Below, piece by piece: positions 1 through 64,000 of a stretch of 64,000 bases of DNA. Made by a program: the position numbers and the translations under genes. Origin of the DNA: a virus. Within the stretch, counting starts at the first letter, position 1, and the number at the start of each line of letters is the position of its first letter. The stretch is taken from positions 11,761 through 75,760 of IMG/VR virus record IMGVR_UViG_3300037493_002747. One strand, 5' to 3'. The notes below the pieces were generated by a model. That model saw nothing but the letters and a program-made list of their open reading frames with translations. It had not been told where the DNA came from and made no database searches.

Positions 1-20
1 TTGAGCAGTGGGAAAAGGAC

Positions 21-233
21 ATGGAGGTATTCCGCGAGGCAGAAAAGGTATACCGCCAGGCAGATCATCTGCTTCAGGTACAGTTTCAGAACGATGTATT
101 GAAAGAGAACGGTTTGGGAAACCATCCCAAGGCGGACAAAGTGTATGCTCTGGCTTGGGAAGAAGGCCATGCTAACGGGTACAGTGAAGTCGCTGATTGG
201 GTGGAAAAACTGGCAGAACTGGTAAAAGACTAA
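21..233 (+). CDS. hypothetical phage protein
   Basis: 70-aa ORF with AAGGA upstream; no recognised domain. Confidence 0.7.
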   Translation: MEVFREAEKVYRQADHLLQVQFQNDVLKENGLGNHPKADKVYALAWEEGHANGYSEVADWVEKLAELVKD

Positions 234-252
234 CCGTAGTGGGATAGGAAGT

Positions 253-468
253 ATGAGTCAACCAAACGTAGAGAAGATTAAGACGTTGATCAAAGTTGGA
301 GAAGCCTTCGTTAAAGAGGTCAAGGCATTACTCGGAGGGTGGGAATGCAATGAAGTCGTTTTGACGCAACAGGATTGGGATAATGCTGAGGTGGTCAACC
401 ATGCAGAATCGTTGATTGAGGATGTTGAGGCAACAATCGCGGTGATGCGGGAAGAGATCGAAAACTGA
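253..468 (+). CDS. hypothetical protein
   Basis: 71-aa ORF with AGGA upstream, in a co-oriented gene run. Confidence 0.7.
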   Translation: MSQPNVEKIKTLIKVGEAFVKEVKALLGGWECNEVVLTQQDWDNAEVVNHAESLIEDVEATIAVMREEIEN

Positions 469-525
469 AAAAGACTAACCGTATTCTGGACAGATTTTAG
501 CAATGTATGGATGGAGGGCACAACA

Positions 526-1416
526 ATGCTGACAGACATACAGAATATGATTGATGAGAAGTTGGTTGAACCGACTGGTGGCAAAATGACCGAATCGAAG
601 CTTTTGAGTGAGTGTGGACCTGTTTTGGTCGTAGATGGTACGCCTGGTGAGCAATATCAGGTGGAGATTGAGCCGGGAGACTATCTGGTGATTCGGGCTG
701 GAGCTACGGCGGGTAAGGCATCGGCTCGGTTCAGTCATCCGAATGTGGCAGCTTCTGGCAAGGTAATCCACGAGTTCAAGCACTATCGGTCTGGAGGAAG
801 CAAGTTCTGGTCGGCACGGGCTGGCGTGGATCACTACTTTGTGGTTCCTCGTACTGCCGTCAAACTACTCCCGGTGAAGGGTTATTCATACATCCCGGCG
901 GAGATCAATGGCGTCAAGGTTCGATTCAATGTAAGTGGCGGTACCGCAAATGGATGGACTGATTGGCTGCATACTTCTGTCGTGATCAGTGTGAATCACA
1001 AGGTTTCGGACCTGAAGAAGATTGCGGAAGTATCTGTTCGGAATTCCCCGTTTGAGCCGATTGTCCATAAACCACTGGATGCTGGGGATGAGATTCGTTG
1101 GAATCGTCTGGCGTCTCGGTTGTCCAAGGATTTGATCGAGAAGATTGCAAAGTTGGCGGAGGAGAAGAAGGCTCCAATTGTGAAGTTCCTGCCGGGGTTT
1201 GCGGGTAATGAAGGGAGAGTTGTGGAGGTTACTCGCCGGGCAAAAAAGGTGAATATTGAGACGGAGGCTGGGTTTGTGAAGTCATGGCGCATTGAGTATA
1301 CTGGGGCCGTGAAGGGGCTGATTCTGGTGATAGACGGTACGTGGGGGCGAGTTCGTGCGAAGGTTGGACAGATTGATTGGGCGGCGACGGCTGTCGCCAA
1401 TGGGATAGCAGCATGA
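526..1416 (+). CDS. hypothetical protein
   Basis: Long ORF; GGAGG at 513-517 favours ATG 526; its stop overlaps the next start (ATGA). Confidence 0.8.
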   Translation: MLTDIQNMIDEKLVEPTGGKMTESKLLSECGPVLVVDGTPGEQYQVEIEPGDYLVIRAGATAGKASARFSHPNVAASGKVIHEFKHYRSGGSKFWSARAGVDHYFVVPRTAVKLLPVKGYSYIPAEINGVKVRFNVSGGTANGWTDWLHTSVVISVNHKVSDLKKIAEVSVRNSPFEPIVHKPLDAGDEIRWNRLASRLSKDLIEKIAKLAEEKKAPIVKFLPGFAGNEGRVVEVTRRAKKVNIETEAGFVKSWRIEYTGAVKGLILVIDGTWGRVRAKVGQIDWAATAVANGIAA

Positions 1417-1634
1417 AAGCAGCATATGAACGAATAGACAAGGATGACAAAAAGAAGATTATTTGGGCTGTGGCTGATACATATCGAGAAGCTAGACTTC
1501 TTGCATCAAAAAGGGCAACGGGCCATTATGGAGAGAAGGTAGCCCCCGAATATTTCATGGTTTGTGAGGCTATGCAGGGGTGGGATAAGAAATGTGGCCT
1601 TGCCGTGGCAGATTGGAGCATGATTTTTACTTGA
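1413..1634 (+). CDS. hypothetical protein
   Basis: ATGA overlap with the upstream stop; 73 aa. Confidence 0.6.
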   Translation: MKAAYERIDKDDKKKIIWAVADTYREARLLASKRATGHYGEKVAPEYFMVCEAMQGWDKKCGLAVADWSMIFT

Positions 1635-1690
1635 GTTTGTGTCATTTTTTCTTGATATTCCATCCTACTGATAGGACGGGGGATCAATAA

Positions 1691-2440
1691 ATGGACGATT
1701 CAAGAATATCAATACTGGCCAATTCTGTTGTCAACGGTACATACCCAAGACTAGAATTGAAGCGGACGATTTTTTGCGAACAAGCTCCAGAGCAGTCTAT
1801 TCAGGCTTGGGTGGTTGACGGCGAATATGTCCGTACATTCATTGATGAAGAGTTTACCAATTTTGGTCAGCACTACCGTTTTCCGTTCATCCCGGAGTAT
1901 GAGTTCTGGATCGACAAGGAATCGGTTTGCGATGAGACAGATTTCTACATAGAGCACCTTAAGGTTGAATGGAATTCGATGCGCCAGGGGAAACCTTACA
2001 GTGTGGCGATTGTTGAGGCGGATAATGTCGAAAAGGCGATTCGCAGGCTAACAGATGATATCAGCAAGGTGATTGATCCAGTACGCAATGTTGTTGACCC
2101 CAAGTTGTTCCGTTTGAGGCTGTTAAAGTCCCTAGAGAATGGTGTGAATGTTTGGTTGGTGAATGGTCGTTTGGTTCGGAGCGTACTTCATATTGACTTT
2201 ACGCAGGGCGGACACCAATATGTCTATGAGTATGTTCCCGAAGGGGATGTCTGGATTGACAATGATATAGATTGGAATGAGCGAGGGTTCGTGATCTTAC
2301 ATGAACTTCATGAGCGTAATAGGATGGAGCAAGGACTTCCATATTCCAAGGCTCACGCAGAATCAAGTGCATTGGAACTGAGTTGCCGGAAACAGATTGA
2401 TGACTTGCATGATGCGTTGGCGGTAGAAGGCTGGGCGTAA
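1691..2440 (+). CDS. internally duplicated protein with a HExxE putative metal-binding/metallopeptidase-like motif
   Basis: Two related halves (WVVDGEYVR..FTNFGQHY.F.FIPE.EFWID and WLVNGRLVR..FTQGGHQY.YEYVPE.DVWID); HELHE...AH occurs only in the second half. Confidence 0.7.
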   Translation: MDDSRISILANSVVNGTYPRLELKRTIFCEQAPEQSIQAWVVDGEYVRTFIDEEFTNFGQHYRFPFIPEYEFWIDKESVCDETDFYIEHLKVEWNSMRQGKPYSVAIVEADNVEKAIRRLTDDISKVIDPVRNVVDPKLFRLRLLKSLENGVNVWLVNGRLVRSVLHIDFTQGGHQYVYEYVPEGDVWIDNDIDWNERGFVILHELHERNRMEQGLPYSKAHAESSALELSCRKQIDDLHDALAVEGWA

Positions 2441-2459
2441 GTTAAGACTGGAGACTTGT

Positions 2460-2921
2460 ATGACTCGTGAATATGCAATTGCTAGCCGGTTGGTTTCTGC
2501 TTCGCACCAAAGGAAGGCGGCGACAGTTGACATTGTTCAGGATAGAATTTCAGAAGCCATAAGGTCTCTGAGTTATCTTCCAGTGGAACACTCTTTCCAG
2601 GATAGTCGTCAGGGGAAGATGGCCAAGGATAAGGTCAGCAAGGCATTGTCTTTATTGGAGGAAGTTCTATCGGACCTGCCGACACCTGTGACATACACGG
2701 TATATGGGTTGCCTGGGGTGGGCTCATTCTCCGATGTTCAGGATTTTGAAAGAGCGTTGGCGGCTAAGGGTATTCGCAAGATTGGTGTGTCAAGAAGCCA
2801 GTCTCTCCGTAAAGAATTGCAGGGGCAACCGATGTTTGATAGTCTTCTTGGGCCGATGTATGATGGTCCTAAGAAGGTCAGGTATGAGACCTCTGACGTG
2901 AATGACACGCTTTCGAGGTAG
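2460..2921 (+). CDS. hypothetical protein with N-terminal leader motif (AIASRLVSA)
   Basis: 153-aa ORF, GGAG upstream. Confidence 0.75.
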   Translation: MTREYAIASRLVSASHQRKAATVDIVQDRISEAIRSLSYLPVEHSFQDSRQGKMAKDKVSKALSLLEEVLSDLPTPVTYTVYGLPGVGSFSDVQDFERALAAKGIRKIGVSRSQSLRKELQGQPMFDSLLGPMYDGPKKVRYETSDVNDTLSR

Positions 2922-2925
2922 GATT

Positions 2926-3798
2926 ATGTCACAGAATGCAAACGAACGTTCGGGACTGGCCTCAAAGTATCTGCCAGTTACACCACCTAGAAAGAATCTT
3001 CATCGCATTGCTATGGACTTATTGGGGATGGCCAAGTCTTTTCTAGCAGATGATAAATGGGAAGCCCCGGAAGGTGATCGTAAGAATTGGCGGAAACGGA
3101 ATCAGGATGGCAGTTACGAGTACCGGGAAACTCCGCCAGATGGTAATGCCCCAAGTCAGAAGAAGGATGAGTCGCAAGTAAAGATGTCTCCAAAGAATGA
3201 GGAGACAGGTGAAAAACCAAAGAAACGAATTCAGTATAAGTCGTACCTCAAGTTGGATAAACCTAAGCTGCAAGAGATTCTCACAAAGGGACATTATTCG
3301 CTAATATCGGCTGGCAAGAATAGTAGTGATCCCAAAGAAGCACTGATGAAAGCAGATGACGAGTTTTTCCATAAGAGACATGAGGAATTGAGAGGTGAGT
3401 TGGAGAAGGCTGGACTTCCTTACACGGAAGTAGTTGGACATTATGGCGGAGGAAAGGAAAACACATTCTTGGTGTTTCACGATGATACTGAACTTACTCC
3501 GAAAACGGAAAAAGCCATAATGGTACATCATCGAGACGAAGATGATGCTAAGAAGAATCGGACGATTCTGAATGACATGGGAAAGAAGTTCAATCAAGAG
3601 AGCGTCCTACATGCCGGTAATGGTAGGAATGATATGTCTTTCACAACTGGTCCGAAGGCAGGAGTAACTTGTGGCGGCAATGGGTGGAATGAATCTGATG
3701 ACGCTCTTGACAATTACACGGATATTGAATTGGAAGGAACAAAACACACGAAGTTTCAGTTAGACATACGGGAGTGTTTTGAAAGGGGACTGTTGTGA
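2926..3798 (+). CDS. hypothetical protein with a C-terminal DUF3293-like domain
   Basis: Pattern LISAGKN..RHEEL..L...GHYGG..E.TFLV..GKKFNQESVL. Confidence 0.6.
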   Translation: MSQNANERSGLASKYLPVTPPRKNLHRIAMDLLGMAKSFLADDKWEAPEGDRKNWRKRNQDGSYEYRETPPDGNAPSQKKDESQVKMSPKNEETGEKPKKRIQYKSYLKLDKPKLQEILTKGHYSLISAGKNSSDPKEALMKADDEFFHKRHEELRGELEKAGLPYTEVVGHYGGGKENTFLVFHDDTELTPKTEKAIMVHHRDEDDAKKNRTILNDMGKKFNQESVLHAGNGRNDMSFTTGPKAGVTCGGNGWNESDDALDNYTDIELEGTKHTKFQLDIRECFERGLL

Positions 3799-4121
3799 TG
3801 TCTACTCGAATCTCAGAGGAAATTTTGGCGATAGCAGATGAACTGCAAGCACAGCCAAAGGAGAATCCACCATTCAAGCGGGATGAAGAAGGATATGCCA
3901 CGGTCACTTTCAAGATCAAAGGTGACGCCCTGAATGAACTCTTGAAACTCATAAAACAGTGTGAGTATATGGGGAATATAGGGCATTCTTTTTCAATCGT
4001 TGTTGATCCCAGAGGTGGTAAAGATCGTAGACGCAATATTGGGTTCGACGGAGATGGGTCAGATCGAGTGAAGGACATTCTGGTGAATGGTGAGCCTTTA
4101 CCGGAGAAGTTCGACTGGTAA
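3798..4121 (+). CDS. hypothetical protein with N-terminal leader motif (ISEEILAIADELQA)
   Basis: Overlaps the stop/start codons of both neighbours. Confidence 0.75.
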   Translation: MSTRISEEILAIADELQAQPKENPPFKRDEEGYATVTFKIKGDALNELLKLIKQCEYMGNIGHSFSIVVDPRGGKDRRRNIGFDGDGSDRVKDILVNGEPLPEKFDW

Positions 4122-4459
4122 TGGAGGTGAATATGAGAATTGGAAACATGCTCTCTAATATTGCATATGGAATATCTGGTACAAAGGTGTGTTGGGTTCG
4201 TGATGGTTCCGCTGTTTCGATTATGGCTATTCTTCCAGAGTCGAATCGGATGGCAAATAGAGAACAGTCTATTCGACTAGCAGAGAAGGCGGAACGAATA
4301 GCAGAACGAGAAGCTTCTCGCATTGGTGTTGTTATTAAGACGGGTGCATTTATGGGTGGCGAGGGCAATGGACACATCCAAGCAACCGGCGTTGCTGAAA
4401 TACCTTGGGCTCCAGACATTGAACATAGGCTATCTCTTGTCGGAATACATGAAGGTTGA
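4121..4459 (+). CDS. hypothetical protein (alternative start 4133)
   Basis: 112-aa ORF; GGAGGTG precedes ATG 4133. Confidence 0.7.
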   Translation: MEVNMRIGNMLSNIAYGISGTKVCWVRDGSAVSIMAILPESNRMANREQSIRLAEKAERIAEREASRIGVVIKTGAFMGGEGNGHIQATGVAEIPWAPDIEHRLSLVGIHEG

Positions 4460-4464
4460 TTTTT

Positions 4465-4495
4465 TTTACAAATACTTCCCTTGTGAGTGTATAAT
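4465..4495 (+). promoter_or_regulatory. sigma70-like promoter (TTTACA-19-TATAAT)
   Basis: Consensus -10 and near-consensus -35 preceded by a T-tract; same architecture at 60230-60259; the spacer is long. Confidence 0.45.
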
Positions 4496-4541
4496 GTTAG
4501 TGTTCCCGCAGTAATGGGACTAACACTTAAAGGGAGATAAT

Positions 4542-4922
4542 ATGAGTCAGACCAAAGCGCAGCGCAAGAAACAACAAAAGTCGAAGTCGCGTGAGAAGCA
4601 GATCAAGAAAAACAGGAACATTCTGCGGAATGTTGCTGTAAAGAGATTCCGTCTTGATGTGCATATGGGGGATGATTGGAAGATTGGAGTACGACAGTGG
4701 TCCAATATTCAGCAGGTAGAAGCTCATAGAGTAGAAACTGAAGCTCGTCGTGCCAAGGGCGAGGAGATTCTGATGGGTCGGGTGGTTGATATGGCCATTG
4801 GCAATGGCAAGGTGATCTTGAACATTCCTGGAGCAACGCCAAAGCCAAAGGGTATGGCACCTGACAAGATCGCAGATGGTGCAAAGGCTTGGGATTGTGA
4901 GTACGATTCTGGCACCAAGTAA
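4542..4922 (+). CDS. hypothetical basic protein
   Basis: 126-aa ORF with GGGAG RBS. Confidence 0.75.
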   Translation: MSQTKAQRKKQQKSKSREKQIKKNRNILRNVAVKRFRLDVHMGDDWKIGVRQWSNIQQVEAHRVETEARRAKGEEILMGRVVDMAIGNGKVILNIPGATPKPKGMAPDKIADGAKAWDCEYDSGTK

Positions 4923-4978
4923 GAAACTCTGAAAATTTCTCCGTATTTTGCAGGGCGGTTGGCAATGTATGGATGTGC

Positions 4979-5196
4979 GGATGTTCTACTGAGGATTCGG
5001 GCGTTGTTATAGCAAACCGAGTCATTGGTTTAGCGGCCAACAAGACAGGGGCGTAAGGCGACAACGAAAAGTGGTTTAGCGGCCTCTCCCGAGTCTTCAG
5101 TAGAGCATCTGAGTGTGAGGCGATAAAGTGGGTTCAATTCCCATCAGTAGTAGGGTCAGCCCGAACCTGGGACGGTATGGATCGTGGCTTTACATG
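4979..5196 (+). ncRNA. structured ncRNA candidate with a 23-bp closing stem and a tRNA-like T-arm
   Basis: GGATGTTCTACTGAGGATTCGGG (4979-5001) pairs with CCCGAGTCTTCAGTAGAGCATCT (5088-5110) using only WC and GU pairs; duplicated GGTTTAGCGGCC; T-arm GTGGG-TTCAATT-CCCAT at 5128-5144. Confidence 0.55.
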
Positions 5197-5207
5197 TTCT
5201 TTGACAA
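5195..5207 (+). promoter_or_regulatory. boxA-like antitermination element TGTTCTTTGACAA
   Basis: Close to rrn boxA (TGCTCTTTAACA); lies directly before the rRNA-mimic RNA; similar TGTTCTTTGA at 6368 before the tmRNA. Confidence 0.5.
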
Positions 5208-5210
5208 TTT

Positions 5211-5567
5211 GAGACGAGTGATGGGTGGTAGGCTCAGAAGCAGCCATCCATAAAAAGTGAGTCGCTGAGTTCTAATCCGTGAGAGCCGCTGGAAAAGTGG
5301 CTAGTCGGATAGGCGAACAGAGATTGGGTAGGCGGGACGGGACCCGATGTCAGGACTTGTAGTGTTGTAGTCTAAAGCTGTAGATTTTTACGGCATAAAG
5401 TCTACTGTAGCTCAGTCTTGAGTGTACTGCTCTGTTGTGCGGCGTTAGAAGGTTGCGGCTTCCATGGAAGATGTAGAAAGTTCGTGTGGTTGACTTAGTA
5501 TCTTCCAAGGCCAAACTCAACTGCATGGTGGACTCTTTGGCGTAATAGCAAACCCATCACAAGTCTT
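5211..5567 (+). ncRNA. ncRNA mimicking the 23S rRNA uL11-binding/GTPase-associated centre (H42-H44), with a ~280-nt insertion
   Basis: H43-like TGGTAGGC-TCAGAAGCA-GCCATCCA-TAAAAAG (5226-5257) and H44-like GC-GTAATA-GC (5540-5549), closed by GTGATGGG/CCCATCAC; the insertion is closed by GAGTC/GACTC. Confidence 0.75.
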
Positions 5568-5571
5568 TTCT

Positions 5572-6260
5572 GGGATCAGTCGTGGAGCTAAGAATGTTAA
5601 AAACATTTGGACTAAGAAGCGACTCAAGTCATGGCTATGAAAGTGGGCCATGAGATTCCAGCGGACCATCAGCGAGCCGAATTACGCTGGGATGAAGCGA
5701 GTTGCAAAAGCGGCAAGCGGATTCCGAATAGAGTCGGTGGGATCGAGATCTGATTGGATTCGGTGGGTTCCTGTTCTGATTAGAGTAGTCTGATTAGATT
5801 CGGTGGGTTCCTGTTCTGATTAGAAGATCATCCCGTAAACTTGTGGTCCGGTCTTTTTTGAATCTCGTGATAACAGAAGTTAAATCTCCTGTAGTATGCC
5901 AAGTTGTATAGGTATAGGAGATTCTTATGCGGCAAGACGGTTTCTAAGCCCGTCTACGAGCATTTTTGTAGCATTGTGTGCAAACCCGACAGGAGAGGCA
6001 CACGACAAGCGCAGATAGAAAAGGCCGCTCATGGCTCGTGAATAGGGAAGAGAGAGGTCGTAGGGTGTACAACCGAAAACCCAATCTTGTCTAGCTTAGA
6101 TGGTGGAGGGTGACGGGGAAACCTGTCGCCCCTGACTCGAAAGGGCGTTCGTGGAAATCGAACTAGACCTGTGATGGCGACCGTAGCACCACAGAGACGA
6201 GTAGCAGGTCGAAATAAACGTGGATCGGTGACAGTCGGGAGAGTACCGACAACTTTTTTG
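5572..6260 (+). ncRNA. large (~680 nt) highly structured ncRNA candidate (GOLLD/ROOL size class, family unassigned)
   Basis: No credible ORF; nested long-range stems (5649-5658/5860-5869 and 5662-5668/5844-5850); many hairpins; ends in a hairpin plus U-tract. Confidence 0.55.
5749..5824 (+). repeat. tandem duplication of a 36-nt hairpin unit (40-nt period)
   Basis: TCTGATT(G/A)GATTCGGTGGGTTCCTGTTCTGATTAGA at 5749-5784 and 5789-5824, one mismatch. Confidence 0.9.
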
Positions 6261-6382
6261 TTAGGTTTTGCTGTCTGTGGGTATAATGACTCATGGAGAA
6301 AAGAAGTGTGTGATGATTTTTCTTCCGTATTTGACACGGAGTGTGGCAATGTAGTGTCAGATTTGATTGTTCTTTGATATAT

Positions 6383-6794
6383 GGGGACGAGTGGTTTCGA
6401 CGAGTGTTATTGAAACTGGTCGACATGCCGAGGACACAGGTGGGCCTCGTAAATCATCCTGTAAAAAAACAACTGCCAACACTTTTGGCAAGGTGATTCG
6501 TGGTTTCTTTGGAGTGGCTGCTGAGGCTACTCCGATGCTTGCCGCTGCCTAAACAGGCACACCTCCAAAACTCCGGAGTTTCTATGACAACCGGATGAGG
6601 ATCAAAGAGAATAGATGACGGTCTGCAAAGACAGGCGATGCCGGGAATGAGACGCACCGGGGCGGATAGTCGAAGACATCCCTGAAAGAAGGGATAGACC
6701 AAGTCCGTGGTCGAGAAACATCGTGACGAAGCATGTGTATGTTCAGTTGATTTATTATTCGGACAGGGGGTTCGACTCCCCCTCGTCTCCACCA
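6383..6794 (+). ncRNA. ssrA: tmRNA; tag ANTFGKVIRGFFGVAAEATPMLAAA encoded at 6475-6552
   Basis: 5' GGGGACG and 3' CGTCTCC-ACCA form an acceptor stem with G3-U; TTCGAC near the 5' end; T-arm GGGGG-TTCGACT-CCCCC; tag frame ends LAAA-stop. Confidence 0.95.
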
Positions 6795-6828
6795 TTTTCA
6801 GAGATAATGAGGAAAGTTTGAAAAAGTG

Positions 6829-6858
6829 TTGAAAACTTACTCGTTGTCGGAGTATAGT
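6829..6858 (+). promoter_or_regulatory. sigma70-like promoter (TTGAAA-18-TATAGT)
   Basis: Near-consensus hexamers just upstream of the first Y-RNA candidate. Confidence 0.45.
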
Positions 6859-6872
6859 GATTTGTGAACGAA

Positions 6873-6954
6873 GTCAGGCTCCTTCAGGACTGGGTTACTT
6901 CATTACAAAAGCGAAAAAATCTCGGCGGTCTATGAGGACCGAAATTGAGATGAC
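6873..6954 (+). ncRNA. candidate Y RNA (Ro60-associated), copy 1
   Basis: Shares the CCTTCAG..GGGTTACTTC..GAAAAA core and a bulged-stem fold with 7082-7146; near the Ro60 gene. Confidence 0.45.
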
Positions 6955-7081
6955 GATCTGCAAAGACAGAGTGGAATTCCGGGAAGACGGAATGGAGGCG
7001 TGGGAAGACACGCAAATGACAGCTCGGAAAGACGGCTTACCTAGGACGAATATCGGAGTTTGATGGAGTTCTTGAGTTTTT

Positions 7082-7146
7082 GCTTGATACCTTCAGTTTG
7101 GGGTTACTTCTTGGTGAAAAACCCCCAAACGATTATTGGTGTCGGC
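7082..7146 (+). ncRNA. candidate Y RNA (Ro60-associated), copy 2
   Basis: GATACC/GGTGTC stem, TTCA internal loop, GTTTGGGG/CCCCAAAC stem and a TTACTTC-containing apex; upstream of Ro60. Confidence 0.5.
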
Positions 7147-7154
7147 TATATTAT

Positions 7155-7231
7155 TGCGGGGTAGAGCAGCCCGGTAGCTTATCAGGCTCATAACCTGAAG
7201 GTCGCTGGTTCAAATCCAGCCCCCGCAACCA
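7155..7231 (+). tRNA. tRNA-Met(CAT), initiator-like
   Basis: 77-nt cloverleaf close to bacterial tRNA-fMet; anticodon loop CTCATAA; encoded CCA. Confidence 0.95.
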
Positions 7232-7236
7232 ATAAA

Positions 7237-7274
7237 GGCCGGACATCAATAAAAGGATGTTCGGCTTTTTCTTT
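7237..7274 (+). terminator. Rho-independent terminator after the tRNA
   Basis: GGCCGGACATC/GATGTTCGGCT stem followed by TTTTCTTT. Confidence 0.7.
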
Positions 7275-7380
7275 GTATCGAATCGTGTAGGTTCAATGTT
7301 CTGTGTGGAACATTGGGAATAAGGGTGCCGAAAGGCACAAAATTGGTGGTAGAGATATCACCTTCAAGGAGGTAAGAGAA

Positions 7381-9135
7381 GTGAATAAGGTAAAGAAGGT
7401 CGCAAGGAGTAGGGCTTCGGTAGCAAGTCTGCCGAGCAACGCAAAGGCCGCATCGGTAAACCGGGCGGGCGGAGTGGCATTCGAGGTAAATGATCCGGCA
7501 TTGAAGTTGATCACCATGACTGGTGGGTCTTTCTTCGCCGAGCCGAGGTTCTATAACGCAGAGGCATGTGTACCTAAGCGTGGGACTGGCGGTAAGTTCG
7601 AGAAGCTGGCAGCGAGGCTAGAGATCGTGGATGGCAAGCTGAAGGGCTTTGTCACCTGTGATGAGCTTCCTGAGACGGCTCGTGAGGTTATCGCAACGGC
7701 TATCGATGTCGCCAAGGGTAAGACCCCGGAGGACATGCTGGCAATCGCCAACTGGCTTCGTAATGAGATGAACATCCGGATGACCCCGCAGATTTTGCTG
7801 GTGTTGGCATCTCAGATGGATGGGACTAAGTCACTGGTTCGGAAGTATGCGACTCACATCGTGAAGCGTCCGGATGAGGTTAAGACCTGTCTGTTGACTC
7901 ATCGTTTTCTGTTCGGGCTGAAGAATCTCCCGAATGGCCTAGCGAGTGGATTGGCTGATGCTACGAGTAAGTTCGGTGAGCGTGGGTTGATGAAGTACGA
8001 CGACTCTGGCTTTCCGACTTGGAAGGACGTTCTTTGCTGGCTTCCGCGTAAGGCTGGATGGCCGCTGAGTGCTGAGGTCGCCAAGTATTTCATCACCGGC
8101 AAGATTGATGACCCGGCTAAGACTCCGATCATCGCGGCTCGTAAGGAGTTGGTGAAGAAGACTGTGTTCGATACCGAGGCTCGTGACCTGGCAAAGAAGT
8201 CCCAAGTCAACTGGGAGGTCTTGCTGTCTCAGTTCGGTAAGGAGAAGAACAAGGTGTGGTCGTTTCTGATCGACAACGGTCTGATTGGCTACATGGCTCT
8301 GCTCCGTAATCTGAAGAACATCTTGGAGGCGAAGGTTTCCAAGGGTGTCATTCAGAAGGTATCGGATAAGCTCTCGAACAAGGACGAGGTTGCCAAGTCA
8401 AAGCAGCTTCCGTTCAGGTTCCTGTCGGCAAAGACGGTATTGGATACTATGTCTAGTGGTTTCGATCTTGCGGACTACTCGGAGGTCGTGGCGGCTATTG
8501 AGTTGGCGGCAAATGAGGCATGTGCCAATATCCCGGTAATGTCGGGTGAGACCATGGTGTTTGCAGACAATTCTGGTTCGATGACGAGTGCAAAATTGTC
8601 GGAGAAGTCGGCACGGAACTGTCGTGATGCTGCAAATATGCTGTCTGGTATCGCCGCCAAGGTATGTGAGAGGCCGTACCTGTTCGCATTTGGATCGAGT
8701 CTTCAGGAGATTCGTTTTGCCAAGACGGATACCGTAATGGGTATCTGTGACAAGGTAAAGCGATCAGGGGACGGTGGTTCTACGAATGGTCACCTGTGCA
8801 TTGAGCATTTGATCAAGTCTGGGAAGACTCCGGCACGGGTTATCATCCTGACGGACTGTCAGATGTGGAATGATAACAGTAACGGTGGTGGTCAGCCGTT
8901 TGCGAATGCATGGGCGAAGTACCGGAAGTCAAGTAAGGCTGCGGCGGAGACTTGGCTTCATATCGTTCACCTTTCGGGATACGGGGATAGTCCAGTGGAT
9001 GTGGGAGAGAGGGTGAATCAGGTCTCTGGGTTCTCAGAGAAGGTATTCACATCGATCCTCACTGTCGAGGGAGTTATGGGATCTACTCCACTCCCTACGG
9101 TGGAGCAGGTAAGGAATGGGTGGACGGTGAAATAG
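7381..9135 (+). CDS. Ro60/Rsr-like RNA-binding protein (TROVE + vWA domains)
   Basis: NxAGG.AF, GYMALLRNL, KQLPFRFLSA, MIDAS DNSGSM and IILTD motifs; RBS AAGGAGGT at 7366-7373 before GTG. Confidence 0.9.
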   Translation: MNKVKKVARSRASVASLPSNAKAASVNRAGGVAFEVNDPALKLITMTGGSFFAEPRFYNAEACVPKRGTGGKFEKLAARLEIVDGKLKGFVTCDELPETAREVIATAIDVAKGKTPEDMLAIANWLRNEMNIRMTPQILLVLASQMDGTKSLVRKYATHIVKRPDEVKTCLLTHRFLFGLKNLPNGLASGLADATSKFGERGLMKYDDSGFPTWKDVLCWLPRKAGWPLSAEVAKYFITGKIDDPAKTPIIAARKELVKKTVFDTEARDLAKKSQVNWEVLLSQFGKEKNKVWSFLIDNGLIGYMALLRNLKNILEAKVSKGVIQKVSDKLSNKDEVAKSKQLPFRFLSAKTVLDTMSSGFDLADYSEVVAAIELAANEACANIPVMSGETMVFADNSGSMTSAKLSEKSARNCRDAANMLSGIAAKVCERPYLFAFGSSLQEIRFAKTDTVMGICDKVKRSGDGGSTNGHLCIEHLIKSGKTPARVIILTDCQMWNDNSNGGGQPFANAWAKYRKSSKAAAETWLHIVHLSGYGDSPVDVGERVNQVSGFSEKVFTSILTVEGVMGSTPLPTVEQVRNGWTVK

Positions 9136-9155
9136 TGGCCTAGAAAGGCTATTTG

Positions 9156-9193
9156 GAGGGGGTGGTGTCGAAAGGCATTGCCCCCTCTTTTTT
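9156..9193 (+). terminator. Rho-independent terminator
   Basis: GAGGGGGTGGTGTC-GAAA-GGCATTGCCCCCTC followed by T6. Confidence 0.85.
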
Positions 9194-9242
9194 GTTGTTG
9201 TAACAAATCTTTGATAAGCGGATAACAGGTATAGGTAGTGTA

Positions 9243-9256
9243 ATAATTGTTTGATA
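9243..9256 (+). promoter_or_regulatory. putative phage late-promoter motif (ATAATTGTTTGATA); a second variant lies at 9205-9216
   Basis: Variant of ATAATTCTTTGATA, found exactly at 13529, 18458 and 59891. Confidence 0.5.
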
Positions 9257-9305
9257 TTTGATACAAGGGTGTAGGGTAGTGAAAGACAATATGGAGGACA
9301 AAGTC

Positions 9306-9542
9306 ATGGGCTACAGGAAGAATCCGACGGATAAGAACCAGAATGAGATTGAGGGAGCAGCATTTGAGCAAGGCGTTCCGGTTTTTACAGATGATAAGAC
9401 TCGTGTTGTTGCCAAGGGGTTGCAGACGGCACCTCTGAGAACGGCGCATGGTTCTGCACAAGGTGGAGAGCGAAACAACGCTGGTGTTGTGATGCCGCCT
9501 AGTGACAAGCCTGGCAAGTTCGAGCAACCTGGGAAGGCGTAA
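9306..9542 (+). CDS. small protein, paralogue of 59961-60224
   Basis: GGAGG at 9293; MGYRKNPTDK...DKPGKFEQPGKA. Confidence 0.75.
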   Translation: MGYRKNPTDKNQNEIEGAAFEQGVPVFTDDKTRVVAKGLQTAPLRTAHGSAQGGERNNAGVVMPPSDKPGKFEQPGKA

Positions 9543-9549
9543 CCCAAAC

Positions 9550-9792
9550 ATGAAAAACGACATCAAAGTCGCAAAGGAACTTGTGGCAGTTGCTCGGGAA
9601 TTGTCAGCATTGGGGATTGACCCTGATATGATGGTAGACCAAGATGCTGTTGGCAAGTTGGCTGAAAAGCTTTTATCTCGTCTTGGACCTGCAAAGTCCA
9701 GACAGATAAGGACATACGGAGTAGAAATCCGTCCTACTGACACGGTTGAGCAATTGGCTCGTGCGTGGTCTACGGTTCTACTCGCGCAGTAA
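9550..9792 (+). CDS. hypothetical protein with N-terminal leader motif (VAKELVAVARELSA)
   Basis: 80-aa ORF. Confidence 0.7.
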   Translation: MKNDIKVAKELVAVARELSALGIDPDMMVDQDAVGKLAEKLLSRLGPAKSRQIRTYGVEIRPTDTVEQLARAWSTVLLAQ

Positions 9793-9800
9793 ATAGCCTA

Positions 9801-9890
9801 TGCCCAAAAGGCTGGCGTGGACGATGGGTGTCGGATCACGCTGGGGTTGCTCCGTTGAGTAACCCCCGAAGGGCAAAAAACGGAGGAAGT
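9801..9890 (+). promoter_or_regulatory. structured 5' leader able to occlude the RBS
   Basis: Three-way junction closed by TGCCC/GGGCA; CTCCGTT (9850-9856) is complementary to AACGGAG (9879-9885), which overlaps the SD. Confidence 0.45.
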
Positions 9891-9893
9891 GTT

Positions 9894-10313
9894 ATGTCTG
9901 CAAGTACAACAGCAAGCTGGTGGCAATATTCGGCATGGGTGAAGAACATCGCTCGTAACATGCGTATTACGCCTCCTACGGACAACAGTTTAGAGGCGCA
10001 AATCAAGACGTTTATCAAGTACTTCTGGAATCCTCAGACCCAGACCGGTACTCGTCCTTGGTTGGCTGAGAAGTTCATGCGTCTTTCTGTGACGGCAGCA
10101 GCTTCTAACTATCTTGGAGATATTGATCAGGAGCCCTTTGCGGTTCAGGACAAGATGTTGGAAGTAATTGGTCGTGATCTGAAGAAGATTCCAATCACGG
10201 ATGCCGAAAAAGCTCAAGCAGATGCATTGATTGCCTTGTGTGAGAATCGAAGATATGGTACAGGTCCTTACTTCGGTGGCGTGATTGGATCGACAGTTAC
10301 AATTCCATCATGA
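9894..10313 (+). CDS. hypothetical (possibly virion) protein
   Basis: Strong RBS GGAGG; 139 aa. Confidence 0.8.
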   Translation: MSASTTASWWQYSAWVKNIARNMRITPPTDNSLEAQIKTFIKYFWNPQTQTGTRPWLAEKFMRLSVTAAASNYLGDIDQEPFAVQDKMLEVIGRDLKKIPITDAEKAQADALIALCENRRYGTGPYFGGVIGSTVTIPS

Positions 10314-10483
10314 CGGCTAGAGACGACCAGAGAGAAGTCAACAATCTACCCAAGTTGCATGAGGAACAGCAACAGGGTAGAATGTTGGTGATTGATGAGG
10401 CAAAGGCTGCTAGGATAGCATCCAGAGTAGCAATTGCTTGGGAGAAGAATTTCAAGTCTAAAGTCCATAGACAATTGGACTAG
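10310..10483 (+). CDS. small protein (57 aa) missed by the ORF track
   Basis: ATGA overlap; MTARDDQ...ARIASRVAIAW..., which contains the leader-like motif. Confidence 0.5.
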   Translation: MTARDDQREVNNLPKLHEEQQQGRMLVIDEAKAARIASRVAIAWEKNFKSKVHRQLD

Positions 10484-10562
10484 ACACAGGTATTTCCGGG
10501 AGTACCGGGAAGCGGAGCTGGGGGTTCCAGTTCTGGTAGTATTAATAAGTATGGAGGTATAT

Positions 10563-11494
<932 letters not shown>

Positions 11495-11498
<4 letters not shown>

Positions 11499-11794
11499 TC
11501 TTCCCGTTTCAGTGTCAAAAATGTAGTAAGAGTTTTGATGAGGAGTTCCCGATAGGTAAAGCACCTCGCGTGACTCCTTGTCCTCATTGCAAGGGTAATG
11601 GCAAACGCATTTACGATGGAATGTGCGTTGCTGTTAAAATTGGAGGGGCATTTTGTCATTCGTCAACCTTTGGCGAACAGATGAAGGCCCGGAATATGCA
11701 GGCAGCGCAACGGATGAAGGGGCGTAAGGCCCCGGTACGACTAGCCGCAATGGATCATGGCGGTGGTGACGTACGTGAGGTGAAAGCAAAGTGA
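11495..11794 (+). CDS. FmdB-family zinc-ribbon protein
   Basis: F.CQKC...F.......CPHC pattern. Confidence 0.75.
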
Positions 11795-12546
11795 TGATAT
11801 GGACGGCAAGCAAAACCTTCTTTCGAGATTTGACAGGGCATCATTACGGGATGCTTGCCGTCCTGTCTTTACATAGCAAGGTGGGTAATTTCAGAAAGTG
11901 GAATTGCCGATGTGATTGTGGAACGGAATGCGTTAAGTATGGACATCAGATTCGGGCCGGACAAGTAGTATCCTGTGGTTGTGAACAGAAAAGAAAAGCG
12001 AAAGAGACCGGCAATAATAATGCGGTTGATTTAACAGGCAGGAGATTTGGAAGGCTTGTTGTTATTGGAAGGAGTGGGAGTAATAAGCATCAGAAGGCAA
12101 GATGGAAGTGTAAATGTGATTGTGGTAAGGAGAAGTTGCTTGTTGCTGGATCATTGATTTCTGGAAATTCAGAGTCTTGCGGTTGTATTCAGAAAGAGAC
12201 GATGCACGAGATTCGATGGAATCCAAATCTTTCACAGGAAGATCGAGAGACGAATCGAAATCGAGAGATTACCATCCCTGGACTCCATCTATGGCGTAAG
12301 GCGGTTTACGAACGGGACGGGTATCGGTGTGTCGTTTGTGGTGGAAGTAAGAGTGGTCGTTTTGTTGCTCATCACATTGCCTCTTGGGCTGCGAATAAAG
12401 ATGTGCGGTTAGATGTAGAGAATGGGGTTACATCATGTGTTGATTGTCACAAGGAATTCCATTCGAGATATGGTTGGGGCGGAAACACTCTCGGACAATG
12501 GTCCGAGTTTTTGACTATAAAAAGTCGGATCGGAATCGCAGTATGA
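11791..12546 (+). CDS. free-standing HNH homing endonuclease with duplicated DLTG..FG.L DNA-binding repeats
   Basis: Two DLTG...W.C.CDCG...SCGC units, then CVVC..HH....NGVTSCVDCH. Confidence 0.85.
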   Translation: MMIWTASKTFFRDLTGHHYGMLAVLSLHSKVGNFRKWNCRCDCGTECVKYGHQIRAGQVVSCGCEQKRKAKETGNNNAVDLTGRRFGRLVVIGRSGSNKHQKARWKCKCDCGKEKLLVAGSLISGNSESCGCIQKETMHEIRWNPNLSQEDRETNRNREITIPGLHLWRKAVYERDGYRCVVCGGSKSGRFVAHHIASWAANKDVRLDVENGVTSCVDCHKEFHSRYGWGGNTLGQWSEFLTIKSRIGIAV

Positions 12547-12815
12547 GTGATGTAAGTAGTTCTGAATCAAAGAGTAAACTCTATAGGACCTCGGACATTT
12601 ATTTTTCAGCCTTTCTGTGTTCTTTGGATTTTCCGCTTAAGACTACGGAGACTACAGGAACAGCGGATGGCGGGAAGAAGGTTGTTTTTGTATTTTCTGT
12701 TCCGGACGTTGATTTGGCGAAAGTCAAGGCACTGTACTTTGGTGGATCGGGGACAGTCAAAGCTCGTGTATTTGTAGATCATCTGCGAAGTTTCAAGCAA
12801 ATGTGCTTCACCTAG
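12543..12815 (+). CDS. small protein, DUF5659-like
   Basis: Y.TSDIY.SAFL...KVVFVF pattern. Confidence 0.55.
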   Translation: MSDVSSSESKSKLYRTSDIYFSAFLCSLDFPLKTTETTGTADGGKKVVFVFSVPDVDLAKVKALYFGGSGTVKARVFVDHLRSFKQMCFT

Positions 12816-12870
12816 AATATGTGCTTTACTTGACACCTGATTTGTGGTCTACTTCTTATGGAGGTAGATC

Positions 12871-13509
12871 ATGGATAAGATTTGTACAAGATGTGGTCAG
12901 GCCAAATCGGATGATTGTTTTGGGAGAGATAAGAATCGAAAAGATGGCTTGAATTCTTGGTGCCGTGAGTGTGTGAAGGAAACTTCTAAGGCTCATTATG
13001 CGGCGAATACTGAAAAACGTCGGGAAGCTAGTTTAGCCATCTATCATCGTAACGCTCAGGACGAAGGATTTCGGGACTCTAGGAATGCTCGTCAGCGGGT
13101 GTATTCAAAGGACTATATGCGGCGTCCTCGTACTCGCCAGTTGGCGAGGGGGTGGATGAAGCGGTACATGTCCAAGATCAAGAATAGAATATCCAAACAG
13201 TTGTCGTATCAGGTCTGGTACTCGTTGCGTTTGGTACTGGACAAGTCGAGGAGTAAGAACGGGAAGCATTGGCCCGAATTGGTAGGATGGACTGTCGAGC
13301 AGTTGATGACTCATTTGGAGTCGAAATTTCAGTCGGGGATGACCTGGGACAATTATGGTGAGTGGCACATAGATCATGTGACTCCGAGAAGTTGGTTTCC
13401 GATTAAGGTTGTCGGGGATGAGGCATTTCGGTCTTGTTGGAGGTTGGAAAATCTTCAACCTATGTGGGCAAGGGATAATTCGGCAAAGGGCAATAGGTTT
13501 TCTGGGTAG
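12871..13509 (+). CDS. HNH endonuclease with N-terminal zinc finger
   Basis: CTRC...CREC; WDNYGEWHIDH..P....NLQPMW..DN..K.N. Confidence 0.85.
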   Translation: MDKICTRCGQAKSDDCFGRDKNRKDGLNSWCRECVKETSKAHYAANTEKRREASLAIYHRNAQDEGFRDSRNARQRVYSKDYMRRPRTRQLARGWMKRYMSKIKNRISKQLSYQVWYSLRLVLDKSRSKNGKHWPELVGWTVEQLMTHLESKFQSGMTWDNYGEWHIDHVTPRSWFPIKVVGDEAFRSCWRLENLQPMWARDNSAKGNRFSG

Positions 13510-13528
13510 TGTTTCACCTGATTGTGTG

Positions 13529-13542
13529 ATAATTCTTTGATA
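13529..13542 (+). promoter_or_regulatory. putative late-promoter motif ATAATTCTTTGATA
   Basis: Exact 14-mer repeated before genes at 18458 and 59891. Confidence 0.6.
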
Positions 13543-13569
13543 CTCGGTCTACTTGTGAAGGAGTCGGGT

Positions 13570-13962
13570 ATGGACAGAAGAGACAGAATAGCGGGAATAG
13601 CCACGAAAGTGGTTTTTCGATTTATCGCAGCGGGGCAGCAAGAAGAGACAATCTTCGACGCTGCTTTTTCAGTTTTGAGGAAAAAGGCTCGGGAGTACAA
13701 GGACAGCCTGGAACAGTCAGCCCGAGATTCCTTACAGGGAAATTTGATAAAAGACCTTACTGGTAGAGGGTACGATGTAGTATCAGTCGAGATTAGCCTA
13801 GGAAAATACCGTGGATCACGGTTTGTTACCTCGGCGAAAGTGACAGTCAGGATGAAGGATGCTAAGGCTACGAAGAGCCTAGAGAAGGAACTACAACGGT
13901 ATCATACCCGGTACAATCTCAAGTCGTTTGAAGATGGAGTGGCGGTATACAACATTAGGTAG
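13570..13962 (+). CDS. hypothetical protein with N-terminal leader motif
   Basis: AAGGAG RBS; MDRRDRIAGIATKVV. Confidence 0.75.
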   Translation: MDRRDRIAGIATKVVFRFIAAGQQEETIFDAAFSVLRKKAREYKDSLEQSARDSLQGNLIKDLTGRGYDVVSVEISLGKYRGSRFVTSAKVTVRMKDAKATKSLEKELQRYHTRYNLKSFEDGVAVYNIR

Positions 13963-13973
13963 GGAGAAGCAAA

Positions 13974-14756
13974 ATGAATTGTGTTACAGCAGGTGTACAT
14001 GAGGACTATGAATGTCCAAACTGTGGGTGGAAAGGCAACAAGAGTTATATGGACTATGACGATAAAAAGCTTACGCTGAACTGCCCTCAGTGTGGGAAAA
14101 CAATTATCCGTCATTACCGTGAAGCAAAAATAGTGGATAGGGTAGTGGCATCAACGATGCACCTGGCATGGGGTGGAACTTCAATAAGACTGCCATTGGA
14201 TCGTAGTTTCTATCATCCCAAAGATATTGCGATTGAGACGATCACTCCCGAAGGTACTGATTTGGACATTAGGGCCTATCAGCAAAATGGGAGATGGATT
14301 GGAGTTGCCTTCGCAGGGAAGGCCAATCGTCCATTGTGGAATTACTCATTCCGTGATCGTTCCCAATTGGATCGAAAGGTCGCTGAGACAGTTGAAGACC
14401 GTAAAAAGAAAATGGAATACAAACAGAACCGGATGGAGGAAAAGCGGCAATTCACACACAGTCTGAAAGAGGGAGACATCCTGTATGCCAGTTGGGGATA
14501 TGATCAGACGAATGTTGATTTCTATCAGGTAACAGAAGTCGGGGCAAAGAGTGTGAAGATCAGGGAGATTGGACAGAAGGTGGTTGGTGGCTCGGTTGGC
14601 TCTGATTTGGTTGTTGCAGTACCGAATCATTTTACTGGTCCGGAACAGATGAAGATTGTGAGTACTGGCAACTCAGTGAGAATCAAATCCTACTCTAGCG
14701 CATATCGCTGGGATGGTAAGCCACAGCATCAAACAGCATCTGGATATGGGCATTGA
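13974..14756 (+). CDS. zinc-ribbon fusion protein with a conserved WGYDQTNVDFYQV domain
   Basis: CPNC..CPQC at the N-terminus; C-terminal DILYASWGYDQTNVDFYQV. Confidence 0.7.
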   Translation: MNCVTAGVHEDYECPNCGWKGNKSYMDYDDKKLTLNCPQCGKTIIRHYREAKIVDRVVASTMHLAWGGTSIRLPLDRSFYHPKDIAIETITPEGTDLDIRAYQQNGRWIGVAFAGKANRPLWNYSFRDRSQLDRKVAETVEDRKKKMEYKQNRMEEKRQFTHSLKEGDILYASWGYDQTNVDFYQVTEVGAKSVKIREIGQKVVGGSVGSDLVVAVPNHFTGPEQMKIVSTGNSVRIKSYSSAYRWDGKPQHQTASGYGH

Positions 14757-14767
14757 GGGGGTTCAAG

Positions 14768-15145
14768 ATGGACAGAATAACGCGAATAGCAAGTAAGATG
14801 GTCGCAGGCACTTCTCTGGATGGAATGAGTAACCAGCGGGCAAAGAGAAGGATCAATGAGGTTCTAAAGAGACACACGAAGGGATTCTTCTCGGATGAGT
14901 ATTGGGCTCCGGTGAATGAGACATGGAAGGCTTTGACGGATGAGGGCATAGATTGGACTCTTGAAGGAACCAAATACGACCATGATAGGGATAACGTGCC
15001 TACCAGTAAGACATGGACGTTCAAAGTGGAATTCCTAAATGACCGTGGAAGGCCAACTACGGTATATGGGGTGATTGTGGCTTCAGGATGCGCCTCTGTG
15101 AAATCACCACTTGACAGATACGATTTAGTTGCTTATGTGAGTTGA
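14768..15145 (+). CDS. hypothetical protein with N-terminal leader motif (RIASKMVA)
   Basis: GAGGGGG RBS. Confidence 0.75.
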   Translation: MDRITRIASKMVAGTSLDGMSNQRAKRRINEVLKRHTKGFFSDEYWAPVNETWKALTDEGIDWTLEGTKYDHDRDNVPTSKTWTFKVEFLNDRGRPTTVYGVIVASGCASVKSPLDRYDLVAYVS

Positions 15146-15155
15146 GGAGTTGATT

Positions 15156-15953
15156 ATGAGCTTTTTCCCTGGAACTTTCATTCCTACAGGGCTAGGTACT
15201 ACACCAAGGTTCAGTCACCTTGTTGATGATTTGATGACGCCTCGTTTGATGTCTTTCAGGATGATTCATATAGCAGATGAGCCTTGTGAGTTGAAGCCAG
15301 ACAGGGTTACATGGAAGACTACATTCGGCAATTGGCTCCAAGGAGAGAACATCGTCCTTCGCAAGGGCGGAATGATGTTGGATATGAGCACTGAGGTAAC
15401 TGACATTAGTTACACTTACGGGACATTCAAGGCAGGCATTCCGGATTTGGATGGTCAGAGGGTATCGAGAGATACCCTAGAAGCGACGTATGTGTTTGAT
15501 TATTTCCCAGAAGTGGTTTTGGAGGGTTTCATTACGGCTGCGGTGAGTATAATCAATACGACTGCGGTAGGTCCTCCGACAAGTTACACGGTTGATTCAT
15601 CCCCAACAAACTGGGAAGGCGTCATTGTAGATGTGGCATATGCTATGTGTATGGAGAAACTTCTTTTGGATTATGATCTATGGCGGTACCGTTTGGTATT
15701 TGCTATTGGTCCGAATGAGATGGAGGGTGGTGGTGGAGATATTGCCAGTCAGCTCACTACGCTCAAACAGAATGCGGAACAGCGGGCGGAGAAGGCCATG
15801 GACAACCCGAAGTTCAAGACTGGTAACTACTTATCACCTCCGACGGGTATTTACTTCAGTTCAATACGGGGATTTGGTAGTTCGATGGGAGGGCATGGAG
15901 TGCCATTCGTGACAGGAAGGCTTCGCGGATGGAAACCTAACAAGTGGATTTAG
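15156..15953 (+). CDS. putative head-tail adaptor/neck protein
   Basis: Position in the morphogenesis block; helical C-terminal half typical of adaptors. Confidence 0.5.
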   Translation: MSFFPGTFIPTGLGTTPRFSHLVDDLMTPRLMSFRMIHIADEPCELKPDRVTWKTTFGNWLQGENIVLRKGGMMLDMSTEVTDISYTYGTFKAGIPDLDGQRVSRDTLEATYVFDYFPEVVLEGFITAAVSIINTTAVGPPTSYTVDSSPTNWEGVIVDVAYAMCMEKLLLDYDLWRYRLVFAIGPNEMEGGGGDIASQLTTLKQNAEQRAEKAMDNPKFKTGNYLSPPTGIYFSSIRGFGSSMGGHGVPFVTGRLRGWKPNKWI

Positions 15954-15968
15954 TCTGTGAGGTAAGTT

Positions 15969-16343
15969 ATGGCTAATGAGATACAATACAGTTTCAACAT
16001 TGGACTGACTAATGGCTTGCTTTCAGACAAGTACAATACTGCTTCAAAGGCAAACCAGAGCAATGCCAATATGGTTAGGAATACTCAGACTCTCCTATCT
16101 GCTTCGGCTCAAGGAGATCAATTGGATGTTGGAGGTGTGCTTGTTCCTGGGCTTGCAGTTTTCACTAATCTTGATTCGACGAATTTTGCAGAGATTGGGA
16201 TAATAGTTTCAGGGACTTTTTATCCATTTTTGAAGTTGTTGAGTGGTCAGAGTAGTGGACCATTATTCCTTGGTGCAACGGCAATTTATGGACGGGCTAA
16301 CACTGGTAATGTCAAGTTGTTCTACATCATTTACGATACGTGA
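15969..16343 (+). CDS. putative structural beta-rich protein
   Basis: GAGG RBS; NLD.TNF.EIG pattern. Confidence 0.55.
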   Translation: MANEIQYSFNIGLTNGLLSDKYNTASKANQSNANMVRNTQTLLSASAQGDQLDVGGVLVPGLAVFTNLDSTNFAEIGIIVSGTFYPFLKLLSGQSSGPLFLGATAIYGRANTGNVKLFYIIYDT

Positions 16344-16346
16344 CAT

Positions 16347-16643
16347 ATGGACTATTCACAAGAAATTGAAGAGATTGGCAGTTTGATTGTTTCGGCGGCA
16401 TTGATTCTTGAAATTCGCCGAGAGGTCGCCACAGTAATGCGCGAAGGTTTTGTAGTTTCTGATGGGAATCATCATCCTCTTGGAGAAGGTTATGATGTAG
16501 TGGTAAAGTGTGGTAATACAGATCGTCCAGATGTATATCGGCGACTTCGAGGGAATATACAGGATGTTCATGTTGAGAAGATAGCTGAAGGTGTATTGGG
16601 GATTCGTTCGGCTCGAAGGATGCGTGGAATGAAGGGGATTTGA
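16347..16643 (+). CDS. hypothetical protein
   Basis: 98-aa ORF in a tight operon. Confidence 0.65.
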   Translation: MDYSQEIEEIGSLIVSAALILEIRREVATVMREGFVVSDGNHHPLGEGYDVVVKCGNTDRPDVYRRLRGNIQDVHVEKIAEGVLGIRSARRMRGMKGI

Positions 16644-16644
16644 A

Positions 16645-17424
16645 ATGAGTGATATTAGCCCTAGCACTGGAGAGCAGTTTTACAGTGGGTCATGGCAGGA
16701 CATTCAAGATGTATTGAGGGTTCTGAACATTGGTGAAGGCAAGATGTCTCAGGTCACTCAGCCGATGGTGAATCGGTATCAGGAGATGGTTGACCGGGAT
16801 ATTGATGCTCTTCTTAATGATACGTACCATACCCCGATTCGTTCGTTCAACATGGTGCAACCGACGATCAGTAGTACACCTGCTGTACCGGGCGGTTCGG
16901 TGAGTGGAGTGATTGCAATAACATCTGGAGTCAATTCTATTACTGTATCTGGGGCGGGGTGGGTCTTTACCCCTACAACGGTTGTAGTTACGGTTACCAT
17001 GCCTGCTGGCGGGGATCATATTTTTGCCACGGTGGATGAGAGTACGATTACAATGAATGGGTTTACGGCGCATTTGTCTGCTCCTACACCGGCATCTGGA
17101 TATTCTTTGTCTTACATTGTTACGGCTGAAGCTATTCCTGGGTCATCTGTTCCAAGTACGGGAACACAGGTTCGGGTATTTCCGGGAGATGTTCGTAGGG
17201 CAGCTCGGTATTGGACGGCTGGACAGCTCTTAGTTAATGAGTTTCAACAGCTTGAATCCAATCTTACGGAACAGGCGACTCAGATGGTATCGGATGCTAG
17301 GATGCAGGTATATGCGTTTAGTCGTCCGAATCACAGGATTCCGGGACAAAGGAGAAAGAGTAATATATCACATTTTCTTCCGGCATCGTTGCAGCCATCA
17401 GCTTTTCCAGAGAGACCATCGTGA
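16645..17424 (+). CDS. putative head-tail connector (Mu gp36-like helical fold) with an inserted beta domain
   Basis: EMVDRDIDALL..Y.TP and P.DVRRAARYWTAG.LL flank a ~100-aa T/S/V-rich insert. Confidence 0.5.
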   Translation: MSDISPSTGEQFYSGSWQDIQDVLRVLNIGEGKMSQVTQPMVNRYQEMVDRDIDALLNDTYHTPIRSFNMVQPTISSTPAVPGGSVSGVIAITSGVNSITVSGAGWVFTPTTVVVTVTMPAGGDHIFATVDESTITMNGFTAHLSAPTPASGYSLSYIVTAEAIPGSSVPSTGTQVRVFPGDVRRAARYWTAGQLLVNEFQQLESNLTEQATQMVSDARMQVYAFSRPNHRIPGQRRKSNISHFLPASLQPSAFPERPS

Positions 17425-17434
17425 GGATTAACAT

Positions 17435-17764
17435 ATGAATAGGATAGCCAGAGATATCCTTCAGGTTGCATCGGAACTTTTACCAAGGCTCAAGGTAACG
17501 TTCACTCGTACACCGAAGATTGAGGAACGAGATTTGACTTCTATTCATATCGACATTCAGAGATTCGTGACAACGCTGAGGAAGAATGAGGATTTGGAAT
17601 GTCTTGTGTCGCGGAGGGATGATGACAAGGTTATGGAGATCACCATTGGTTTTACGGATCATGAGGAGATGAAGGGCATCGTAGACAGTATGGAAGAAAT
17701 GATCAAAAAACTTGGCAAGAAATCCAAAATAGATGTGAATATCGAACGGTCTTGCAAAAAGTGA
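17435..17764 (+). CDS. hypothetical protein with N-terminal leader motif (RIARDILQVASELL)
   Basis: GAGGA RBS; 109 aa. Confidence 0.75.
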   Translation: MNRIARDILQVASELLPRLKVTFTRTPKIEERDLTSIHIDIQRFVTTLRKNEDLECLVSRRDDDKVMEITIGFTDHEEMKGIVDSMEEMIKKLGKKSKIDVNIERSCKK

Positions 17765-17888
17765 AGAAAAATCTGTAGAAAATGTACACTAGTTTGTATA
17801 TCAATCACTATTGTCTGTGGTTTATGGATTAGGGGAATTCGACAATGGAGCAATGGGAACAATATAAGACAGAGATGAGAGGTGTTTT

Positions 17889-18458
17889 ATCTATACAAAT
17901 CCCTCAAATTTGATTCAGACGCTGATTGGTCTTCTTGATCGTAATTCACCATCAATTAATCAGGTGGTCCGTGCATATCAAGGCAATCGTAAGTTGATGG
18001 TATTACCGGGGATGCGTAGGGTAGTACCTGCGGATGCCTATCCTGTATTGGAGATTGAGCCTGGGGATGTCCCTAATCAGTGGGCAACGACTAGGGCACA
18101 GAGACCAAGATATCAATTTCGGTGTACTTTGACGGTGAAAGTGGATAAGGAGCAGTATGGGGTAGAGTATATTTGCACCTTGGGGACGACCATTGTGGAG
18201 ATAATGACCAGTCCTGAGAATCTTCAAATGCCAGTGGTGAATGAGACGAAGTGGGATTTAGTGGGAGGGCTCTGTCAGACATTTATATTGGACAGTTTGG
18301 TGGATTCGGCGAATTATTCGGCAGACAAGCAGGGATCGATCAGAAAGGCAGAGTTCAATTGGTTTGCTTTAATCCATGAACCGTACCCGGAATCAAAGTG
18401 GAAAGTCAATAGTTCAAGTACTCCTACGGTGATTCGACCGATCATTCTGTCATCGTAA
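17889..18458 (+). CDS. putative tail completion/terminator protein (start uncertain: ATC 17889 or TTG 17910)
   Basis: YP.LEIE motif and position before the tail tube genes. Confidence 0.55.
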   Translation: MYTNPSNLIQTLIGLLDRNSPSINQVVRAYQGNRKLMVLPGMRRVVPADAYPVLEIEPGDVPNQWATTRAQRPRYQFRCTLTVKVDKEQYGVEYICTLGTTIVEIMTSPENLQMPVVNETKWDLVGGLCQTFILDSLVDSANYSADKQGSIRKAEFNWFALIHEPYPESKWKVNSSSTPTVIRPIILSS

Positions 18459-18471
18459 TAATTCTTTGATA
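18458..18471 (+). promoter_or_regulatory. putative late-promoter motif ATAATTCTTTGATA
   Basis: Exact repeat of the 14-mer, 20 nt upstream of an ATG. Confidence 0.6.
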
Positions 18472-18491
18472 TTCAGACTATAGGTAGAGAC

Positions 18492-18719
18492 ATGAAAATA
18501 AGCAGTAGAACACTTAGGGATGAGATGACCCAGATCATCAAGACTGGTGATATCCCATACCAGTCTAATAGAAGGGCTGTAGAAGCATTTGACATTTATC
18601 GTGATGATGAGGAAGGTCGTCAAGAGTTGATTGCGATGCTTGAAGGGTTGGATGTTTTCATCATGAATTTGGAGATTATGGGATATGACTTCGAGACGGT
18701 TGCAAGGACGAGTGGGTAA
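18492..18719 (+). CDS. hypothetical protein
   Basis: 75-aa ORF after the promoter motif. Confidence 0.65.
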   Translation: MKISSRTLRDEMTQIIKTGDIPYQSNRRAVEAFDIYRDDEEGRQELIAMLEGLDVFIMNLEIMGYDFETVARTSG

Positions 18720-18990
18720 TCCATTCGTCAGACAAGGAACGATACGGGATATGGCAGCCGTTGCGAAGAAACTCGCAATGATCCGTTCTGCCGTAGAAGA
18801 GGTTGAAAAGGCTGAAGACATGATATCGTCGTCGAATAAGGGATCGCGGGAGTGGAGCAAGGCGGTTGAGAAAATGAACTTGTCCGGTAAGAAGGGGCAG
18901 GAATGGTGTGGTGAGGCAGTTGCGATTTTGAATGGAGTAAAGAGGAAGTCCGAAGGGTATTTGAGGGGATTGCAGAATGCCGCTTATTGA
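18685..18990 (+). CDS. hypothetical protein (start uncertain)
   Basis: Fills the gap between neighbours; helical. Confidence 0.55.
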   Translation: MTSRRLQGRVGNPFVRQGTIRDMAAVAKKLAMIRSAVEEVEKAEDMISSSNKGSREWSKAVEKMNLSGKKGQEWCGEAVAILNGVKRKSEGYLRGLQNAAY

Positions 18991-19774
18991 TACAACTACG
19001 TTGTTGAAGGTTGCAGATAGGGCTGCTTATCAGTATGGCCAGCTTCAGGATACTTGTACCGCAATTCAGGCGGAAGGCAATGGGTATTACTTCGATATCG
19101 TTTCGGCTACGGAAGACCCCGATGTTGAAATCCCTTGTGATTCTGAGTATTACGACGTTGATGAGGATTTTAACGTTGGATTCATGGTTGCGTATGGCAC
19201 AAGATTGTCGAATATTTTGGGTGCAATGGAGGCTCATTTCAGCCGGGATAATGGGTCGGGATTACCATTACAGGTAGGTGGTTGGGATGGTTACCTGACA
19301 GCGAAGAATAAGCGTGTAAGCTACTACTTTGCTCAGTTGTTTTTTGCAACACATGGGTTTTATATGCTTGCGAATGATGTGTTTTCGGAGAGTGTGGACC
19401 AGTTTGCTAGGTTACAGGTTACTACTGGACCTGTTTTGACATATACAGATGGAGTGAATTACGGAACTGGGGCAGCGGCAAACCCCGCGAATGGAACATT
19501 CTATGCTGCTACGCAATTGAAAGTGGTCGTGACAACGATGGGAGCGACACAGTTGGATGTTCGTTTATCCGTAAAGGACCTCAACAACAACTTGGCGACT
19601 ATTGATGTTACGATTCCAGGAGGATCACTGCCGGGAGCAGAGATTCCTATTGGTACGACGACTGATCGGTTTCTTGATGTGACTGCGGCGATTTTCAAGC
19701 CAGCGGGTTCAACAGGGACGGTCGGAGATGATATAAATGTGATGAACTTAAAAGAGCGACAGATTGCTTTGTAA
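18977..19774 (+). CDS. putative virion structural protein
   Basis: 265 aa, T/G/D-rich with a beta-rich C-terminus; GAGGGG RBS. Confidence 0.6.
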   Translation: MPLIDTTTLLKVADRAAYQYGQLQDTCTAIQAEGNGYYFDIVSATEDPDVEIPCDSEYYDVDEDFNVGFMVAYGTRLSNILGAMEAHFSRDNGSGLPLQVGGWDGYLTAKNKRVSYYFAQLFFATHGFYMLANDVFSESVDQFARLQVTTGPVLTYTDGVNYGTGAAANPANGTFYAATQLKVVVTTMGATQLDVRLSVKDLNNNLATIDVTIPGGSLPGAEIPIGTTTDRFLDVTAAIFKPAGSTGTVGDDINVMNLKERQIAL

Positions 19775-19873
19775 TCCCGTCATTATTCCTTTATATTCTA
19801 TCATGTATAGAGTGGCAGGAGTTAGATCGGAAAGAAACCGAGATGTTGCTGAGGAACAAAGGAGGATACTAAT

Positions 19874-21212
19874 ATGGGTATGGGTTAAGATTAGCCCATC
19901 TTAAATCTTCTCTGATTGACTCGGAAGGCCAAGAGTGGGCTGACGAGGCGGAAGGCGAAAGCCACCGTGAACGACTGAGCGAGAAGACCGTCTACGGACG
20001 GATGCAACAGTCTGCTCTCCCGCAATAACTCAAGATGAAACGGGAGAGGGAAATCCGAAGAGATTTCCCCGCCATCGAAAGATGGTCAGTAGGTCGCAAG
20101 ACTGAAGTAACAGCAATAGGTATCAAGGCTACGCGAAATTTTACAAGACTGGTCCATCAACTGATCCACTGGTTGTGTTGGCAACTGGCGCAAGCGTCAA
20201 TCTGGTGTTGGAGCCAATTATGTCAACGGCAGTGTGGGGTGCTGGCTGGTATAACGCGGCAGATGCTGCGCACTATGCTGACAACGCGGTGCGTTATGAG
20301 GGAAGTATTGATCTTGAACTTCAGATGGGTGCTTCAGGAAACTTCTGGAATTTCTTGCATCAGTTCATTGTGACAAATCGGGCATATCCTAGGTCATTGG
20401 AAATCAGTCCGGATGGAGCACACGTTTACAAGTATCTGACGACTGGTGCCTATGATGCCAACTATGACACGAAGGGTGCATGGTGTCGTTCGGCTAACTT
20501 CTCGACATCGGAAGGTTCGTTTGTTACTTGCTCTCTTGGTGTTGTGGCTATTTTCAGAACTGAGGGCGATCCAGCAGGTGGAACAAGCTATTCGAGTTAC
20601 AGTTACATCAAGCAGGTCAAGGGCGTAATTGCGTCTGACTGCACGGTGTTGTCTAAAACGAATCCGTTAAACCCGTCTGGTAACAATGTTGATCCAATCC
20701 CTTACTGGAGGTCTAATGCTCAGTTGGGTGTTGGTACATATCCGGGGCCTTTTGGAAGTGTGACACTGCCTCAGACTGGAACGGAGACGGTCGATTGGAG
20801 TATTGATGTCTCTAACAATGAGAAGATTCTGTACACTTGCTCTGGCAGTCGTCTGCCTCGTGCGGTGTTGATGGGTGCTATGAGTGTTGATGGAAACGTG
20901 ACTCTCTATCACCCGAATGGTGTGTTCGACCCGATTCTTGGACCTTCTGGTACAGGAACAATTACTTCTCCGTACTCCAGAGCTGAGAATACATGGTTCC
21001 AAGTGGGTATCAACTATGGTTCGGGAACGGCATACATCGAAATTCCAGCAGCCCTTATCAGCAGTGATACATACAACATTCAGGGAGCCGATTCGATTAC
21101 GAATCGTGCGTTCTCGATCAAGGGGTTGGGTGGAAGGTGCGACGGAACGACGACACTTCCTCCATGTATCATCTCTGACTACGCTGGTGCATTGCCAACT
21201 CCTCCAACCTGA
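19874..21212 (+). CDS. tail tube-like protein, spliced: join(19874..19885,20121..21212), 367 aa
   Basis: RBS AAGGAGG; the spliced N-terminus MGMGYQGYAKF matches paralogue MALGYEGYVKI. Confidence 0.8.
19886..20120 (+). mobile_element. group I self-splicing intron (235 nt, no homing endonuclease)
   Basis: P1 ATGGGT/GCCCAT with a U-G pair at the 5' splice site; P3 TCTTCTC/GAGAAGA; P7 GACTG/CAGTC; P8 with UACG loop; terminal G at 20120; removal restores the frame. Confidence 0.9.
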
Positions 21213-21224
21213 TATGGGGGCAAG

Positions 21225-22112
21225 ATGGCTCTTGGATATGAGGGGTACGTCAAAATTGGCGACAAGTATGCTCTTGGGACGGGAACAGCCGTTCCAAGGG
21301 CACGTACCCGCATAACTTCTCAGGGTGCTTACGGCGGCGAGATAAATACACCTGTTGATGAAATAGGGCTATGGGGTCCTAGAGTATATGACTGGGAGGT
21401 CTTTGACGGATCAGTGAATTTCGAGATTACCAAGGATATGTTCTCCTTGCTCAAGGCGTGGGTACTGGACAGGGATAGTCAGAAGGATATCCTGTTTTCG
21501 ACCCGGAAGGACAATGAACAAAAGTTCGTTGATACATTCTGGAATTCCATATCGATTTCAGCCGCTGAAGGTTCCTTATTGGATGGTTCTCTTGGGTTCG
21601 TGGCTATGGATCGGGACACTTACTCCTATGGGGCGCAAGGCATAGATAGTTATCCTGGGAATGTGAAAGGCAAGGGGTTGTTATGTACGTTGGCGACGGG
21701 AATGCCAGCTCCATTAAATGTTAGTGGTGAAAATTACAATCCGATTCCTTCATGGTATTCTAAGATTACACTGGGTGTAGAGGTATACGACTTTCTTGCT
21801 TGGACGTTGAATTTCTCACAAGACGTGGTGAAATTTTTTGCTTGTACCGGGGTACAAGGGCCACAGGCACCTGCGTATGTTGGGGTGGGGCCGATGTCGG
21901 TAACATTTGGTGGGTCTTGGATGTGGTTAGACAAAGATGCTCAAACCAGTTTCCCGGCTGATGATGTTACCGATTTGAAGGTAGAGGTGGCGGATACGAG
22001 TATGAGTTTCAAGACTTTGGAGTTACAGAGTATTTCTGATGATGTACAATCTATGGATTCGACAACGCCGGTACAGATGGAGTATGCTATCTACGAGTTG
22101 CAGTCTACATAG
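21225..22112 (+). CDS. tail tube-like protein (paralogue 2)
   Basis: Shares LGY.G, GS..FE, S..EGS....LG and NP.P.W with 19874-21212. Confidence 0.65.
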   Translation: MALGYEGYVKIGDKYALGTGTAVPRARTRITSQGAYGGEINTPVDEIGLWGPRVYDWEVFDGSVNFEITKDMFSLLKAWVLDRDSQKDILFSTRKDNEQKFVDTFWNSISISAAEGSLLDGSLGFVAMDRDTYSYGAQGIDSYPGNVKGKGLLCTLATGMPAPLNVSGENYNPIPSWYSKITLGVEVYDFLAWTLNFSQDVVKFFACTGVQGPQAPAYVGVGPMSVTFGGSWMWLDKDAQTSFPADDVTDLKVEVADTSMSFKTLELQSISDDVQSMDSTTPVQMEYAIYELQST

Positions 22113-22168
22113 TCGAAGACGAATTCGGGCGAAAGCTCGGTAGTATGGAAAAACCGAAGATGAAAGAT

Positions 22169-22224
22169 GGGCGCAGATGCACGGGTGTTTTTTGATACCA
22201 TTGGTGTACTGCGTTTTTTGTTTT
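22169..22224 (+). terminator. long hairpin plus U-tract (possible terminator/attenuator)
   Basis: GGCGCAG/CTGCGTT with inner GGTGTT/GATACC stem, followed by TTTTGTTTT. Confidence 0.4.
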
Positions 22225-22238
22225 AATGGAGACGTTTT

Positions 22239-22730
22239 ATGGCGATAGTACAAGCAAAACAGCAAGATAGTCAGAAGACTGCCGGTACAGAACAGTCTCG
22301 TGTCGACGAGAGATTGATGAAGCCGGGAAAGTTTGAAATCACCAAGGAAACGACTTTTACGGTTATGATTCATGCTAAGGAGAAGGATGGTCGCTGGATC
22401 ATAATGAATGGTCCGGGTAAGGGTATTGAGAGCAATAGCATAATCTTCAGGATGTGGACTTACGACGAGATGATAGAAATGCGCAAAATGGCGACAAACT
22501 ATGATTCTCAAAAGAGAGTTCACATGATTGATAACGATGTCTTGAACAGACTAAAGATACAGAGGCTTATGGTGTCTTGGACATTCGATACTGACAACCC
22601 GAGACTAAGGATACAGCATGTGAATGGAGTAATGACAGATGAGAGCTGGAAGGCTTTTGCGAGTCTACAGCCAAACATTTCTTCATACATAATTGACGAG
22701 ATCAACAAGGTTTATGAATTCAACGGCTGA
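22239..22730 (+). CDS. putative tail assembly chaperone
   Basis: F..WTYDE...R...L.SW pattern; between tube and tape measure genes. Confidence 0.55.
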   Translation: MAIVQAKQQDSQKTAGTEQSRVDERLMKPGKFEITKETTFTVMIHAKEKDGRWIIMNGPGKGIESNSIIFRMWTYDEMIEMRKMATNYDSQKRVHMIDNDVLNRLKIQRLMVSWTFDTDNPRLRIQHVNGVMTDESWKAFASLQPNISSYIIDEINKVYEFNG

Positions 22731-23472
22731 ACAGAATGCTCGCAAGAATTGTGCGGAGTTGTATGACCCTAACCGTGTTATGGTTCGGGTTAGGACTTCA
22801 CGACGTTATGGATGTTGTTTACCGGACGAGGGTGGGAATGAAGAGCATGTTGCTGTTTTCGCTACGATGACATTTGGAGATAACTATGCCATCGATAAGG
22901 CGATAACCTATGAGGTAGAGGTTGGAGAAGCGTTCGGTACTGGCAGGAAGATCAAGGCACATGTAACAGACATCAATGAGTACAAGCGATTGGTAGTAAA
23001 AAAGAACCTTCTTTCGTGGAGTTTGGATGTGCCGATTGAGAGAGATCCGTCAGGATGGATGACGCCAGAAAGTTATGCGCGGGTATCATCTGTTCCAGGG
23101 CCTCTTATGGAAGCATTTGTTAGGAAGTACGAGGAATCGGTGGAGGTATCAGACGAAGAGGAAGAGCGCATATCGAGACAGTGTGCGGTATTATTCTCGA
23201 AGACCTCACATGGCGTATCAGATGCTTGTGAGGCTGTTAGCAGATTTTGTACGTTGGGAAATTTCTCTGAGAAGTTTGGTATCAACAGGGAGGCTTTGCC
23301 AAGGATGCCTTACAAGGAGTTCTTGCTGTTGAAGATTATGATCGCAAAGGAGTCAGATTCGTTGAAGTCTTCACAGCCTAAGACAAGCCCTAGTAGTGTC
23401 ATAGGAGCTGGTGGAAGGGCAAAGCCTAGTCGTGGGATAAGGATTCCGATGCCAGGATCGGATGGTGGATAA
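22714..23472 (+). CDS. putative tail assembly chaperone (long form)
   Basis: TF.D...L.SWSL core plus an EKFG....L..MPY.EF tail. Confidence 0.55.
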   Translation: MNSTAEQNARKNCAELYDPNRVMVRVRTSRRYGCCLPDEGGNEEHVAVFATMTFGDNYAIDKAITYEVEVGEAFGTGRKIKAHVTDINEYKRLVVKKNLLSWSLDVPIERDPSGWMTPESYARVSSVPGPLMEAFVRKYEESVEVSDEEEERISRQCAVLFSKTSHGVSDACEAVSRFCTLGNFSEKFGINREALPRMPYKEFLLLKIMIAKESDSLKSSQPKTSPSSVIGAGGRAKPSRGIRIPMPGSDGG

Positions 23473-24260
23473 TGATATCTGTAAAGAAAAAGTTGGGTTA
23501 TGGTGGTTCGGCAACTATCGGTACCCACCAAGTGTTGATAACATCTGGTGGGTTTGAAAAGGCAGTTTCCATACCATACCTCAACATGATTAACACTCCA
23601 CCGGATACTACATTCGCTGGCAGGGTAAAGCACGCTGATGGAACTAATGGTTATACTGGTTCGTTGTCATTTGATGTTTACGATGATACACTATCTCTTT
23701 TCGAGACTACGGACGGTCTTTTGGAGCGGTATTACGAGTTCGATATTGGGATTAATGACGGAGAGAATGATTGGAAGATGGAGGCTTGTAAGCTGACTTC
23801 GATGACGATTTCAGGATCGGCGGGTGGGTTGGTGAGTGCTCAGATTTCATTTTTGGCCAAGAGTGGGAAGGTTGCGGGATCGACGACGAATGATTTTATC
23901 AGGGATGATGCTCCTCTAGGGTATTGGTATACTGGAACAGGTGATGCTAATGACAAGGTGAAGGATTGGAGTCTGGCGATGACTCAAGAGGCAAGCATAG
24001 TCTACAAGAATGAAGACAGTATGGAACCGGCCTATATTAAGGTGGGACTGGTGATATATGTTCTTTCGATAACATCATTTACTGAAATAACGACACCAAG
24101 TCAGATAAAGATATCTACAAAGAATTTCACGTTGACGGGAGACACAACGGGAATGGGGTACGCTCCTGGCGGACTCACAGATCTAGGGACGTATAGTTAT
24201 ACGTTCGAGACAAGTGCTCAGAGTAGTGATGCGGTATCGGATGCTCTCGTGATAACATAA
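23472..24260 (+). CDS. tail tube-like protein (paralogue 3)
   Basis: LGYGG, GSLSFD, ISGSAGGLVSAQISF and DWSL motifs. Confidence 0.6.
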   Translation: MISVKKKLGYGGSATIGTHQVLITSGGFEKAVSIPYLNMINTPPDTTFAGRVKHADGTNGYTGSLSFDVYDDTLSLFETTDGLLERYYEFDIGINDGENDWKMEACKLTSMTISGSAGGLVSAQISFLAKSGKVAGSTTNDFIRDDAPLGYWYTGTGDANDKVKDWSLAMTQEASIVYKNEDSMEPAYIKVGLVIYVLSITSFTEITTPSQIKISTKNFTLTGDTTGMGYAPGGLTDLGTYSYTFETSAQSSDAVSDALVIT

Positions 24261-24282
24261 TCGCGAGGGGGAAAAGGATAAT

Positions 24283-24894
24283 ATGGACAATGACACAGTA
24301 GGAACGGATAAAGAGGTAGTAGTGACAGTTCAGCCAGTGGTTGATCCAGATGCTGAGAAGCGTAGTGGAGTTCAGGAAATGGTTCAGAATGCTGAGGCGA
24401 TTGTGGTTGCGAAGGAGAAGCCGGAGACGGAGAAGCCTGCTGCTAGACCTTCATTCTTCGTAAATAAATCAGTCAGACATATCGTGAAGATGGATGTTTT
24501 GACGGGTAAGGACGATGGTCGGGTAGTCAGTGTGTCGAAGTCTGGACTGGGGATCAACTTTGAGGCAGATTTCCCGTTCATGGTTCATACAGAGTTGATT
24601 TTCGAGTTTTCCATACCAAACTATGAAGATATGAGCACATATCGGCAGCGTAGTTCAGTGTATCGTCGGGAATCAGAGAAGATGATGGTGGACAAGCTCC
24701 AGCTCAGGAATTTCATGTTGATATGGCATCTGAAGGATTGGAATCTGACGGATGAGAATGGTAAGAAGATTGTTCTGTCGTTTGATTCAAATGGATCTAT
24801 GTCAGAGGAATCTATTGCCGTGGTATATGCAATGTCGCCTACATTGCTGGATGTCGTGATGACGGTATACGAAAAAGACATCCTGCTGACCTAA
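24283..24894 (+). CDS. putative tail assembly chaperone
   Basis: PNYED...R...LKDWNLTDENG; directly before the tape measure gene. Confidence 0.6.
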   Translation: MDNDTVGTDKEVVVTVQPVVDPDAEKRSGVQEMVQNAEAIVVAKEKPETEKPAARPSFFVNKSVRHIVKMDVLTGKDDGRVVSVSKSGLGINFEADFPFMVHTELIFEFSIPNYEDMSTYRQRSSVYRRESEKMMVDKLQLRNFMLIWHLKDWNLTDENGKKIVLSFDSNGSMSEESIAVVYAMSPTLLDVVMTVYEKDILLT

Positions 24895-24913
24895 TAGGTG
24901 GTAGGAGGGGAAA

Positions 24914-27900
24914 ATGCCCTTTAGTACAGAAGAACTTGCCAAGAAGTTTGGCGATAGTGCCGAAGACGTTAAGAAGAGCCTTGAGGGAATGCTCGGGGCT
25001 GCTGACGACGTTGACAAGGTATTTGAAAAGATGACAGAGCGACAGGAAGCTGCCGCTCAGATTCAGGACAAGTTTGCGAAGGCTTTGGCTTCATCGTCAA
25101 AGTCTTTGACTGGCATTGGGCATTCTGGGATATCGGCGGCACGGGGAATAAAGACCATTGATTCTGTATCTAGGTCTGCTGCATCATCTTTGGGTTCTCT
25201 GGGTATTGGAGCAGTCTCCGCTGTCGCCGGGTTCAAGGCATTATCATCTGGTGCATCATCTTTCTCGTCAGATATTGAGAACACTGAGAAAAGCATTGCT
25301 GGTCTCGTTAAGGGTATAGGAGGTCTGGAAGCGAAACTCGGTGGCCTCAAGGCGGCATCTGTCTCGGTTGATGTTGTGATTGGAAGTCTTTCAGCATTGG
25401 ATGACTTTGAGAAAAGAATCAAGGCGTTGCCTCAGAACGTGTCTGTAAATGTTTCTACTGGAGCTGCGGCTAAAACCGGGGCAGGAGCGGCATCGGCATC
25501 GGCAGGAGCGGCATCGGCGAAAGCAATGGCTAATGCGGCGGCTAAAGCAATGGCATCCAGAAAAACTCCTGCCTCAGCGGGAACATTGAGTGCGGCGATG
25601 TGGGGTGGACCTAATGCTGCCAAGAAAGCGGGGAGACTTTCCGGTGAATATGGAGGAAAGGCATTCGCAGAAAATTATGCTGAACAAGTAGCTAAGAACA
25701 TTCGGAGTAAGTCGATCAAGTCAATGAAGGATAAGATGACTTTGATGGCAGACGATACCGAGAAAATTAAGACTCCTGAAGGGAAGAAGAAGTATGTCGA
25801 ATTGGCGGTAAAGATTGGCAAAAAGGGAGAAGTGTCGGAAATTTTGGACGAGCTGAGTGACAATCAATCTAAGCTCTTCAAAAGGAATGTTGGCAAGATG
25901 GGCATGGAAAAGGCGATAGACAGTCTTATCGCCAAAACTCCAATTTTGGCTCTGCGTGTGAAGAAGGCGATGTCGGAAGCGGCGGAGGCTGCGGAAGAGG
26001 CAATTTCTCCATTTAAGAGACTTGAGGATCAAGTCAACAGTGAAGCAAAGACTTTCAAGGAGTTCATTTCACAAAATGTTGCTAAGGGTGGGGTGGAGTT
26101 CGGAGAGTTCGCAGGAGGATTGACGAAGAGTGCAACAGGGATGTTTGCGGTTGGACTCGCTGCTGCATTTGTGGCAACGAAGATTTCTGAAATGGCTGAG
26201 AAATATGCGAATTACGCTTCTGAACTTGCCAAATATCGGGTAGAGACATCCGCATTGGAAGATACGATTGCCGGATTGGGTAAAAACGGGTTAGAGCCGT
26301 TACGTAAAGAACTTGGTCTTACTCGTGACCAAGCTGCTGATTTCTACCAAGTTCTCAAGACTGGTGTGAATGAGCTTGGAATGAGTCCAGGGAAAATCAT
26401 GGAGGTTTCCAAGGCACTGAGTGATACTTTTGGTGGAGACCAAACAGCAAGGTTGAAGCAGTATGTTGATTTGCTCAAGGAGATTCCAACTATTGATGCG
26501 GACTTGAGCATTACGGCCAGCATGGATGATCAGGCAGCATCGATTTACGCTTTGGCCAAAAGTGGTAAGATGGATGTGGTAATGGATTTACAGTCTGCTG
26601 GATTGTTTGGAGGGAAACAGGAAAGGAAAGAAGGAGCGGACCTCGCTGATTCCAATCAAGCAGTTGCAAAAAACACAGAGGCCATTAAGGATTTCTTAAC
26701 TGGATCATTATTTGGAACATGGACTCCGTATCTTGTTGCATTGACGCAAGGTGTTTCTGCTCTTGTTGCAGCATTTGTGTCAGGATTAGCGATATGGGGA
26801 GGAATGAAAGCAGTACAGGGCGTATTCAAAACAGCTAGTATTGCTACGATGTGGGCAACATGTAAAGCGATGGTTGCTGCAATACTTAGTTCTAAATCTG
26901 GCGGTAGGGGAAGAACTGGCAAGGGAGCTGTCAAGGGGGCTGTCAAGGGGGCATCGACGACAGCGGCCAAGGCAGCGGCCAAGGCAGTAGGGAGTAAGGC
27001 TGCGGCTACGGTGGCTACAACAGCTTCTAAAAAGGTTGCGACGACAGCAGCTAAATCCGCCATATCACTTTCAAAATTTGGAGGTATCGCAGCTAAAATT
27101 GGTCCAAAATTGTTAGGAATTGGTCTTGCAGTAGTTGGAGTCGAGTTGGCTTGTGGTATGGCAGCAGACAAACTGGAAGAGACTGGTAAAACAGCAGCAG
27201 CGGCTGGAACTAGGATCGCTGGCAGTGCGGCAAGTATCGCAGGATTTGCACTTACCGGGGCTACTATTGGTGGGGCTATTGGGCTACTCGGAGGTCCCTT
27301 GGCGGCAGTTACTGCCACGGCTGGAGCAGTAGTTGGTGCATTGGTTGGATTGGCAGTTGAGGCTAAAACTCTGTATAAGTCATTCAAGACTTTGGGTGTG
27401 TCGGCTTGGGAATATATTAAGAAATTCGGGTCGAGCAAGAAGTCTGAACCGACAACAGCATTGGGAAAGGCAGCAATTGAATTAAACGCGCAACTAATAG
27501 AAGAGCATGCGAAGATGGCTAAGTCTGGGATGGCCCTAGAACAGTCTATGAACAGATTGAAGGCGGCTGTTAATAGTGCCAAGTTTGAATTCCTAGAGTT
27601 GAGTGCAAGACTTTCTAAGATTCAACTAAAAAACATTGGAGAAATTGGCGGTTCAATGGCGGGATTCACAAGTGCGATGCAGAAAGGTGAAGATGCCGCC
27701 AGGAAGATATTTAACGAGAAAAAGGCAGTAAATGAAGCAGAGCGTAAGAGAATCATGGGTAGTACGGATATGCAACCGGACCAGCGTCAATCTGCATATG
27801 ATACTGTTCGAGAAGCAGAATTGAAGGCAGCCAATGATTTCGCAGAGGCATTGAGTGATCTTGCGACTACCTTGTATCAGACTCCTGAACTCATACAGAA

Positions 27901-30900
27901 TGGATTGAAGCGTGAAATCGCAGGGACTACTCTTGGGCAAGCACAAGATACTGGAGCTTTCACAAGAGAATACAAGGATGTTGCTGAATCTAAAGATATT
28001 GGTTTGGCGAAAGAAGCCGTAACGAAGACTCAAGAAGCCATGGTGAAATCATCAAAAATGGTTAGTGATTCTGTCAAAGCATATGAGGAAGCAAAGGTTG
28101 CGGCAGTTGCTAGTGGCAATGATTTGCTCAAAAAATATGATGAAGAACTCCTTAATGATAAGATGGATGGGGCCAAGAGATTGGCCATGCAAGAGGAAAG
28201 GAACAGACTGAAGGCACTTCAGGATTCTAAGGCATTCGGTACGGATGCTTCTAAAGAGTTGGTTGCAGCAAAAGGGAGACAGGGAAAGAAGAAAGCTGAA
28301 ATTGAAATTCTGGAAGATAAACGAAAGGGAGAGTTTGAAATAAAGCCGATGGCTGATGCAGCTAGTTCTAAGAAAGAACTTGATATCTATGGCAAGCAGA
28401 AGAAGAAGCTGGAAGAAAAACGTGATATAAAACAAAAAGAACTTACAGATGTTGGTGGTAGCGATGAAAAATCGGAGGAGGCTCTTAAGGAAGTAGACAA
28501 GTTGAAAGGTGAGATAAAAGAGTTGAATGAGAAGATGACTCCTCTCATGAAAACAGTTTCCGAAGTTTCTTCTGATTTAAGTATAAAGATAAAAGCAATA
28601 AAGCCGGATTTGCCTACCGAGAAGATAACAGAAGCCGTAGAAGCGATTATGAACTCAGGCGGCGACATTGACAAAATGAGTAAGGCTCTAGAAGGATTCG
28701 GTCTTGCGGAGGTAGTAAAAGAAAGTATCAACAAGACAAAAGAGATTACTAAGGAGATAGGTGCTCTGAAAGACCAGAAGGGAGTTATTGACCAGGTTGT
28801 TGTACAGCATGAGTCGGTAGTCTCTAAAGAAGATGGGGTTACAACGACACTGAAGGCGCAACTTGAGGCTGTTAAGAAGCATAGTGATGCTGTCAATGAA
28901 TTAGTAAATTCTTACAAAAGATCTCTTGAGGGTGATTACAAAGAACTTCGCGTTAAGAGAGAGTCAGTTACTGCAACACAAGAGCAGGTAGCAATAGCCG
29001 GGCTTCATGGTTCTGCAACTGCGGAGTTGGCAAAACTTGGAGAGGAAGAAGGTAATTTAGCCAGAGAAGAATATGCTTATGCCAAGTCCAGTGTTAAACA
29101 GTTAGAAGGCATAATTGCAGAACATCAGAAAGCTGTTGATTTAGCAAAACAAGTATCAGATGCGAACCCGAAAGATTTGTCTTTGAAGAAAGTATATGAG
29201 AGGGCATTAATCGAAATGGCAGGATATGAGACTCTGGCTTCTAATGCTAAAGATAGTTCGGAGAGAGCTATTCGCAAGTTGAAATTGGCAGGAGAGGGTG
29301 TGGATGAAGGATTGCAAGGATTTGCAAAGAGTATTACTGGAATCAATCTGACGAATATATCAGATTTGGCTAGTACACTGGCAGAGAGTGCTGAGTATAC
29401 AGGAGATGTAGGAAAGGCTTCAGCGGAAAGTTTCAGGTTAGCTAAATATGCGTCTGATGAATGGTTGAAGAATGAGAAGGAGATTATCAAGGCGAGGATT
29501 GCTACTGCTAAAGCCAATATTGAAGCTGAAGCTGAAATTGTAAAACAGGATGCTCTGACCAAGAACAAGGATATGTCTCCGGAAGCAGCAGAGGCATTGA
29601 AGCAGCAGACGATAGCAGATATGAAGTCGGCGGTAGCGAATAAGGAGAAACTTGCGTATGCCCAGGCGGAACTCAAACACAAGAAAGATGTTGTAGGAGC
29701 CGCAAAGAGGTCCAAGGAACTGAAGGAGGGTGAGCTTAATATTCAGCAGGGTTTGATTGATGACGCTATGTCGTTTGCGTCGGAGTTCGGCGGGTCTTTC
29801 GCATCAATCAATGCATTGCAGAATTTGAGTGTTGGTGTTGCCAGACAACAGTTGGATGTTGCCAAGGAATTCAGAGACAATATTCAGCAGGCATTCGAGG
29901 CTGCGGCAGGTGATGCTAATAAGCAGGCTGAGGTCGGCAAGGCATTGTTTCAGGCTCAAGCGGATGTGGCTACGCAGACTCTTAATCTTCGCAGGAAGGA
30001 GCTTGGCGTTCAGAAGAATATGATGGAGCAAATGCTTGGAGGTGTGTTTGGAGAGATGAGGAGCAATTTTGGAGCACGTCGTCAGATGGGTTCGGACGTG
30101 TCGATGATGGGCATAAATGCTACTCGTATGAAGTCAGCTTCTGGAATGTATGTCAATACTCCTGGTGGTAAGCCCGGAACAATCGAAGAACGGCGTAATA
30201 GACGGATGTTGGGTGGGGCTGGTGGGGCCGGTCCTTTGGATGAATTGGCGAAGATGGGTGGGCCGATGGCTGAGGTTGCCAAGGCGATGAACAAGTCTCC
30301 TTCACGAGAACAGCAGGCGAAGTTGTTGGAGGAAGCAAATGCTACTAGTAAGAACACGAAGGACGTGGCGAACTCAACTAGTCGAGGAGATCAGCCGGGA
30401 TCATTTTACACGCATGATACGACAGCAGAGGGATTACTTGGAGGTATTCTCGGGGTATTGAGGGAGCTTACGGTAGGCATGTTGGATTCAGCGTTTACAT
30501 CAAAATCAAAAGATGCAGGAGTAGTTGGAAAGAGATTGGACGATGTTATTGCTGGGGCAGCTAAGACAGCGGCATCGGTAAAGGCGACTACGACACAAAA
30601 AGAGGATACGACTGCCGGTGTAGAGACAATTAAGAAGAATTCTGAAAAGGTGGCTGGTCTGGAAGATGCTATAAGGATTCGGGAAAATGAGAATCCGATA
30701 GCAACAGGTGTTGAAGACCATAACAGGGTTCGGGCAGGCAGACCAATGACGGCAGATGGGGCCAATAAGGCATACATGGAGGCTTACCAGAAGTTTGGGG
30801 AAGGCTCTAAGGAAGTTGAAGCTGCAAGGAAGGACTATGAGATTGCTTCAAGCAATTCAGTGGAGGCGAATAAGGCATCAGTGGGTGAGAATAGGGCTAG

Positions 30901-31459
30901 CCCAGTTTCGGCTGCGAAAAAAGCCAGAAATATGTCTAAAATGGTTGGGATTGGTGGTCGTTCAAGTTTGATGGGTACAATGCTTGGTGGGATGAGGACT
31001 GGAATAAAAGAGATGGGTGGTTTGGGGAACACCAAAGAGATGAGTGGTTTGGGCAGCATGAAAGAGATGCGTGGTTTGAAGCCTCTTGGTGGTGTGACGA
31101 AGCAGGGTGGAAACACATCGGGTGGGGTTAAGACGGTTGGCGGTGCGACTGCAACTGGACTTGGCATGACTAAGGCGGGATATGCAGCGAATACCGCAGG
31201 TGGGGATACAATGGCTAGTAGGGCTGCGGGAACGGAAGTAGCACCACCGTCAGTTGGTATGACAGCAGCAAGGGCTCCTGGTGGTTCTACAGGAGGTGGC
31301 GGGATAGAGGCTGGGTCGAGTATCACTGTAAAAGGAGAGATGATGGTCAAGTTTGACAACAAAATGTTCCAGCAGCAGATGACGGCTGTAGTATTGACCA
31401 TCATGAACAATAGTCAGGCGCAGAAGCAGATTCAAAACGCCGTCTTGAAGAAGTCTTGA
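24914..31459 (+). CDS. tail tape measure protein (2181 aa)
   Basis: Very long A/G/K/E-rich coiled-coil ORF with glycine-zipper hydrophobic segments, following tube and chaperone genes. Confidence 0.85.
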   Translation: MPFSTEELAKKFGDSAEDVKKSLEGMLGAADDVDKVFEKMTERQEAAAQIQDKFAKALASSSKSLTGIGHSGISAARGIKTIDSVSRSAASSLGSLGIGAVSAVAGFKALSSGASSFSSDIENTEKSIAGLVKGIGGLEAKLGGLKAASVSVDVVIGSLSALDDFEKRIKALPQNVSVNVSTGAAAKTGAGAASASAGAASAKAMANAAAKAMASRKTPASAGTLSAAMWGGPNAAKKAGRLSGEYGGKAFAENYAEQVAKNIRSKSIKSMKDKMTLMADDTEKIKTPEGKKKYVELAVKIGKKGEVSEILDELSDNQSKLFKRNVGKMGMEKAIDSLIAKTPILALRVKKAMSEAAEAAEEAISPFKRLEDQVNSEAKTFKEFISQNVAKGGVEFGEFAGGLTKSATGMFAVGLAAAFVATKISEMAEKYANYASELAKYRVETSALEDTIAGLGKNGLEPLRKELGLTRDQAADFYQVLKTGVNELGMSPGKIMEVSKALSDTFGGDQTARLKQYVDLLKEIPTIDADLSITASMDDQAASIYALAKSGKMDVVMDLQSAGLFGGKQERKEGADLADSNQAVAKNTEAIKDFLTGSLFGTWTPYLVALTQGVSALVAAFVSGLAIWGGMKAVQGVFKTASIATMWATCKAMVAAILSSKSGGRGRTGKGAVKGAVKGASTTAAKAAAKAVGSKAAATVATTASKKVATTAAKSAISLSKFGGIAAKIGPKLLGIGLAVVGVELACGMAADKLEETGKTAAAAGTRIAGSAASIAGFALTGATIGGAIGLLGGPLAAVTATAGAVVGALVGLAVEAKTLYKSFKTLGVSAWEYIKKFGSSKKSEPTTALGKAAIELNAQLIEEHAKMAKSGMALEQSMNRLKAAVNSAKFEFLELSARLSKIQLKNIGEIGGSMAGFTSAMQKGEDAARKIFNEKKAVNEAERKRIMGSTDMQPDQRQSAYDTVREAELKAANDFAEALSDLATTLYQTPELIQNGLKREIAGTTLGQAQDTGAFTREYKDVAESKDIGLAKEAVTKTQEAMVKSSKMVSDSVKAYEEAKVAAVASGNDLLKKYDEELLNDKMDGAKRLAMQEERNRLKALQDSKAFGTDASKELVAAKGRQGKKKAEIEILEDKRKGEFEIKPMADAASSKKELDIYGKQKKKLEEKRDIKQKELTDVGGSDEKSEEALKEVDKLKGEIKELNEKMTPLMKTVSEVSSDLSIKIKAIKPDLPTEKITEAVEAIMNSGGDIDKMSKALEGFGLAEVVKESINKTKEITKEIGALKDQKGVIDQVVVQHESVVSKEDGVTTTLKAQLEAVKKHSDAVNELVNSYKRSLEGDYKELRVKRESVTATQEQVAIAGLHGSATAELAKLGEEEGNLAREEYAYAKSSVKQLEGIIAEHQKAVDLAKQVSDANPKDLSLKKVYERALIEMAGYETLASNAKDSSERAIRKLKLAGEGVDEGLQGFAKSITGINLTNISDLASTLAESAEYTGDVGKASAESFRLAKYASDEWLKNEKEIIKARIATAKANIEAEAEIVKQDALTKNKDMSPEAAEALKQQTIADMKSAVANKEKLAYAQAELKHKKDVVGAAKRSKELKEGELNIQQGLIDDAMSFASEFGGSFASINALQNLSVGVARQQLDVAKEFRDNIQQAFEAAAGDANKQAEVGKALFQAQADVATQTLNLRRKELGVQKNMMEQMLGGVFGEMRSNFGARRQMGSDVSMMGINATRMKSASGMYVNTPGGKPGTIEERRNRRMLGGAGGAGPLDELAKMGGPMAEVAKAMNKSPSREQQAKLLEEANATSKNTKDVANSTSRGDQPGSFYTHDTTAEGLLGGILGVLRELTVGMLDSAFTSKSKDAGVVGKRLDDVIAGAAKTAASVKATTTQKEDTTAGVETIKKNSEKVAGLEDAIRIRENENPIATGVEDHNRVRAGRPMTADGANKAYMEAYQKFGEGSKEVEAARKDYEIASSNSVEANKASVGENRASPVSAAKKARNMSKMVGIGGRSSLMGTMLGGMRTGIKEMGGLGNTKEMSGLGSMKEMRGLKPLGGVTKQGGNTSGGVKTVGGATATGLGMTKAGYAANTAGGDTMASRAAGTEVAPPSVGMTAARAPGGSTGGGGIEAGSSITVKGEMMVKFDNKMFQQQMTAVVLTIMNNSQAQKQIQNAVLKKS

Positions 31460-31460
31460 T

Positions 31461-33977
31461 ATGAGTAACCCAGTAGTAACATTTACGAACAGCATTGATG
31501 AGCCGTCTGATCCTCAAACGGTTCGCAAGACGTACACTATGAAGGTGTTTGATTCGATCAACTTCTTCCTCTATAACGAAGGAGAGGATTCCTCTAATTT
31601 CACTCCAGGGGATATGGGAATGGAGTTTTATCTGTGGTATCGTGTAAGTGGCGCACAAGGTCCACAAGGGTTTACCCAGAAGCCAAATTTTATAACGGAT
31701 ACTAGTTGGACAAGTATGAAGGCGGCTCCTTCAGGATTCATTACTCCGAATAAGTCGGTTATGCCCAAACTTCTTGGTCCATCGACGCTTCTGGTCGATA
31801 ATGGATTAAGAACAACAGTAGGAGTGTTTCAAGCATTGCGTTGGGATGCTGTAACGAGTACTTGGTATGACGGATTTAACTGGAATATGGACAAGTTTAA
31901 CAATTTGTCTATTCCTTCTGATAAATGGTTTAAGTTTGGACAAGTAGGTTCTACCTTCGGTGCTCAATATGTTTCAATCAAGGCCAAGGATGATAATCTT
32001 GGCACCAATAAGATGGAGATGTATTTGGAAAGTCCTAACCCTCCTTTAATCCCAGGTGATTGGGATAATACGACTTTGGTAGTGGGAGGGGCTTTCACAT
32101 TAATGTTGAACATTGTAGGAATCACTCCTGGGAAGGCAGGAGCAACGAATACAGATTTGAGCCGGTGGAAGATTACGATCAAGTTCGGCGACGTAACGAT
32201 GACGATTGCTGATGCTAGTACGATGAATGTCAATATTGCAGGGGATGGTCCTCTTGGTAATGACACAATGGTAAATTTGGCAGAAGGTGCGGCTAAGGAA
32301 GGGCCACCGCAACAGAGTTTTATTGCAGATAAGCCTCCTTTACTTATCAATGTGATTCCGTGTTGGAATGGGGTTATCGTATCTACGGGGCAGCAGGAAA
32401 CTCGTGAAGTCGTTAGGTCTGCGCCAACATTCTGTCGCAAGTTGAAGAATTCATCGATCCAAATGGCTCCTTATTCCACATGGTTTGACCCTATGAACCC
32501 GGCAGATGTTGAGGTTGGAACGGATTCGGGGGCGGTAATTGTGGATTTCGGAACACGGATGGATGTGGTTGCTGAAAATTGTAGATTTGAGATCGCTTAT
32601 TTGCCCAAATTTTTCGTAAAGGCTATGGCGTTTGATGGATGGTTATTGCTGTCAAAAGATACGGATGACATTACTTATGATTACAACATCTACACTATTT
32701 ACACCTATAATGACGATAGTGATTGGGTAGTTGCCCTACCGACGGTTACTGACTCGGGGACAGCAGGAACGCCTGACAATAGTTCTTATTTCTATATTCC
32801 TTGGTCTATGGCGACTACTTCTGAGAAGCATAAAAGGTATGCAGGTGAAATCTTTGCATACATCTTGGAAACAAAGGAGACTAGGACAACTAGCATCAAA
32901 AATGGGAATGGCAATTTTGACATAACATGGTCCGGCGGAACAGCAGGAGATTCTGAAGTTACTGATGATACTGATTGGGAGAAGTATATCAAGAATGTCA
33001 GTGTTACTATTGGATTAGATGGTTCGAGTGGTACGATGACGGTAGATAAGTATGGTGTGGCTGGACAGGACGCTATTGCAGATCAGAGTATTGGAGCCGT
33101 TGTTCTTGAAGTTACGGGCGGAATCAGCACAAAGGAAGGAACGATTTTCAAGGGACTTGGGATGGGGATATCGAATGCAGAAACTTCGGGAGACTCAGTC
33201 TGGACAGTTCCGCTGCTAGGATTAGAGAAGAAGCTTGAAGATATAGCTCTCATCAATCCGCCATATATGGATGGAGAAACTTTAGCTACGGCATTGGATT
33301 ACTTGTGTCGTAGTGCAGGTATAATACATGATATGTCGGCAGCAGATGGAACAGTAACCCTTTCAGCTTCGGAGGAAATAAATACAGCAAGATTTGATTG
33401 GAAATCAGGAACATCTATCAAGACTGCATTGGACGATGTAATGGGCGATACGAAACATGTGTATGTTGTCAGAGATGGTAAAATCTTCTTTTACGAATTA
33501 GGGACAGATGGACTTCCAACTACGTTGGGAGATGATCAGTCTACGGGATATGATTTTACCAACATGGTGGCGATAGATAAGACTCCGGATTTTGATGATC
33601 TTCGTAACTATGTCGTTGCAATGGCAATGCAGAAAGTTCCTGAAGGACAAGGAACGGAAATCCAACAAGTTCCAACATGGCCAATGATCGAAACCAGAAC
33701 GAAGACAACGACACCGGATGTTCCATGGGCCAAATGTATGGTTGCAGTATATTCTGGCTTATTGGACCCTGCGACTCTAGCAGATATTGCAGATAAGTTG
33801 GATAATCAAACTTCCACTTACGAATTAAGTGGAAGGATTACAATTCCTGGGAATGCGGAGATCAAGCCGTATGACCAGTGGGGCACTGACTATGTGATTA
33901 TGTCTGTGACACACAATGTAGATCTTGACGCGAAGACGTGGACGACGGATTTGGAATTTATGAGGAAAGCGTTGTAA
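31461..33977 (+). CDS. putative baseplate hub/tail tip protein
   Basis: Follows the tape measure gene; C-terminal PGN..IKP.D....YVI.SVTH....WTT.L typical of hub proteins. Confidence 0.6.
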   Translation: MSNPVVTFTNSIDEPSDPQTVRKTYTMKVFDSINFFLYNEGEDSSNFTPGDMGMEFYLWYRVSGAQGPQGFTQKPNFITDTSWTSMKAAPSGFITPNKSVMPKLLGPSTLLVDNGLRTTVGVFQALRWDAVTSTWYDGFNWNMDKFNNLSIPSDKWFKFGQVGSTFGAQYVSIKAKDDNLGTNKMEMYLESPNPPLIPGDWDNTTLVVGGAFTLMLNIVGITPGKAGATNTDLSRWKITIKFGDVTMTIADASTMNVNIAGDGPLGNDTMVNLAEGAAKEGPPQQSFIADKPPLLINVIPCWNGVIVSTGQQETREVVRSAPTFCRKLKNSSIQMAPYSTWFDPMNPADVEVGTDSGAVIVDFGTRMDVVAENCRFEIAYLPKFFVKAMAFDGWLLLSKDTDDITYDYNIYTIYTYNDDSDWVVALPTVTDSGTAGTPDNSSYFYIPWSMATTSEKHKRYAGEIFAYILETKETRTTSIKNGNGNFDITWSGGTAGDSEVTDDTDWEKYIKNVSVTIGLDGSSGTMTVDKYGVAGQDAIADQSIGAVVLEVTGGISTKEGTIFKGLGMGISNAETSGDSVWTVPLLGLEKKLEDIALINPPYMDGETLATALDYLCRSAGIIHDMSAADGTVTLSASEEINTARFDWKSGTSIKTALDDVMGDTKHVYVVRDGKIFFYELGTDGLPTTLGDDQSTGYDFTNMVAIDKTPDFDDLRNYVVAMAMQKVPEGQGTEIQQVPTWPMIETRTKTTTPDVPWAKCMVAVYSGLLDPATLADIADKLDNQTSTYELSGRITIPGNAEIKPYDQWGTDYVIMSVTHNVDLDAKTWTTDLEFMRKAL

Positions 33978-33978
33978 T

Positions 33979-34182
33979 ATGAAAATGGCAGTACAATGGT
34001 TTGCAAAACATACTCAGCAGGCGGTTATGGCTAGGACTTCTGTTTTGCCAGTAATTGCAAGGACAGGTCCGTCTAATAGGAAGTCATCTTCTCCCATAAA
34101 GACGAAGAAAAATGGAGAAGGTGTCTTTATTGTGGGGCAATCAGAGGTCGGCGGAGATCATCGAGTAGGAGGAACACCATGA
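33979..34182 (+). CDS. small baseplate-region protein
   Basis: 67 aa with FIVGQS.VGG motif; ATGA overlap with the next gene. Confidence 0.55.
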   Translation: MKMAVQWFAKHTQQAVMARTSVLPVIARTGPSNRKSSSPIKTKKNGEGVFIVGQSEVGGDHRVGGTP

Positions 34183-35078
34183 ATAAGAACATGTATAAGC
34201 AGACAACCAAATATTTCGGGATTCCCGTTCCTGGGTGGGGAGATGGCATTTGGCCAGAGATTGAACTACTGAAGTGGCAGATGATTGAAAATATGCTCAT
34301 GGCAGCAATGCGTGGGAATGTTAATGCGGTATTCCGTGAAGGTGATATGCAGTTGAAACGAGAAACTAATGGCACATTTTCAGCACTGCTAACATCGGCA
34401 GGGAATGAGCCGTCCATTCAGGGTTCTGTGGGCGGGGCTTACTTCGATCCATCTAAATCAGTGATATGGACAGGCTTAGAGGCTGGATCGTCGTACTACT
34501 TGTACATTAAGGGTTCAGAAAATACCTTTCAGGATGCAACGGCGGTTATTCCGATTGCGTCACAAACGAGGTTGAATACAAAGTATGCGACACTCGTAGC
34601 CAAGGCGGATTTGACGGGAGACAAGTATACAATCGACCGAAACCCACCCGGAAAAGTTAATGCTAGAGACTTGGCACAGCATGTTCTTGACTATGATAAC
34701 CCTCACGGTGATAAGATAGTTCAGGACGAATTACTCGTTAGGAATCATCTGGCGATAGGAGATGATAACGATGCAGACTTGGAACTCAATGTGAATGGGG
34801 TTGCCCACCACTTTCCAGTGTCAAAATTGGTATCAGTTCTATCGAGGACGATTTTGGATTTCACCTCTGAAGGCTTGGAGGGGAAGATATTGACAGGAAC
34901 TGGCAAAGTGGTATTTGCAAATGTTGTACGAACGACTTATGATGTTGGGGTGGTTGCAGGAGAGATCATAATCGGATTCTACGGAATTGACCCAGATGTT
35001 AAGTCTCCAAATCAAATCATAGTTCGCAACAATGGCGGTGTTGGCATTGCGATGCGGGCGATGATTTCAAGCGAGTAA
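34179..35078 (+). CDS. putative baseplate/tail-fibre attachment protein
   Basis: T.YFG.P N-terminus and H..D..NPH motif. Confidence 0.55.
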   Translation: MNKNMYKQTTKYFGIPVPGWGDGIWPEIELLKWQMIENMLMAAMRGNVNAVFREGDMQLKRETNGTFSALLTSAGNEPSIQGSVGGAYFDPSKSVIWTGLEAGSSYYLYIKGSENTFQDATAVIPIASQTRLNTKYATLVAKADLTGDKYTIDRNPPGKVNARDLAQHVLDYDNPHGDKIVQDELLVRNHLAIGDDNDADLELNVNGVAHHFPVSKLVSVLSRTILDFTSEGLEGKILTGTGKVVFANVVRTTYDVGVVAGEIIIGFYGIDPDVKSPNQIIVRNNGGVGIAMRAMISSE

Positions 35079-35081
35079 ATC

Positions 35082-38000
35082 ATGTCGGATTGGACCAGTT
35101 ACGAAAAAGAGCGATTCTATCATATCGCTCGACAAGCAGAAATCGTGGTCATCAAGGACCGTGATGTCATCGCGTTTATCCCCGAAGCCATAGGGCTTGC
35201 AGCTACACAGGGGATTGATCTTTATCGTAAAAGTGATGAGACATATTCCATGTGGAAGTCTACTCCGCCTGTTGCAGTAGAAGCTTCCGAAAGATTGCTT
35301 TGTTGGACTAGAGTTTCAGGAACAGAGATGGTGTCGGGTTATAGATGGGTTCCTTATATTACTTCCGACAACCCGGACACTACAAAGATATTGCCATTGC
35401 GGGAAGTGTTTTCCCCACGAGTAACCTATGACAGAACTAGCAATATGTTACATCTGTGGTTCTGGACGAATGTCAAATGGGATTACACGGGAACGGAATA
35501 TTCCGAGGACAATATTTTCAAGATTGGGTACAAAGACTACAAAAGCTTTTTTGACAATGCCGCTAACAAGATGACGTGTAAACGAGTCTTGTGTTATGCG
35601 GTAGGACAGTTTGGAAATTACTGGATAAAGGGCGGATTGATTGATGGTTATCAAGGATTTTTGGGGCTACAAGGTGTCCAGAATGATCAGTATGACATTA
35701 TTCCTGTTTTCACTCGACCGACGATCATTACAAATTTTTCGGTAACGAGTTTGGATGACGCTCCCGGACTTATTACTGATGGATGGTACGAGATTCAGGG
35801 TATCCAAAGTGGCTTTCAAGGATTCCAAGGCTTTCAGGGATTTCAAGGCTTTCAGGGTTTTCAGGGCTTTCAAGGATTTCAGGGTTTTCAGGGATTTCAA
35901 GGATTTCAGGGATTTCAAGGATTTCAGGGATTTCAAGGATTTCAGGGATTTCAAGGCTTTCAGGGCTTTCAAGGATTTCAGGGGTATCAGGGTTTTCAAG
36001 GATTCCAAGGCTTTCAGGGATTTCAAGGATTTCAGGGTTTTCAGGGATTTCAAGGCTTTCAGGGTTTTCAGGGATTTCAAGGCTTTCAGGGTTTTCAGGG
36101 ATTTCAAGGCTTTCAGGGTTTTCAGGGTTTTCAGGGATTTCAAGGCTTTCAGGGTTTTCAGGGATTTCAAGGCTTTCAGGGTTTTCAGGGATTTCAAGGC
36201 TTTCAGGGTTTTCAGGGATTTCAAGGCTTTCAGGGTTTTCAGGGATTTCAAGGCTTTCAGGGTTTTCAGGGGTATCAGGGCTTTCAAGGATTTCAGGGGT
36301 ATCAGGGATTTCAAGGCTTTCAGGGATTTCAAGGCTTTCAGGGTTTTCAGGGATTTCGAGGCTTTCAGGGTTTTCAGGGATTTCAAGGATTTCAAGGTTT
36401 TCAGGGCTTTCAAGGCTTTCAGGGTTTTCAGGGATTTCAAGGATTTCAAGGTTTTCAGGGCTTTCAAGGCTTTCAGGGTTTTCAGGGGTATCAGGGTTTT
36501 CAGGGGTATCAGGGCTTTCAAGGATTTCAGGGGTATCAGGGTTTTCAGGGGCTTCAAGGATTTCAGGGTTTTCAGGGGCTTCAAGGATTTCAGGGTTTTC
36601 AGGGGCTTCAGGGTTTTCAAGGGTTTCAGGGTTTTCAAGGAAATCAGGGATTTCAGGGGAATCAGGGTTTCCAAGGGAATCAAGGATTTCAGGGGAATCA
36701 GGGATTTCAGGGGAATCAAGGTTGGCAGGGCAATCAGGGATTTCAGGGGAATCAAGGTTGTCCGGCGTGCATGACTGCCAGCGATATCTATCTACCAACA
36801 TCAGGGTCGGGGTATGCATACCCCGACGTGAATAGTGATTGTTGGTCAGCAGGAGAGATAATTTGCATATCGGTTAGTGGGAAAGTAGATCAAGGCACCA
36901 TCTCGTACATTAATGAGGGTTCTATTCGATTTACACTTGATACTAATCCTTCGACGGGGGGGTACTATTCAAATGGAACCATATGTCATGGTGGTTGTGC
37001 TATCGGAATGCAGGGTTTTCAAGGAAATCAGGGATTTCAAGGCAATCAGGGATTTCAAGGGAATCAGGGATTTCAGGGGAATCAGGGATTTCAGGGAAAT
37101 CAGGGAAATCAGGGAAATCAGGGCAATCAGGGCAATCAGGGAAATCAGGGAAATCAAGGGAATCAAGGGAATCAAGGGAATCAAGGGAATATGGGGTGGC
37201 AAGGTCCGCAAGGTTTTCAGGGATTTCAAGGGAATCAAGGATTTCAAGGGAATCAAGGAAATCAGGGATGTTCGGCGTGTGTTAAGGGTGAGTTCAATGA
37301 TCAGGGATCAGGCAATATCTTTATCAGGGTCTTTACACCTGATTCGGCAGATTGTTTCATTACTGGAGAAACGATTTGTATTTCTGATAATAGTAGTGGA
37401 GTAGTTTTATGTTCCGCAACAGTTACCAGCATTTATTTGGAGAACAACGGTTTCTACGGCAATAATACTAATCCTTCGACGGGGGGGTACTATTCAAATG
37501 TAACTGTATGTCATGGTGGTTGTGCTATCGGGAATCAGGGATTTCAGGGGAATCAGGGATTTCAGGGGAATCAGGGGAATCAGGGATTTCAGGGCAATCA
37601 GGGATTTCAAGGGAATCAAGGGATACAAGGGAATCAAGGTATTCAGGGATTTCAAGGATTTGCAGGATGTGCGGCATGTGAGCAGACGCACAGCTCTTCT
37701 CAGGGCATCAGCATACCAACATCGGGGACTGGTAGTGCCCAGTTGGATTATACTCACAAAGATTGTTGGACTGTAGGAGAAACAATATGCGTATCGGTTA
37801 ATGGGGGGGTATCATATCAATGTTCCCTTACGAGTAAGAGTGAGATTGGCGGGTTTGATATCTATTTTACACCTAATACTTATCCTTCTGTCGCCATAAG
37901 CAATGCTGGTGGAATGGTATGTCATGGTGAATGTGTAACCCAAGGACTTCAGGGATTTCAGGGGAATCAAGGTTGGCAAGGGAATCAAGGATTTCAGGGG

Positions 38001-38366
38001 AATCAGGGCTGGCAAGGAAATCAAGGTTTCCAAGGAAATCAGGGATTTCAGGGGAATCAGGGTTTCCAAGGGAATCAAGGCTGGCAAGGGAATCAAGGAT
38101 TTCAGGGGAATCAAGGCTGGCAAGGGATACAGGGGCTACAGGGATTTCAGGGCTGGCAAGGAATACAGGGTCCGCAAGGGATACAGGGGATACAGGGGCT
38201 ACAGGGATTTCAGGGCTGGCACGGAATACAGGGAAATCAAGGGCCACAAGGGTACCAAGGCCCTGAGATGACATTTGCAACGATTGGAACACCTGTGTAT
38301 ATTCTTGGCAAGGATGCGGGCGGGAACATAGGATGGGTTGCAGTACAGACATTTACATGTCCATAG
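35082..38366 (+). CDS. collagen-like tail fibre with Gly-X-Gln repeats and three Cys-rich domains
   Basis: Four G-X-Y segments (105, 29, 15 and 36 triplets) separated by C..C...DC...GE.IC.S...CHG.C domains. Confidence 0.85.
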   Translation: MSDWTSYEKERFYHIARQAEIVVIKDRDVIAFIPEAIGLAATQGIDLYRKSDETYSMWKSTPPVAVEASERLLCWTRVSGTEMVSGYRWVPYITSDNPDTTKILPLREVFSPRVTYDRTSNMLHLWFWTNVKWDYTGTEYSEDNIFKIGYKDYKSFFDNAANKMTCKRVLCYAVGQFGNYWIKGGLIDGYQGFLGLQGVQNDQYDIIPVFTRPTIITNFSVTSLDDAPGLITDGWYEIQGIQSGFQGFQGFQGFQGFQGFQGFQGFQGFQGFQGFQGFQGFQGFQGFQGFQGFQGFQGFQGYQGFQGFQGFQGFQGFQGFQGFQGFQGFQGFQGFQGFQGFQGFQGFQGFQGFQGFQGFQGFQGFQGFQGFQGFQGFQGFQGFQGFQGFQGFQGFQGYQGFQGFQGYQGFQGFQGFQGFQGFQGFRGFQGFQGFQGFQGFQGFQGFQGFQGFQGFQGFQGFQGFQGFQGYQGFQGYQGFQGFQGYQGFQGLQGFQGFQGLQGFQGFQGLQGFQGFQGFQGNQGFQGNQGFQGNQGFQGNQGFQGNQGWQGNQGFQGNQGCPACMTASDIYLPTSGSGYAYPDVNSDCWSAGEIICISVSGKVDQGTISYINEGSIRFTLDTNPSTGGYYSNGTICHGGCAIGMQGFQGNQGFQGNQGFQGNQGFQGNQGFQGNQGNQGNQGNQGNQGNQGNQGNQGNQGNQGNMGWQGPQGFQGFQGNQGFQGNQGNQGCSACVKGEFNDQGSGNIFIRVFTPDSADCFITGETICISDNSSGVVLCSATVTSIYLENNGFYGNNTNPSTGGYYSNVTVCHGGCAIGNQGFQGNQGFQGNQGNQGFQGNQGFQGNQGIQGNQGIQGFQGFAGCAACEQTHSSSQGISIPTSGTGSAQLDYTHKDCWTVGETICVSVNGGVSYQCSLTSKSEIGGFDIYFTPNTYPSVAISNAGGMVCHGECVTQGLQGFQGNQGWQGNQGFQGNQGWQGNQGFQGNQGFQGNQGFQGNQGWQGNQGFQGNQGWQGIQGLQGFQGWQGIQGPQGIQGIQGLQGFQGWHGIQGNQGPQGYQGPEMTFATIGTPVYILGKDAGGNIGWVAVQTFTCP
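35811..36755 (+). repeat. 9-bp tandem repeat (GGN TTY CAR), 105 copies
   Basis: 945 nt encoding mostly Gly-Phe-Gln. Confidence 0.95.
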
Positions 38367-38380
38367 TGGGAGTTTATTAG

Positions 38381-38602
38381 ATGGCTGGACCATATTTTAT
38401 ATTTTCCAATTCAAGCTTTCCGGTACAGGGCGGCGTTCCCGTGTTAATAACTCAGGCAGAATTCGAGGCTTGTTGTTGCGGAGCAAGGGGCGTGTCTCCA
38501 AATGTCCGATCTTTACAATTACCACGCATTGAAAAGGGGAAAGCATCTAGGACTCCCCCTGTTGCATGTTGTGGTGGAAAGATTACAGAAGCAGGAGAGT
38601 GA
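38381..38602 (+). CDS. small Cys-containing protein
   Basis: 73 aa with CCCG and CCGG; GGGAG RBS. Confidence 0.55.
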   Translation: MAGPYFIFSNSSFPVQGGVPVLITQAEFEACCCGARGVSPNVRSLQLPRIEKGKASRTPPVACCGGKITEAGE

Positions 38603-38605
38603 GTG

Positions 38606-39070
38606 ATGCCAATCGTACTTTTTGATGCATCGAAGTTGCACCCTGACGATTTAACGGGGATACTTCAATATGAGACGCAGTTGTGTGGAATTGTGAACAA
38701 TTATCCCGTAGGGAGGTCTGCCGTGCCTTATGAACCAATGGACATCTATGCTAATAACGACCGGACTCTTCGTGTATACATAAAGACGCCGGAACTAAAC
38801 ATTGTGAATTTGACTGGTGCGCAAGGACTTCTGTCAGTAAAGACAGACAAGGATGCCACTTCGCCGGTAATAACGAAGTCTACGGACATCGGGTCAGAGG
38901 GAGCCATTGGATCGCCGGATCAAGGTGAGATGTTTTTCTACCTTGTTCCTTTGGATACTGCGTCGTTGTCTATTAGACAGTATGTCTATGATGTTAAGGT
39001 GACTTTGACGACGGGGAAGAAGTATACAGTACTGGAAGGTGTCATTAATTTGCTTGAACCAGTAGGATAA
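38606..39070 (+). CDS. BppU N-terminal-like structural domain protein
   Basis: NLTGA...G...L.P.DT..L....YVYDV.......YTVLEG pattern. Confidence 0.6.
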   Translation: MPIVLFDASKLHPDDLTGILQYETQLCGIVNNYPVGRSAVPYEPMDIYANNDRTLRVYIKTPELNIVNLTGAQGLLSVKTDKDATSPVITKSTDIGSEGAIGSPDQGEMFFYLVPLDTASLSIRQYVYDVKVTLTTGKKYTVLEGVINLLEPVG

Positions 39071-39125
39071 TTCCACAAGACCTGACGCATTGGTATATAA
39101 TGAGGTGGTATTGCTGGAGGTCTAT

Positions 39126-42100
39126 GTGGCTTTTGTAAGTATTGATTTGTCGAATTCTTTGGTTGTGCATGATGCCTACGAGCAAAGGACGGCTATTGCC
39201 GATCTTGGTGGGTATTGGGACGCCCAAAACAAGGCTTGGCGTATCGTATTCACGATTGCCAATTTGGAAGCACTCCTTGACGCTATTCCCGACATTTCAA
39301 CATCGGAAGACTTGGCTGTAAAGGTCAAGGATCAGATGGATAAGGAAGCCAAGCTGGAAAAACTTCGGGTGATGTCAAAGCAGGATACGCAGGTGTGTCT
39401 GCGTATTCCGGGTATGAAGCTTTCACTATACAACTACCAGCGGCTTGGCGTTATGTATGCGGCAACTAATCGTGTAGGACTATTGCTGGCGGATGAAATG
39501 GGACTAGGGAAAGGGACAACCATTGATAGCCAAGTATTTACGACTTTTGGAAAGGTTAGAATCGGATCGTTGAAGGTGGGCGACGAGGTAGTAGGCAAGG
39601 ATGGAAAACCTCATAACGTGATTGGAGTTTACCCCCAGGGAATGCGAGAAGTTTACCGTGTGTGGTTCAACGATGGGTTCTATCTTGACGTGGACAGTTC
39701 TCACTTATGGGAAGTAAGGTCTAACAACCAGCACAGCAAGGTGAGGAAAACGTCTGGGGTCGTCCTTTCGATGGAACAACTTCTGGACAAGGACGGTGTT
39801 GCGGAACGTGTCGGTGAAGGAAGGAATAGCGGTAAGACCTACAAGTTCAAAACCTACTACAAGAAAACGAACGGGAACAACTCATGGGGAATACCGATGG
39901 TTGACCCCATCCAGTTCGTACACCGCACCATAGACATAGACCCGTACCTCCTCGGAGTCTGGCTTGGCGATGGACATATTATGAAAACAGGGTATGTAAA
40001 CCTAGTAATGCTAAAGGCAGACCTTGCTGATATGAATGTTGGAGGCAAGATTGGAAGAGTAGACGCATCACACATGGAAGCTCGTCTTTTCAATACACAT
40101 AAACAGGAGTTGGTCAATCTTGGTTTGAACGGAAAGAGAGCTTGGGAGAAGTTTATACCTGATGACTATAAATACAATTCCGAAGAAGTTAGACTTGCGG
40201 TGATTCAAGGATTGATGGACACAGACGGACACGCATCGGATTGTGCGACCGAGTATTCGACCAGTTCTAAGCAGTTGTGCGACGATGTGGTTGAGATTGT
40301 GCAGACGCTTGGTGGTATCGCAAGGGTCAGGTCCAGGATTCCACGTTACTGGTATAAGGGAGTAAAGAAGACGGGAAGGACGAGTTACAGTGTCAATATC
40401 AAGTTGCCTCCTAGTATTGTTCCGTTCCGTCTACCAAGAAAGGTTGTGGACTATGATAAGTGTGACAAGTATAGTCCCGAGCGATACATTTGTAATATAG
40501 AAAAACTCGCAGAAAAGAAAGAAACGGTTTGCATCTCAGTCGATGCTCCTGACAATCTTTATGTCACGGAACATTGTATCGTTACCCACAACACCCTCCA
40601 GGCCATTGGTACAGCAATGTTCTTAAAGGCTTCGGATGGGGCGAAGAAGGCACTTATTGTTACGCCAGCATCACTCAAGTTTAACTGGCCATTGGAGATC
40701 GAGAAGTTTACAGATGAGAAGTACGTGGTCATTGATGGTACGCCGGATGAGAGAGTTGCGCAATGGCTTCGGGATGATGTGTTTTTCTATGTCGTCAATT
40801 TCGAGCTGTTACTGGAAGATTTGTTTGGAGGCAGGAAGTTCAGGGAGAAGAAGGGTGAGTCCGATGAGGACAGGCAGAGAAGGTTGGACAGGCATGAAAA
40901 GATTTCTACTAAAGCGAAACAGAGGCGGGGGATACTGACGACAGTTAGGAATAGGGTATGGGATGTAATAGCGGTGGATGAATGTTTTCCGTATGGAACG
41001 ATGATCGAAACGGATAAAGGACGGATGAGTATTGGAGATGTCGTATCTCAAAAATTGCCAGTGTCCGTTTTGTCTTGTGATTTTTCAAGGAATGTGTCAT
41101 CGTATCGACGTGTTGTTAGATGGATGGAAAAATCTATGTCTGGACACCTCGTGGAGGTGACGCATGAAAGAGGAAGTTTTGTCTGTACTTGGAATCACAA
41201 AATCTGGACAGATGAATGGGGATATATCAAAGCGGGTGAAGCCACGAAGTATGGTGAAGCGCATTTGCGAGTTTTGCCATCACGAGTTCGATGCACCTCG
41301 CAAGGGGAAGTCAACACCGAGATTTTGTTCGGTGGTTTGTTCCGGAAGATTCAGACAGATGTGTCAGGACACCGTGGCGAAACAAGTGGCAGCAAGAACG
41401 ATGCCAAAGATAGTGTTCAATTGTATGGAATGCGGTCGAGAGTTTGTGGTCAGGACGACAAAAGAGCAGGAGAGGAGATTTTGTTCGAGGAGGTGTGTGG
41501 CGATCTGGAGGTCAAAAACAGAGGATCGGAAAGACAGAATGTTGAAGATGCAGGTGGCCTGCGGGTTAGTAACGAAGGGAAAGCCGAATCTGAGATTCTC
41601 CAAGTTTATGACAGAGAAGAATCAAGACCCGGTATTCCGACAGAAGGTGATGGAGGGGGCAGCAAAGTGGAGGGAGACACATCCATCATTTCTTGTGAGG
41701 GGCGGGAAACCATTCATAACGAAGCCGCAGAGATTGTTGGCGGAAGCTCTTGGAGAAGAATGGGAGATGGAATACAAGGTCTCCGACAAGAGAATGGCAG
41801 ATGTGTTGGTGAGTCCACCTCGGTTCTATCAGATAGACATTGCAAATGTGGGAATGAAGATTGCTGTAGAGGTGGACGGAAGAACCCACAGGATGACGAA
41901 GTGGAAGATAATCGATGCTCGGAAGGAGAAGGCTTTGTCTTATCTCGGTTGGAAAGTATTAAGGTTCTGGAACGAAGAGATTTTGAAAGACTTGGACTTG
42001 GTAGTCCGGAAAATCTCCGAGTCTATAATCTCGAAGTAGAAGCTGATACGGACGACGATCATTGTTATGTTGCTGATGGTGTCCTAGTTTCTAATTGTCA

Positions 42101-43082
42101 AGCACTCAAGCATCATTCGTCCACCCGGACTCAGAATGTGCTGAACTTAAAGGCCAAGTGTCGTATGGCTTTAACAGGGACTCCGATGGATGGAAGGCTT
42201 GAGGAATTGCACAGTTTGATGCAGTTTGTGGCTCCCGGACTTCTCATGTCCAAGACTCGGTTTTTTCAGAGGCATGTTGAGACGGACTTTTGGGGTAGGG
42301 TGACTGGGTACAAGAGAATGGGAGAGGTATCTCAGAAGATTCAACAGTTCTTTCTTCGCAGGTTGAAGAGGGACGTTTTGAAGGACTTACCGGACAAGGT
42401 TTATGAGAATCGGCTAGTGTCCTTGACGGCTGAAGAACACAAAATTTACAAGGCTCTGGCGGAGCAAGGGCATGAGGCGACAGAAGATGTTTTGGCAGTA
42501 GTTTCAGTTATTCGTTGTAAGCAGTTTTGTAATTATCCTCAGATGGTGGATGCGTCGTGTACGACAACGTCAAAGATGGATTCCTTCAGAGAGGTTCTGG
42601 ATGAGGTTGTGGTCCAGAATGGTCATAAAGCATTGGTGTTCAGTCAATACAAAGAAATGCTGAATATCCTTGTCCCTGAATTGGAGAAGATGGGTATAAA
42701 GTACATGAGGATCGACGGAGACACTCCTCCAATAGAGCGGGCTTCGATGCAGAAGAAGTTCAATGAGGATAAAAGTCTTGATGTGATGATTGGAACTGAG
42801 GCTATGTCAACAGGGCTGAATTTCCAGTCAGCGGATTATGTTATCAACTATGATGACAATTGGTCTCCGGCTATTATGGCGCAACGTGAAGATAGGTGTC
42901 ACAGGAATGGGCAGAGGAATGTGGTTACGGTAGTGAACTTCATTTGTAGAGACACGATTGAAGAACGTATCCGTGGAGTCATCTACGCGAAGAACAGGGT
43001 TACGGCACAAGTCCTTGGAGATGAGACTGATGATATGGTCTTGAGAAGACTTGGTCCAAAAGATGTTTGTCAGTTGTTGTGA
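39126..43082 (+). CDS. SNF2-family helicase containing two inteins
   Basis: LLADEMGLGK/T, DE/CQ, LTGTP, LRRLK.DV, QREDRCHR.GQ motifs; GGAGG before GTG 39126. Confidence 0.9.
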   Translation: MAFVSIDLSNSLVVHDAYEQRTAIADLGGYWDAQNKAWRIVFTIANLEALLDAIPDISTSEDLAVKVKDQMDKEAKLEKLRVMSKQDTQVCLRIPGMKLSLYNYQRLGVMYAATNRVGLLLADEMGLGKGTTIDSQVFTTFGKVRIGSLKVGDEVVGKDGKPHNVIGVYPQGMREVYRVWFNDGFYLDVDSSHLWEVRSNNQHSKVRKTSGVVLSMEQLLDKDGVAERVGEGRNSGKTYKFKTYYKKTNGNNSWGIPMVDPIQFVHRTIDIDPYLLGVWLGDGHIMKTGYVNLVMLKADLADMNVGGKIGRVDASHMEARLFNTHKQELVNLGLNGKRAWEKFIPDDYKYNSEEVRLAVIQGLMDTDGHASDCATEYSTSSKQLCDDVVEIVQTLGGIARVRSRIPRYWYKGVKKTGRTSYSVNIKLPPSIVPFRLPRKVVDYDKCDKYSPERYICNIEKLAEKKETVCISVDAPDNLYVTEHCIVTHNTLQAIGTAMFLKASDGAKKALIVTPASLKFNWPLEIEKFTDEKYVVIDGTPDERVAQWLRDDVFFYVVNFELLLEDLFGGRKFREKKGESDEDRQRRLDRHEKISTKAKQRRGILTTVRNRVWDVIAVDECFPYGTMIETDKGRMSIGDVVSQKLPVSVLSCDFSRNVSSYRRVVRWMEKSMSGHLVEVTHERGSFVCTWNHKIWTDEWGYIKAGEATKYGEAHLRVLPSRVRCTSQGEVNTEILFGGLFRKIQTDVSGHRGETSGSKNDAKDSVQLYGMRSRVCGQDDKRAGEEILFEEVCGDLEVKNRGSERQNVEDAGGLRVSNEGKAESEILQVYDREESRPGIPTEGDGGGSKVEGDTSIISCEGRETIHNEAAEIVGGSSWRRMGDGIQGLRQENGRCVGESTSVLSDRHCKCGNEDCCRGGRKNPQDDEVEDNRCSEGEGFVLSRLESIKVLERRDFERLGLGSPENLRVYNLEVEADTDDDHCYVADGVLVSNCQALKHHSSTRTQNVLNLKAKCRMALTGTPMDGRLEELHSLMQFVAPGLLMSKTRFFQRHVETDFWGRVTGYKRMGEVSQKIQQFFLRRLKRDVLKDLPDKVYENRLVSLTAEEHKIYKALAEQGHEATEDVLAVVSVIRCKQFCNYPQMVDASCTTTSKMDSFREVLDEVVVQNGHKALVFSQYKEMLNILVPELEKMGIKYMRIDGDTPPIERASMQKKFNEDKSLDVMIGTEAMSTGLNFQSADYVINYDDNWSPAIMAQREDRCHRNGQRNVVTVVNFICRDTIEERIRGVIYAKNRVTAQVLGDETDDMVLRRLGPKDVCQLL
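39513..40592 (+). mobile_element. intein 1 (360 aa): class 3-type, Gly at position 1, LAGLIDADG endonuclease, inserted in Walker A
   Basis: GLGK|GTT...HLW...VCISVD...VTHN|T; LLGVWLGDG and IQGLMDTDG. Confidence 0.9.
40983..42095 (+). mobile_element. intein 2 (371 aa) inserted in Walker B, ending SN
   Basis: DE|CF..GT...CTWNH...VYNLEV...YVADGVLVSN|C. Confidence 0.9.
41164..42039 (+). CDS. Vsr/DUF559-type (PD-(D/E)xK) endonuclease with two zinc-ribbon repeats, overprinted in the +1 frame of intein 2
   Basis: CEFC..FCSVVC, CMEC..FCSRRC, IDIA....IAVEVDG.TH and D..K...L...GWKVLRFWN motifs; SD GGAGGTGA at 41153-41160. Confidence 0.85.
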   Translation: MKEEVLSVLGITKSGQMNGDISKRVKPRSMVKRICEFCHHEFDAPRKGKSTPRFCSVVCSGRFRQMCQDTVAKQVAARTMPKIVFNCMECGREFVVRTTKEQERRFCSRRCVAIWRSKTEDRKDRMLKMQVACGLVTKGKPNLRFSKFMTEKNQDPVFRQKVMEGAAKWRETHPSFLVRGGKPFITKPQRLLAEALGEEWEMEYKVSDKRMADVLVSPPRFYQIDIANVGMKIAVEVDGRTHRMTKWKIIDARKEKALSYLGWKVLRFWNEEILKDLDLVVRKISESIISK

Positions 43083-43089
43083 GGTATTT

Positions 43090-44790
43090 ATGTCGAGCTT
43101 CCATGACACAGTAGAACTTGAACGTGCCTTTCTTCGTGCGGTTACGAGTGGCATCATTATGGCCCGTACCTACATAAATCAAGGCAGGGAGGAGATGTTC
43201 ACATCCGATCCTCGAAGATTCATATTTGCCATAGCGGTTATGACTTTGAATGAGTCGAACTCTCTTTTATCTAAGCAGATATACGAATATGAGGTGAGTT
43301 CAAGACTGGGTGAAAATGATGCGGCAGACTTCATTGGCGAATGGAACATGATTGATGGGGTGGCGTCATATGATTCACCAGAGGTACTTTTGGCGAAGAT
43401 TCGTGATGCGGAGATTGGCCGTAGGGCATTGAGGTTGTCTGAAAATGTTGTCGATATGCTGACAAAGGGCAATATCAAGGATGCCGTTTCATTTCTAAAG
43501 CGTGAGGCGATGATGATTGGTGGTGGTCCAAAGGATGACCGCCCGGTAATACCATTGTCAGACATTTCCATTCGACTGAAATTGTATCAGGATAGGAAGG
43601 AAAACCCGGAGAAGTACCAAGGATTGAAGATTGGATTCAAGACATTCGATCAGTGGACTGGTGGTTTGTTTCCTGGTGAGTTGACCCTGATTGCTGGCGT
43701 TACTGGATTGGGCAAATCGACTCTTTGTCGTTCGATTGCCAAGGGGATTGTGACGCTCAATGGGGCGAAGAATGTTCTTCATGTCGCTAATGAGGAATAT
43801 CTGGAACAGGTTCAGTATAAATATGATGCCTTGTTTATGGGGATTCCGTATACAGACTTCAAGTATGCTAGACTTACGGACGATGCCTTGGACCGATGGC
43901 AGAAGCAGATGCAGAAGGGAATGCAGGAATCCGGGATGGGGCAGATTTTCACGAAGGAGGTTCCGGCGTTTACGGATGTGTCTTTGGTGGAGCAGCAATA
44001 TCGTATCTTGGAGAATCGTGGGATACCTATTCATGCTATCATTATTGACCATCTTCCCCATGTGAAGCCGATTCAACAGTCGTGGGGAGAGAATGATGAG
44101 CGGTTTAAGGCGGCGGCAGATTGTAAGGAGTTGGCTCGTAGTCTTCGGGTGCCGGTAGTCACTCCTACTCAGGCGGCTACAGAGGTGGAGAAGAAACAGG
44201 CTAAGGGTCAGAGAGCCAGCAAGATGGATGTTTACGGGTCCAAGGGGCAAGTCCATGTAGCGAACACGTTTCTTATCATAACGTACAAGGGGACGGATGA
44301 TACGCAACAGGATATACCCGACTATCTTCGGGATGTCTACTGGTTGTGTGATGCTAAGAAGAATCGTGATGGACCTCCGTTCTATTTCATGGCGAAGCAT
44401 CAGGTAAAGGATGGTCAGGTAACAGAGATCGCTGATCCGAGCAAGAAACCCAGCAAGGAGGCCAAGGATGGGGTAGAAAAGGCTCTGAATGAGGCGGAAG
44501 GTACTGGTAAGCCTCCAGTGGCGAAGACGGCTTCTGTGGTTGATCAGACGCCTGTGGTTCTCAATACTGGTCTTAGGGACGCTCAAATGGACTATGTTGA
44601 GGCTATTGATGGTGGAGGGGACAATGAAGATGTTCCCTCAGTTTCTGGACAAGAGGTCCAGGGTATTGATTCGGTCATATCGGAAGCGGAGCAGGATACT
44701 GTAAAGGAAAGGCCAGAATCTGCGAATTCCGCACCGAAATCACTAATGGATAGAATTCGTGCCTCAAAGATTGCAATCCCCGGTGTATAA
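43090..44790 (+). CDS. DnaB-like replicative helicase
   Basis: GELTLIAG.TGLGKS, IIIDHL, VVTPTQ and KNRDG motifs. Confidence 0.85.
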   Translation: MSSFHDTVELERAFLRAVTSGIIMARTYINQGREEMFTSDPRRFIFAIAVMTLNESNSLLSKQIYEYEVSSRLGENDAADFIGEWNMIDGVASYDSPEVLLAKIRDAEIGRRALRLSENVVDMLTKGNIKDAVSFLKREAMMIGGGPKDDRPVIPLSDISIRLKLYQDRKENPEKYQGLKIGFKTFDQWTGGLFPGELTLIAGVTGLGKSTLCRSIAKGIVTLNGAKNVLHVANEEYLEQVQYKYDALFMGIPYTDFKYARLTDDALDRWQKQMQKGMQESGMGQIFTKEVPAFTDVSLVEQQYRILENRGIPIHAIIIDHLPHVKPIQQSWGENDERFKAAADCKELARSLRVPVVTPTQAATEVEKKQAKGQRASKMDVYGSKGQVHVANTFLIITYKGTDDTQQDIPDYLRDVYWLCDAKKNRDGPPFYFMAKHQVKDGQVTEIADPSKKPSKEAKDGVEKALNEAEGTGKPPVAKTASVVDQTPVVLNTGLRDAQMDYVEAIDGGGDNEDVPSVSGQEVQGIDSVISEAEQDTVKERPESANSAPKSLMDRIRASKIAIPGV

Positions 44791-44842
44791 TGGGGCAAGA
44801 AGTAATGCTATTGGGGCTTACGGAAATAATAAGGAGACTAGA

Positions 44843-45841
44843 ATGACACAGGCAAGTGCAGAGCACGCATTGATACAGCATCAGGAAATCGGGACAGCAT
44901 TTGAGAGCGTTTATTACGTTGAGAGTGCGTTCATCCGGCAGACGGTCCAGAAGAAGGATTTCACAGACTTGATTCTGAGGGACAGGTCAGGATCGCGGAA
45001 TGTCAAGTACTGGGGACGAGTTGACGGGTTAGTAAAGGGGGAATACGTCTTTATTGCAGCCAATGTTGAGGAGTACATGGGTAATCCCAGCATTGTTGCG
45101 AAGAATATCGAGAGGGTGGACGTTCCTGACGACTTATCTGATTTCATTCCCGTCTACGATGATTCTGGTTCTAAGAACAATGCATCGAAGTTCGATGATA
45201 TTCGGGCTGTGTTGTCGGAAATTGAGAAGGGTATTGGGGATACCACGGCTGGCCAGATTGTGGATGAGGTATACAAGAACTCTTCGTTCTTCGCCAGATT
45301 TGTTGTGGCACCTGGAAGTGGTCGTCCGCATTATGGTCGGCAGGGTGGTTTGCTCGCAAACACGGTTCGTGTGGCAATGGCAAGTCTTATCGGGGCTGAG
45401 TCGTATGGGCTGAACGATCAGGAGAAGGCAGTTCTTCTAGCTTCGGCTCTGTTGGCCAGAATTGGAGCCATTGAGTCGTTCGAGTTTAAGGATTGTATGC
45501 CCATTGTCACTAAGAAGGGCATACTGTTGGGGATCAACAACTTGACGATGAATCGGATAACGTCAGCATTGAAGAGGGCTGTTGCGACACTTAATAGTGA
45601 AAACAAGACGGTCAACAATGATACGATCATTCGTATTTTGCATGCCGTAGCATCGCATGATGGAATTTCTGTGAAGCCTATGACGAAAGAAGCGATGGTT
45701 CTTCATGCGGCATTTAAGACAGACTCCGAGATTGTGGATGCGATGGACTTCATTGAATCCGACAAGAATAAGACAGAAGAGTTCACGGCATGGGACTCGT
45801 CAATGGGTCGTAAGTATTACATAGGCGGCGTTCCGGCTTAG
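44843..45841 (+). CDS. YhaM/Cbf1-like OB-fold + degenerate HD-domain protein
   Basis: L.L.DRSG..W OB fold; GGLL.NT, ALLARIG and SHDG where YhaM has its His/Asp ligands. Confidence 0.7.
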   Translation: MTQASAEHALIQHQEIGTAFESVYYVESAFIRQTVQKKDFTDLILRDRSGSRNVKYWGRVDGLVKGEYVFIAANVEEYMGNPSIVAKNIERVDVPDDLSDFIPVYDDSGSKNNASKFDDIRAVLSEIEKGIGDTTAGQIVDEVYKNSSFFARFVVAPGSGRPHYGRQGGLLANTVRVAMASLIGAESYGLNDQEKAVLLASALLARIGAIESFEFKDCMPIVTKKGILLGINNLTMNRITSALKRAVATLNSENKTVNNDTIIRILHAVASHDGISVKPMTKEAMVLHAAFKTDSEIVDAMDFIESDKNKTEEFTAWDSSMGRKYYIGGVPA

Positions 45842-45862
45842 TCGCCAAAGTGGAGACAAACA

Positions 45863-46150
45863 ATGGGTGATCTTTCCAAAGACTCTGCGGAAATGTTCGG
45901 AGGGTTTGATCCTGAAGAGCATGCCCTTATGACGATGGACGGATATGATGACTGCATTGTGGGTGTGGTTGAACAGTTCGGTAGACCACCCATTGTTTGT
46001 TACTCCAAGCCTATGGTGATTGCCAAACTGATGAAAGATGGTATGTCGGAAGAAGAGGCAGAAGAATTCTGGTCTTTCAATCAAATCGGGGCATATTGGG
46101 GTGAAAACACTCCATGCTTCTTGTCTCCGAATCCACTGGCAAGAACCTGA
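45863..46150 (+). CDS. conserved phage hypothetical protein
   Basis: DGYDDCIVG..CYS...EAEEF..FN..GAY.GE.TP pattern. Confidence 0.75.
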   Translation: MGDLSKDSAEMFGGFDPEEHALMTMDGYDDCIVGVVEQFGRPPIVCYSKPMVIAKLMKDGMSEEEAEEFWSFNQIGAYWGENTPCFLSPNPLART

Positions 46151-46190
46151 TTCCTTTGAATGATTTGGTTCATGGTAGATATGGGACCTC

Positions 46191-47276
46191 ATGGAAGCTG
46201 GAATCAGAGAGCGTAATAGGTACAAAGACATATCTTGGTTGATGCCTAGCATTGATTTAGACAAGGTCTTTGAACAGCTTGGTATTCTGGTGGATCATAA
46301 GTCTGGCGACCAGATCAGGGCATTCTGCCCGGATCATCATTTGTTTACTGGAAGGAAGTCGTCAGACGCAAATTGGACAATCAACACGGAAACTGGCGAG
46401 ACGTTCTGTTTCACAGAGGCAAGAGGCAGCAACCTTGTTTTCACGATATGTCGTTTGCTCAAGAAGGAGCCGGATGATGCTGCAAAGTATTTGACAGGAA
46501 ATTTGACGGGACCAGAATTTGAAGAATTGAAGATTTCGGCTGTCAAGATCAAGGCGTCAAAAATATGGAAGACGAAAGAGGAAGAGGATAGGAAGCAACC
46601 ACCTATAAGGGGGTTGGATGCTATTGCCAAGGATGCTTTGGCTCCTAAGATGTCAGAACGTGCGTATCAGTTCTTCATTCATCCTCCGGGCAAGAAGTAT
46701 CCTACGAATATCAGTCGTGAAACGGTAGATCGGTATCATGTGTTTGAAAGGACATGGGGATTTTATGCTAATCGTGTTGTCATTCCGTACTTTATGCGGA
46801 ATGAGATTGTCGGATTTTGTGCCATAGACTTGCTGGGTAAAGAGGCGTGGGTTCAGGCACATCCAACACAGGACGATAAACAGTATCGTAAGGTTCGGTA
46901 TCCAGAGAATTTCCAATCTACAGAGTGTTTGTTTGGTTTTGATGATTGTCCAAAGGGGGCGGAGTACATCATTGTCACGGAGGGTGCTCGTGAGGTGATG
47001 AAGCTAAATCAGGAAGGATTCCCGGCAGTAGCGATTTTGGGGGCGTATATCAGTCAGACTCATAGGACTTTGTTGTCGGAATTACATCCTAAGAGGATCA
47101 TTTTGATGTTTGATGGAGATGATGCGGGTGTGGCGATTACGACTCGTGCGGCGAATGCTTTGACTGGTGGTGGGGTGTACTCAAAGGCGACGGTTCAGAA
47201 GTGTTTTGTACCGAGAGGGAGAGACCCGAAAACTTTGGACAGGGAGGCTCTCAAACTTCTCGTTGAAAAACCTTAA
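46191..47276 (+). CDS. DNA primase (Zn-binding + TOPRIM)
   Basis: CPDH..., RVVIP, IIVTEG, MFDGDDAG and DP motifs. Confidence 0.85.
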   Translation: MEAGIRERNRYKDISWLMPSIDLDKVFEQLGILVDHKSGDQIRAFCPDHHLFTGRKSSDANWTINTETGETFCFTEARGSNLVFTICRLLKKEPDDAAKYLTGNLTGPEFEELKISAVKIKASKIWKTKEEEDRKQPPIRGLDAIAKDALAPKMSERAYQFFIHPPGKKYPTNISRETVDRYHVFERTWGFYANRVVIPYFMRNEIVGFCAIDLLGKEAWVQAHPTQDDKQYRKVRYPENFQSTECLFGFDDCPKGAEYIIVTEGAREVMKLNQEGFPAVAILGAYISQTHRTLLSELHPKRIILMFDGDDAGVAITTRAANALTGGGVYSKATVQKCFVPRGRDPKTLDREALKLLVEKP

Positions 47277-47374
47277 AATATGTATTGACGATGTTCGTTG
47301 CGAATGATAGTGTACACTTTGTTTTAGGCCATATTGGCCATATATGTCGATTTTCGACGAAAACAAGGAGGCGT

Positions 47375-48571
47375 ATGATTGGGCAAACTGGGCAAAATTT
47401 AGGCATTTCTGTTCGCGACAAGATTCAAGCAATCAAATCTTCTGGTAAAAGTTCAGAACCTTATTCCTCTGCATCTGCAATCCTAGCGATTCGAGCAATC
47501 AGGAATGACGTACTTAAAGGTTCAAAACCTTGTTCTGTCATAGGTGTTACTGATCCACCTGTAGTCATTTCCGTTCGTGATAAGATTAAAGCAATCACTG
47601 CTGCTGGCAAAGGTTCAAAACCTTCTGATTTTCCTGTATGTGTTTCCATCATAGACGGTATTCGATCACTCACGAATACTGTGATCAAAGGGTCAAAACC
47701 TTGTGCTGTTGTACCTCCAACTGTCAATACGCATAAGGTTACTGTAGCTCCTCCAACTCCTCCAACTGTCAATACGCATAAGGTTCCAGATAGTCAGAAG
47801 CTTGAACTTGTTAAGCAACTTGGCAAGTCGAATGCGGACAATCTTGGGACTGTAATTGTTGCGACTCCATTGGCAGATGACGATAAGGATGTCGAACTAA
47901 CGCGGGACCAGATGGCAGTAGCTGTGGCTCGTGATATGTCTGGAGTCAAACCTCTTTCAGAAAAGGATCGTATTCGGTACAACCGGATGTTGTATGATTC
48001 GATTCATGACTTGGTCTATCAGCGGGCGTCTCGATACCATACGACTTGTCCCGACGAGTCTGTTGATGACCTTTCGCAAGAGTGTATGTATCAACTTATG
48101 AGGAAACTACACGGATTCGATCCTAAGAGAGGTGCCTTCTCGACTTGGTCGTGGCATGTCTGCAAGGCAACGTTGAATAGGAAGTATCGAAAAGGCAAGC
48201 GAGATAGAAACGTCATTGTGAGTGGCCATTTTGTGAATGAAGATGGTGAAAGCACGCTGGAGAACAATCCTAAGCAACTTATTGAGGGTGTACAGACACA
48301 CGAATGCCCTGGAGTTCTGGCATCAGAGATGATGACTGCTGTAAGGGAGTTAGTTGAAAAACACCCTAGGGAGAAGCATCTTCTCTTAGAGATATTCGGA
48401 AACCCAGATTCGGAAGATTTTGTTATGCCGAGCTATGTCTGTGTGGCAAAATCTGCAAAGGCTGTTGGGATGAAATACAGTCAGGCTCAGTTCTTTTTCA
48501 AAAAGGTAGTCCGACCGTTCATGTGGAGTAAGTTTATGGGGGGTGATAATGACAACGACATTGTGGACTAA
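47375..48571 (+). CDS. RNA polymerase sigma-factor-like protein with N-terminal repeats
   Basis: Sigma region 2 pattern DDL.QE....L..FDP.RG.FSTW; AAGGAGG RBS. Confidence 0.65.
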   Translation: MIGQTGQNLGISVRDKIQAIKSSGKSSEPYSSASAILAIRAIRNDVLKGSKPCSVIGVTDPPVVISVRDKIKAITAAGKGSKPSDFPVCVSIIDGIRSLTNTVIKGSKPCAVVPPTVNTHKVTVAPPTPPTVNTHKVPDSQKLELVKQLGKSNADNLGTVIVATPLADDDKDVELTRDQMAVAVARDMSGVKPLSEKDRIRYNRMLYDSIHDLVYQRASRYHTTCPDESVDDLSQECMYQLMRKLHGFDPKRGAFSTWSWHVCKATLNRKYRKGKRDRNVIVSGHFVNEDGESTLENNPKQLIEGVQTHECPGVLASEMMTAVRELVEKHPREKHLLLEIFGNPDSEDFVMPSYVCVAKSAKAVGMKYSQAQFFFKKVVRPFMWSKFMGGDNDNDIVD

Positions 48572-48983
48572 ACATCAGTACGCCAGATGTTATGGACACT
48601 GGGTCGTATCTGATCCAGAATGTGTCAAGTGTGCTCTCTCGGATGGTTGTGAGAAGAGGACAAAGGCTAAGGTTTCGGAAGTTGATCACGCGAAAGAAGT
48701 GGAAGTTGACAGTGGTCCAGAAGATGTAAAGACGGTTTTGCCTCTCGATTATTTACTTCAGAGTCTTGGGGGAAAGTTCGATCAAGAGACAGAAGAGAAG
48801 GAGAAGGAGCGGGCGACAATTCACAAGTTTCATGATGTTAAGACCAAAAAGGCTATGATTGCTGTAATTGTTGGATCTTCTGGGAGAGTCAAGATCGTCT
48901 CTGTTCCTAGGAACATTTCCAAGGTGTTAGAAGGAATAGATAGCATTGAACAGGTTGAGTTGGTTTTGGCGGAGATATTGTGA
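48549..48983 (+). CDS. hypothetical protein with an N-terminal C4 zinc finger
   Basis: CYG......ECVKC....C. Confidence 0.7.
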   Translation: MTTTLWTKHQYARCYGHWVVSDPECVKCALSDGCEKRTKAKVSEVDHAKEVEVDSGPEDVKTVLPLDYLLQSLGGKFDQETEEKEKERATIHKFHDVKTKKAMIAVIVGSSGRVKIVSVPRNISKVLEGIDSIEQVELVLAEIL

Positions 48984-49882
48984 ATACTATTGACTATCCT
49001 TGGTATCACCCTCCTTTCCCGGAGTATAATGAGGCACAGACGGCTGTTATACCTTTCATAGACAAGGACTTGAACTTGGTAATCTCTTTTGCTACAGCGG
49101 TAGGTAAGACAGTTCTGGCAGAGTGTTGTTTCGGTTATCACTTGGCAAATAGAGAGGACTGTAGGGTGGCATACATTTGTCCGTTCAAGAGTCTGGCATC
49201 GGAAAAGTTCAAGGCTTGGACGGATGACTCGCAACTCGGGCAATATGGAGTTGTGCTATGGTCTAGCGATAGTAATGATGATAGAAGGGATGGAAGACTG
49301 ATTGTATCTACGCTGGAATCATTCGATATGAAGACTCGGTCAAAGGGATGGGATGATTGGATTAGCAGTTTTGATGTGGTCGTTTTTGACGAAGCACATA
49401 TTATCGGTGATGAATCGAGAGGCGGGGCAATGGAGGCAGCAGCCATTAGGCTGGCAGATAAAAATCCAAAGGCGAGGATTGTTTTCTTATCAGCGACAAT
49501 GGGGAATGCCGGAGATTTAGCAAAGTGGGTCAAGACGCTTAATGGTAAAAACACGAAGTGTATTACGAGTTCATGGAGGCCGACGAAGGTACGAACGGAA
49601 TACCATATCGTGGATGGTCACGACGAGAAGACAGCCAAGGCCGTGGAGCTGGCAACACAATCTGCATTCCAGAAGACATTGGTGTTTGTGCATTCTAAGG
49701 TGACTGGTGGTAAAATAGTCAAGAGTTTGAGATCATCAGGAGTTCGATCCGTATTCCACAATGCCTCCTTATCGGCGGCAAAGAGGAGAAAGATCGAGGA
49801 GGCATTTAACAACCCAACATCGGGACTAAACGTTTGTGTGAGTACATCGACGTTGGGTGCCGGGGTCAATATGGGGAATTGA
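48980..49882 (+). CDS. Ski2/Hel308-like SF2 helicase, N-terminal part (motifs Q to V)
   Basis: N.AQ, TAVGKT, P.KSLA, DEAH, LSAT, RP, FH.A and STSTLGAGVN motifs. Confidence 0.85.
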   Translation: MNTIDYPWYHPPFPEYNEAQTAVIPFIDKDLNLVISFATAVGKTVLAECCFGYHLANREDCRVAYICPFKSLASEKFKAWTDDSQLGQYGVVLWSSDSNDDRRDGRLIVSTLESFDMKTRSKGWDDWISSFDVVVFDEAHIIGDESRGGAMEAAAIRLADKNPKARIVFLSATMGNAGDLAKWVKTLNGKNTKCITSSWRPTKVRTEYHIVDGHDEKTAKAVELATQSAFQKTLVFVHSKVTGGKIVKSLRSSGVRSVFHNASLSAAKRRKIEEAFNNPTSGLNVCVSTSTLGAGVNMGN

Positions 49883-49909
49883 CTCGTTTTCATAATTTAG
49901 GAGGATGAC

Positions 49910-50503
49910 GTGGATAAGACAGCGCAGCTTACAGCATTGAAGGCAGAATGTTTGGCGTGTCGGCGTTGTGAGATCGGTGGACAGATGATTGGAGATAAGT
50001 TCTTGGGGAATGTGTTCTCCAATATGAACTGTACGGCAGAGTACATGGTTGTAGGGCAGAACCCCGGCAAGGAGGAGACGGAGAGGGAAGAGCCGTTCGT
50101 TGGTATTTCAGGAAAGATGTTCGACCAGCTTGTTGAAGAAATCCTTGGCATGAAGCGATCTATGTTCTACATCTCCAATACCGTTCATTGCTACACTCCT
50201 GGCAATAGGAAGCCAACAATGGGAGAGGTGTATAACTGCAAGTATTTTATGGATTTGGAAGTTAGGGCTCTCAATCCCAAGGTGGTTATATCCCTTGGAG
50301 GTCCGGCATTTGAGCAGTTGACGGGGATACATGGAATTATGAAGCATCATGGTAACCCGGCATTCTCTCCACGGTATAAGGTACCTGTGTTTCCATTGTT
50401 GCATCCTAGTCCGATCAACCTGAATGACCCGGCGAAGCTGGAGTTGTTTGTAGCTGACTTGGTTAAGTTGGAGGAGTTCATCAAGAAAGGGTGTGTGATG
50501 TGA
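49910..50503 (+). CDS. uracil-DNA glycosylase, family 4-like (Fe-S)
   Basis: C..C..C, VGQNPG..E....PFVG.SG, N.V.C.....R.P and HPS motifs. Confidence 0.85.
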   Translation: MDKTAQLTALKAECLACRRCEIGGQMIGDKFLGNVFSNMNCTAEYMVVGQNPGKEETEREEPFVGISGKMFDQLVEEILGMKRSMFYISNTVHCYTPGNRKPTMGEVYNCKYFMDLEVRALNPKVVISLGGPAFEQLTGIHGIMKHHGNPAFSPRYKVPVFPLLHPSPINLNDPAKLELFVADLVKLEEFIKKGCVM

Positions 50504-50769
50504 GATTCAAGGACTCCCTTCATCTGTACCAAGATGTTGAAGACTTCTTAGGAGACATGCGTGATGGAACATTGAAGGAAGGGTTCATATTTTCACAAGA
50601 AGTGTGGAATGGATTGATGGAAAAGGTAAATACCGATCCGGTATTCGCGGGCGACATTATTGACAATGGGATCTTATTGCTCATGGCGGCTGATTCCAAG
50701 TCAGAGATTGATGGATTGATGGTACTGGCAGAGGTATGTCGTGAAAATACTGTAAAGACAGGTGATTGA
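50491..50769 (+). CDS. hypothetical acidic protein
   Basis: 92-aa ORF overlapping both neighbours. Confidence 0.6.
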   Translation: MCDVRFKDSLHLYQDVEDFLGDMRDGTLKEGFIFSQEVWNGLMEKVNTDPVFAGDIIDNGILLLMAADSKSEIDGLMVLAEVCRENTVKTGD

Positions 50770-51791
50770 TGTCAGATGTGGTTATAGTGGTAGGGACTAA
50801 GCGTGGTAAGGAGAATGTCTCCACGATAGAACTCAAGCAGATGGTGGGTCGGGCTGGTAGGAAGCATGGTGGTGAAACGGCATTGGCTCATGTTCTGGTA
50901 GAGGATGATCGAGTCGCTGAAGTTCAAGATGGCCTAGACCATGGCACCAATATGGAAGTTCATTCCACATTTGGGGCAGGAGACCGATTGATTTTCCATT
51001 TGATGCCAGAGATAGTATCGGGAAGGGTTGTGAATGCAGCTACGGCACATAAGTGGTATTCCAGAAGTTTGGCGTCTTATCAGGGTGACAATGTTGACTT
51101 CTTAAGGCTCTTTGACAAGATGAGTAAGATGGGGGCGGTAGAGTTGGAGTCTTCCGACGAGGTCCGTCCGACTAAGATTGGAAAGATTGCATCTGATTTG
51201 TATTTTCATCCGGGAGATGTTCAAGCTTGGAAGGACAATTTCACCAAGTTGTTTGAGATGGGATTGGAGAATGATAATGCGGCGATAGCCTGGGCATTAG
51301 GAACGAGGACACATACGAAGTGTTATGGGGATTTTGGGGATTCGAGGTTCATCATTGGAGAATGTAAGAGTGCTTTGCCATTGGGATTAGAGATGGAGGC
51401 TGGAACGGTTACGCAGGTTGTGTTGTGGTGGTGCGCTATGGGTGGGCCTCCTGCTGGTAAAATGAGAAACCAGATGCTTACACTCCGGGAAGACATTGGA
51501 AGGATCAAGAGGGCATTGGTGAGGATTGACCGGGAAGAGGCTGGATGGAATAGGGGCAGTTTCTTTGACGATGTTGAGTTAATGGTTAGTAAGGGGATAG
51601 GCGTCAACTTGATTGATTTATGCAAACTTCCCGGAATTACGAAAGGAAGAGCGGATTTCTTGTATAATGCAGGAGCAAGGGGTGCCGACAGTATTGCAGA
51701 CATTATCCAGAACATAGAGGACGATATTGACGAACCTTTTAGAATGGCATTGAAGGAGATAGCAAGTGGGATTCGCAAACAGAGCCGTTGA
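50769..51791 (+). CDS. Ski2/Hel308-like helicase, C-terminal part (motif VI, winged helix, HhH)
   Basis: QMVGRAGR, T..GKIAS.LY and LPGI...RA..LY.AG motifs. Confidence 0.85.
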   Translation: MSDVVIVVGTKRGKENVSTIELKQMVGRAGRKHGGETALAHVLVEDDRVAEVQDGLDHGTNMEVHSTFGAGDRLIFHLMPEIVSGRVVNAATAHKWYSRSLASYQGDNVDFLRLFDKMSKMGAVELESSDEVRPTKIGKIASDLYFHPGDVQAWKDNFTKLFEMGLENDNAAIAWALGTRTHTKCYGDFGDSRFIIGECKSALPLGLEMEAGTVTQVVLWWCAMGGPPAGKMRNQMLTLREDIGRIKRALVRIDREEAGWNRGSFFDDVELMVSKGIGVNLIDLCKLPGITKGRADFLYNAGARGADSIADIIQNIEDDIDEPFRMALKEIASGIRKQSR

Positions 51792-52221
51792 AGTATGTCT
51801 TCGGGATTGGTCAGTTGGAAGGGTTGATGAAGGACATATCCGGGATGTCCTCAAATGCAGGAATGTGGATGTGAATGGGATGGAAGAATTTCTGAATGAT
51901 AAATATCCTACGGAAATTCGATGGGCTGCGGCAAGGGTCTTGATGGATAAGGGTCAGGCGAAAGAGGTGGTTGCTGCGGCAATGTTGTCTCAGGACCGTG
52001 AATCCATATTGGCTTTGTTAAGTTTGATGGGGAGGAACAAGCAGGGAATAGAAGTTTTGGAAGGACTGGTCTCATCCGAGGATACAATGATTCGAGATGC
52101 GGCGGTTGAAATGTTTAGAAAGGCAGGAAAGGTGGATGCTATCTTTCCGCTGATCTTTGACAGAGATGACATTGTCGTAAAAAGGATTAAACGGTACATA
52201 GATGAAGCGGGACAGCGTTGA
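51766..52221 (+). CDS. HEAT-repeat-like protein
   Basis: EIRWAAARVL and MIRDAAVE repeats. Confidence 0.55.
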   Translation: MGFANRAVEVCLRDWSVGRVDEGHIRDVLKCRNVDVNGMEEFLNDKYPTEIRWAAARVLMDKGQAKEVVAAAMLSQDRESILALLSLMGRNKQGIEVLEGLVSSEDTMIRDAAVEMFRKAGKVDAIFPLIFDRDDIVVKRIKRYIDEAGQR

Positions 52222-52924
52222 TAGGCATGCAGTTCCAGAGGATCGTCTTGAGCGGTTCATGGGGCTGGTATATTCGCTGGTGGAGCCTTTTGGGATAGAA
52301 GAAGTCCCAGAAGTGTACCATTACATCGAATTGTTGGGTCAGGCGATTGAACGGCATATTGCGGAATCTAGGTTTACTGGCTCTCCACAAGGTCGTTTAT
52401 CGGTAGATAGGCGCAAATTTATATCAATTTTCAAGAATAGGTATCTATCAACGACGGATTTGGAATACACACGAGCGATAACGGGTATTGATGGTAGGCT
52501 GATCAACCAACTGAATAAGGCATTGGGGGACAATGGTTTTGAGGTTGATGAGTATTTGACGTGGTTATTCGATAGTTTCCTATCGGAGAATCCCAAATTC
52601 AACCCTCCGTCTATCAAATTTGCGTGTAGTAACTTTGTGGTGGAGAAGTTCTTGTACGAGCATAAGGACAAGATCAAGCAGCGACGTGAGGATAAAATTC
52701 GTAAAAAGGAATCGATGGACCTGATAGCTCGGGCTAGGATACTGATTCGTCACTACCAAGATAATGCAGAAATGAAAAAAAATATCGTAGATGTGCTTAA
52801 AGGTTATCGTGACGGGGATATAATGTTGGAGAAGATGAGGTCTGAGATCGAGAGGATTGAAAAGTCTGTGCGGGAGTCGCAGGTTGAAAACATCAAGGTA
52901 GGAGATGGCGATGGGATTAACTGA
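52202..52924 (+). CDS. hypothetical protein
   Basis: 240-aa ORF in the replication operon. Confidence 0.75.
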   Translation: MKRDSVDRHAVPEDRLERFMGLVYSLVEPFGIEEVPEVYHYIELLGQAIERHIAESRFTGSPQGRLSVDRRKFISIFKNRYLSTTDLEYTRAITGIDGRLINQLNKALGDNGFEVDEYLTWLFDSFLSENPKFNPPSIKFACSNFVVEKFLYEHKDKIKQRREDKIRKKESMDLIARARILIRHYQDNAEMKKNIVDVLKGYRDGDIMLEKMRSEIERIEKSVRESQVENIKVGDGDGIN

Positions 52925-53531
52925 GAATATTAGAACATCGATAGATGGTATGGGTCAGGTCGAACTATCAGGGATAAAGCTGGAGTCGGCTGATTCCAGA
53001 CTTCTGGATGTAGGATCGCTTGATTTGGACAAGCATGTTGCGATGCAGCCATCGGCAATTGCCTATTTTGGGGCTATGAAGAAAGAGGCGGCTCGCAGGT
53101 TGGACATGCTTAAGAGAAACAAGGATCGCTGGGAGAAGAAACAGTGGGCTTTGGCTAAGGCTGCCGTCATTTCAGGGACCACAGCACAGTGGAAGCCTAC
53201 TTTGGCAGACATTGAGGCTCGGTTCATTACCGATAATGAGCGTCAGATCGAGGATTGGGATGTCAAGATGGACAAGGCTCAAGAGGAATTGGACACTCTG
53301 GAAGCTTGGTATGAGGGTTGGCGTCAAAAGTCGTTTGCATTAACTTCACACGTCTCCATCGATGAAGATGAGCGGAGGAGTGGAAGTGGATCAATGAAGG
53401 GAGGTGACAATAACGGGAACGGGAACGGGAATAGTACGATTCGGTCGGGTGGCATCGGAGAAAAACCACTTCCGAGTGATAAACTTCGAGAGATCCGGGA
53501 TATAATGAAACGTAGGAGAGGTTTGGCTTGA
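52905..53531 (+). CDS. coiled-coil protein, possibly a UvsY-like recombination mediator
   Basis: Helical pattern; sits upstream of SSB and RecA. Confidence 0.45.
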   Translation: MAMGLTENIRTSIDGMGQVELSGIKLESADSRLLDVGSLDLDKHVAMQPSAIAYFGAMKKEAARRLDMLKRNKDRWEKKQWALAKAAVISGTTAQWKPTLADIEARFITDNERQIEDWDVKMDKAQEELDTLEAWYEGWRQKSFALTSHVSIDEDERRSGSGSMKGGDNNGNGNGNSTIRSGGIGEKPLPSDKLREIRDIMKRRRGLA

Positions 53532-53619
53532 ACTGGACCGTGTGGTCTGGCGAGTCAGAAAAAAGTGAACCTGGGGCAAAAAAGGCAACTAGGTAAACAA
53601 GGCAAATAGGAGAACTAGA

Positions 53620-54717
53620 ATGAGCGTGTTGGAGAAATTGGCAAGGGTACAGGCGGCTCGTCCGCAGGGCGGGAACTTCGCGAAGGTTAAGGGCATTTAC
53701 CACCAGTGGAAATCTGGGCCGAATCGTATTCGGCTGGCTGGTGAATTTACGGAGGTGCGGACGCATTATATTGCTCCGACAAATACCTCGAAACGAAAGG
53801 ATCGTGGGTTGTGCATGCCTACCGCATTCCAAGGGGATGATAAGCTTCCCCAAGTCATTAACTGTCCGAATTGGGATATTGCTTTGGAACGTCCCAAGAA
53901 GGAAAAGACTTGTCCTATCTGCAAGTTGAATGAAGTGGCAAGGGCTTTCCTCAAGGGTGTGAAGGCTCTGACTGCGGATGAGAAGACCTTCTTCGATGGT
54001 CTGAAGCAGTCGACTCGTGCTACTTCTGCTCTCAAATGGAATGTCATTGATCGTGATGACCCGTTTGTGGAAGTGGAAAACAACGGCAAAGCTGAAAAGG
54101 TTCTTGGGTACAAGATTGCCTCTATCGGTCCAGAAGCGACCACAGACATTATGGGTATCTTTACCCAGGTGGGGTATGATATTCAGGACCCTGAACGTGG
54201 TATCGATATCGAGGTAACTCGGGACGATAAGGGACAGAGGACAACCTATTCGGCTAGGGCTGTAATCGAAGGTACATCCCTTAAGGTGACTCCCTTCACG
54301 AAGGAGGAGAGGGCATTGGCTCTTAACGACCTGAAGGCTCGTTGCGGCAGACAGATTGCTGCCGAAAAGATCATGGATGCTTTGCACGAGGACCTGAAAG
54401 ACATCGCCACATCTTACGGCGAGACGCCAGCCGTAGGCGGAGAAACGGATATTGATGCTGCTGTTGATGAAGCAGTGGCTGAGGTTTCAGAGCCGGTGGC
54501 TGCTCCTTCTCGTCCTGTTCGTCCTGTTGTGGCTCAGGTGGCACCTCAAACTCGTCCTGCTGCACCGGCGGCAAGCAAGGTGCCGACTTCTGTTTTGGAT
54601 AGACTCCAAAAGAAGCCTGTAGCGCATGCTCCGGCAACGGATGAGGATGATGCTTTGGCTGCCGTGATCTCCGGCGATGAAGACGGAATCATGGATGCTG
54701 GAGTAAAAAAAAAGTAA
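53620..54717 (+). CDS. single-stranded DNA-binding protein (T4 gp32-like); probable -1 frameshift extension to 54905
   Basis: G.N.IRL, CP.C, NVIDR and DPE.G.DI..TR...T.Y motifs with an acidic, Pro/Ala-rich tail. Confidence 0.75.
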   Translation: MSVLEKLARVQAARPQGGNFAKVKGIYHQWKSGPNRIRLAGEFTEVRTHYIAPTNTSKRKDRGLCMPTAFQGDDKLPQVINCPNWDIALERPKKEKTCPICKLNEVARAFLKGVKALTADEKTFFDGLKQSTRATSALKWNVIDRDDPFVEVENNGKAEKVLGYKIASIGPEATTDIMGIFTQVGYDIQDPERGIDIEVTRDDKGQRTTYSARAVIEGTSLKVTPFTKEERALALNDLKARCGRQIAAEKIMDALHEDLKDIATSYGETPAVGGETDIDAAVDEAVAEVSEPVAAPSRPVRPVVAQVAPQTRPAAPAASKVPTSVLDRLQKKPVAHAPATDEDDALAAVISGDEDGIMDAGVKKK

Positions 54718-54769
54718 CTAAGGTTGAGGAAGGTGCATCTCCGACGAAATCTGAGATCGCACCGACCTT
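54708..54769 (+). promoter_or_regulatory. -1 programmed frameshift signal (A_AAA_AAG plus downstream stem-loop)
   Basis: Heptamer at 54708-54714 just before the stop; stem starts 5 nt later; the -1 frame is open for 63 codons. Confidence 0.7.
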
Positions 54770-54910
54770 GAACGTGGTTGCGGCAAATGCCTCAGTGGTG
54801 GTGAATCCAATGGATTATGTGTGTTTTGGAACCATTGACAAGAGTCACCCTGAGTGTCAGAAGTGCCAGTACAACAGTCAGTGTGTTGAAGCCTCGAAGA
54901 AGTAATGTGG

Positions 54911-54947
54911 TGGGAGACGGCCAGACAACTGTCCGTCTCCCATTCTT
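54911..54947 (+). terminator. hairpin (terminator-like or processing site) before recA
   Basis: TGGGAGACGG/CCGTCTCCCA, then TTCTT. Confidence 0.5.
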
Positions 54948-54959
54948 AGGAGATTCGTG

Positions 54960-56090
54960 ATGAAGCAAAGTTCAGATGATGCTAGAGCGGAACGTTTGAC
55001 CAAACTGTGTGCAATTATCAACAAGAGTTCTTTTGGAGGGGACAACAAGGATGCTGTAACATGGCTCGGATCGAGAGATACAATCTCTATTGAGAGGTTC
55101 TCGTCAGGATGTCCCGGACTGGATGAGGCTCTTGGTGGTGGTTGGCCCAAGGGAAGATTCATCGAGGTATTCGGACCTGAGTCAGGAGGAAAGACGACAC
55201 TGGTTCTCCACGCGGTGGCAGAGCATCAGGCGAAGTATCCCGATGAGGATTGTGCTCTCATTGATACGGAGTTCTCGTTTGACGAGGATTATGCCAAGAA
55301 GCTGGGTGTCGATACCAAGTATTTGGTGGTACATCAGCCGGAAGCTGGCGAGCAGGCACTGAACATTCTTAAGTTGCTCATTCAGAACGGGGTAAAGTGC
55401 ATCATCGTGGACTCCGTTGCTGCTTTGACAACAAGGAATGAGTTGGAAGGGGATATTGGAGATACTCATGTTGGCGAACAAGCTAGACTTATGTCTCAGG
55501 CTCTTCGGCAGTTGACTGCGGAAGCTGGCAAGAGGGGTGCAACGGTATTCTGGACAAATCAGATGCGTGAGAAGATTGGCGTTATGTACGGGGACAAGAC
55601 GACTACCCCGGCAGGACGTGCCTTGAAGCATTACGCCTCGATTCGTCTGCACATTCGTGCTATTGGGAAGGTCAAGGAGAAGATTCGCGGCGAGGATGTG
55701 ATTGTTTCATCTCGGAACAAGATCGATGTCAAGAAGAACAAGGTTGCTCCACCCTTTAGGACTGCCGAGTTTTGTATTTCGTTTGGACATGGTATCGACA
55801 TTGTTGCTGACGTGTTGGATACAGCCATCGCCATGAAGATCGTTGTTAAGCGTGGAGCATGGTTCTCGTGGAATGGGGAACAACTTGGATGTGGACGGGC
55901 TGTTTCTCTTGAACTACTCCGTTCAAATCCGGACATGACTCGGAAGATCACTGAAATGATCGCTGAGGCCAAGGCTGCGGGAGTGAAGCCTGAAGTGGCG
56001 GAGGATGTTGAGCAACAAGACCCGAATGCCGGGGCAGACCCGGATGCGTTGGGAGCAGTTGAAGCAGAAATTGATGTTCAAGATGTTTGA
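54960..56090 (+). CDS. recA: RecA recombinase
   Basis: GPESGGKTT, IIVDSVAAL, QARLMSQALR, NQMREKIG, GRALKHYAS and KNKVAPPF motifs. Confidence 0.95.
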   Translation: MKQSSDDARAERLTKLCAIINKSSFGGDNKDAVTWLGSRDTISIERFSSGCPGLDEALGGGWPKGRFIEVFGPESGGKTTLVLHAVAEHQAKYPDEDCALIDTEFSFDEDYAKKLGVDTKYLVVHQPEAGEQALNILKLLIQNGVKCIIVDSVAALTTRNELEGDIGDTHVGEQARLMSQALRQLTAEAGKRGATVFWTNQMREKIGVMYGDKTTTPAGRALKHYASIRLHIRAIGKVKEKIRGEDVIVSSRNKIDVKKNKVAPPFRTAEFCISFGHGIDIVADVLDTAIAMKIVVKRGAWFSWNGEQLGCGRAVSLELLRSNPDMTRKITEMIAEAKAAGVKPEVAEDVEQQDPNAGADPDALGAVEAEIDVQDV

Positions 56091-56112
56091 GAGTCGAAGA
56101 TTCGGTGTATAA

Positions 56113-57030
56113 ATGAGCAATCTCAAACTACTACTTGTTGATGGTAACAACATGAGTCATCGTGTGTTCTGGACACACCAAGAATTGCAACATAAGGGAA
56201 GGTATACGGGAGTCTTGTTCGGATTTTTCAGGCAACTGATTTTCCTTCGCAAGAAGTTCCCGGAGCATTTCCTTGTTGTAGCATGGGACCGTGGATATGC
56301 TCGTCGTAAAGCTGAGTCACAAGCTGGCGTTGCGGCTGGCATAGTCCCGTCCGCGTACAAGGAGCCAAGAGAAAAGGCTAGAGAGGATGCTGATCCTAAG
56401 AAGTTGGAAGAACTGGAATCACTGAATACCCAGATGAATCAACTTCGGGATGAGGCACTTCCATTGGTTCGTTGTACTCAAGCCATTCTTGATGGCACTG
56501 AGGCAGACGATATTCTATATTCGTATTGCCTATATGCCAACAAGTGGGGTGGTGAAGCGGTCATAGTTTCGTCGGATAAGGACTTCTATCAGGTATTAGG
56601 GATTGGTCCAAAAGTGACTGTCTTCGATGCCATGAAGGATGAGACATGGACGGCAGAGAGATTTCAGATGGAATTCGCTTTCCCGGCTACATTGTGGGTC
56701 ACTGCGGGGGCATTGCAGGGGGATAAGGGCGATAACATCTTTGGAGTAGACGGATGGGGTCCAAAAACAGCATGTGACTATGTTCGTCAGTATGGAAGTC
56801 TTGAAGCCATACTGGAAGCAGTCCAAGGGAAGACGAAGCATTCAAAGAAGGAGCAGACACTCCTTGAAAGCTCACCTAGGTTGAAGCTGGCCATGTCATT
56901 AAAGCAGATGGATGAGATTCCATATATTCCGATGCCTCGTTGTGGACCGAAAGACTCAAAGGCCCTGTATGATAAGTTCTTGGAGCTAGGGTTTATGAGT
57001 CTTCTCAAGGAAGTGAAACTTCTGACGTAG
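56113..57030 (+). CDS. 5'-3' exonuclease/flap endonuclease (Pol I N-terminal-like)
   Basis: LLVDG.N, YK..R, EADD, SSDKDF.Q and GD..DNI.GV.G.GPKTA motifs. Confidence 0.9.
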   Translation: MSNLKLLLVDGNNMSHRVFWTHQELQHKGRYTGVLFGFFRQLIFLRKKFPEHFLVVAWDRGYARRKAESQAGVAAGIVPSAYKEPREKAREDADPKKLEELESLNTQMNQLRDEALPLVRCTQAILDGTEADDILYSYCLYANKWGGEAVIVSSDKDFYQVLGIGPKVTVFDAMKDETWTAERFQMEFAFPATLWVTAGALQGDKGDNIFGVDGWGPKTACDYVRQYGSLEAILEAVQGKTKHSKKEQTLLESSPRLKLAMSLKQMDEIPYIPMPRCGPKDSKALYDKFLELGFMSLLKEVKLLT

Positions 57031-57052
57031 CCAATAAGGAGCATATAGACCG

Positions 57053-58708
57053 ATGTTCAATGACTCTGATTATCGTTTCAAGAACGACCGTCCTTCAAAA
57101 TTCTGTGTTGTGACGGCATACCAAGATGATCTTCCATGGAGAACTTTGGGAGATATAGCATCTTCATCGAATGTTGCGTATTGTCGTAGGAAAGGATATG
57201 GGTTTCGGGCATTCAGGTCGGGATGGGATACAACTAGACCTATGTCATGGAGCAAGTTGAAATTCATATCTGAAACTCTGAAACACTATGAGTGGGTTTT
57301 CTGGATTGATGCTGATGCTGTGATAACGAATCACAATGTAAGTCTGTCTTCATTTATTACGGATAATGAGGACATGGTTATTTGCAGCGTGCAACACATC
57401 AGTGAGGCAGAAAGACATCAGTCCATCATCAATTGTGGCGTATTCATGTTGAGGTCTGGAGATTTTGCCAACAAACTGATTGATACTCTCTGGGGTAAAA
57501 CTCACAGAATCAATCATGAGTGGTGGGAGCAGATGGCATTCATTGAGGCATACAATGAGAGCGAGGATGTTCGTTCGAGAGTAAAAGTGATGCCTGCCAA
57601 GACGTTTAACTCGGTTCCTCCGTGGCGTACTACGATGTCGAAAGATGTGAAGTGGACGCATGGAGATTTTGTAGTACATTTCAGTGCATATCCAGTGGGT
57701 GTAAGGATAGGCATGATGAGACGGCTATTAGCATGGAACAAAGAAGATGATCCACTCTTTGAGACATGTGTGGATTTGGGACATGAGGTTGTACCAAGAC
57801 TGCGCATGAGAGACTCAGGATTCATTTCTGGATCAGACCTTGAAATAGCGGGACCATTATTGATGAGATGGCTTGGTCGGGCTTACTTGATAGACCCTTG
57901 GAAAAACATAGATGGATACCATCATTCCAATTCTTCGGAAGAAGAACTTGAAAGGTTGTATCAGTTTGTTGTCGATAAGTGTAATACGAGGCCTGGAACA
58001 CAAGTATGCCGTGGCGACCCAGTAGAGGTGGCCAAAGGGATAGCGGATGAGTGCTTGGACTGGGTATTTATTGACGGTCATAAGGGTTCTGAGACGATAC
58101 TTAAAGAGTTGGAGGCGTGGTGGCCCAAAATCCGTGTTGGCGGATTATTGTATGGCACTGGTTATGCCAACCAGTCTATGGATGTTCCAGGTGTTCATAA
58201 TGCTGTAACGAGATTTGCAGCATCAAAATTTGTTTGTCACCGGTTTAGCGAGGCTGCATGGATGCCATCATGGATAATCAGGAAGACGGGAATGTCTGTA
58301 ACAGAACCAGTAGTGCTTGATAGAGATGGATTGCCAGCACTTTTCGCACATCGTAGGTATAAGAGAGGGTGTGCAACTGGTGACCGTCTGGGTAATTGGT
58401 TTGACAAGATGGCGTCAGAATGCCCAAATATCAATTGGTCGTCTAATGGATCAGAACATTGGGCTCTTAATTTCGACAGGCACGATCTTGACTGGGTATA
58501 TATTGACACAGACAGGGACATTCGACAGGAATTAAAGGAATGGTGGGATAAGGTTAGGGTTGGTGGTATTGTATGTGGTAGCATTACAAGAGTTGAGGAT
58601 AAGGTAGCGGTGGATGAATTTCTGGCTGGGCTAGGGGCTATCGCCACATATACGGTTTTGCAAAACAAGAAAGCGTGGTTCGTCGTAAAGTCAGGAGATG
58701 TTGATTGA
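57053..58708 (+). CDS. GT34 (GMA12/MNN10-like) glycosyltransferase fused to two class I methyltransferase-like domains
   Basis: WSK...WVFWIDAD, N.GVF, WEQ and DFVVHF; LDWVFIDG.......WWPK.R.GG occurs twice. Confidence 0.75.
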   Translation: MFNDSDYRFKNDRPSKFCVVTAYQDDLPWRTLGDIASSSNVAYCRRKGYGFRAFRSGWDTTRPMSWSKLKFISETLKHYEWVFWIDADAVITNHNVSLSSFITDNEDMVICSVQHISEAERHQSIINCGVFMLRSGDFANKLIDTLWGKTHRINHEWWEQMAFIEAYNESEDVRSRVKVMPAKTFNSVPPWRTTMSKDVKWTHGDFVVHFSAYPVGVRIGMMRRLLAWNKEDDPLFETCVDLGHEVVPRLRMRDSGFISGSDLEIAGPLLMRWLGRAYLIDPWKNIDGYHHSNSSEEELERLYQFVVDKCNTRPGTQVCRGDPVEVAKGIADECLDWVFIDGHKGSETILKELEAWWPKIRVGGLLYGTGYANQSMDVPGVHNAVTRFAASKFVCHRFSEAAWMPSWIIRKTGMSVTEPVVLDRDGLPALFAHRRYKRGCATGDRLGNWFDKMASECPNINWSSNGSEHWALNFDRHDLDWVYIDTDRDIRQELKEWWDKVRVGGIVCGSITRVEDKVAVDEFLAGLGAIATYTVLQNKKAWFVVKSGDVD

Positions 58709-59316
58709 GCTTAGGAAGATACATTGAGTTGCGAACAAAGGCGATGGTATTGAACTCTGTAGGGTTTTACGACATCAACAGGGCAGAATCTAACCCGGCC
58801 ATCTTTGAAGAATTTGTAGGAGATGTGCTTGAGAATGATGCTTTACCGCAGGTAATATGGGAACCGTTTGCTGGACATACTGGAAGAAGTAAGACTCAGG
58901 ACTTCTCGCAAGGTATTTCTTTGAAGTTGGTGTCTTTCGACTTGGTGCCATCGGATGACCGAGTAGTTAAGGCAGATTCGACGGTTACGGGACCGGGAGA
59001 AATGGTTGGGGGAGTGTTCTTTCACCCTCCGTATTTCGGTACGTCACCTTTGTCTCAGGATGAAAGAGACATATCTTTGATTTCAAAGTGGGATGAGTAT
59101 GTAGAAGCTTTGAAGAAGACGGTGAATATAGCGAGTTTGGTGACAGTTTGCGGTGGGTTGGTATGTGCAATTGGGAGAGATTATCGGCATGGTGGGTTAC
59201 GAATCCGTTTAGACAAGGAATACTTGAAGATGTTTGAGAGTGAGTCGTTTGAACTGCATTCGGTGATGGAAAGTGAACCGGATGTGGCGATAATTTTCAG
59301 AAAGGTCGGATTATGA
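58705..59316 (+). CDS. putative amino-methyltransferase (HPPY variant)
   Basis: Motif I-like WEPFAG and motif IV-like FFHPPYF. Confidence 0.55.
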   Translation: MSLGRYIELRTKAMVLNSVGFYDINRAESNPAIFEEFVGDVLENDALPQVIWEPFAGHTGRSKTQDFSQGISLKLVSFDLVPSDDRVVKADSTVTGPGEMVGGVFFHPPYFGTSPLSQDERDISLISKWDEYVEALKKTVNIASLVTVCGGLVCAIGRDYRHGGLRIRLDKEYLKMFESESFELHSVMESEPDVAIIFRKVGL

Positions 59317-59894
59317 ATGATACGGGGCATATCAGATTAGGGATTGTGGGGGCAGCAGGAACAGGGAAAAGTTCTCTGGCAGAAGGATTGTCTGCTAGAC
59401 TGGGAATCCCCAATCTGAGGTCGAGAGAGATCACAGAGGATATTCTTCGTCGTGATGGGTATGATTACGGTTCAGGTATTCAGATTGAGCGGTTCTTGGC
59501 AAACACGGGGCGTCAGAACGAGATTCTGAGAAGGACAATTGAGCAGCAGTCTGTCTCTGACTTCGTAACAGACCGTACAGTTATTGATTTGGCGTCATAT
59601 GCTGTATGTGAGATGCACCATTCAGATGCCACGGCTTTGAGAAGGATCATTGATACTTGCAGAAAGAACATCTCTGTTTACACGCATCTTTTTTTGTGTC
59701 CATGGCGGGACACTGTTGCGGATACGGGCAAACGGACATTGAATCCATGGTATCAATATCTCATTCATCTTACAGAACGGGGAATACTGGATGAGTGGGG
59801 GTGTAAATACCACATTCTTACAGAAGAGGGCCGTGACAAGAGATTGGTGGAGATCACATCTTTCTTCAAAGATAGGGTTCCAATAGAGTCATAA
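59313..59894 (+). CDS. P-loop nucleotide kinase (AAA_28-like)
   Basis: GAAGTGKS and FVTDRTVID...Y motifs. Confidence 0.8.
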   Translation: MNDTGHIRLGIVGAAGTGKSSLAEGLSARLGIPNLRSREITEDILRRDGYDYGSGIQIERFLANTGRQNEILRRTIEQQSVSDFVTDRTVIDLASYAVCEMHHSDATALRRIIDTCRKNISVYTHLFLCPWRDTVADTGKRTLNPWYQYLIHLTERGILDEWGCKYHILTEEGRDKRLVEITSFFKDRVPIES

Positions 59895-59904
59895 TTCTTT
59901 GATA
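59891..59904 (+). promoter_or_regulatory. putative late-promoter motif ATAATTCTTTGATA
   Basis: Exact 14-mer upstream of the paralogue of 9306-9542. Confidence 0.6.
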
Positions 59905-59960
59905 AATTGGCCCTATAGTGAGGACAAGGATGAGCACAAAGGGCGGTTAAGGAGGAAGTT

Positions 59961-60224
59961 ATGAGCTATCGAAAGAACGTTACCGATAAACAGCAAGGTG
60001 ATATTGAATCGTCAGTCGCGGATTCCGCGAACCGTTTTCCATGGTTTGATGGCAAGCAGATACAGACGGGAATAACGAAGTCAATACCGGCATTAGATCT
60101 TCAAGGCCAAGGGAATGCGGGTGGTGTCACTACCAGTTCAAAAAGGGCTATTCGTGGTAGTGGGGCTGTGATCGGATCGCACAATGATAAACCTGAGCGG
60201 TTTGATAATCCGGGAAAAGCGTAG
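59961..60224 (+). CDS. small protein, paralogue of 9306-9542
   Basis: AAGGAGG RBS; MSYRKNVTDK...DKPERFDNPGKA. Confidence 0.8.
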   Translation: MSYRKNVTDKQQGDIESSVADSANRFPWFDGKQIQTGITKSIPALDLQGQGNAGGVTTSSKRAIRGSGAVIGSHNDKPERFDNPGKA

Positions 60225-60229
60225 ATTTT

Positions 60230-60259
60230 TTTACAAGTTTGTCATGTCGTGAGTATAAT
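60230..60259 (+). promoter_or_regulatory. sigma70-like promoter (TTTACA-18-TATAAT), likely giving a leaderless transcript
   Basis: ATG at 60265 lies 5 nt after the -10 box with no SD. Confidence 0.5.
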
Positions 60260-60264
60260 GGGGC

Positions 60265-61188
60265 ATGACAAAGTTTCTATTCTTTACTGATTCGCATATG
60301 GCTGGCGAAAGCCCTCGTCATCGTACCGATGACTTTCCAAGGACCATCATCGAGAAGCAAAGGGAAGTGTATTCTCTTGCCCAGAATGAAGGCTGCGAGT
60401 TTGTAGCCTTTGGCGGTGATTGGTTTAACTACTACCGACTATTCAATTATGAGATACTTGCAGACTCTATGGATATTGTCTGCGGGTCAAATCTCCAGAC
60501 ATATATTGTGGTGGGAGAACACGATATTTATGGGCACAATATGTCAACATATCCGTCGTCAACACTGGCTTTTTTTGTTCGTCGGTGTGGAAGGATGACG
60601 GTGTTATGGGAGCCTACCGAAGTCGCTGGGGTAGTATTACATGGCAAGCATGAGCCAGATAAGATGGATGAGATGTTGACTCGTCCTTTGAATGCTGACA
60701 AGGTAAATGTCATGGTGTGTCACGAGTTGATCACCTGTAATGATGCACCTTTCGAGATGATTAAGACGGATACCCTTCGCAATACAGGCTACGATCTGAT
60801 AGTGTCTGGGGACTTGCACGACGGGTATCAACCACATCAGGTGGATGGAACTTGGTTTTGTAATCCTGGCAGTCTTGTTCGGAGATCCACAAGTGATGCT
60901 GATCGGTGGCCTCAAGTAGCGATCATTTCCATCGAAAAGGGGAATGTTGAAATAGAGTATCGCCGCTTAAAGTGTGGGAGAGCAGGGTCGGAGGTGTTTG
61001 GGGAGAGCATCGCAGAAGTGGCAAAAGATGGAGATGTGGATGCTTCCGCCTTTACTACTGAGTTGCTTCAGTTTGAGGCTGAGGCTACTGACGTGCATGA
61101 CTTGGTGCAGATGGCTGGTACGAAGGCAGGACTTCGTGATGAAGTTTTGAAATATCTAGCCTCGAAGCGAATACCTGTTTCGAGTTGA
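60265..61188 (+). CDS. Mre11/SbcD-like metallophosphoesterase nuclease
   Basis: D.H, GGD.F, GEHD, H, SGDLH and NPGS motifs. Confidence 0.85.
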   Translation: MTKFLFFTDSHMAGESPRHRTDDFPRTIIEKQREVYSLAQNEGCEFVAFGGDWFNYYRLFNYEILADSMDIVCGSNLQTYIVVGEHDIYGHNMSTYPSSTLAFFVRRCGRMTVLWEPTEVAGVVLHGKHEPDKMDEMLTRPLNADKVNVMVCHELITCNDAPFEMIKTDTLRNTGYDLIVSGDLHDGYQPHQVDGTWFCNPGSLVRRSTSDADRWPQVAIISIEKGNVEIEYRRLKCGRAGSEVFGESIAEVAKDGDVDASAFTTELLQFEAEATDVHDLVQMAGTKAGLRDEVLKYLASKRIPVSS

Positions 61189-61202
61189 TGGGGGCTGGTA
61201 AT

Positions 61203-62354
61203 ATGAATGATGTAACCTATAGTTCCGTACTGCCAATTGACGATGAAGATGAGTTCAGAGGACTTGGTGATGATCTTCTCAGTCAAGAGGCTTTACCGAA
61301 ACCTTCTCCTGCTGTATTGAAAATTCTCAAAGCGAGGGTTCCTCGTGTAAAGAAGACTAGGCGTCAGAAGGCACTCCGGGTAATGCTTAAGAGGGGAGGC
61401 ATCTCAAAGATTCCGCCCATTGAGAACATTCTTGAAGGCAAAGTCGGGGCGAATATAGCCATATCGGAGATAGGGTTTTTCTCAAATGACAAACAATCCG
61501 ATCTTTTACTTGAGGAGTTGGCGAATGAATGTCCAGTGAGGAACAGGCTCAATAGAGATGATGTTCTTTTGAGTCGCATTTTGGTGATAGGGGCGGAGAT
61601 ATTCAAGGCTGGAAGGATGTTGACCCCAATTCATGTCTTTCACGATCCTGTTGGTGGCAGCATTGAGTGTATCAGTGGGCGTCACCGTTTGGCCTTCCTT
61701 GCACTTGTATATGGACCAAAAGTCAAGGTGCCGGTGTACATCGAGAATTTGACCCTGAAAGCTGCTAGGGAGGCCGTGGCGGTAGCCAATGACTCTCGCC
61801 CGGTCAAAGCCTTGGAGAGGGCATCTTATGCGATTCTGCGAGCATCAGGAGGGGATAGTGAGGCAGACCAGAATACTCTCTTTGAGAAGATGTCAGCTCA
61901 TAAGCCGGATATTGGCAAGTACTGTGTGTTCAGTGTCATAGACAAGGGTCACCCTGCCAAACTGACATTCAAACTGTCTGAGAGGTCTTCCCGTCCGGAT
62001 GGAGGGATCACTACGGTTAGCAACATTGAGGAGTTCTGGGGAGAGGCCCTATTGCGAAGGAAGGGCATGACTCGAAAGGAATTCGATGTTGGTCTTAAAG
62101 ATTCTGTAAAGTTCTTGAATGCCTTCGTTTCCGAGATCAACAAGATTCAAGGATTTGATGCTAACCAGCATATGACGGCGAATGTTATGACGGCGGTTGG
62201 ACGGTACTACTTAACATACCAAAACATCACAAATCGTAATGCCATTCAGATTGTGGCAGATTTGACAAAGGCAGTGGTTGATATCGGACAGACTGCAAAG
62301 AAATCATGGTATGAACTATACAATGTCATTGCTGGGTGTATGGCCACAAAATGA
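61203..62354 (+). CDS. ParB/Srx- or DndB-like domain protein
   Basis: PI.V.......ISGRHRL.....VPV pattern. Confidence 0.55.
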   Translation: MNDVTYSSVLPIDDEDEFRGLGDDLLSQEALPKPSPAVLKILKARVPRVKKTRRQKALRVMLKRGGISKIPPIENILEGKVGANIAISEIGFFSNDKQSDLLLEELANECPVRNRLNRDDVLLSRILVIGAEIFKAGRMLTPIHVFHDPVGGSIECISGRHRLAFLALVYGPKVKVPVYIENLTLKAAREAVAVANDSRPVKALERASYAILRASGGDSEADQNTLFEKMSAHKPDIGKYCVFSVIDKGHPAKLTFKLSERSSRPDGGITTVSNIEEFWGEALLRRKGMTRKEFDVGLKDSVKFLNAFVSEINKIQGFDANQHMTANVMTAVGRYYLTYQNITNRNAIQIVADLTKAVVDIGQTAKKSWYELYNVIAGCMATK

Positions 62355-63337
62355 AGAAGTACGGATATGATGAGACTACAGGAGCACTGTTCTCTTGGGA
62401 GTTCGGTCTTCAATTTGAGGGCATTACAAAAATGCCTGAAGGAGCGTTCAAATCTGTTGACCGGCCAGAAGACGAGATGCTTGGATGTGTTTTCATGTCT
62501 GGTTGGAACGGAACGTTTGTGGTAATTCGTTCGGATGGCAAGTCGAATGAACAGTATTGTCTATTTGGGTATGACTCCAAGGTAGGATATTGGAAGGAGC
62601 AGAATGTCCGTCAATCTCAGATGGAGATATTCAACACATACTGTATTTGCGGAGAAGTTGTACAGTATCCAGAGAAAGTGGCAGATATTTGTTATCGGCA
62701 TCGTACTTCGCGAATGTATGTTTGTCCATTGGCGAATGAGCTGGCAGCATTAGGAGTTTTGGTTAGGAATATGGACAAGATGTTGCCGTATAGAGTACAG
62801 CTAGCATGGGACAATAAAGAACCAATCAATGCTGAATTCAAAGAGTTTGATCCAAAGTTGGATGGAGATGGTCTTGGGAGAATGGCAGACCTTGTGACAC
62901 ATGGTTTGTCGCCAGTTAATGAGATGATGACAACGGTTGGAGTATCTCCCTTTTATGGAAAGACATTGCACCGGGAATGGTGTTCTGGAAGTAGGGTCAT
63001 TGTCCGACGATCAGAGGTTGATACTTTATTCCCCAGAGTTCCGATTTCTTCTAAAAACTATGCGGCAACATCGGTTTTCGTAAAAATGGAGACAAGCGAG
63101 AAGTTTAGGGAACTATCGGGGTATAATGAGAAGTACATAGACGTGTTCGTTGCGACGGATTATGTTCCGGGAGTGAGCACATTCATGCGGTTCTATAAGA
63201 CGTTCTCAGGAAGAGGGTTTGTGTTTGTTTCGGATAGGGACGTAGTTCAGCACAAAAAGATTGTGCCGATATTCAGGAGTGATCGAGCATACAAGGTACA
63301 AAGAGAAACATATGAACAAAGAAGGAGTTCGCAATGA
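62351..63337 (+). CDS. hypothetical protein
   Basis: ~328-aa ORF with ATGA overlaps on both sides. Confidence 0.75.
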   Translation: MKKYGYDETTGALFSWEFGLQFEGITKMPEGAFKSVDRPEDEMLGCVFMSGWNGTFVVIRSDGKSNEQYCLFGYDSKVGYWKEQNVRQSQMEIFNTYCICGEVVQYPEKVADICYRHRTSRMYVCPLANELAALGVLVRNMDKMLPYRVQLAWDNKEPINAEFKEFDPKLDGDGLGRMADLVTHGLSPVNEMMTTVGVSPFYGKTLHREWCSGSRVIVRRSEVDTLFPRVPISSKNYAATSVFVKMETSEKFRELSGYNEKYIDVFVATDYVPGVSTFMRFYKTFSGRGFVFVSDRDVVQHKKIVPIFRSDRAYKVQRETYEQRRSSQ

Positions 63338-63810
63338 AAGAGATTAGAGGGATGAAAATTAGAGGTGAGAAACTTACTCCAAAAGAGATTGCGGCCAGAG
63401 TGAAGCGAATTACGGTTCTCTACCCTAATACAAACAGGTACGCCCACTGGGAGATTGCAGACATTCCTTCCCCCATTACCGCGAAGAATACACGCAAGAG
63501 CAATCGCCCACTGGGCGATTGCCGACATCATAAGAGAGCTAAGGAAGAAATGGATAGAATGGTGAGAAAATGGGGACTGAACGACCCCCGACATTTCTTC
63601 CTCCATTACCGCGAAGAATACACGCCAGAGCAGAAGAGAATATTGAAGAAATACAAGATTGCAGTGGCAAAGCACATTGGAACTTCAAGGAAGAAGTGTC
63701 CGAAATGCGGTGCTAAGGGTCATGTTCAAATCTGGCCAATTCCATTTGGCAAGAGGCGACTGCTTTGTTCTCAATGTGGGTGGACGGATGGTAGAATGGA
63801 TAAGTGCTAG
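63334..63810 (+). CDS. hypothetical basic protein with a C-terminal zinc ribbon
   Basis: CPKC..CSQC; internal out-of-frame DNA repeats. Confidence 0.6.
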   Translation: MKEIRGMKIRGEKLTPKEIAARVKRITVLYPNTNRYAHWEIADIPSPITAKNTRKSNRPLGDCRHHKRAKEEMDRMVRKWGLNDPRHFFLHYREEYTPEQKRILKKYKIAVAKHIGTSRKKCPKCGAKGHVQIWPIPFGKRRLLCSQCGWTDGRMDKC

Positions 63811-63836
63811 GGCGAATACAGTAGAACAGGACAAGT

Positions 63837-64000
63837 ATGAGCAAACTTGCGGATTTGTACGAGGCTTCCAAGACGCCAGTAGATGACAGGATTCAGTCTG
63901 AGAAGAATATCCTTCTTGTCGTTCCGGATAAGAAGCATGATATTGGACCGGTTCTATCATATCTTGGATTATCGCCATTTGAAGTAGCTTTGACATGGCC
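63837..64000 (+). CDS. partial hypothetical protein running off the window end
   Basis: MSKLADLYEASKTPVDD... is open to the end; AGGA upstream. Confidence 0.55.
   Translation, partial: MSKLADLYEASKTPVDDRIQSEKNILLVVPDKKHDIGPVLSYLGLSPFEVALTW

Follow-up and report, generated by a model that had tools for sequence, protein, structure and literature searches.

The window analysed here is a 64,000-nucleotide stretch of the IMG/VR virus record IMGVR_UViG_3300037493_002747 (positions 11,761 to 75,760 of that record), whose source is a large, uncultured (jumbo-class) phage. The region of interest is a stable-RNA gene cluster that is followed on the same strand by a gene for a Ro60/TROVE protein (Table 1). 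Open reading frames on the + strand of its 2.38-kb RNA stretch reach at most 68 aa, and those on the minus strand either overlap the tmRNA or lose their open frame in relatives. The initial annotation had described ~2.3 kb without a credible ORF, holding an rRNA mimic, a tmRNA, candidate Y RNAs and tRNA-fMet, with boxA-like sites before two of the RNAs, a Ro60/TROVE gene directly after them and a strong terminator, and each of these parts was recovered. All of the named parts concern translation or RNA surveillance.

Table 1. Features of the RNA island and the adjoining Ro60 gene, in window coordinates.
Feature	Position	Strand	Basis or remark
ORF-poor RNA stretch (2.38 kb)	4923-7302		without credible ORF; Ro60 gene adjoins 3'
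Phage-specific promoter-like motif CCGTATT-N14-GCAATGTA, island head	4941..4969	+	motif count; kept in L001 and L002
Structured RNA	4978..5190	+	fold z-score -4.9
boxA-like element 1 (TGTTCTTTGACAATTT)	5195..5210	+	14/16 identical to E. coli rrnH leader boxA
Mimic of 23S GTPase-associated centre (GAC)	5211..5569	+	E. coli 23S match, family membership, closing helix
GAC mimic, outer helix	5211-5215 with 5565-5569	+	
GAC mimic, H42-like closing helix	5218-5226 with 5553-5561	+	covarying
GAC mimic, H43 copy	5227-5250	+	
GAC mimic, junction	5251-5258	+	
GAC mimic, inserted domain	5259-5535	+	~275 nt, structured, interrupts H44
GAC mimic, H44-like hexaloop hairpin	5536-5552	+	
Structured spacer, mostly lineage-specific	5570..5860	+	fold z-score -3.8
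Degenerate Twister-P5 ribozyme relic (3' core homology) and conserved block	5920..6055	+	alignment A8
Conserved structured RNA element	6100..6260	+	alignment A3, nhmmer, terminator scan
Sigma70-like site	6258-6287	+	upstream of tmRNA
Promoter-like motif, second copy	6325..6353	+	motif count; ahead of tmRNA
boxA-like element 2 (TGTTCTTTGATA)	6368..6379	+	4 nt ahead of tmRNA 5' end
tmRNA, 25-residue tag ending LAAA	6383..6794	+	Rfam RF00023, 117 bits; ARAGORN
Y-type RNA 1, long form	6873..7064	+	RNAalifold, fold z-score -4.0
Y-type RNA 2, minimal frame	7084..7148	+	model R1, 65.1 bits, E 2e-13
Initiator-type tRNA-Met(CAT)	7155..7231	+	sequence features, E. coli identity
Hairpin and T-rich tail, tRNA/Ro60 gap	7234..7269	+	weak terminator or processing hairpin (terminator scan)
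Ro60/TROVE protein gene, 610 aa	7303..9135	+	Pfam TROVE 77 bits, vWA_Ro60 32.5 bits
Strong intrinsic terminator, block end	9155..9188	+	15-pair stem, 8 G-C pairs, then T run (terminator scan)

The Ro60 gene falls in PHROG 850 (RNA-binding protein), and its product is related to the solved Ro60 of phiLo (PDB 9KOP/9L5Y, E 1.5e-10). The MIDAS motif DxSxS is invariant among six phage homologues, and the clade to which the window's protein belongs has <30% identity to any cultured-phage Ro60. The tRNA upstream shares 89.5% identity with the E. coli tRNA-Met gene found at a median of 4 copies per genome, which we take to be the initiator gene, and its sequence has A11:U24 and two of three anticodon-stem G-C pairs. 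Most transcripts could end at the hairpin in the gap between this tRNA and Ro60.

Transcription signals recur along the island. The promoter-like motif is found at 479, 4941 and 6325 of the window, three copies where chance would give 0.03, and the exact 10-mer TGTTCTTTGA is present in the 64 kb only twice, at 5195 and 6368. An rrn-type boxA, GTTCTTTGA[ACT]A, lies 14-25 nt upstream of tmRNA, Y-type RNAs and the GAC mimic; within related Ro60 loci it was counted 38 times on the + (Ro60) strand and once on the other, typically 14-25 nt 5' of a tmRNA or Y-type RNA, and L001, L002, L013, L022 and L052 keep the same placement ahead of tmRNA. Among 80 bacterial instances of the 15-mer TGTTCTTTGAAAACT, 29 have the 5' end of 16S or 23S within 50-320 nt downstream. 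Besides its identity to the E. coli element, the window's boxA resembles rrn leader and spacer boxA in having the core common to the type that precedes 16S or 23S in many bacteria and in having a promoter on one side and a long, structured, untranslated RNA on the other. In contrast to the rrn elements, it is phage-borne, stands just 14-25 nt 5' of each RNA and is repeated ahead of individual small RNA genes. Being unusually near RNA 5' ends, the motif could alternatively be a processing signal or the site of another protein.

The GAC of 23S rRNA (helices 42-44, E. coli 1051-1108) binds uL11 and thiostrepton and meets translation GTPases. Window positions 5228-5255 match E. coli 23S 1059-1086, with a single base difference in the H43 loop, the U1060-U1078 mismatch kept and compensatory changes in the lower stem. 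The H44-like hairpin presents the GUAAUA hexaloop with its G-C closing pairs, and the H42-like helix closes the domain at -12.5 kcal/mol in the window; over the family the closing helix is more stable than pairing by chance (-8.6 kcal/mol vs -2.7 with permuted partners, the true value being reached in 0 of 200 permutations). The window RNA differs from both the GAC and its phage relatives by the insert in H44 (span 319 nt vs a family median of 173), in which a sarcin-ricin loop copy was looked for and not found, and it is free-standing and adjoins Ro60 instead of lying within a tRNA array.

By comparative sequence analysis, the mimic is a member of a widespread, unannotated phage RNA family. 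At least 34 other phage copies have 5' and 3' consensus blocks that agree with its own, and the family has at least 119 IMG/VR matches, none of them a real 23S gene. No Rfam family was found for it in the window or at the places of other copies, and it is present, unannotated, in pf16, GAP32 and other cultured phages. That the element is instead a cis-acting leader bound by a ribosomal protein, or a decaying fragment of captured host 23S rRNA, we consider very improbable. Mimicry of an rRNA site is the rule in autoregulatory ribosomal-protein leaders, and the 23S match is confined to the H43 and H44 loops; however, over at least 56 distinct family members the loops are kept and the stems change in a compensatory manner, no further 23S sequence was found flanking the IMG/VR copies, most copies sit between tRNA genes, embedded in tRNA arrays, and a search of five related phage contigs revealed neither L11 nor L12.

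The two candidate Y RNAs of the initial annotation are conserved, covarying RNAs built on one frame, P1-CUUCAG-P2-GGUUACUUC-loop-P2'-CGAUUAUUGG-P1', which Y-type RNA 2 presents in minimal form. Within the frame 93.8% of cells are paired, compared with 37-51% (about 45%) when partners are slid, and compensatory changes occur in 10 of 13 pairs. In Ro60 loci (394 kb) its model has 56 matches, each on the strand of Ro60; in phage loci selected because they carry the GAC mimic (917 kb) it has one. Y-type RNA 1 has the same frame plus an insert of ~135 nt, made up of hairpins with GGAAGAC/GAAAGAC loops; RNAalifold on four lineages gave 39 pairs, 8 of them with compensatory changes. Its segment 6951-7035 matches the interior of the L001 tmRNA, the insert being similar to a portion of the pseudoknot region in phage tmRNA.

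Neither of the window's Y-type RNAs matches Rfam YrlA, and both are without the GNCGAAG box and the YrlA tRNA-like module. Sub-threshold matches to Rfam YrlA lie within the frames of L037, L059 and L056 (40.5, 33.1 and 28 bits, respectively), which have a UACUUC box at the position of the YrlA consensus GGCGAAUG stretch. Because some members have this YrlA-like tRNA module, we read the framed RNAs as a new subclass of Y RNA; they are putative Ro60 partners. Known Y RNAs include YrlA/YrlB (Salmonella, Mycobacterium), Yrn1 (Deinococcus) and Yrl1/Yrl2 of Thermus phage phiLo (PMC4201824, PMC12135203). As in these bacterial and phage systems, small RNAs lie directly 5' of the Ro60 gene on the same strand, in several copies per locus, and combine a stem, an internal loop, a second stem and a variable second module, which in some copies from the window's relatives has T and D arms as in YrlA. 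Unlike YrlA, they replace GNCGAAG by invariant CUUCAG, UACUUC and CG...GG boxes, and they depart from known Y RNAs in that Y-type RNA 2 has no second module and Y-type RNA 1 carries a tmRNA-related hairpin array, not a tRNA mimic.

The close spacing of these RNAs and the tRNA could also point to another role: 6873-7148 would then not encode Ro60 partners but lead into, or help to process, the initiator tRNA or the Ro60 mRNA, as a cis-regulatory 5' UTR might. Y-type RNA 2 stops 6 nt short of the tRNA, tRNA-Met is directly 3' in 22 loci, and the box that is missing is the canonical Ro60-binding one. We nevertheless regard this as quite unlikely: in L006, L032, L037, L043 and L060 the frame is directly 5' of Ro60 with no tRNA there, often in 2-4 tandem copies at such loci, some copies bear the YrlA arms, and the frame is nearly missing from phage tRNA arrays without Ro60.

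The structured RNA at the island head, for which there was no Rfam match, has a closing helix of ~24 bp around twin GGUUUAGCGGCC hairpins (4978-5111) and then a T-arm-like hairpin (~5128-5146); positions 4961-5649 are 77% identical in L001, and L002 keeps blocks only. The proposed 'large ncRNA' (here ~5570-6260) has weaker support than the other parts; this stretch does fold better than shuffled sequence (z -3.8 and -2.4), but it is a mosaic, with conserved blocks alternating with lineage-specific sequence and a U-tract mid-way. Its first part, the spacer, contains a hairpin in tandem duplicate (~5745-5825), ends in a helix and U-tract (~5838-5860) and is conserved in 5572-5650 only, in L001. 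Twister-P5 was detected in L001 (2263-2351, 48.6 bits) and L002 (3448-3524, 38 bits); the contig that holds the window gave none at E<=10. The element at 6100..6260 shows covarying hairpins in alignment A3 (window, L001 and L004) and has an intrinsic terminator as its 3' end (6234-6250 and T run); with nhmmer the A3 profile matched sequences used to build it (E 2.5e-59 and 7e-52), and no further homologues were found.

Upstream sequence was available for 44 related Ro60 loci, of which 30 have a Y-type RNA and 22 have tRNA-Met(CAT) just 5' of Ro60. Of the 21 loci whose upstream flank reaches 2.5 kb or more, 10 have a tmRNA in it. The GAC mimic is near Ro60 in three close lineages only (window, L001 and L002), and among 118 other phage loci that carry the mimic, Ro60 is close by in only 1. 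Linkage to Ro60 is graded: tight for the Y RNA, frequent for tRNA-fMet and tmRNA, and restricted to those three lineages for the GAC mimic. Given these counts and the rarity of linkage between mimic and Ro60, the block is therefore a set of modules that can be separated and does not form a single obligate unit. The co-conservation sought in relatives is thus only partial, and the initial one-block reading is supported in part. Its remark that the combination was not a described unit holds for the exact combination only, because phage Ro60 with Y RNAs has already been described (PMC4201824, PMC12135203). Known large phages with a tmRNA, tRNAs and a Ro60 homologue carry all three together, as here; the window differs in having one tRNA, the initiator, in including the GAC mimic and in grouping its RNAs, with boxA signals, in a single 2.4-kb stretch free of ORFs.

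The same distribution bears on the proposal that the whole block is a single integrated counter-defence system, in which the RNAs jointly act as decoys or in repair when host toxins cleave or modify tRNA or rRNA or stall ribosomes. Some toxins do modify the GAC or structured RNAs, among them ADP-ribosyltransferases that act on 23S helix 44; every part relates to the translation apparatus, orientation, promoter type and boxA signals are common to the parts, and the order tmRNA, tRNA-Met, Ro60 is found again in several lineages. The proposal is unlikely all the same, as the mimic is hardly ever found linked to Ro60 beyond the three close lineages, the distance to the tmRNA varies with ORFs intervening, the tmRNA is absent upstream in half of the loci with enough flank, and no defence or anti-defence gene was recognisable near the island.

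Building on the observed parts and their conservation, covariation and linkage statistics, we favour, with a probability of roughly 0.6, a stable-RNA cluster with two rRNA-operon-like transcription units and separable RNA modules. We infer its antitermination and all binding partners, and deduce from motifs where transcription units and processing sites lie and where polymerase reads through. Two phage-specific promoters (4941 and 6325) would give rise to long untranslated transcripts, and boxA in the nascent RNA (5195 and 6368) would recruit the host NusB/NusE antitermination machinery, so that polymerase would resist Rho, pass internal hairpin-U sites and stop at the 9188 terminator. Host RNase P, RNase Z and other nucleases would then release the individual RNAs. 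In the first module, the RNA ends would rebuild 23S helices 42-44, presumably presenting a GAC off the ribosome. As a second module, the tmRNA would act with host SmpB to rescue stalled ribosomes and add a phage-specified degradation tag. The two Y-type RNAs, the third, would bind phage Ro60 translated from the same transcript, and the hairpin array that Y-type RNA 1 has in common with tmRNA may serve to attach Ro60 to a host factor, while the fourth module would provide the phage with an extra initiator tRNA.

The source contig (75.8 kb) has a CheckV completeness of 23%, so the genome is probably well over 200 kb, and genes for a tail fibre, a DnaB-like helicase and a UvsX-like protein identify its source as a tailed phage. 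Nearly all genes of the window lie on the + strand. As proposed in the initial annotation, no credible ORF separates the conserved ORF that ends at 4922 from the Ro60 gene, which starts at 7303. Rfam scans of the whole window at gathering scores and of the intervening island (4923-7302) at E ≤ 10 recovered only tmRNA and tRNA, with GOLLD, ROOL, 5S, LSU, YrlA and twister all absent, and the island had no megablast match among GenBank phages. Among the genes beside Ro60, none for RNA repair or a nuclease was found; the ORF at 11791-12546, 2.6 kb downstream of it, encodes an HNH endonuclease domain.

Features of the RNA island and its Ro60 gene, with two copies of the GTPase-associated centre (GAC) mimic from cultured phages (window positions unless a locus is named)
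Feature	Location	Strand	Evidence or description
Strongly folding RNA	4978-5190		z -4.9; conserved in L001, in part in L002
GAC mimic	5211-5569		
Duplicated-hairpin segment	5570-5860		Mostly lineage-specific
Twister-related region	5920-6055		Homologous to Twister-P5-bearing region of L001 and L002
Conserved element and terminator	6100-6260		Covarying hairpins
tmRNA	6383-6794	+	RF00023, 117 bits (threshold 47), model positions 1-374 (full length, tRNA-like domain included)
Y-type RNA, long form	6873-7064		Same frame as minimal form plus ~135-nt insert, hairpins with GGAAGAC/GAAAGAC loops
Y-type RNA, minimal form	7084-7148		65 bits
tRNA-Met(CAT), initiator-type	7155-7231	+	Rfam, ARAGORN (anticodon CAT)
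Ro60	7303-9135	+	TROVE PF05731, 77.4 bits; vWA_Ro60 PF25045, 32.5 bits
GAC mimic, Pseudomonas phage pf16	L181:2446-2698		Gap between tRNA-Asn and tRNA-Pro
GAC mimic, Cronobacter phage GAP32	L180:2482-2774		Unannotated gap

The tmRNA, Ro60 and terminator of the initial annotation were all borne out, and its tRNA-fMet is an initiator-type tRNA-Met(CAT). The full-length tmRNA was also found by ARAGORN, which gives a tag of 25 residues ending in LAAA; the tags of relatives end in LAA or AAA. No SmpB gene is present on the 75.8-kb contig (about 23% of the genome), and gene searches of five related contigs found no ribosomal protein L11, L12 or SmpB; the SmpB partner of the phage tmRNA is presumed to be that of the host. 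Besides its CAT anticodon, the tRNA shows 89.5% identity to a tRNA-Met gene of E. coli whose median copy number per genome is four; we take these four to be the initiator genes. Position 1:72 is a weak U1-A72 pair in the window and a U1xU72 mismatch in most relatives, A11:U24 is present, and the anticodon stem combines two of the three initiator G-C pairs with A29-U41; all three G-C pairs are seen in some relatives. In one related locus (L038:1319-1389), a sub-threshold match to an HDV-like ribozyme (31 bits, E 0.06) begins exactly at the 3′ end of tRNA-Met and may represent a 3′-processing ribozyme. The Ro60 protein has both TROVE and vWA_Ro60 domains, an invariant MIDAS motif DxSxS (D422, S424, S426) and a match to PDB 9KOP (E 1.5e-10), and is related to the solved Ro60 of Thermus phage phiLo. 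Its gene is followed by a 15-pair terminator.

Boxed motifs directly upstream of tRNA-Met are common to many relatives. They follow a frame in the order P1, CUUCAG, P2, GGUUACUUC, variable region, P2′, CG-N-UUAUUGG and P1′, and a simple pattern for this frame yielded 41 copies. An alignment of 16 short copies supports two helices in the frame, with 93.8% of cells paired, versus 37-51% when the partners were slid, and compensatory changes occur in 10 of 13 frame pairs; the UACUUC box is invariant (16/16). A covariance model built from this alignment was run on 394 kb of Ro60 loci and identified 56 copies. Every copy shares the strand of Ro60; tandem arrays of 2-4 are frequent, and copies also occur at loci without any tRNA. 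By comparison, one copy was found in 917 kb of phage loci chosen for their GAC mimic, and a sister locus of this lone copy has a distant Ro60. The long form with its covarying stems is kept in four lineages, and its insert resembles part of the phage tmRNA pseudoknot region.

The candidate Y RNAs of the initial annotation are conserved, have a covarying frame and are linked to Ro60. YrlA Y RNAs carry a GNCGAAN0-1G box near their 5′ end (PMC4201824), whereas this box is absent from the Y-type RNAs of the window. The YrlA model (RF02553) had no match anywhere in the contig at E ≤ 10, and the T-arm/D-arm module was not found in the window copies. Frames at three other loci (L037, L059 and L056) do enclose T and D arms like YrlA, with sub-threshold Rfam YrlA scores of 40.5, 33.1 and 28 bits; in these, UACUUC occupies the place of the GGCGAAUG stretch of the model consensus. 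The window RNAs have the broad features of Y RNAs, lying beside Ro60 on the same strand, with a terminal stem formed by their paired ends and an internal loop in it. Because of this context and architecture we call them Y RNAs, and we regard them as a new subclass and as putative Ro60 partners.

The rRNA mimic of the initial annotation copies the GAC of 23S rRNA (H42-H44). The best match of a local short-word blast to one E. coli rrn operon was between window 5228-5255 and 23S 1059-1086 (helix 43 of the GAC), with 23 of 28 positions identical. The H43 loop pattern GGCUNAGAAGCAGCC, with stem and A-rich junction strand, is fitted by 5231-5245; this 15-nt loop region differs from 23S by one base. 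The U1060-U1078 mismatch is retained, and the H43 stem has compensatory changes, its three lowest pairs being altered on both sides. About 275 nt downstream is an H44-like hairpin, GC-GUAAUA-GC (GCGTAATAGC at 5540), whose context, CUUUGGCGUAAUAGCA with a closing strand within 3-4 nt, is as in 34 other phage copies. The whole domain is closed by the H42-like helix GUGAUGGGU : ACCCAUCAC in the window (-12.5 kcal/mol), GUGAUGG/CCAUCAC in L001 and GCAGGGG/CCUUUGC in L002, and the outer helix covaries too. Across 56 distinct copies, the flank helix averaged -8.6 kcal/mol, versus -2.7 ± 0.24 for permuted partners. When the whole domain of the three phages was aligned with MAFFT and folded with RNAalifold, L002 was misaligned and the H43 and H44 strands paired in an alternative way; the structure was instead based on manual segment comparison and the family-wide flank test. 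With the H43 copy, the H44 hexaloop hairpin and a covarying closing helix all present, the mimic holds. The similarity is too short for blastn, which gave no match for 4960-5660 in E. coli genomes. No copy of the sarcin-ricin loop was found in the GAC mimic at up to three mismatches, and for the other short rRNA matches of the window mimicry is not claimed because their E-values are 15-41.

The H43-loop 16-mer has at least 119 exact matches in IMG/VR, and those listed are not real 23S genes, since alignment to 23S extends over at most 65 nt around each. The two consensus blocks of the window are shared by 34 distinct phage copies, with inserts between them and spans of 39 to 370 nt, and the window copy is a long-insert member of this phage GAC-mimic family. 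Rfam detected only tRNAs and one tmRNA at 16 GAC-mimic loci, where the mimics occupy gaps in tRNA arrays. Unannotated copies are present in the cultured phages pf16, GAP32, XacN1, CBB and Serratia phage BF; Erwinia jumbo phages and Yersinia fHe-Yen9-04 are further carriers. One locus (L134) has two mimics in a single tRNA array (5138-5153 and 5456-5471), spaced about 320 nt apart and flanking a tRNA. The mimics of L149 (minus strand, about 2100) and L077 (3710-3775) are minimal, essentially without insert; each reproduces the 58-nt uL11-binding domain as one contiguous copy and would suit binding assays. We found no paper describing a phage GAC or rRNA mimic.

Between the GAC mimic and the tmRNA, the proposed large ncRNA (about 5570-6260) contains structured, conserved pieces; these are not a single RNA. 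Lineage-specific, twister-related and conserved segments differ in conservation and kinship, which makes the region a mosaic. A ~36-nt hairpin is tandemly duplicated at 5745-5825, specifically in the source phage. Twister-P5 (RF02684) is recognized in L001 (2263-2351, 48.6 bits) and L002 (3448-3524, 38 bits) and had no match in the contig of the window at E ≤ 10; window 5920-5990 retains only a diverged 3′ core, with the cleavage-site UAAU strand changed to UUAU. Within the RNA islands of these relatives, Twister-P5 could process the transcript. An nhmmer search with the 6100-6260 element recovered only the two relatives from which it was built. Inside this element, 6175-6187 (GGCGACCGTAGC) is invariant in the window, L001 and L004 and resembles the 5S rRNA 5′ end at 12 of 13 positions; 5S mimicry is not claimed, the match to the E. 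coli operon being non-significant (E 41).

The window has three copies of a bipartite motif, CCGTATT-N14-GCAATGTA, against 0.03 expected by chance: at 4941 ahead of the island, at 6325 ahead of the tmRNA and at 479 ahead of an upstream gene. The upstream copy (479-507) lies directly ahead of an ORF (511-1416) and is promoter-like. In the 64 kb, the exact 10-mer TGTTCTTTGA is confined to two sites, 5195 and 6368, and the short-word comparison with the rrn operon matched 5195-5210 to the boxA of E. coli rrnH. Among Ro60 loci, the boxA-like motif GTTCTTTGA[ACT]A has 38 occurrences on the + strand versus one on the - strand, typically 14-25 nt ahead of a tmRNA or Y-type RNA. Bacterial genomes scanned for TGTTCTTTGAAAACT gave 80 usable instances, 29 of which had a 16S or 23S 5′ end 50-320 nt downstream on the same strand. 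The boxA-like sites of the initial annotation thus have both the rrn-type consensus and the position in an untranslated leader, from which we infer rrn-style antitermination of long untranslated transcripts in the island. We found no relevant literature account of the boxA sequence. An unrelated phage (L124, minus strand, about 1100-1134) has boxA-like GTTCTTTGACAATTTG 32 nt before its GAC mimic; such a site precedes the mimic in 2 of the 119 listed mimic sites.

Co-conservation was assessed at related Ro60 loci whose upstream sequence reaches 400 nt or more (44 distinct loci). The Y-type model matched at 30 of these, and a shortened variant is visible by eye at several of the others; tRNA-Met(CAT) lies within 1.5 kb at half (22/44). 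Where at least 2.5 kb upstream was available, a tmRNA was found 0.8-5.4 kb upstream at 10 of 21 loci, sometimes with intervening ORFs. Only the window, L001 and L002 have a GAC mimic in the company of Ro60, and Ro60 is near 1 of 118 other GAC-mimic loci among those listed. Recurrent association thus extends to the Y-type RNA, tRNA and tmRNA and not to the GAC mimic, a pattern of separable modules instead of one obligate system.

Overall, the parts are real, and their arrangement is unusual and informative. Blocks of tmRNA, tRNA and Ro60 are known from Bxz1-type phages. The suggestion that the combination had not been described stands only in part: phage Ro60 with Y RNAs was already known (PMC4201824, PMC12135203), while the novelty here lies in the subclass of Y RNAs, in the way boxA is used and in a GAC mimic being placed with Ro60 and a tmRNA. 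A decoy or counter-defence role of the island is a hypothesis, and no clue to it was found among nearby proteins. A more specific and rather improbable reading (roughly 15%) is that of a 'mini rRNA operon', in which one antiterminated stable-RNA operon would supply coordinated imitations of, and spare parts for, the translation machinery: a free GAC copy, tmRNA, initiator tRNA and also a Ro60 particle with a Y RNA that would have a protein-binding hairpin array in common with the tmRNA. This set would sustain translation or absorb toxins when, during infection, the host turns on its own ribosomes and tRNAs, and the CUUCAG/UACUUC boxes of the Y-type RNAs would constitute a new code for Ro60 recognition, different from the GNCGAAG box of YrlA.

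Three open questions could be tested on this compact natural locus. The first is the role of Ro60-Y RNA particles for phages: with a new, well-supported Y subclass (56 copies, strong covariation, different boxes), Ro60 recognition becomes testable by simple binding assays. The second is the purpose of a widespread, unannotated phage RNA that copies the uL11/GTPase site of the ribosome, and that here adjoins Ro60 and tmRNA under the same signals. The third is how phages transcribe long untranslated RNA arrays. While we found no literature description of it for phage stable-RNA genes, the presence of a strand-specific boxA of the rrn type ahead of each RNA gene suggests that phages borrow the rRNA antitermination and folding machinery of their hosts.

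Follow-up and report, generated by a model that had tools for sequence, protein, structure and literature searches.

The GTPase-associated center (GAC) of 23S rRNA is among the most conserved and best-studied RNA domains; it binds uL11 and makes contacts with EF-G, EF-Tu, and RelA, and thiopeptide antibiotics and at least one rRNA-modifying toxin act on it. The leaders of r-protein operons are the classical precedent for rRNA mimicry by mRNA. Within the center, the U1060-A1088 pair is in contact with L11, a protein that also binds GAR fragments in isolation, even heterologous ones from yeast, and thiostrepton sits in the cleft between both loops together with the N-terminal domain of L11 (PMC2175356). 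At the top of H42, G1055=C1104/A1085 constitutes an A-minor triple (PMC1919483). The Tre23 toxin ADP-ribosylates H44 at 1095-1098 and blocks the GTPase of EF-G (PMC8661411), and RelA activity is reported to depend on the GAC region (PMC5829649). Phages, for their part, frequently carry genes for L7/L12-domain proteins, which enter ribosomes (bioRxiv 10.1101/174177).

The locus described here lies in a 64-kb stretch of DNA, which we call the window, from a 75.8-kb IMG/VR virus record with a CheckV completeness of 23%; for related records with lengths of 125 and 144 kb, the ratings are 50% and 67%. The GC skew is strong, and the genes of the window lie on the + strand; they encode a collagen-like fiber protein, an intein-bearing SNF2 helicase, DnaB, a primase, a sigma factor, and RecA, and one further match, to a tail-tube domain, is weak and falls short of the Pfam cutoff (PF18906, E 1e-4). 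The source record is a fragment of a large phage. Between ORF 4542-4922 and ORF 7303-9135 lies a 2.4-kb block devoid of credible ORFs, which contains the element under study (5211-5567, + strand), a tmRNA (6383-6794, +), and a tRNA-Met (7155-7231, +). This RNA island is closed by the second of the two ORFs, a + strand Ro60 gene (TROVE 1.6e-21 plus the Ro60 vWA), and an RNA ligase is encoded in the same record as the mimic, the tmRNA, and Ro60. When the noncoding block was compared by blastn with 50,697 phage records, the tRNA-Met alone was matched.

A blastn comparison of the block with E. coli 23S rRNA returns two half-sites and no other 23S-like sequence. Positions 5231-5248 are identical to 1062-1079 at 17 of 18 bases, positions 5540-5549 are identical to 1091-1100 at 10 of 10, and the halves follow one another in the order that they have in 23S. 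Each half-motif occurs once in the 64 kb, where 0.01 occurrences are expected from shuffles, and the motifs quoted in the original prediction were found where it had placed them. The distance from GCCAT to GCGTAA is 292 nt in the element versus about 12 in rRNA. A genuine 23S rRNA gene can be ruled out because H43 and H44 are separated by these 292 nt and because the record holds no LSU rRNA: the model RF02541 has no match in the whole 75.8 kb, and 13 of 14 control genomes were matched. The proposal of a free-standing copy of the uL11/thiostrepton domain (the top of H42, H43, and H44) with no rRNA nearby holds. The two ends of the element fold into a self-closed replica of the GAC (E. coli 1051-1108), and the fold of the whole element is more stable than that of shuffled sequences (z = -2.97).

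All parts of the element are on the + strand. Its outermost helix joins GAGAC at 5211-5215 to GTCTT at 5563-5567. Inside this lies the closing helix, in which GTGATGGG at 5218-5225 (the top of H42, about 1048-1055) forms 8 Watson-Crick pairs with its complement CCCATCAC at 5553-5560 (about 1104-1111); the counterpart of this helix in the 58-nt uL11/thiostrepton fragment of 23S is 1051-1055/1104-1108. The H43 copy (1057-1081) occupies 5226-5250, carries the loop CAGAAGCA (C-AGAAGCA), and runs into the junction strand TAAAAAGT at 5251-5258 (1082-1090), which is aligned by the covariance model R1, described below, with one base missing. There follows an inserted multihelix domain of 277 nt at 5259-5535, closed by GAGTC/GACTC, and then a TTTG linker at 5536-5539 that is a hallmark of the family to which the element belongs. 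The H44 hairpin copy GCGTAATAGC at 5540-5549 (1091-1100) comes next, and an AAA linker at 5550-5552 (1101-1103) connects it to the closing helix. The original prediction had described a folded insertion of about 280 nt and both loops as kept. The folded inserted domain is indeed present, with its length and limits revised to the 277 nt given above; in the H43 loop, U1066 is C here.

When the element is set against the 58-nt fragment, the order of its parts is the same and the sequence nearly so. It differs in the 277-nt domain between 1090 and 1091 and the TTTG after this insert, in an A at 1101 where the bacterial 23S sequences compared have U, in C1066, A1087, and A1102, and in a junction that is one base shorter, and the stem below the mimic site lacks similarity to 23S H42. 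U1060, G1071, C1072, the A-stretch at 1084-1086, and the 1091-1092/1099-1100 pairs are all kept; the A-rich junction stretch is the source of the A-minor contacts to the top of H42.

A scan of IMG/VR for the H43 loop yielded at least 118 stretches; almost none is real rRNA, and a few are coding sequence matched by chance. More than 100 of the IMG/VR loci have a common frame and insertion point and make up a family, of which the window element is a divergent member. Family members read GCCATC..TAARGAGT, continue with 73-351 nt of variable sequence and with TTTGGCGTAAYAGCACA, and then have a strand complementary to the bases 5' of H43; the window follows this pattern with TTTGGCGTAATAGCA at 5536-5550, a TTTG and then an H44 motif of the GCGUAAYAGCA type. 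The original prediction depended on the two halves pairing and covarying in homologues, and in 28 members 96% of the cells at the proposed pairs are paired, with 105 double-change cells. This pairing was reached by 0 of 500 shuffles, and partners that were slid along the alignment are only 25-52% paired. Double changes occur in all seven of the counted closing-helix pairs, 1057:1081 and 1058:1080 covary, and positions 1082 and 1086 change jointly (U with A, C with G). The H43 stem of the window copy, with U-A, G-C, and G-C, fits the covarying 1057:1081 and 1058:1080 pairs.

The H44 loop, which lay outside the search pattern for the family, has invariant G1093, U1094, A1096, and A1098, an A1095 in 47 of 48 members, and a variable position 1097. 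Ahead of H44, the T, T, T, and G of the TTTG are found in 46, 46, 45, and 44 of 48 canonical members, and A1101 is present in 48 of 48 as opposed to the U of the bacterial 23S sequences compared. Thus, the insertion point at U1090/G1091, the TTTG before G1091, and A1101 are fixed differences between the family and bacterial 23S. We built the covariance model R1, which spans 153 positions, from eight family members that do not include the window copy. Its sole strong match in the window is 5216-5358 at 43 bits (E about 3e-10), with 13.8 bits for the H44 half at 5534-5549; the genuine E. coli site scores 55 bits. The two halves of the element score separately because the model cannot bridge the 277-nt insert. 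Searches with Rfam 15 gave no match over 5211-5567 at the gathering score or at E up to 10, and nothing at the gathering score over the family elements in 15 other loci.

The frame is accommodating in its architecture. One member, L013, is an insert-less 53-nt copy, several have a second insertion site after 1078, and some phages carry two copies with unlike inserts (L049). In L072/L109, the insert includes a hairpin resembling the sarcin-ricin loop, AGUACGAAAGGA, with a 6-bp closing stem; no copy of the sarcin-ricin loop was found in the window. Family members usually sit between tRNA genes: of 119 pattern matches, which include some chance hits to coding sequence, 77 have a tRNA or tmRNA no more than 1 kb away, without exception on the same strand, and the median distance to the nearest tRNA or tmRNA is 158 nt. 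The window element shares this trait of nearby same-strand stable RNAs, in its case the tmRNA and tRNA-Met on the + strand.

The window copy departs from the family at several core positions. The H43 loop reads UUAGAAGCA in the family, and position 1066 is C in the window versus U in 41 of 41 canonical members, although the invariance of this loop is partly imposed by the search pattern. A pattern scan found no other IMG/VR contig in which the C1066 loop is followed by ATC. The window has A1087 where 39 of 41 members have G, and A1102 where 46 of 48 have C; G1087/C1102 is the pair that closes H44 in the family, and the change of both bases to A recurs in L069. The window junction also has one base fewer in 1082-1083, and there is a one-base register change at G1056/A1103. 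Such departures from invariant or near-invariant family positions (U1066C, G1087A, C1102A) speak against the functional reading that we favor below.

To place the window copy among its relatives, we used the neighboring Ro60 protein as a query, which gave eight related loci. In L121, Ro60 is 82% identical and the locus aligns to window positions 4961-5649 at 77% identity; in L122/L123, Ro60 is 67% identical and the mimic has an insert homologous to that of the window. A metagenome scan added L134 as a further relative. The insert is homologous in L121, L134, and L122/L123/L135, and the insert-bearing set comprises four distinct sequences, namely the window and three distinct relatives. Insert patterns retrieved from IMG/VR only the three known relatives plus a chance coding match (L132), and nhmmer finds the insert domain in none of about 230 other loci; the insert is therefore clade-specific. 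An RNAalifold consensus of the four sequences contains 54 pairs, 12 of them with compensatory changes, and 95% of cells are paired compared with 35-47% for slid partners, a figure that applies to a structure derived from the same sequences. The frame of L122 is canonical, GGAATGTTGGCTTAGAAGCAGCCA ... TAAGGAGTG ... TTTGGCGTAATAGCACAC, with an extra insertion after 1077, and the homology of its insert to that of the window makes the window copy an ortholog of a canonical member. The closing helix varies in the clade as GTGATGG/CCATCAC, CGTGAGGG/CCCTTACG, and GCAGGGG/CCTTTGC, and L121 (GGAC/GTCC) and L134 have a stem extension as well. Both L121 and L134, the closest relatives, carry A1070G, which could mean a changed tertiary fold or changed uL11 binding for the clade.

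Between relatives, the mimic core and insert modules are 75-88% identical, as against 34-49% in two variable hairpins; for the core, conservation between clade phages is 79-87%. Core and insert are thus equally conserved while the hairpins are free to vary, and therefore both look selected. These figures bear on the notion that the element is a relic, a captured and decaying fragment of host 23S that took up a junk insertion and has no function. The changes at several family-invariant positions are what such a relic would display. Against it, every helix is kept by compensatory changes, the core is preserved where the variable hairpins are not, and the family-specific differences from rRNA (A1101, TTTG, and the insertion point) are fixed. 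Bacterial genomes provide a further argument. A 17-position pattern found 106 stretches in bacterial assemblies, about the chance expectation, and only 13 had the H43 half upstream; these 13 are true elements and include two from cultured strains, Flintibacter muris DSM 110149 and Clostridiaceae strain 9. In two bacterial assemblies, the mimic lacks the peculiarities of the resident 23S H43, which argues against recent capture from the host; the idea that the mimic tracks host 23S was rejected on the same grounds. We give the relic explanation almost no weight.

That the insert is so strongly conserved suggests function beyond the mimic frame, and one could go further and regard the insert as the functional part, with the GAC copy acting as a stable, perhaps uL11-coated, clamp or protective handle that has no decoy role. 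Scaffolds made from tRNA are known to stabilize cargo RNAs. Such an arrangement would account for inserts that are wholly unlike across the family (73-351 nt) on a constant frame, for a window insert that is confined to its clade, conserved there as much as the core, and furnished with conserved unpaired motifs, for the core drift seen here (U1066C, with A1070G in relatives), and for the two copies with differing inserts in phages such as L049. However, the 53-nt L013 demonstrates that the frame can stand alone, the exposed A1095, A1096, and A1098 are kept although a mere clamp has no need of them, and the sarcin-ricin-like hairpin in the L072/L109 insert points to imitation of the whole factor-binding site. 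On balance we regard a pure scaffold as rather unlikely.

Directly 5' of the mimic RNA, at 5195-5210 on the + strand, is a boxA-like leader, TGTTCTTTGACAATTT, which is identical at 14 of 16 positions to the boxA of the E. coli rrnH leader, TGCTCTTTAACAATTT. In rrn operons, boxA recruits NusB/S10 for antitermination of untranslated transcripts. The only other exact copy of TGTTCTTTGAYA in the 64 kb, at 6368-6379, lies immediately upstream of the tmRNA 5' end, and the repeat extends into the first ten bases of both the mimic RNA and the tmRNA (GACGAGTG). The boxA before the mimic is kept in L121, L122, and L134, and that before the tmRNA in L121 and L122. A further repeat, TCCGTATTT..TGGCAATGTA, occurs at 4940 and 6324 and is a possible sign of two promoters. 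A scan for sigma-70 promoters found no site before the element; the TTGACA at 5202 was considered and dismissed, as it is part of the boxA and no -10 element follows. We infer from these sequence signals that transcription of the RNA island resembles that of an rRNA operon, and that the mimic RNA (5211-5567) is probably excised from a longer boxA-containing transcript of the 2.4-kb island, with its 5' end near 5211.

A boxA upstream of the element, along with the classical precedent of mRNA leaders that mimic rRNA, would also suit a cis-regulatory role, in which the element, as a leader or attenuator, would respond to free uL11 or another r-protein and thereby govern a gene located downstream. 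The downstream sequence offers little to control, however. There is no + strand ORF of 50 aa or more for 600 nt after the element, the next ORFs, at 6171-7063, encode 68, 51, 61, and 68 aa and two of them overlap the tmRNA, and the first convincing gene is Ro60 at 7303, with the RNAs coming before it. Family members, moreover, lie between tRNA genes, and no r-protein gene was found in the available phage fragments. An r-protein leader in the strict sense was rejected, since no r-protein gene follows and only the 51-68 aa ORFs from 6171 precede Ro60. We consider cis-regulation very improbable.

The position of Ro60 at the end of the island, 1.7 kb downstream of the mimic, raises another alternative, namely that the phage Ro60 (Rsr) has the RNA of this clade as its partner or client, for example as a Y-RNA-like tether of Ro60 and an exonuclease to uL11 or rRNA fragments. 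The order mimic, tmRNA, tRNA-Met, and Ro60 is kept in the three relatives with flanking sequence, and encoding on the same strand near Ro60 is the habit of Y RNAs, which normally lie within 4 kb of it (PMC4201824). Nevertheless, a Ro60 relative is found in the flanks of none of about 118 other family loci, and for L124-L126, which are Ro60 phages of more distant kinship, no mimic was found within 5 kb. A YrlA-type Y RNA was rejected as an identity for the element because 5211-5567 contains no T-arm and no fitting copy of the conserved GNCGAA(N)G motif; the candidate GGCGAACAG at 5312 misfits this motif and is not conserved in L121. Better Y-RNA candidates exist elsewhere in the island (4975-5175 and 6866-7146). 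A dedicated link to Ro60 therefore strikes us as improbable.

As a whole, the element is in our judgment best explained as a stable untranslated RNA of about 357 nt that would imitate the GAC off the ribosome and serve as a decoy or a handle, a reading to which we assign a probability of roughly 55%. The original prediction had likewise proposed a functional role, in which the RNA would titrate uL11 or stalk proteins, translational GTPases, or RelA, or would absorb toxins directed at rRNA. Because the isolated rRNA domain folds by itself and binds uL11 and thiopeptides, capture of uL11 appears to be the most likely mechanism. The mimic would capture host uL11 and present the A1067/A1095 face away from the ribosome. 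From there, two routes are conceivable: the mimic may compete with ribosomes for an agent that recognizes this face, such as a Tre23-like GAC-directed toxin, RelA, or a translational GTPase, or the uL11-bound frame may be a handle that delivers or stabilizes the inserted domain. As context, the presence of the tmRNA, Ro60, and an RNA ligase in the same record fits a theme of protecting the translation apparatus. Domain searches detected no uL11, L12, or RtcB in the available phage fragments and no L11 or L12 in five related records. The lack of a uL11/L12 gene or other obvious encoded partner in these fragments counts against the imitation reading, as do the core departures noted earlier.

A more specific version of the decoy route is tentatively possible, though we think it less probable than not. 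Here the replica, together with uL11, would soak up a host or competitor effector that attacks or senses the GAC, for instance a Tre23-type ADP-ribosyltransferase, another rRNA-modifying toxin, or RelA, so that translation continues during infection; the insert would add a second binding activity, and boxA would provide antitermination. If true, a counter-measure replica of this kind would be the first trans-acting decoy of an rRNA domain.

We found no description of the GAC-mimic family in Rfam 15 or in full-text literature searches, and a 2017 survey of 224 motifs makes no mention of rRNA or L11 (PMC5737381). The family is thus apparently undescribed. Within it, the window copy is new in its conserved insert, its divergent core, its rrn-type boxA, and an RNA island that ends at Ro60. 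Widespread phage copies of the GAC would amount to a new viral route for disturbing translation control or ribosome-directed defense, and they would be a compact natural means of titrating uL11 or GAC-binding factors inside cells. The family would also be a large natural mutational data set on the fold: it includes covariation at 1057:1081, 1058:1080, and 1082:1086, the replacement of the 1087:1102 pair by A/A, and two places at which insertions are tolerated.

Several described systems share individual features with this family. We know of no case in which GOLLD or ROOL imitates rRNA, and the element matches neither Rfam model (E up to 10); the likeness is that both are large structured phage-associated RNAs, often located by tRNA genes and perhaps cotranscribed with them (PMC5737381). 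The bacterial Y RNAs YrlA and YrlB are likewise modular noncoding RNAs that mimic an RNA of translation, in their case tRNA, and that are encoded near Ro60, including in phages (PMC4201824). They are 80-130 nt long, with D- and T-arm mimics and a Ro60-binding stem, whereas the element mimics rRNA and most members of its family have no nearby Ro60. The pseudo-ToxI of phage phiTE is reported to be a phage noncoding RNA that imitates a host RNA to neutralize a host protein (PMC3475682); what it imitates is an antitoxin repeat and not a part of the ribosome, and for the GAC mimic the decoy role is a candidate only. The leaders of the L10, L1, and L20 operons are also RNAs that imitate, off the ribosome, the r-protein site of rRNA. 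They are short and partial mimics that act in cis directly upstream of the r-protein gene that they regulate, in contrast to the element, which, with no gene downstream, is a near-complete and self-closed copy of the domain set among the stable RNA genes of a phage.

Each stable RNA of the island is preceded, a few bases to its 5′ side, by an rrn-type boxA (TGTTCTTTGAYA), with copies at window positions 5195-5210 and 6368-6379, the first of which shares 14 of 16 positions with the boxA in the rrnH leader of E. coli. The same type of site recurs in two phage relatives that share the insert of the mimic, at positions 300 and 4181 of L121 and at 953, 1284, 1704, and 3016 of L122, and among 113 other mimic-family loci only 5 show a boxA-like site in the 150 nt upstream. 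We note, in addition, a 30-nt repeat (TCCGTATTT..TGGCAATGTA), 80% identical between its copies, one placed where the island begins (4940-4969) and the other ahead of the tmRNA unit (6324-6353); this repeat may represent a promoter that is not of the sigma-70 type. A sigma-factor-like protein is also encoded by the phage (47285-48571).

The gene at the end of the island (7303-9135, + strand) encodes a 610-aa Ro60/Rsr orthologue, as judged from its matches to the Pfam TROVE (1.6e-21) and Ro60 vWA (1e-7) domains. Directly 5′ of it, together with tRNA-Met, is a strong terminator-like hairpin (7234-7269). Orthologues with 50-82% identity occur in eight related IMG/VR loci, where they mostly lie downstream of tRNA-Met and, in several cases, are also preceded by tmRNA. 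Upstream of the mimic, a conserved structured element (4975-5175, + strand) with 77% identity to L121 contains a long stem, in which 4984-5001 pairs with 5088-5106, and a hairpin resembling a T-arm (GGGTTCAATTCCC), in which two pairs are compensatory. This element received no call from ARAGORN or Rfam, and we consider it a candidate Ro60 RNA, either Y-RNA-like or tRNA-like. Two pairs of short repeats, 6613-6634/6948-6969 and 6881-6901/7090-7110 (CCTTCAG..GGGTTACTTC), connect the body of the tmRNA with the segment that separates it from tRNA-Met; the second pair fits two putative Y-like RNAs at 6866-7146.

A 36-nt unit (TCTGATTRGATTCGGTGGGTTCCTGTTCTGATTAGA) occurs three times in tandem at 5723-5824, with spacings of 26 and 40 nt, within a portion of the island that lacks conservation in L121. 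Elsewhere in the window, a SNF2-family helicase gene (39090-43082, + strand) is split by an intein with Hint and LAGLIDADG domains. The phage record further encodes an RNA ligase domain (PF09414, E 2.4e-35; G000:C1:150-608), outside the window and ∼16.8 kb upstream of the mimic; a search of the available phage fragments did not find RtcB.

The most compact form of the mimic among the loci found is a phage element of 53 nt that copies the GTPase-associated centre and has no insert (L013:3716-3768). L049 carries two complete mimics with different inserts, 318 nt apart at positions 5137 and 5455, and L176 has the 3′ half-motif twice (4320 and 5362), with an upstream H43 half confirmed for only one. 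A second tolerated insertion site, on the 3′ strand of H43 after E. coli position 1077 or 1078, is used in L092, L077, L045, L063, L048, L098, L107, and L122. An insert subfamily that includes L025, L052, L058, L065, L096, L008, L029, and L070, among others, has in common the motif GTGCGAAATG ... TGATGTGCCG, which may be a k-turn-like module and is absent from the window's own insert. In the insert of L072 and L109, which are identical in sequence, a hairpin resembling the sarcin-ricin loop (CCUCGC U AGUACGAAAGGA GC GCGAGG) lies ∼257 nt 3′ of GCCAT; judging from this sequence, the element may also copy the other half of the ribosome's factor-binding site.

Follow-up and report, generated by a model that had tools for sequence, protein, structure and literature searches.

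A probable ORF-less group I intron in the start region of a phage tail-tube gene

The window, that is, the whole 64,000-nt stretch of viral DNA analysed here, which comes from a metagenomic contig of an uncultured phage, carries three genes with a predicted tail-tube fold, the first of which is interrupted immediately after its start. The ribosome-binding site, the two coding parts of this gene and the element between them are as follows.

19860–19866, plus strand: Shine-Dalgarno (SD) sequence AGGAGGA, by direct reading 7 nt upstream of the start codon
19874–19885, plus strand: exon 1, ATG GGT ATG GGT (Met-Gly-Met-Gly), 12 nt coding
19886–20120, plus strand: predicted group I intron of 235 nt without an ORF; first codon TAA (19886–19888), last base G20120
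20121–21212, plus strand: exon 2 of the tail-tube-fold gene, starting with TAT (Tyr5), stop codon included

Direct reading of the sequence places TAA 19886–19888 as the next in-frame codon after exon 1 and TAT CAA GGC TAC GCG AAA TTT right after G20120. The ribosome-binding site, the ATG GGT ATG GGT and the immediate in-frame TAA described in the original prediction are all present where it had placed them. It had also located the intron at 19861–20130; the predicted intron does lie there, but this extent was wrong and the intron proper covers 19886–20120. The frame of the ORF listed at 20175–21212 is open upstream to 20106, and no ATG, GTG or TTG was found in it from 20106 to 20175, which is why ORF callers begin the tube gene at 20175. 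This mis-start had been foreseen, and the same truncated call is found in many database homologues. On direct reading no SD sequence precedes 20175, and the 54 nt upstream of this position form a conserved in-frame YQGYAKFYKTGPS...VV segment that holds no start codon. A start at 20175, or a non-canonical one within 20106–20174, was rejected on the missing start codon, the missing SD sequence and the loss of the conserved N-terminal segment.

The spliced product would be a protein of 367 residues (MGMGYQGYAKF...). The tail-tube-like nature of the gene, proposed earlier from the letters, is supported by the AlphaFold model of the product (pLDDT 73, pTM 0.76), which resembles the tail tubes of P74-26 and T5. 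Foldseek matched it to 8ed0 (P74-26 tube) with E = 1.5e-12 and to the tubes of T5 (pb6) and DT57C with 1e-10 to 1e-9, at a TM of about 0.5. PF18906 was matched by 8 of 22 family members, and a sequence search of the PDB with the family profile gave no match. In the model, residues 3–10 and 14–33 of exon 2 are placed in β-strands. Translation from GTG 20175 would remove the first β-strand, and such a start would truncate the fold because the N-terminal residues of exon 2 form the first strands.

Exact excision of 19886–20120 gives MGMG-YQGYAKF and restores co-linearity with intron-less loci. Co-linearity by itself permits three placements of the 235-nt insert, since the intron and exon 2 both start with TA. 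Only 19885|19886 ... 20120|20121 agrees with the reading frame while placing a U paired to G at position −1 and ending the intron in G. The terminal G (ωG) is G20120, which precedes Tyr5, and the related tube-gene introns end in G in all four cases. The junction finds further support in the homologues. The N-terminus MGMGYQG occurs in 74 of 120 database homologues, and the predicted N-terminus of the spliced product, MGMG-YQGYAKF as originally proposed, is thus the conserved N-terminus of the protein family. One homologue, P0002, is 98% identical and corresponds exactly to exon 2 plus the four residues MGMG. The conserved start is missing in up to about a third of the database homologues (39/120), and some deposited homologues begin with the translated 3′ end of the intron. 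At the nucleotide level, the intron-less relative L128/L003 shows an identical SD sequence, spacer and ATGGGTATGGGT, followed directly by TATCAGGG; the intron-less site context reads ATGGGTATGGGTTATCAAGG. The search for intron-free homologues suggested at the outset has therefore yielded both proteins starting with MGMGYQG and an uninterrupted locus. An in-frame stop stands as codon 5 in 5/5 tube-gene introns; such early stops are known from other group I introns of phages (PMC3984707).

A covariance model (R2) was built from the core of related elements, and matches were counted at E ≤ 0.001. The window element scored 114.9 bits (E = 7e-28) against the covariance model of related elements. 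The core model gave 73 matches in 100 sources, the window copy being among the top five, and it matched 4/4 intron-bearing tube loci and 0/12 intron-less ones. The host genes split by this family encode ribonucleotide reductase, major head, P22-type coat and tape-measure proteins, mainly head genes; some of these other genes are interrupted mid-codon, and in MW202674 a homologous element lies between the two halves of a P22-type coat gene. The scan of bacterial and archaeal genomes with the model returned only six matches, all on MAG contigs, and so gave no pointer to the host. The original prediction had named DNA-metabolism genes as the usual place of phage introns; this is roughly right, but capsid and tail introns are documented (PMC3706429) and the present family occurs mainly in head genes. 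In the window, the whole record, MW202674 and 15 related loci, the Rfam model RF00028 (Intron_gpI) gave no match at either threshold, gathering or E ≤ 10. The Rfam scan at E ≤ 10 returned a chance match to sR4 only (E = 1.1). RF00028 does find the T4 introns, with 105, 40 and 36 bits, and its miss is a limit of the model, not the failure of a defining group I feature. Conversely, R2 found no match in the T4 introns; the two are therefore not closely related.

The architecture of the element, read from the sequence and its relatives, is given below; pairing and compensatory changes refer to the family alignment.

19880–19899, plus strand: P1, AUGGGU (19880–19885, the second AUG-GGU of exon 1) with the guide GCCCAU (19894–19899)
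19906–19912, plus strand: P3 5′ strand UCUUCUC, pairing with 19981–19987; compensatory changes at 7/7 pairs, 98.6% of cells paired
19920–19947, plus strand: P4 (CUCG 19920–23 / CGAG 19944–47) around P5 (19929–31 / 19936–38)
19948–19968, plus strand: P6 (GCGG..GGC GAAA GCC.CCGU); compensatory changes at 5/7 pairs, 98.6% paired
19973–19977, plus strand: P7 5′ strand GACUG, in the conserved GUGAACGACUG, pairing with 20008–20012; 100% paired
19981–19987, plus strand: P3 3′ strand GAGAAGA, from the covariation alignment
19988–20001, plus strand: P8 hairpin CCGUC-UACG-GACGG; compensatory changes at 5/5 pairs
20002–20012, plus strand: J8/7 (AUGCAA), then the P7 3′ strand CAGUC
20015–20103, plus strand: 3′ domain with P9 (20015–22 / 20041–48) and P9.1 (20049–55 / 20062–68, loop CGAAGA)
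3′ domain continued, plus strand: P9.2 (20071–76 / 20081–86, GAAA loop) and P9.3 (20092–95 / 20100–03), the latter recognised by eye only

A P1 made from the start region, with a U·G pair at the splice site, had been anticipated and is present: U19885 faces G19894 where exon 1 meets the intron, and the same type of P1 recurs before different genes. Of 70 family members, 61% have a P1 that reaches 6 bp or more and keeps the U·G in this position, versus 7% of shuffled controls. The guide co-varies with the exon of the host gene, being AATCCGT/GCGGATT in ribonucleotide reductase and AGACGCT/GGCGTCT in head genes. P10 is weak in the window, where GAUUA (19889–19893) offers two to three pairs with UAUC of exon 2 (GAU/AUC or UA/UA); in L138 there are four pairs (GGUA/UACC), and GAU/AUC is seen in the phase-1 relatives.

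P7 crosses P3 and thereby forms a pseudoknot. The motifs GAACGACUR and AUGCRAYAGUCUG show little or no variation across the family and resemble those of T4 introns; the invariant UGAUUGAC stands before P4 and the conserved GAAGUAACAG comes after P9.3. At the last P7 pair, 11 sequences have A-U and 10 have G-C. Covariation was scored on a MAFFT alignment that is not fitted to the structure. In it, P4 is 100% paired with changes from C-G to U-A, and P5 is the least certain helix because MAFFT aligns it poorly (44% paired). For the core as a whole, 93.3% of cells are paired, as against 36–50% in slid controls, and double changes were found in 21/31 pairs; none of 500 shuffles reached the observed values. 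The 3′ domain has 91.7% of cells paired and compensatory double changes in 13/21 pairs, and no shuffle matched its paired percentage, double-change counts or covariation score. In addition, the intron stretch folds better than 200/200 shuffles (z = −3.9). The canonical P3/P7/P8 core and terminal G of the original prediction are thus borne out by comparative covariation. P2 and P7.1/P7.2 are absent, the gap between guide and P3 being only 6 nt (CUUAAA) and P8 following directly on the P3 3′ strand. For lack of these helices the element has no clean fit to any classical subgroup, and subgroup IA2 is not assigned despite IA2-like P7 elements. Taken together, the intron-less orthologues, the homologous introns splitting other genes and the covariation of the core helices support a group I intron without ORF after codon 4, and 19886–20120 is very probably a bona fide ORF-less group I intron in a tail-tube gene.

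The following course of events can be proposed. The pre-mRNA would have the ribosome-binding site and, in its 12-nt exon 1, the start codon plus three further codons. AUGGGU would pair with the guide GCCCAU to form P1, bringing U19885 opposite G19894, and the P3/P7 pseudoknot, P4–P6, P8 and the four-hairpin P9 domain would bind guanosine. Two transesterifications would then join GGU to the UAU that follows the terminal G20120. Unspliced RNA would give only the tetrapeptide MGMG, because TAA comes at once. Both splicing, whether by self-splicing or with the help of proteins, and the movement of the intron are inferred here. Splicing of some phage group I introns is confined to infected cells (PMC11878797), so it cannot be taken for granted that the present element would self-splice in vitro.

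The comparison covered 16 IMG/VR tube loci, of which 12 (11 distinct contigs) are intron-less and four bear introns. The introns of these four relatives lie at the same site as that of the window, the start of the tube gene, and belong to two lineages with insertion points 1 nt apart; both lineages occur in phages with 96% identical exons. The distribution is patchy, the intron being absent from the closest relatives, L126 and L128, and the window is more like L138 in its intron (76% identity) than in the exons (64%). The site is immediately preceded by a free-standing LAGLIDADG gene in three relatives (L133, L138, L141) and in 0/12 intron-less loci. Two Pfam families are represented among these nucleases, and one has a MerR-type HTH. 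No nuclease was found next to the window intron, where 19775–19873 is co-linear with the intron-less L126, and no homologue of the relatives' LAGLIDADG genes was found in the 75.7-kb record, which is an estimated 23% of the genome. The HNH genes at 11.8–13.5 kb had been put forward as possible mobilisers of the intron. The HNH gene (11791–12546) and the endonuclease VII-like gene (12871–13509) are both real, but no link to the intron was found, and the relatives point instead to the LAGLIDADG genes beside the site. Collaborative homing would fit the arrangement in the relatives better than the distant HNH genes do. Homing into the start of the tube gene would be the most likely origin; in the window lineage the intron occurs without the nuclease, and in relatives it occurs with a free-standing LAGLIDADG gene just upstream.

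It can be asked whether the intron, if spliced, is also regulatory, so that a kinetic race between ribosome loading and P1, or a late factor, sets the output of tube protein. P1 is formed by the initiation region itself, the start codon lying 6 nt upstream of its 5′ strand, so that splicing and ribosome loading would exclude each other. The arrangement SD-AUG-GGN-AUG-GGN followed by an immediate stop is kept in 5/5 tube-gene introns, and the first AUG is predicted to be 0.45 unpaired in the pre-mRNA versus 0.71 in the spliced mRNA. Sandegren and Sjoberg (2007) reportedly deal with the dependence of T4 introns on translation of the upstream exon. As exon 1 has four codons here, the relation between translation and splicing must differ from that in T4. 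A review likewise describes this dependence of the T4 introns, as well as a group I ribozyme of C. difficile that controls the arrangement of ribosome-binding site and start codon (PMC3984707). Nevertheless, homing into a conserved sequence beside an intergenic nuclease gene accounts for the site equally well, SD accessibility is alike before and after splicing (0.56 vs 0.60), and no ligand-binding or other sensor element is evident. Moreover, about two thirds of the homologues manage without an intron, so it is not needed for regulation. Start-codon accessibility changes only modestly in thermodynamic folding, and gating is plausible from the geometry; we regard a regulatory role as possible but on the unlikely side. 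The wider proposal that the tube-gene start is a contested homing site for two intron lineages, each with a different free-standing LAGLIDADG nuclease as its partner, and with the intron acting as a kinetic gate and not as a neutral passenger, appears doubtful. An extension of P1 onto the first AUG and a pairing of the SD sequence with the P3 5′ strand were also considered and dismissed as incidental, neither being conserved in the phase-1 relatives.

The element could instead be a decayed, non-splicing intron or a structured leader, leaving either a pseudogene or a shortened tube protein made from GTG 20175 behind an MGMG leader peptide. The ORF from 20175 is long and intact, and the element has no Rfam group I match, as this reading would have it. 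Against it, every helix of the window copy is intact and the copy ranks in the top five of the 73 family members, and other genes are interrupted mid-codon by the same RNA family. The 54 nt before 20175 are conserved in frame without a start codon, a conservation that would be lost in a leader; this segment forms the first β-strands, and no SD sequence lies upstream of 20175. We consider decay or a leader role very improbable. Translational bypassing as in T4 gene 60, with take-off from GGU 19883–85 beside UAA in a hairpin and landing on a downstream GGU, bears a superficial likeness to the locus (a Gly take-off codon, an adjacent stop, a local hairpin and a GGU at 20119–20121), but it is rejected on reading frame and deemed extremely improbable: after landing on GGU 20119–21, reading would continue from 20122, out of frame with the tube codons, which start at 20121; the gap would be 235 nt against 50 nt in gene 60; the phase-1 relatives have no in-frame landing copy of their last Gly codon (GGG, GGU or GGA); and the gap shows a conserved group I architecture with covariation.

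With a spliced group I intron as the preferred reading, the element is of a well-known kind; what is unusual is that it sits right on the start codon. The conserved start of the protein (MGMG-YQG...) can then be made only after RNA splicing. Members of the family are frequent in phage genes for head, tail and ribonucleotide reductase and yet unseen by the Rfam group I model; the annotation of many split structural genes in viral metagenomes is therefore probably wrong. The 12-nt 5′ exon puts the initiation footprint of the ribosome on P1 and makes the locus a natural test system for translation versus group I splicing with almost no upstream exon to translate. Finally, LAGLIDADG genes beside an ORF-less intron, and two competing versions 1 nt apart, may be taken as snapshots of the assembly of mobile introns.

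Among known systems, the T4 introns in td, nrdB and nrdD (sunY), of type IA2, are likewise introns of phage protein genes with several P9 hairpins. They have near-identical R and S core elements, with AACGACUA in the P7 5′ strand, they share AUAGUCUG(A)AC at J8/7, P7 and the P9 junction with the window family, and, like the window intron, they have a stop codon soon after the 5′ splice site. The window family differs in that it lacks P2, P7.1/P7.2 and an endonuclease ORF within the intron, and the intron is only 235 nt long; the 5′ exon has 12 nt in the window gene versus hundreds in T4. The two groups are not mutually detectable, as R2 misses T4 and RF00028 misses the window family.

A further comparison is with the introns of Cluster J mycobacteriophages, in the capsid gene of LittleE and a tail gene of BAKA and Optimus (PMC3706429). 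The BAKA tail-gene intron has 265 bp and no ORF, its exon 1 ends in U and the intron in G, and its splicing was demonstrated by RT-PCR; the Cluster J genomes are rich in free-standing HNH genes (PMC3706429). These introns are, like that of the window, of group I type and in virion structural genes. They lie inside their genes, whereas the window intron lies on the start codon, and splicing was shown there and is predicted from sequence here. No sequence relation between the Cluster J introns and the window intron was found.

Collaborative homing is documented for psbA of cyanophage S-PM2 with F-CphI, for the DNA polymerase gene of T3/T7-like phages and for T4 mobE with nrdB (PMC3984707, PMC6083498, PMC2790892). 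As in these cases, L133, L138 and L141 have a free-standing nuclease gene beside an ORF-less intron, and in phages that are otherwise alike the two are either both present or both absent. The known cases employ Endo VII-like or HNH enzymes, whereas the relatives' enzymes are LAGLIDADG proteins with putative cleavage of the intron-less site, and the window has its intron without an adjacent nuclease.

A parallel in position is the C. difficile group I ribozyme coupled to a c-di-GMP-II riboswitch (PMC3984707). Both elements occupy the extreme 5′ end of the mRNA, and in both splicing decides, or in our case would decide, the productive start of translation. In C. difficile, the 5′ splice site is under the control of a ligand aptamer, and the ribosome-binding site comes to lie near the start codon through splicing. 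In the window, the ribosome-binding site and start codon are both in exon 1 and no aptamer is evident; here splicing would join the start to the body of the ORF.

The start of the tail-tube gene is interrupted by an ORF-less insert, and the following elements were read directly from the sequence.

19860-19866, strong Shine-Dalgarno sequence (SD), AGGAGGA
19874-19885, exon 1, ATG GGT ATG GGT, followed by an in-frame TAA
19886-20120, intron proper, 235 nt

GCCCAT at 19894-19899 is complementary to ATGGGT at 19880-19885, with U19885 facing G19894, and G20120 is the base just 5′ of TAT CAA GGC. All these start-region features had been named in the original prediction and are present as described; an intron does lie within the extent it gave (19861-20130), though the exact limits had to be redrawn to 19886-20120. 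Since the intron and exon 2 share the initial TA, the insert could be placed in three ways on co-linearity alone. Only one of these obeys the group I rule (terminal G, and U at −1 pairing with G), namely 19885↓19886 with 20120↓20121 (arrows mark insertion sites throughout). The 261-nt stretch folds better than 200 of 200 shuffles (z = −3.9). The intergenic region upstream contains a candidate late promoter or regulatory site, ATGTATAGAGTGGCAGGAGTTAG at 19803-19825, which L126, an intron-less relative, conserves but for one change.

Intron-less genes confirm the predicted exon junction. Exon 2 (20121-21212), used as a protein query, gave more than 200 homologues. Among the best 120 of these, the N-terminus is MGMGYQG[FY] in 74, matching the splice product expected earlier (MGMG-YQGYAKF), and MGYQG in 7, while the MGMG start is missing in 39. 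The database protein P0002 (98% identical) has 367 residues, exactly exon 2 (363) plus MGMG. In the DNA of locus L128/L003 (80% protein identity) the SD, spacer and ATGGGTATGGGT are the same as in the window with TATCAGGG directly after, and eleven other loci are also uninterrupted at the junction. Intron-free homologues, proposed from the outset as a check, were thus found in both protein and DNA; the intron is absent from about two thirds of homologues. Two further database proteins, P0047 and P0094, start with the translated conserved 3′ end of the intron (KVTE / ATEND from AAAGTAACAGA...) in frame with QG[FY], and these starts are a mis-annotation signature of intron-bearing alleles.

The AlphaFold model of exon 2 (pLDDT 73, pTM 0.76) has its fold matches in tail tubes with a duplicated domain, those of P74-26 (E = 1.5e-12), T5 and DT57C, in line with the tail-tube-like gene originally proposed. 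PF18906 matches 8 of 22 homologues and, weakly, the two downstream paralogues (21225-22112 and 23472-24260). Gene callers begin their long ORF at GTG 20175, a mis-start as had been recognized, since the conserved frame reaches further upstream: it is open to 20106, coding YQGYAKFYKTGPSTDPLVV there, and on direct reading no start codon or ribosome-binding site was found for the in-frame stretch 20106-20174. Beta-strands are modeled at residues 3-10 and 14-33 of exon 2; beginning translation at 20175 (residue 19) would therefore truncate the fold, and splicing would be needed for a normal tube protein. We infer that the RNA splices to encode MGMGYQG...; unspliced RNA would yield only MGMG before the stop. 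Three consecutive tail-tube-fold paralogues occupy 20121-24260, followed at 24914-31459 by a presumed tape-measure ORF of 2181 aa. A long non-contractile tail is suggested, as the model finds its best fold matches in two siphophage tubes with a duplicated domain, those of T5 and P74-26. A tmRNA (117 bits), tRNA-Met(CAT) and a gene for a Ro60/TROVE-vWA protein are grouped at 6383-9135, upstream of the structural module.

The RNA core was analyzed in a MAFFT alignment of 21 members that was fitted to no structure. Standard pairs fill 93.3% of cells compared with 36-50% in slid controls, both sides change in 21 of 31 pairs, and the covariation score was reached by none of 500 shuffles. Co-varying pairs were found in P3 (7/7), P8 (5/5) and P6 (5/7), and P7 is invariant except for one pair, A-U in 11 sequences and G-C in 10. 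P3 crosses P7, the group I pseudoknot, and the P3, P7 and P8 described originally as canonical are upheld. In the 3′ domain (P9, P9.1, P9.2), 91.7% is paired and 13 of 21 pairs co-vary. Of 70 distinct members, 61% have a U·G-closed P1 helix of 6 bp or more at constant distance from P3, versus 7% of shuffled controls, and the helix sequence tracks the exon across host genes; the P1 formed by the start region with its U-G pair, as first read, is one case of this. P7.1/P7.2 are absent from the family, as is P2, because the gap between guide and P3 is only 6 nt.

The single blastn match among ~50,000 phage genomes is 70% identical to exactly 19903-20113; it comes from MW202674, a metagenomic podovirus, and separates the two halves of a P22-type coat gene. 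IMG/VR contigs were then scanned for the invariant TGATTGACTNGGAAG and with R2, a covariance model of the core, giving 73 matches at E ≤ 0.001 in 100 sources, often 2-4 per locus. The window copy, the only one in the 75.7-kb record, scores 114.9 bits, among the five best of the 73. Judged by its sequence, the window RNA is a member of a large, widespread intron family. Upstream exons of other members encode ribonucleotide reductase (inserted at Asn-Pro↓Cys, AATCCGT↓), three different major-head-protein families and tape-measure protein; among bacterial and archaeal genomes the family occurs on 6 MAG contigs only. A common P1, AATCCGT/GCGGATT, follows exons ending ...NP in L043, L051, L016, L024, L061 and L070 (L043 and L051 exons match ribonucleotide reductase, phrog_367), where Asn-Pro↓Cys looks like a recurrent insertion site. 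Two to four copies within 1-3 kb occur in L027, L046, L015, L054, L036, L007, L083 and L092, where tested in major head protein genes (phrog_1357, 283, 9953). Capsid genes heavily split by such clusters are probably mis-annotated in viral metagenomes.

The same site was compared in sixteen IMG/VR loci encoding tube homologues (15 distinct contigs); R2 matches four of these and no others.

Tube-gene introns in the window and relatives (locus; exon 1; junction; guide; phase; upstream nuclease)
Window; 12 nt; ...GGT↓TAT; GCCCAT; phase 0; none
L138; 12 nt; ...GGT↓TAC; GCCCAT; phase 0; LAGLIDADG_2 (226 aa)
L133; 13 nt; ...GGNT↓AT; G(N)CCCAT; phase 1; MerR-type HTH + LAGLIDADG_3 (255 aa)
L141; 13 nt; ...GGNT↓AT; G(N)CCCAT; phase 1; MerR-type HTH + LAGLIDADG_3 (271 aa)
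L134 (=L005); 13 nt; ...GGNT↓AT; G(N)CCCAT; phase 1; none

Relative to the phase-0 site, phase-1 introns are shifted 1 nt downstream, and their P3 differs. In L133, L138 and L141 the nuclease ORF separates the tube gene from its upstream neighbour; no such ORF was found upstream in the 12 intron-less loci (11 distinct contigs). L138 and L141 have exons 96% identical in DNA, introns 63% identical and different nucleases. The window intron is closest to that of L138 (76%) though the exons are 64% identical, and the nearest relatives of the window, L126 and L128, are without intron; its intergenic region is co-linear with that of L126. Free-standing nucleases beside an ORF-less intron and patchy occurrence are described as collaborative homing (PMC3984707, PMC6083498, PMC2790892), and the pattern in the relatives matches this description. 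In these relatives the nuclease gene occupies intergenic space, with the conserved tube-gene start as its likely target, which offers a simple reason for the odd location of the intron. A neutral, homing-driven passenger is the default reading. No LAGLIDADG homologue was found in the record, which is an estimated 23% of the genome only. The nucleases once proposed to mobilize the intron do exist.

11791-12546, HNH gene
12871-13509, endonuclease VII-like gene

They lie 6-8 kb away with nothing linking them to the site, and the mobilizing role was dropped. The cassettes L138 541-1500 (LAGLIDADG_2 + phase-0 intron) and L141 453-1500 (MerR-HTH LAGLIDADG_3 + phase-1 intron) have nuclease ORFs both beginning MSL(V/I)AIGKFAE, as though the body of one nuclease had been exchanged for that of the other. 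The LAGLIDADG ORF of L141 (453-1268) has no stop before the tube gene; in a different frame it crosses exon 1 and P1 and enters the intron, where a TAA just past the P3 5′ strand ends it. It could represent a step towards an intron-encoded nuclease or be incidental.

A real regulatory role of the intron appears unlikely. The P1 5′ strand begins 6 nt past the start codon, and the region covered by an initiating ribosome takes it in, so ribosome binding and P1 formation are likely mutually exclusive. The predicted change on splicing is modest: the first AUG is unpaired at 0.45 before and 0.71 after, with the SD unchanged. In nascent-transcript folds, the SD (GGAGGAU, 19861-19867) pairs with AUCUUCU (19905-19911; J1/3 and P3 5′ strand) until transcription has passed the 3′ strand of P3, the unpaired probability of the SD being 0.20-0.26 before and ~0.6 after. 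This pairing is probably incidental, because the phase-1 relatives do not conserve it.

According to PMC3984707, ribosomes probably assist T4 introns by occupying exon sequence upstream, and an in-frame stop probably prevents them from entering the core. Help of the first kind cannot apply to an exon of four codons; a stop stands at codon 5 in all five tube-gene introns. The family's P7 elements (AACGACUR and AUAGUCUGAAC) nearly match their counterparts in the introns of T4 td, nrdB and nrdD. Rfam RF00028 detects these T4 introns at 105, 40 and 36 bits and gave no match on this record, MW202674 or 15 related loci, while R2 gave none on T4. The element is filed among group I introns, with an IA-like core and assigned to no subgroup. 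Phage capsid and tail genes with group I introns are documented, as are introns that lack an ORF and introns paired with free-standing nucleases (PMC3706429, PMC11878797, PMC3984707); a report of an intron at a tail-tube gene start codon was not found among the open-access papers and preprints searched. To these known systems are added the intron position in the initiation region, a widespread family undetected by Rfam and, in relatives, two nuclease-intron pairs that compete for this one site.

Follow-up and report, generated by a model that had tools for sequence, protein, structure and literature searches.

The window, a stretch of 64,000 nucleotides, derives from a 75.8-kb uncultured viral contig in IMG/VR (CheckV completeness 23%) and carries a gene for an SNF2-family helicase precursor with two inteins. 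All features described here lie on the + strand, and their positions are counted from the first letter of the window. The precursor is encoded by an open reading frame (ORF) of 1330 aa at 39090..43082, which matches the Pfam families SNF2-rel_dom (6.4e-30) and Helicase_C (2.3e-24). The true start of the helicase is likely the GTG at 39126, directly after GGAGGT. A megablast search of the helicase region against GenBank phages gave no match. Intein 1 (39513-40592) sits in the P-loop of the helicase and contains an in-frame LAGLIDADG domain. Intein 2 (40983..42095, 371 aa) is inserted into motif II, between DE and C-Q-A-L-K-H-H.

Intein 2 has the residues of a class 1 intein. These are a cysteine at its start (C1), the histidine of block B (H72, in TWNH), a terminal asparagine (N371) and a cysteine as the first residue of the C-extein (C+1), so that the downstream junction reads VSN/C. 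In an alignment of 62 inteins, C1, H72 and N371 are invariant. The penultimate residue is a serine instead of the usual histidine, a trait common to relatives in the SNF2 subgroup. The intein of the window itself has no Pfam intein match, and relatives score above the PF14890 cut-off of 35.8 bits (L026, 42.1; L059, 43.8; L001, 42.6). The identification of 40983-42095 as an intein is therefore based on its alignment with these PF14890-matching relatives and on a structural model.

For this model, the intein frame was submitted to AF2 with the alignment of 62 relatives. The N-terminal lobe (aa 1-100; 40983..41282), which holds blocks A and B, is predicted with a pLDDT of 92-97. The C-terminal lobe (aa 319-371; 41937..42095) holds blocks F and G, reads VYNLEVE...VLVSN/C up to the terminal Asn and reaches a pLDDT of 84-96. 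In the model these two ends form a HINT splicing domain. They align with the Mtu RecA mini-intein (2IN0) at Z 19.4 and rmsd 1.9 over 135 residues, and the NrdJ-1 split intein gives a nearly identical score (Z 19.3; 135-137 residues aligned across both comparisons). The lobes are joined by a linker (aa 101-318; 41283..41936) that is stop-free in the host frame, contains no domain and is predicted to be disordered, with a pLDDT of ~45-50 from aa 101 to ~315 (~215 residues). Its host-frame translation has no Pfam or PHROG match. A preliminary description of this DNA, made from the letters alone, had reported intact splicing blocks and a centre without a recognisable domain. Both readings stand, and the penultimate Ser is the sole correction.

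A nuclease gene in the +1 frame of intein 2

Over the centre of intein 2 lies a second ORF (41164..42039, 291 aa), in the +1 frame, that encodes a predicted homing endonuclease. An AF2 model of this protein, based on an alignment of 71 sequences, has a mean pLDDT of 86.8. The first ~30 residues are unconserved and of low model confidence. They are followed by two Cys4 zinc ribbons of the form CxxC...FCS..C (aa 35-59 and 87-111; 41266..41496), which are supported by conservation and by a pLDDT of 94-97. The second ribbon keeps C87, C90, C107 and C111 in at least 90% of the 71 sequences. The zinc region matches PHROG 1271 and 15471, both annotated as HNH endonucleases, and the ribbons are presumed to be the DNA-binding module of the nuclease.

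The catalytic domain occupies aa 184-291 (41713..42036). Within it, Pfam recognises DUF559 (PF04480) at aa 221-287 (E 1.6e-13, 50.9 bits against a cut-off of 20.6), and the nuclease matches the sequence of 3HRL at 3.4e-5. Structural comparison of aa 184-291 by VIA-align gave Z 12.8 for 3HRL, a DUF559 protein, Z 11.2 for the homing endonuclease I-Bth0305I (3R3P; PMC3239194) and Z 10.5 for Vsr (1CW0). A plain Foldseek search with the nuclease model returned nothing at E <= 0.001, although its top rows were nevertheless I-Bth0305I and 3HRL. Six residues, D225, E236, D238, H242, D251 and K254, are invariant in the 71 nuclease sequences and are the putative catalytic residues. As judged from sequence and model together, the catalytic domain belongs to the Vsr-like/DUF559/EDxHD nuclease superfamily. 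Two zinc repeats and a Vsr/DUF559-type nuclease had been proposed for this frame, and the DUF559 match and the Z scores bear this out. When both frames were searched with profiles, the nuclease frame matched DUF559 and the intein-frame centre matched nothing.

Coding constraint and recurrence of the layout

Frame 0 and frame +1 are both without stops over 876 nt, as had been described; in the third forward frame, the intein contains 29 stops. We shuffled the synonymous codons of the nuclease ORF 20,000 times. The shuffled sequences carried a mean of 13.3 intein-frame stops and none of them carried zero, the number in the real sequence. The double open frame is therefore not a product of chance. 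The same shuffling of 72 unique loci gave an expectation of 11.2 host-frame stops per locus. At these 72 loci, T makes up 28% of nuclease third positions generally and never stands before a codon beginning AA, AG or GA; that zero is automatic for loci with an open host frame, and the informative figure is the expected count.

Frame-specific selection was judged from substitutions by codon position and from amino acid identity. Substitutions are most frequent at the third nuclease codon position, equivalent to host position 1, in 15 of 15 pairs. Identity is likewise higher in the nuclease frame than in the host frame in all 15 (57% versus 40% for the window and L004). The substitution pattern and the avoidance of stops indicate that purifying selection acts on the nuclease protein, whereas the host frame is simply kept open.

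On the evidence of the two models, the two proteins largely divide the DNA of the overlap between them. Where the intein N-lobe is structured, the start of the nuclease is unconserved, and the structured part of the nuclease falls on disordered intein sequence. Conserved structure in both frames is limited to ~33 codons at the 3' end (41938..42039), with high pLDDT in both models. According to both models and the alignments, the nuclease C-terminus LGWKVLRFWN here lies over the first strands of the C-lobe (...LESIKVLE...).

This arrangement is not confined to the window. A tblastn search with the nuclease against GenBank phages found 40 records, and the match in every one falls within a gene that bears a helicase or similar annotation. 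For Vibrio phage CP-T1, Vibrio phage K391 and Corynebacterium phage phi673, it occupies the +1 frame of the helicase, and each of these helicases has an intein at DE/C...HN/CHH. A pattern scan of IMG/VR yielded at least 251 relatives, and 80 loci were kept. At 81 of 83 phage and viral loci, a longer ORF on the same strand contains the entire nuclease ORF, which is always +1 to this host frame. A scan of prokaryotes (one genome per species) gave 33 long matches, 30 of them with the same +1 layout, and the carriers belong to many bacterial phyla and include one archaeal MAG.

The inteins are inserted at the DE of Walker B/motif II or within a few residues of it. Their host genes encode SNF2 helicases, ResIII/DEAD SF2 helicases, clamp-loader AAA+ proteins and helicase-methylase fusions. 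Sequences of the same host class mostly cluster together in the nuclease tree, apart from a few switches. Identities of the intein N-lobe and of the nuclease are weakly correlated (Spearman 0.25; none of 500 permutations reached as high a value). The layout is real, selected and common to hundreds of phage and bacterial sequences. The idea that +1 is the sole register that can stay open was rejected by codon logic, as the other register, too, is mostly fixable by synonymous changes. The fixed +1 register therefore more likely reflects shared ancestry.

Proposed translation and mobility of the composite element

We consider it very probable that the locus holds a composite selfish element, which consists of a class 1 intein in helicase motif II and a separate homing-endonuclease gene in the +1 frame over the intein centre. 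Its splicing, separate translation, cleavage and current mobility are what we infer from sequence and models. A dual-coding mobile element had been suggested in the preliminary description. That suggestion is now supported by the selection on the nuclease frame, by a Shine-Dalgarno (SD) site and ATG of the gene's own, and by the recurrence of the layout (81/83 and 30/33).

In the proposed mechanism, ribosomes in the helicase frame would read through the stop-free, disordered linker of ~215 aa. The two HINT lobes would fold and splice, which would restore DE-C-Q in motif II. On the same mRNA, the internal GGAGG and ATG would start translation of the zinc-ribbon and Vsr/DUF559 nuclease. The most likely targets of the nuclease are intein-free alleles, cut near their motif II codons, and repair would then copy the whole element into the cut allele (homing). 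Nothing but the third-position bases chosen in the nuclease codons keeps the host frame open.

Homing could instead lie in the past, the nested nuclease being either a decaying remnant or a protein recruited elsewhere, such as to the exclusion of competing phages or to repair. In favour of this reading, the homing-cycle model predicts that function is lost after fixation, and one relative, L105, retains an open host frame but has a broken nuclease frame. Free-standing nuclease genes also occur, directly upstream of intein-less helicases in L099 and L111 and between structural genes in L064 and L066. Against a past role, the nuclease ORF of the window is intact with every invariant catalytic and zinc residue present, and purifying selection acts on the nuclease frame across the family. 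The closest helicase relative, L085, has the same neighbouring genes and a C-extein that is 69% identical. Its helicase of 583 aa lacks both inteins and its site reads VDEAQAIRNH. An empty site in so close a relative is expected of a still-mobile element, and we regard the loss of homing at this locus as improbable.

Separate translation of the nuclease depends on initiation inside the intein. The SD sequence GGAGGTGA (41153..41160) lies within the Val-Glu-Val-Thr codons of the intein before the ATG, where it had first been noticed, and its GGAGG core ends 6 nt upstream of the ATG. GGAGG/AGGAG-type sites precede about half of the long ORFs of the window. Of 72 family loci, 27 have an SD of at least 5 nt together with a start codon where the nested gene begins, versus ~6% in control windows. 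Because a clear SD is present in only these 27, the start of translation may vary from host to host. A search of the element revealed no sigma-70-like promoter, and the nuclease gene is therefore probably read from the helicase mRNA. The SD of the window can pair with CACCUC just upstream to form a 6-bp hairpin, whereas the 91-nt fold around it is not significant overall (z = -1.1). Nuclease expression may thus be low, or it may be coupled to helicase translation, the latter being a suggestion only, given the result for the wider fold.

The location of the gene on the strand and mRNA of the helicase, where no internal promoter-like site was seen, would also suit programmed +1 ribosomal frameshifting, which would produce the nuclease as a fusion to the N-terminal part of the helicase and the intein N-lobe. 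However, GGAGGTGA ends in a TGA that, read in the nuclease frame, is a stop one codon ahead of the ATG. Ribosomes that shifted upstream of 41158 would terminate there, which rules out a fusion by frameshifting before this point. The good SD 6 nt upstream of the ATG and the enrichment of SD and start at this position across the family also count against frameshifting, as do the unconserved, low-confidence first ~30 residues of the nuclease, and no slippery site was noted. Frameshifting is thus a very unlikely source of the nuclease. An artefact of assembly or sequencing, with two compensating indels in what is a metagenomic viral contig concealing an ordinary in-frame endonuclease domain, can be rejected with near certainty, because an in-frame nuclease would have left frame 0 unprotected over 876 nt, where 13 stops are expected and none is seen, and because the same +1 offset is found at 111 independent loci, finished phage genomes included; the long proteins searched, which held no in-frame intein-DUF559 fusion and only unrelated DUF559 fusions at 23% query coverage, add weakly to this.

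Split relatives and known systems

The helicase frame of the window is continuous, and a fractured-gene layout is seen only in the relatives L116 and L166-L168. In L116, the helicase is divided such that the first ORF encodes the N-extein and N-intein, and the nuclease gene comes next in the same relative frame. A third ORF encodes the C-intein and C-extein, and its ATG lies inside the 3' end of the nuclease gene. The former linker frame has 23 stops in L116 and 23-25 across the four relatives. L166-L168 are three viral contigs with a nuclease 62% identical, the layout of L116 and the same ORF ends, which indicates persistence of the split state. Support for this clade is good in the trees, which are unrooted. 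With the nuclease between split-intein halves in these four relatives, the link to split inteins raised in the preliminary description gains support.

The nuclease family occurs in three states side by side: free-standing, overprinted and between split-intein halves. We offer tentatively, and with more doubt than conviction, the following reading of these states. The overprinted form could be the long-sought intermediate by which a free-standing endonuclease gene enters a mini-intein, and it could become a source of natural split inteins once the linker gains stops. In that case, the constant +1 register and the dual-coding 3' joint common to the family would be the marks of one ancient composite element that has hopped between Walker B sites of unrelated ATPases.

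The concept of an out-of-frame intein endonuclease has already been published for other nucleases, frames and strands and is not a new principle. The novelty implied in the preliminary description was therefore too high, as both out-of-frame and antisense cases are documented (bioRxiv 10.1101/2025.01.02.630785 and 10.64898/2026.09.14.751524). Actinobacteriophages have non-canonical inteins with the endonuclease in another frame or on the other strand (bioRxiv 10.1101/2025.01.02.630785). The types are antisense LAGLIDADG, antisense Vsr-like and same-strand frame-3 endonuclease VII-like genes, which are proposed to have arisen when free-standing endonuclease genes invaded inteins. As in intein 2, the ORF lies between the splicing blocks and out of the intein frame, what is read in frame at the centre is without a fold, and a Vsr-like type is included. 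The hosts of the actinophage inteins are DNA polymerase, minor capsid, terminase and thymidylate synthase genes, whereas here the site is motif II of helicases and clamp loaders. Unlike the antisense Vsr-like genes of actinophages, the family described here is same-strand and +1, has zinc ribbons and is spread far beyond actinophages.

A cyanobacterial dnaX intein with an out-of-frame LAGLIDADG endonuclease is a second precedent (bioRxiv 10.64898/2026.09.14.751524). That preprint credits Gorbalenya 1998 with first proposing the arrangement. The dnaX case resembles ours in its same-strand overlapping ORF, purifying selection on the nuclease frame, relaxed intein frame and sporadic distribution. 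It differs in having a LAGLIDADG enzyme in a '+2 ORF' within a cellular gene of one phylum, as opposed to a Vsr/DUF559 nuclease in the +1 frame of many phage ATPases.

Fractured genes, in which a free-standing Vsr-like (EDxHD) or GIY-YIG gene lies between the halves of a split intein, were described by Dassa et al. 2009 (PMC2677866). They share with intein 2 the nuclease fold class, hosts that are phage replication genes, and a nuclease 3' end that overlaps the start of the C-intein coding region. The relatives L116 and L166-L168 have exactly this layout. Unlike in fractured genes, the intein here is in one piece, and no stop breaks the helicase frame anywhere along the nuclease gene. ShiLan-type HNH insertions in phage methylases (PMC11855218) are similar in that an endonuclease is hidden in another frame, the host frame is stop-free and zinc fingers flank the nuclease. 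In contrast to intein 2, these insertions have no detectable splicing domain and carry an HNH nuclease in the third frame. No paper describing a zinc-ribbon/DUF559 gene of this kind, same-strand and +1 within motif II inteins, emerged from full-text literature searches.

IMG/VR alone contributes more than 250 relatives, and among inteins with a homing enzyme encoded by a separate gene in overlap, this family is possibly the largest to date. It also provides a clean natural case of a frame that is open purely through the synonymous codon choice of an overlapping gene, and the occurrence of three forms within one nuclease family bears on how endonucleases and inteins join and on the origin of split inteins. 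The element is widespread, unannotated and experimentally tractable. Cultured carriers exist in Vibrio phages CP-T1 and K391 and Corynebacterium phage phi673, which makes internal translation, splicing across the long linker and homing testable. The nested nucleases have been overlooked by gene callers, and in GenBank the host genes are labelled plainly as "helicase".

Intein 1 in the helicase P-loop

The SNF2-family helicase gene contains two inteins. Intein 1 (window 39513-40592) lies in the P-loop, with junctions GLGK|...THN|TLQ, and the corresponding site in L085, an intein-free relative of the helicase, reads GLGKTLQAL. An in-frame LAGLIDADG domain lies inside this intein. The first intein residue is not cysteine, serine, or threonine; it is a glycine in the window and an alanine in the relative L004. 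Block F contains a cysteine and the intein ends in T-H-N, which hints at splicing by a class 3-like route. The residue following the intein (+1) is a threonine. Just 5' of the helicase operon, a 1094-aa protein (35082-38366) is made up of long collagen-like triplet runs, Gly-Phe-Gln and Gly-Asn-Gln, with cysteine-rich modules between them.

Signals in and around the nested nuclease gene

The Shine-Dalgarno sequence of the nuclease gene nested in intein 2 is paired in a perfect 6-bp hairpin, CACCTC-gtg-GAGGTG (41145-41159). Such pairing could limit how much nuclease is made, or could tie its translation to ribosomes that read the helicase frame. The fold of the wider region is not significant. 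Within the frame 0 linker, the intein-frame reading of 41283-41936, a few columns are nearly invariant; L167, an RSGR-like consensus, and R296 are examples. They reflect nuclease codons that are conserved in the other frame, for instance those for EVDG, and risk being misread as the motifs of a real domain.

Nuclease relatives in other arrangements

In one relative (L105:2127-4841) the helicase/intein frame is still open and the nuclease frame is no longer intact, a state that the homing cycle would be expected to produce in its decay phase. One clade (L116:2427-4721; L166 and L168:2011-4251) carries a fractured SNF2-like helicase with the same nuclease family between split-intein halves. Here the former linker frame contains 23-25 stops, and the ORF for the C-half has its ATG within the 3' end of the nuclease. 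Free-standing members of the family (L099:3001-4933; L111:2866-5308) each lie directly 5' of a ResIII-type helicase gene without an intein; these helicases read DESHH and DECHH. At 46-47% identity, these two nucleases are closest to ones encoded within the inteins of ResIII helicases.
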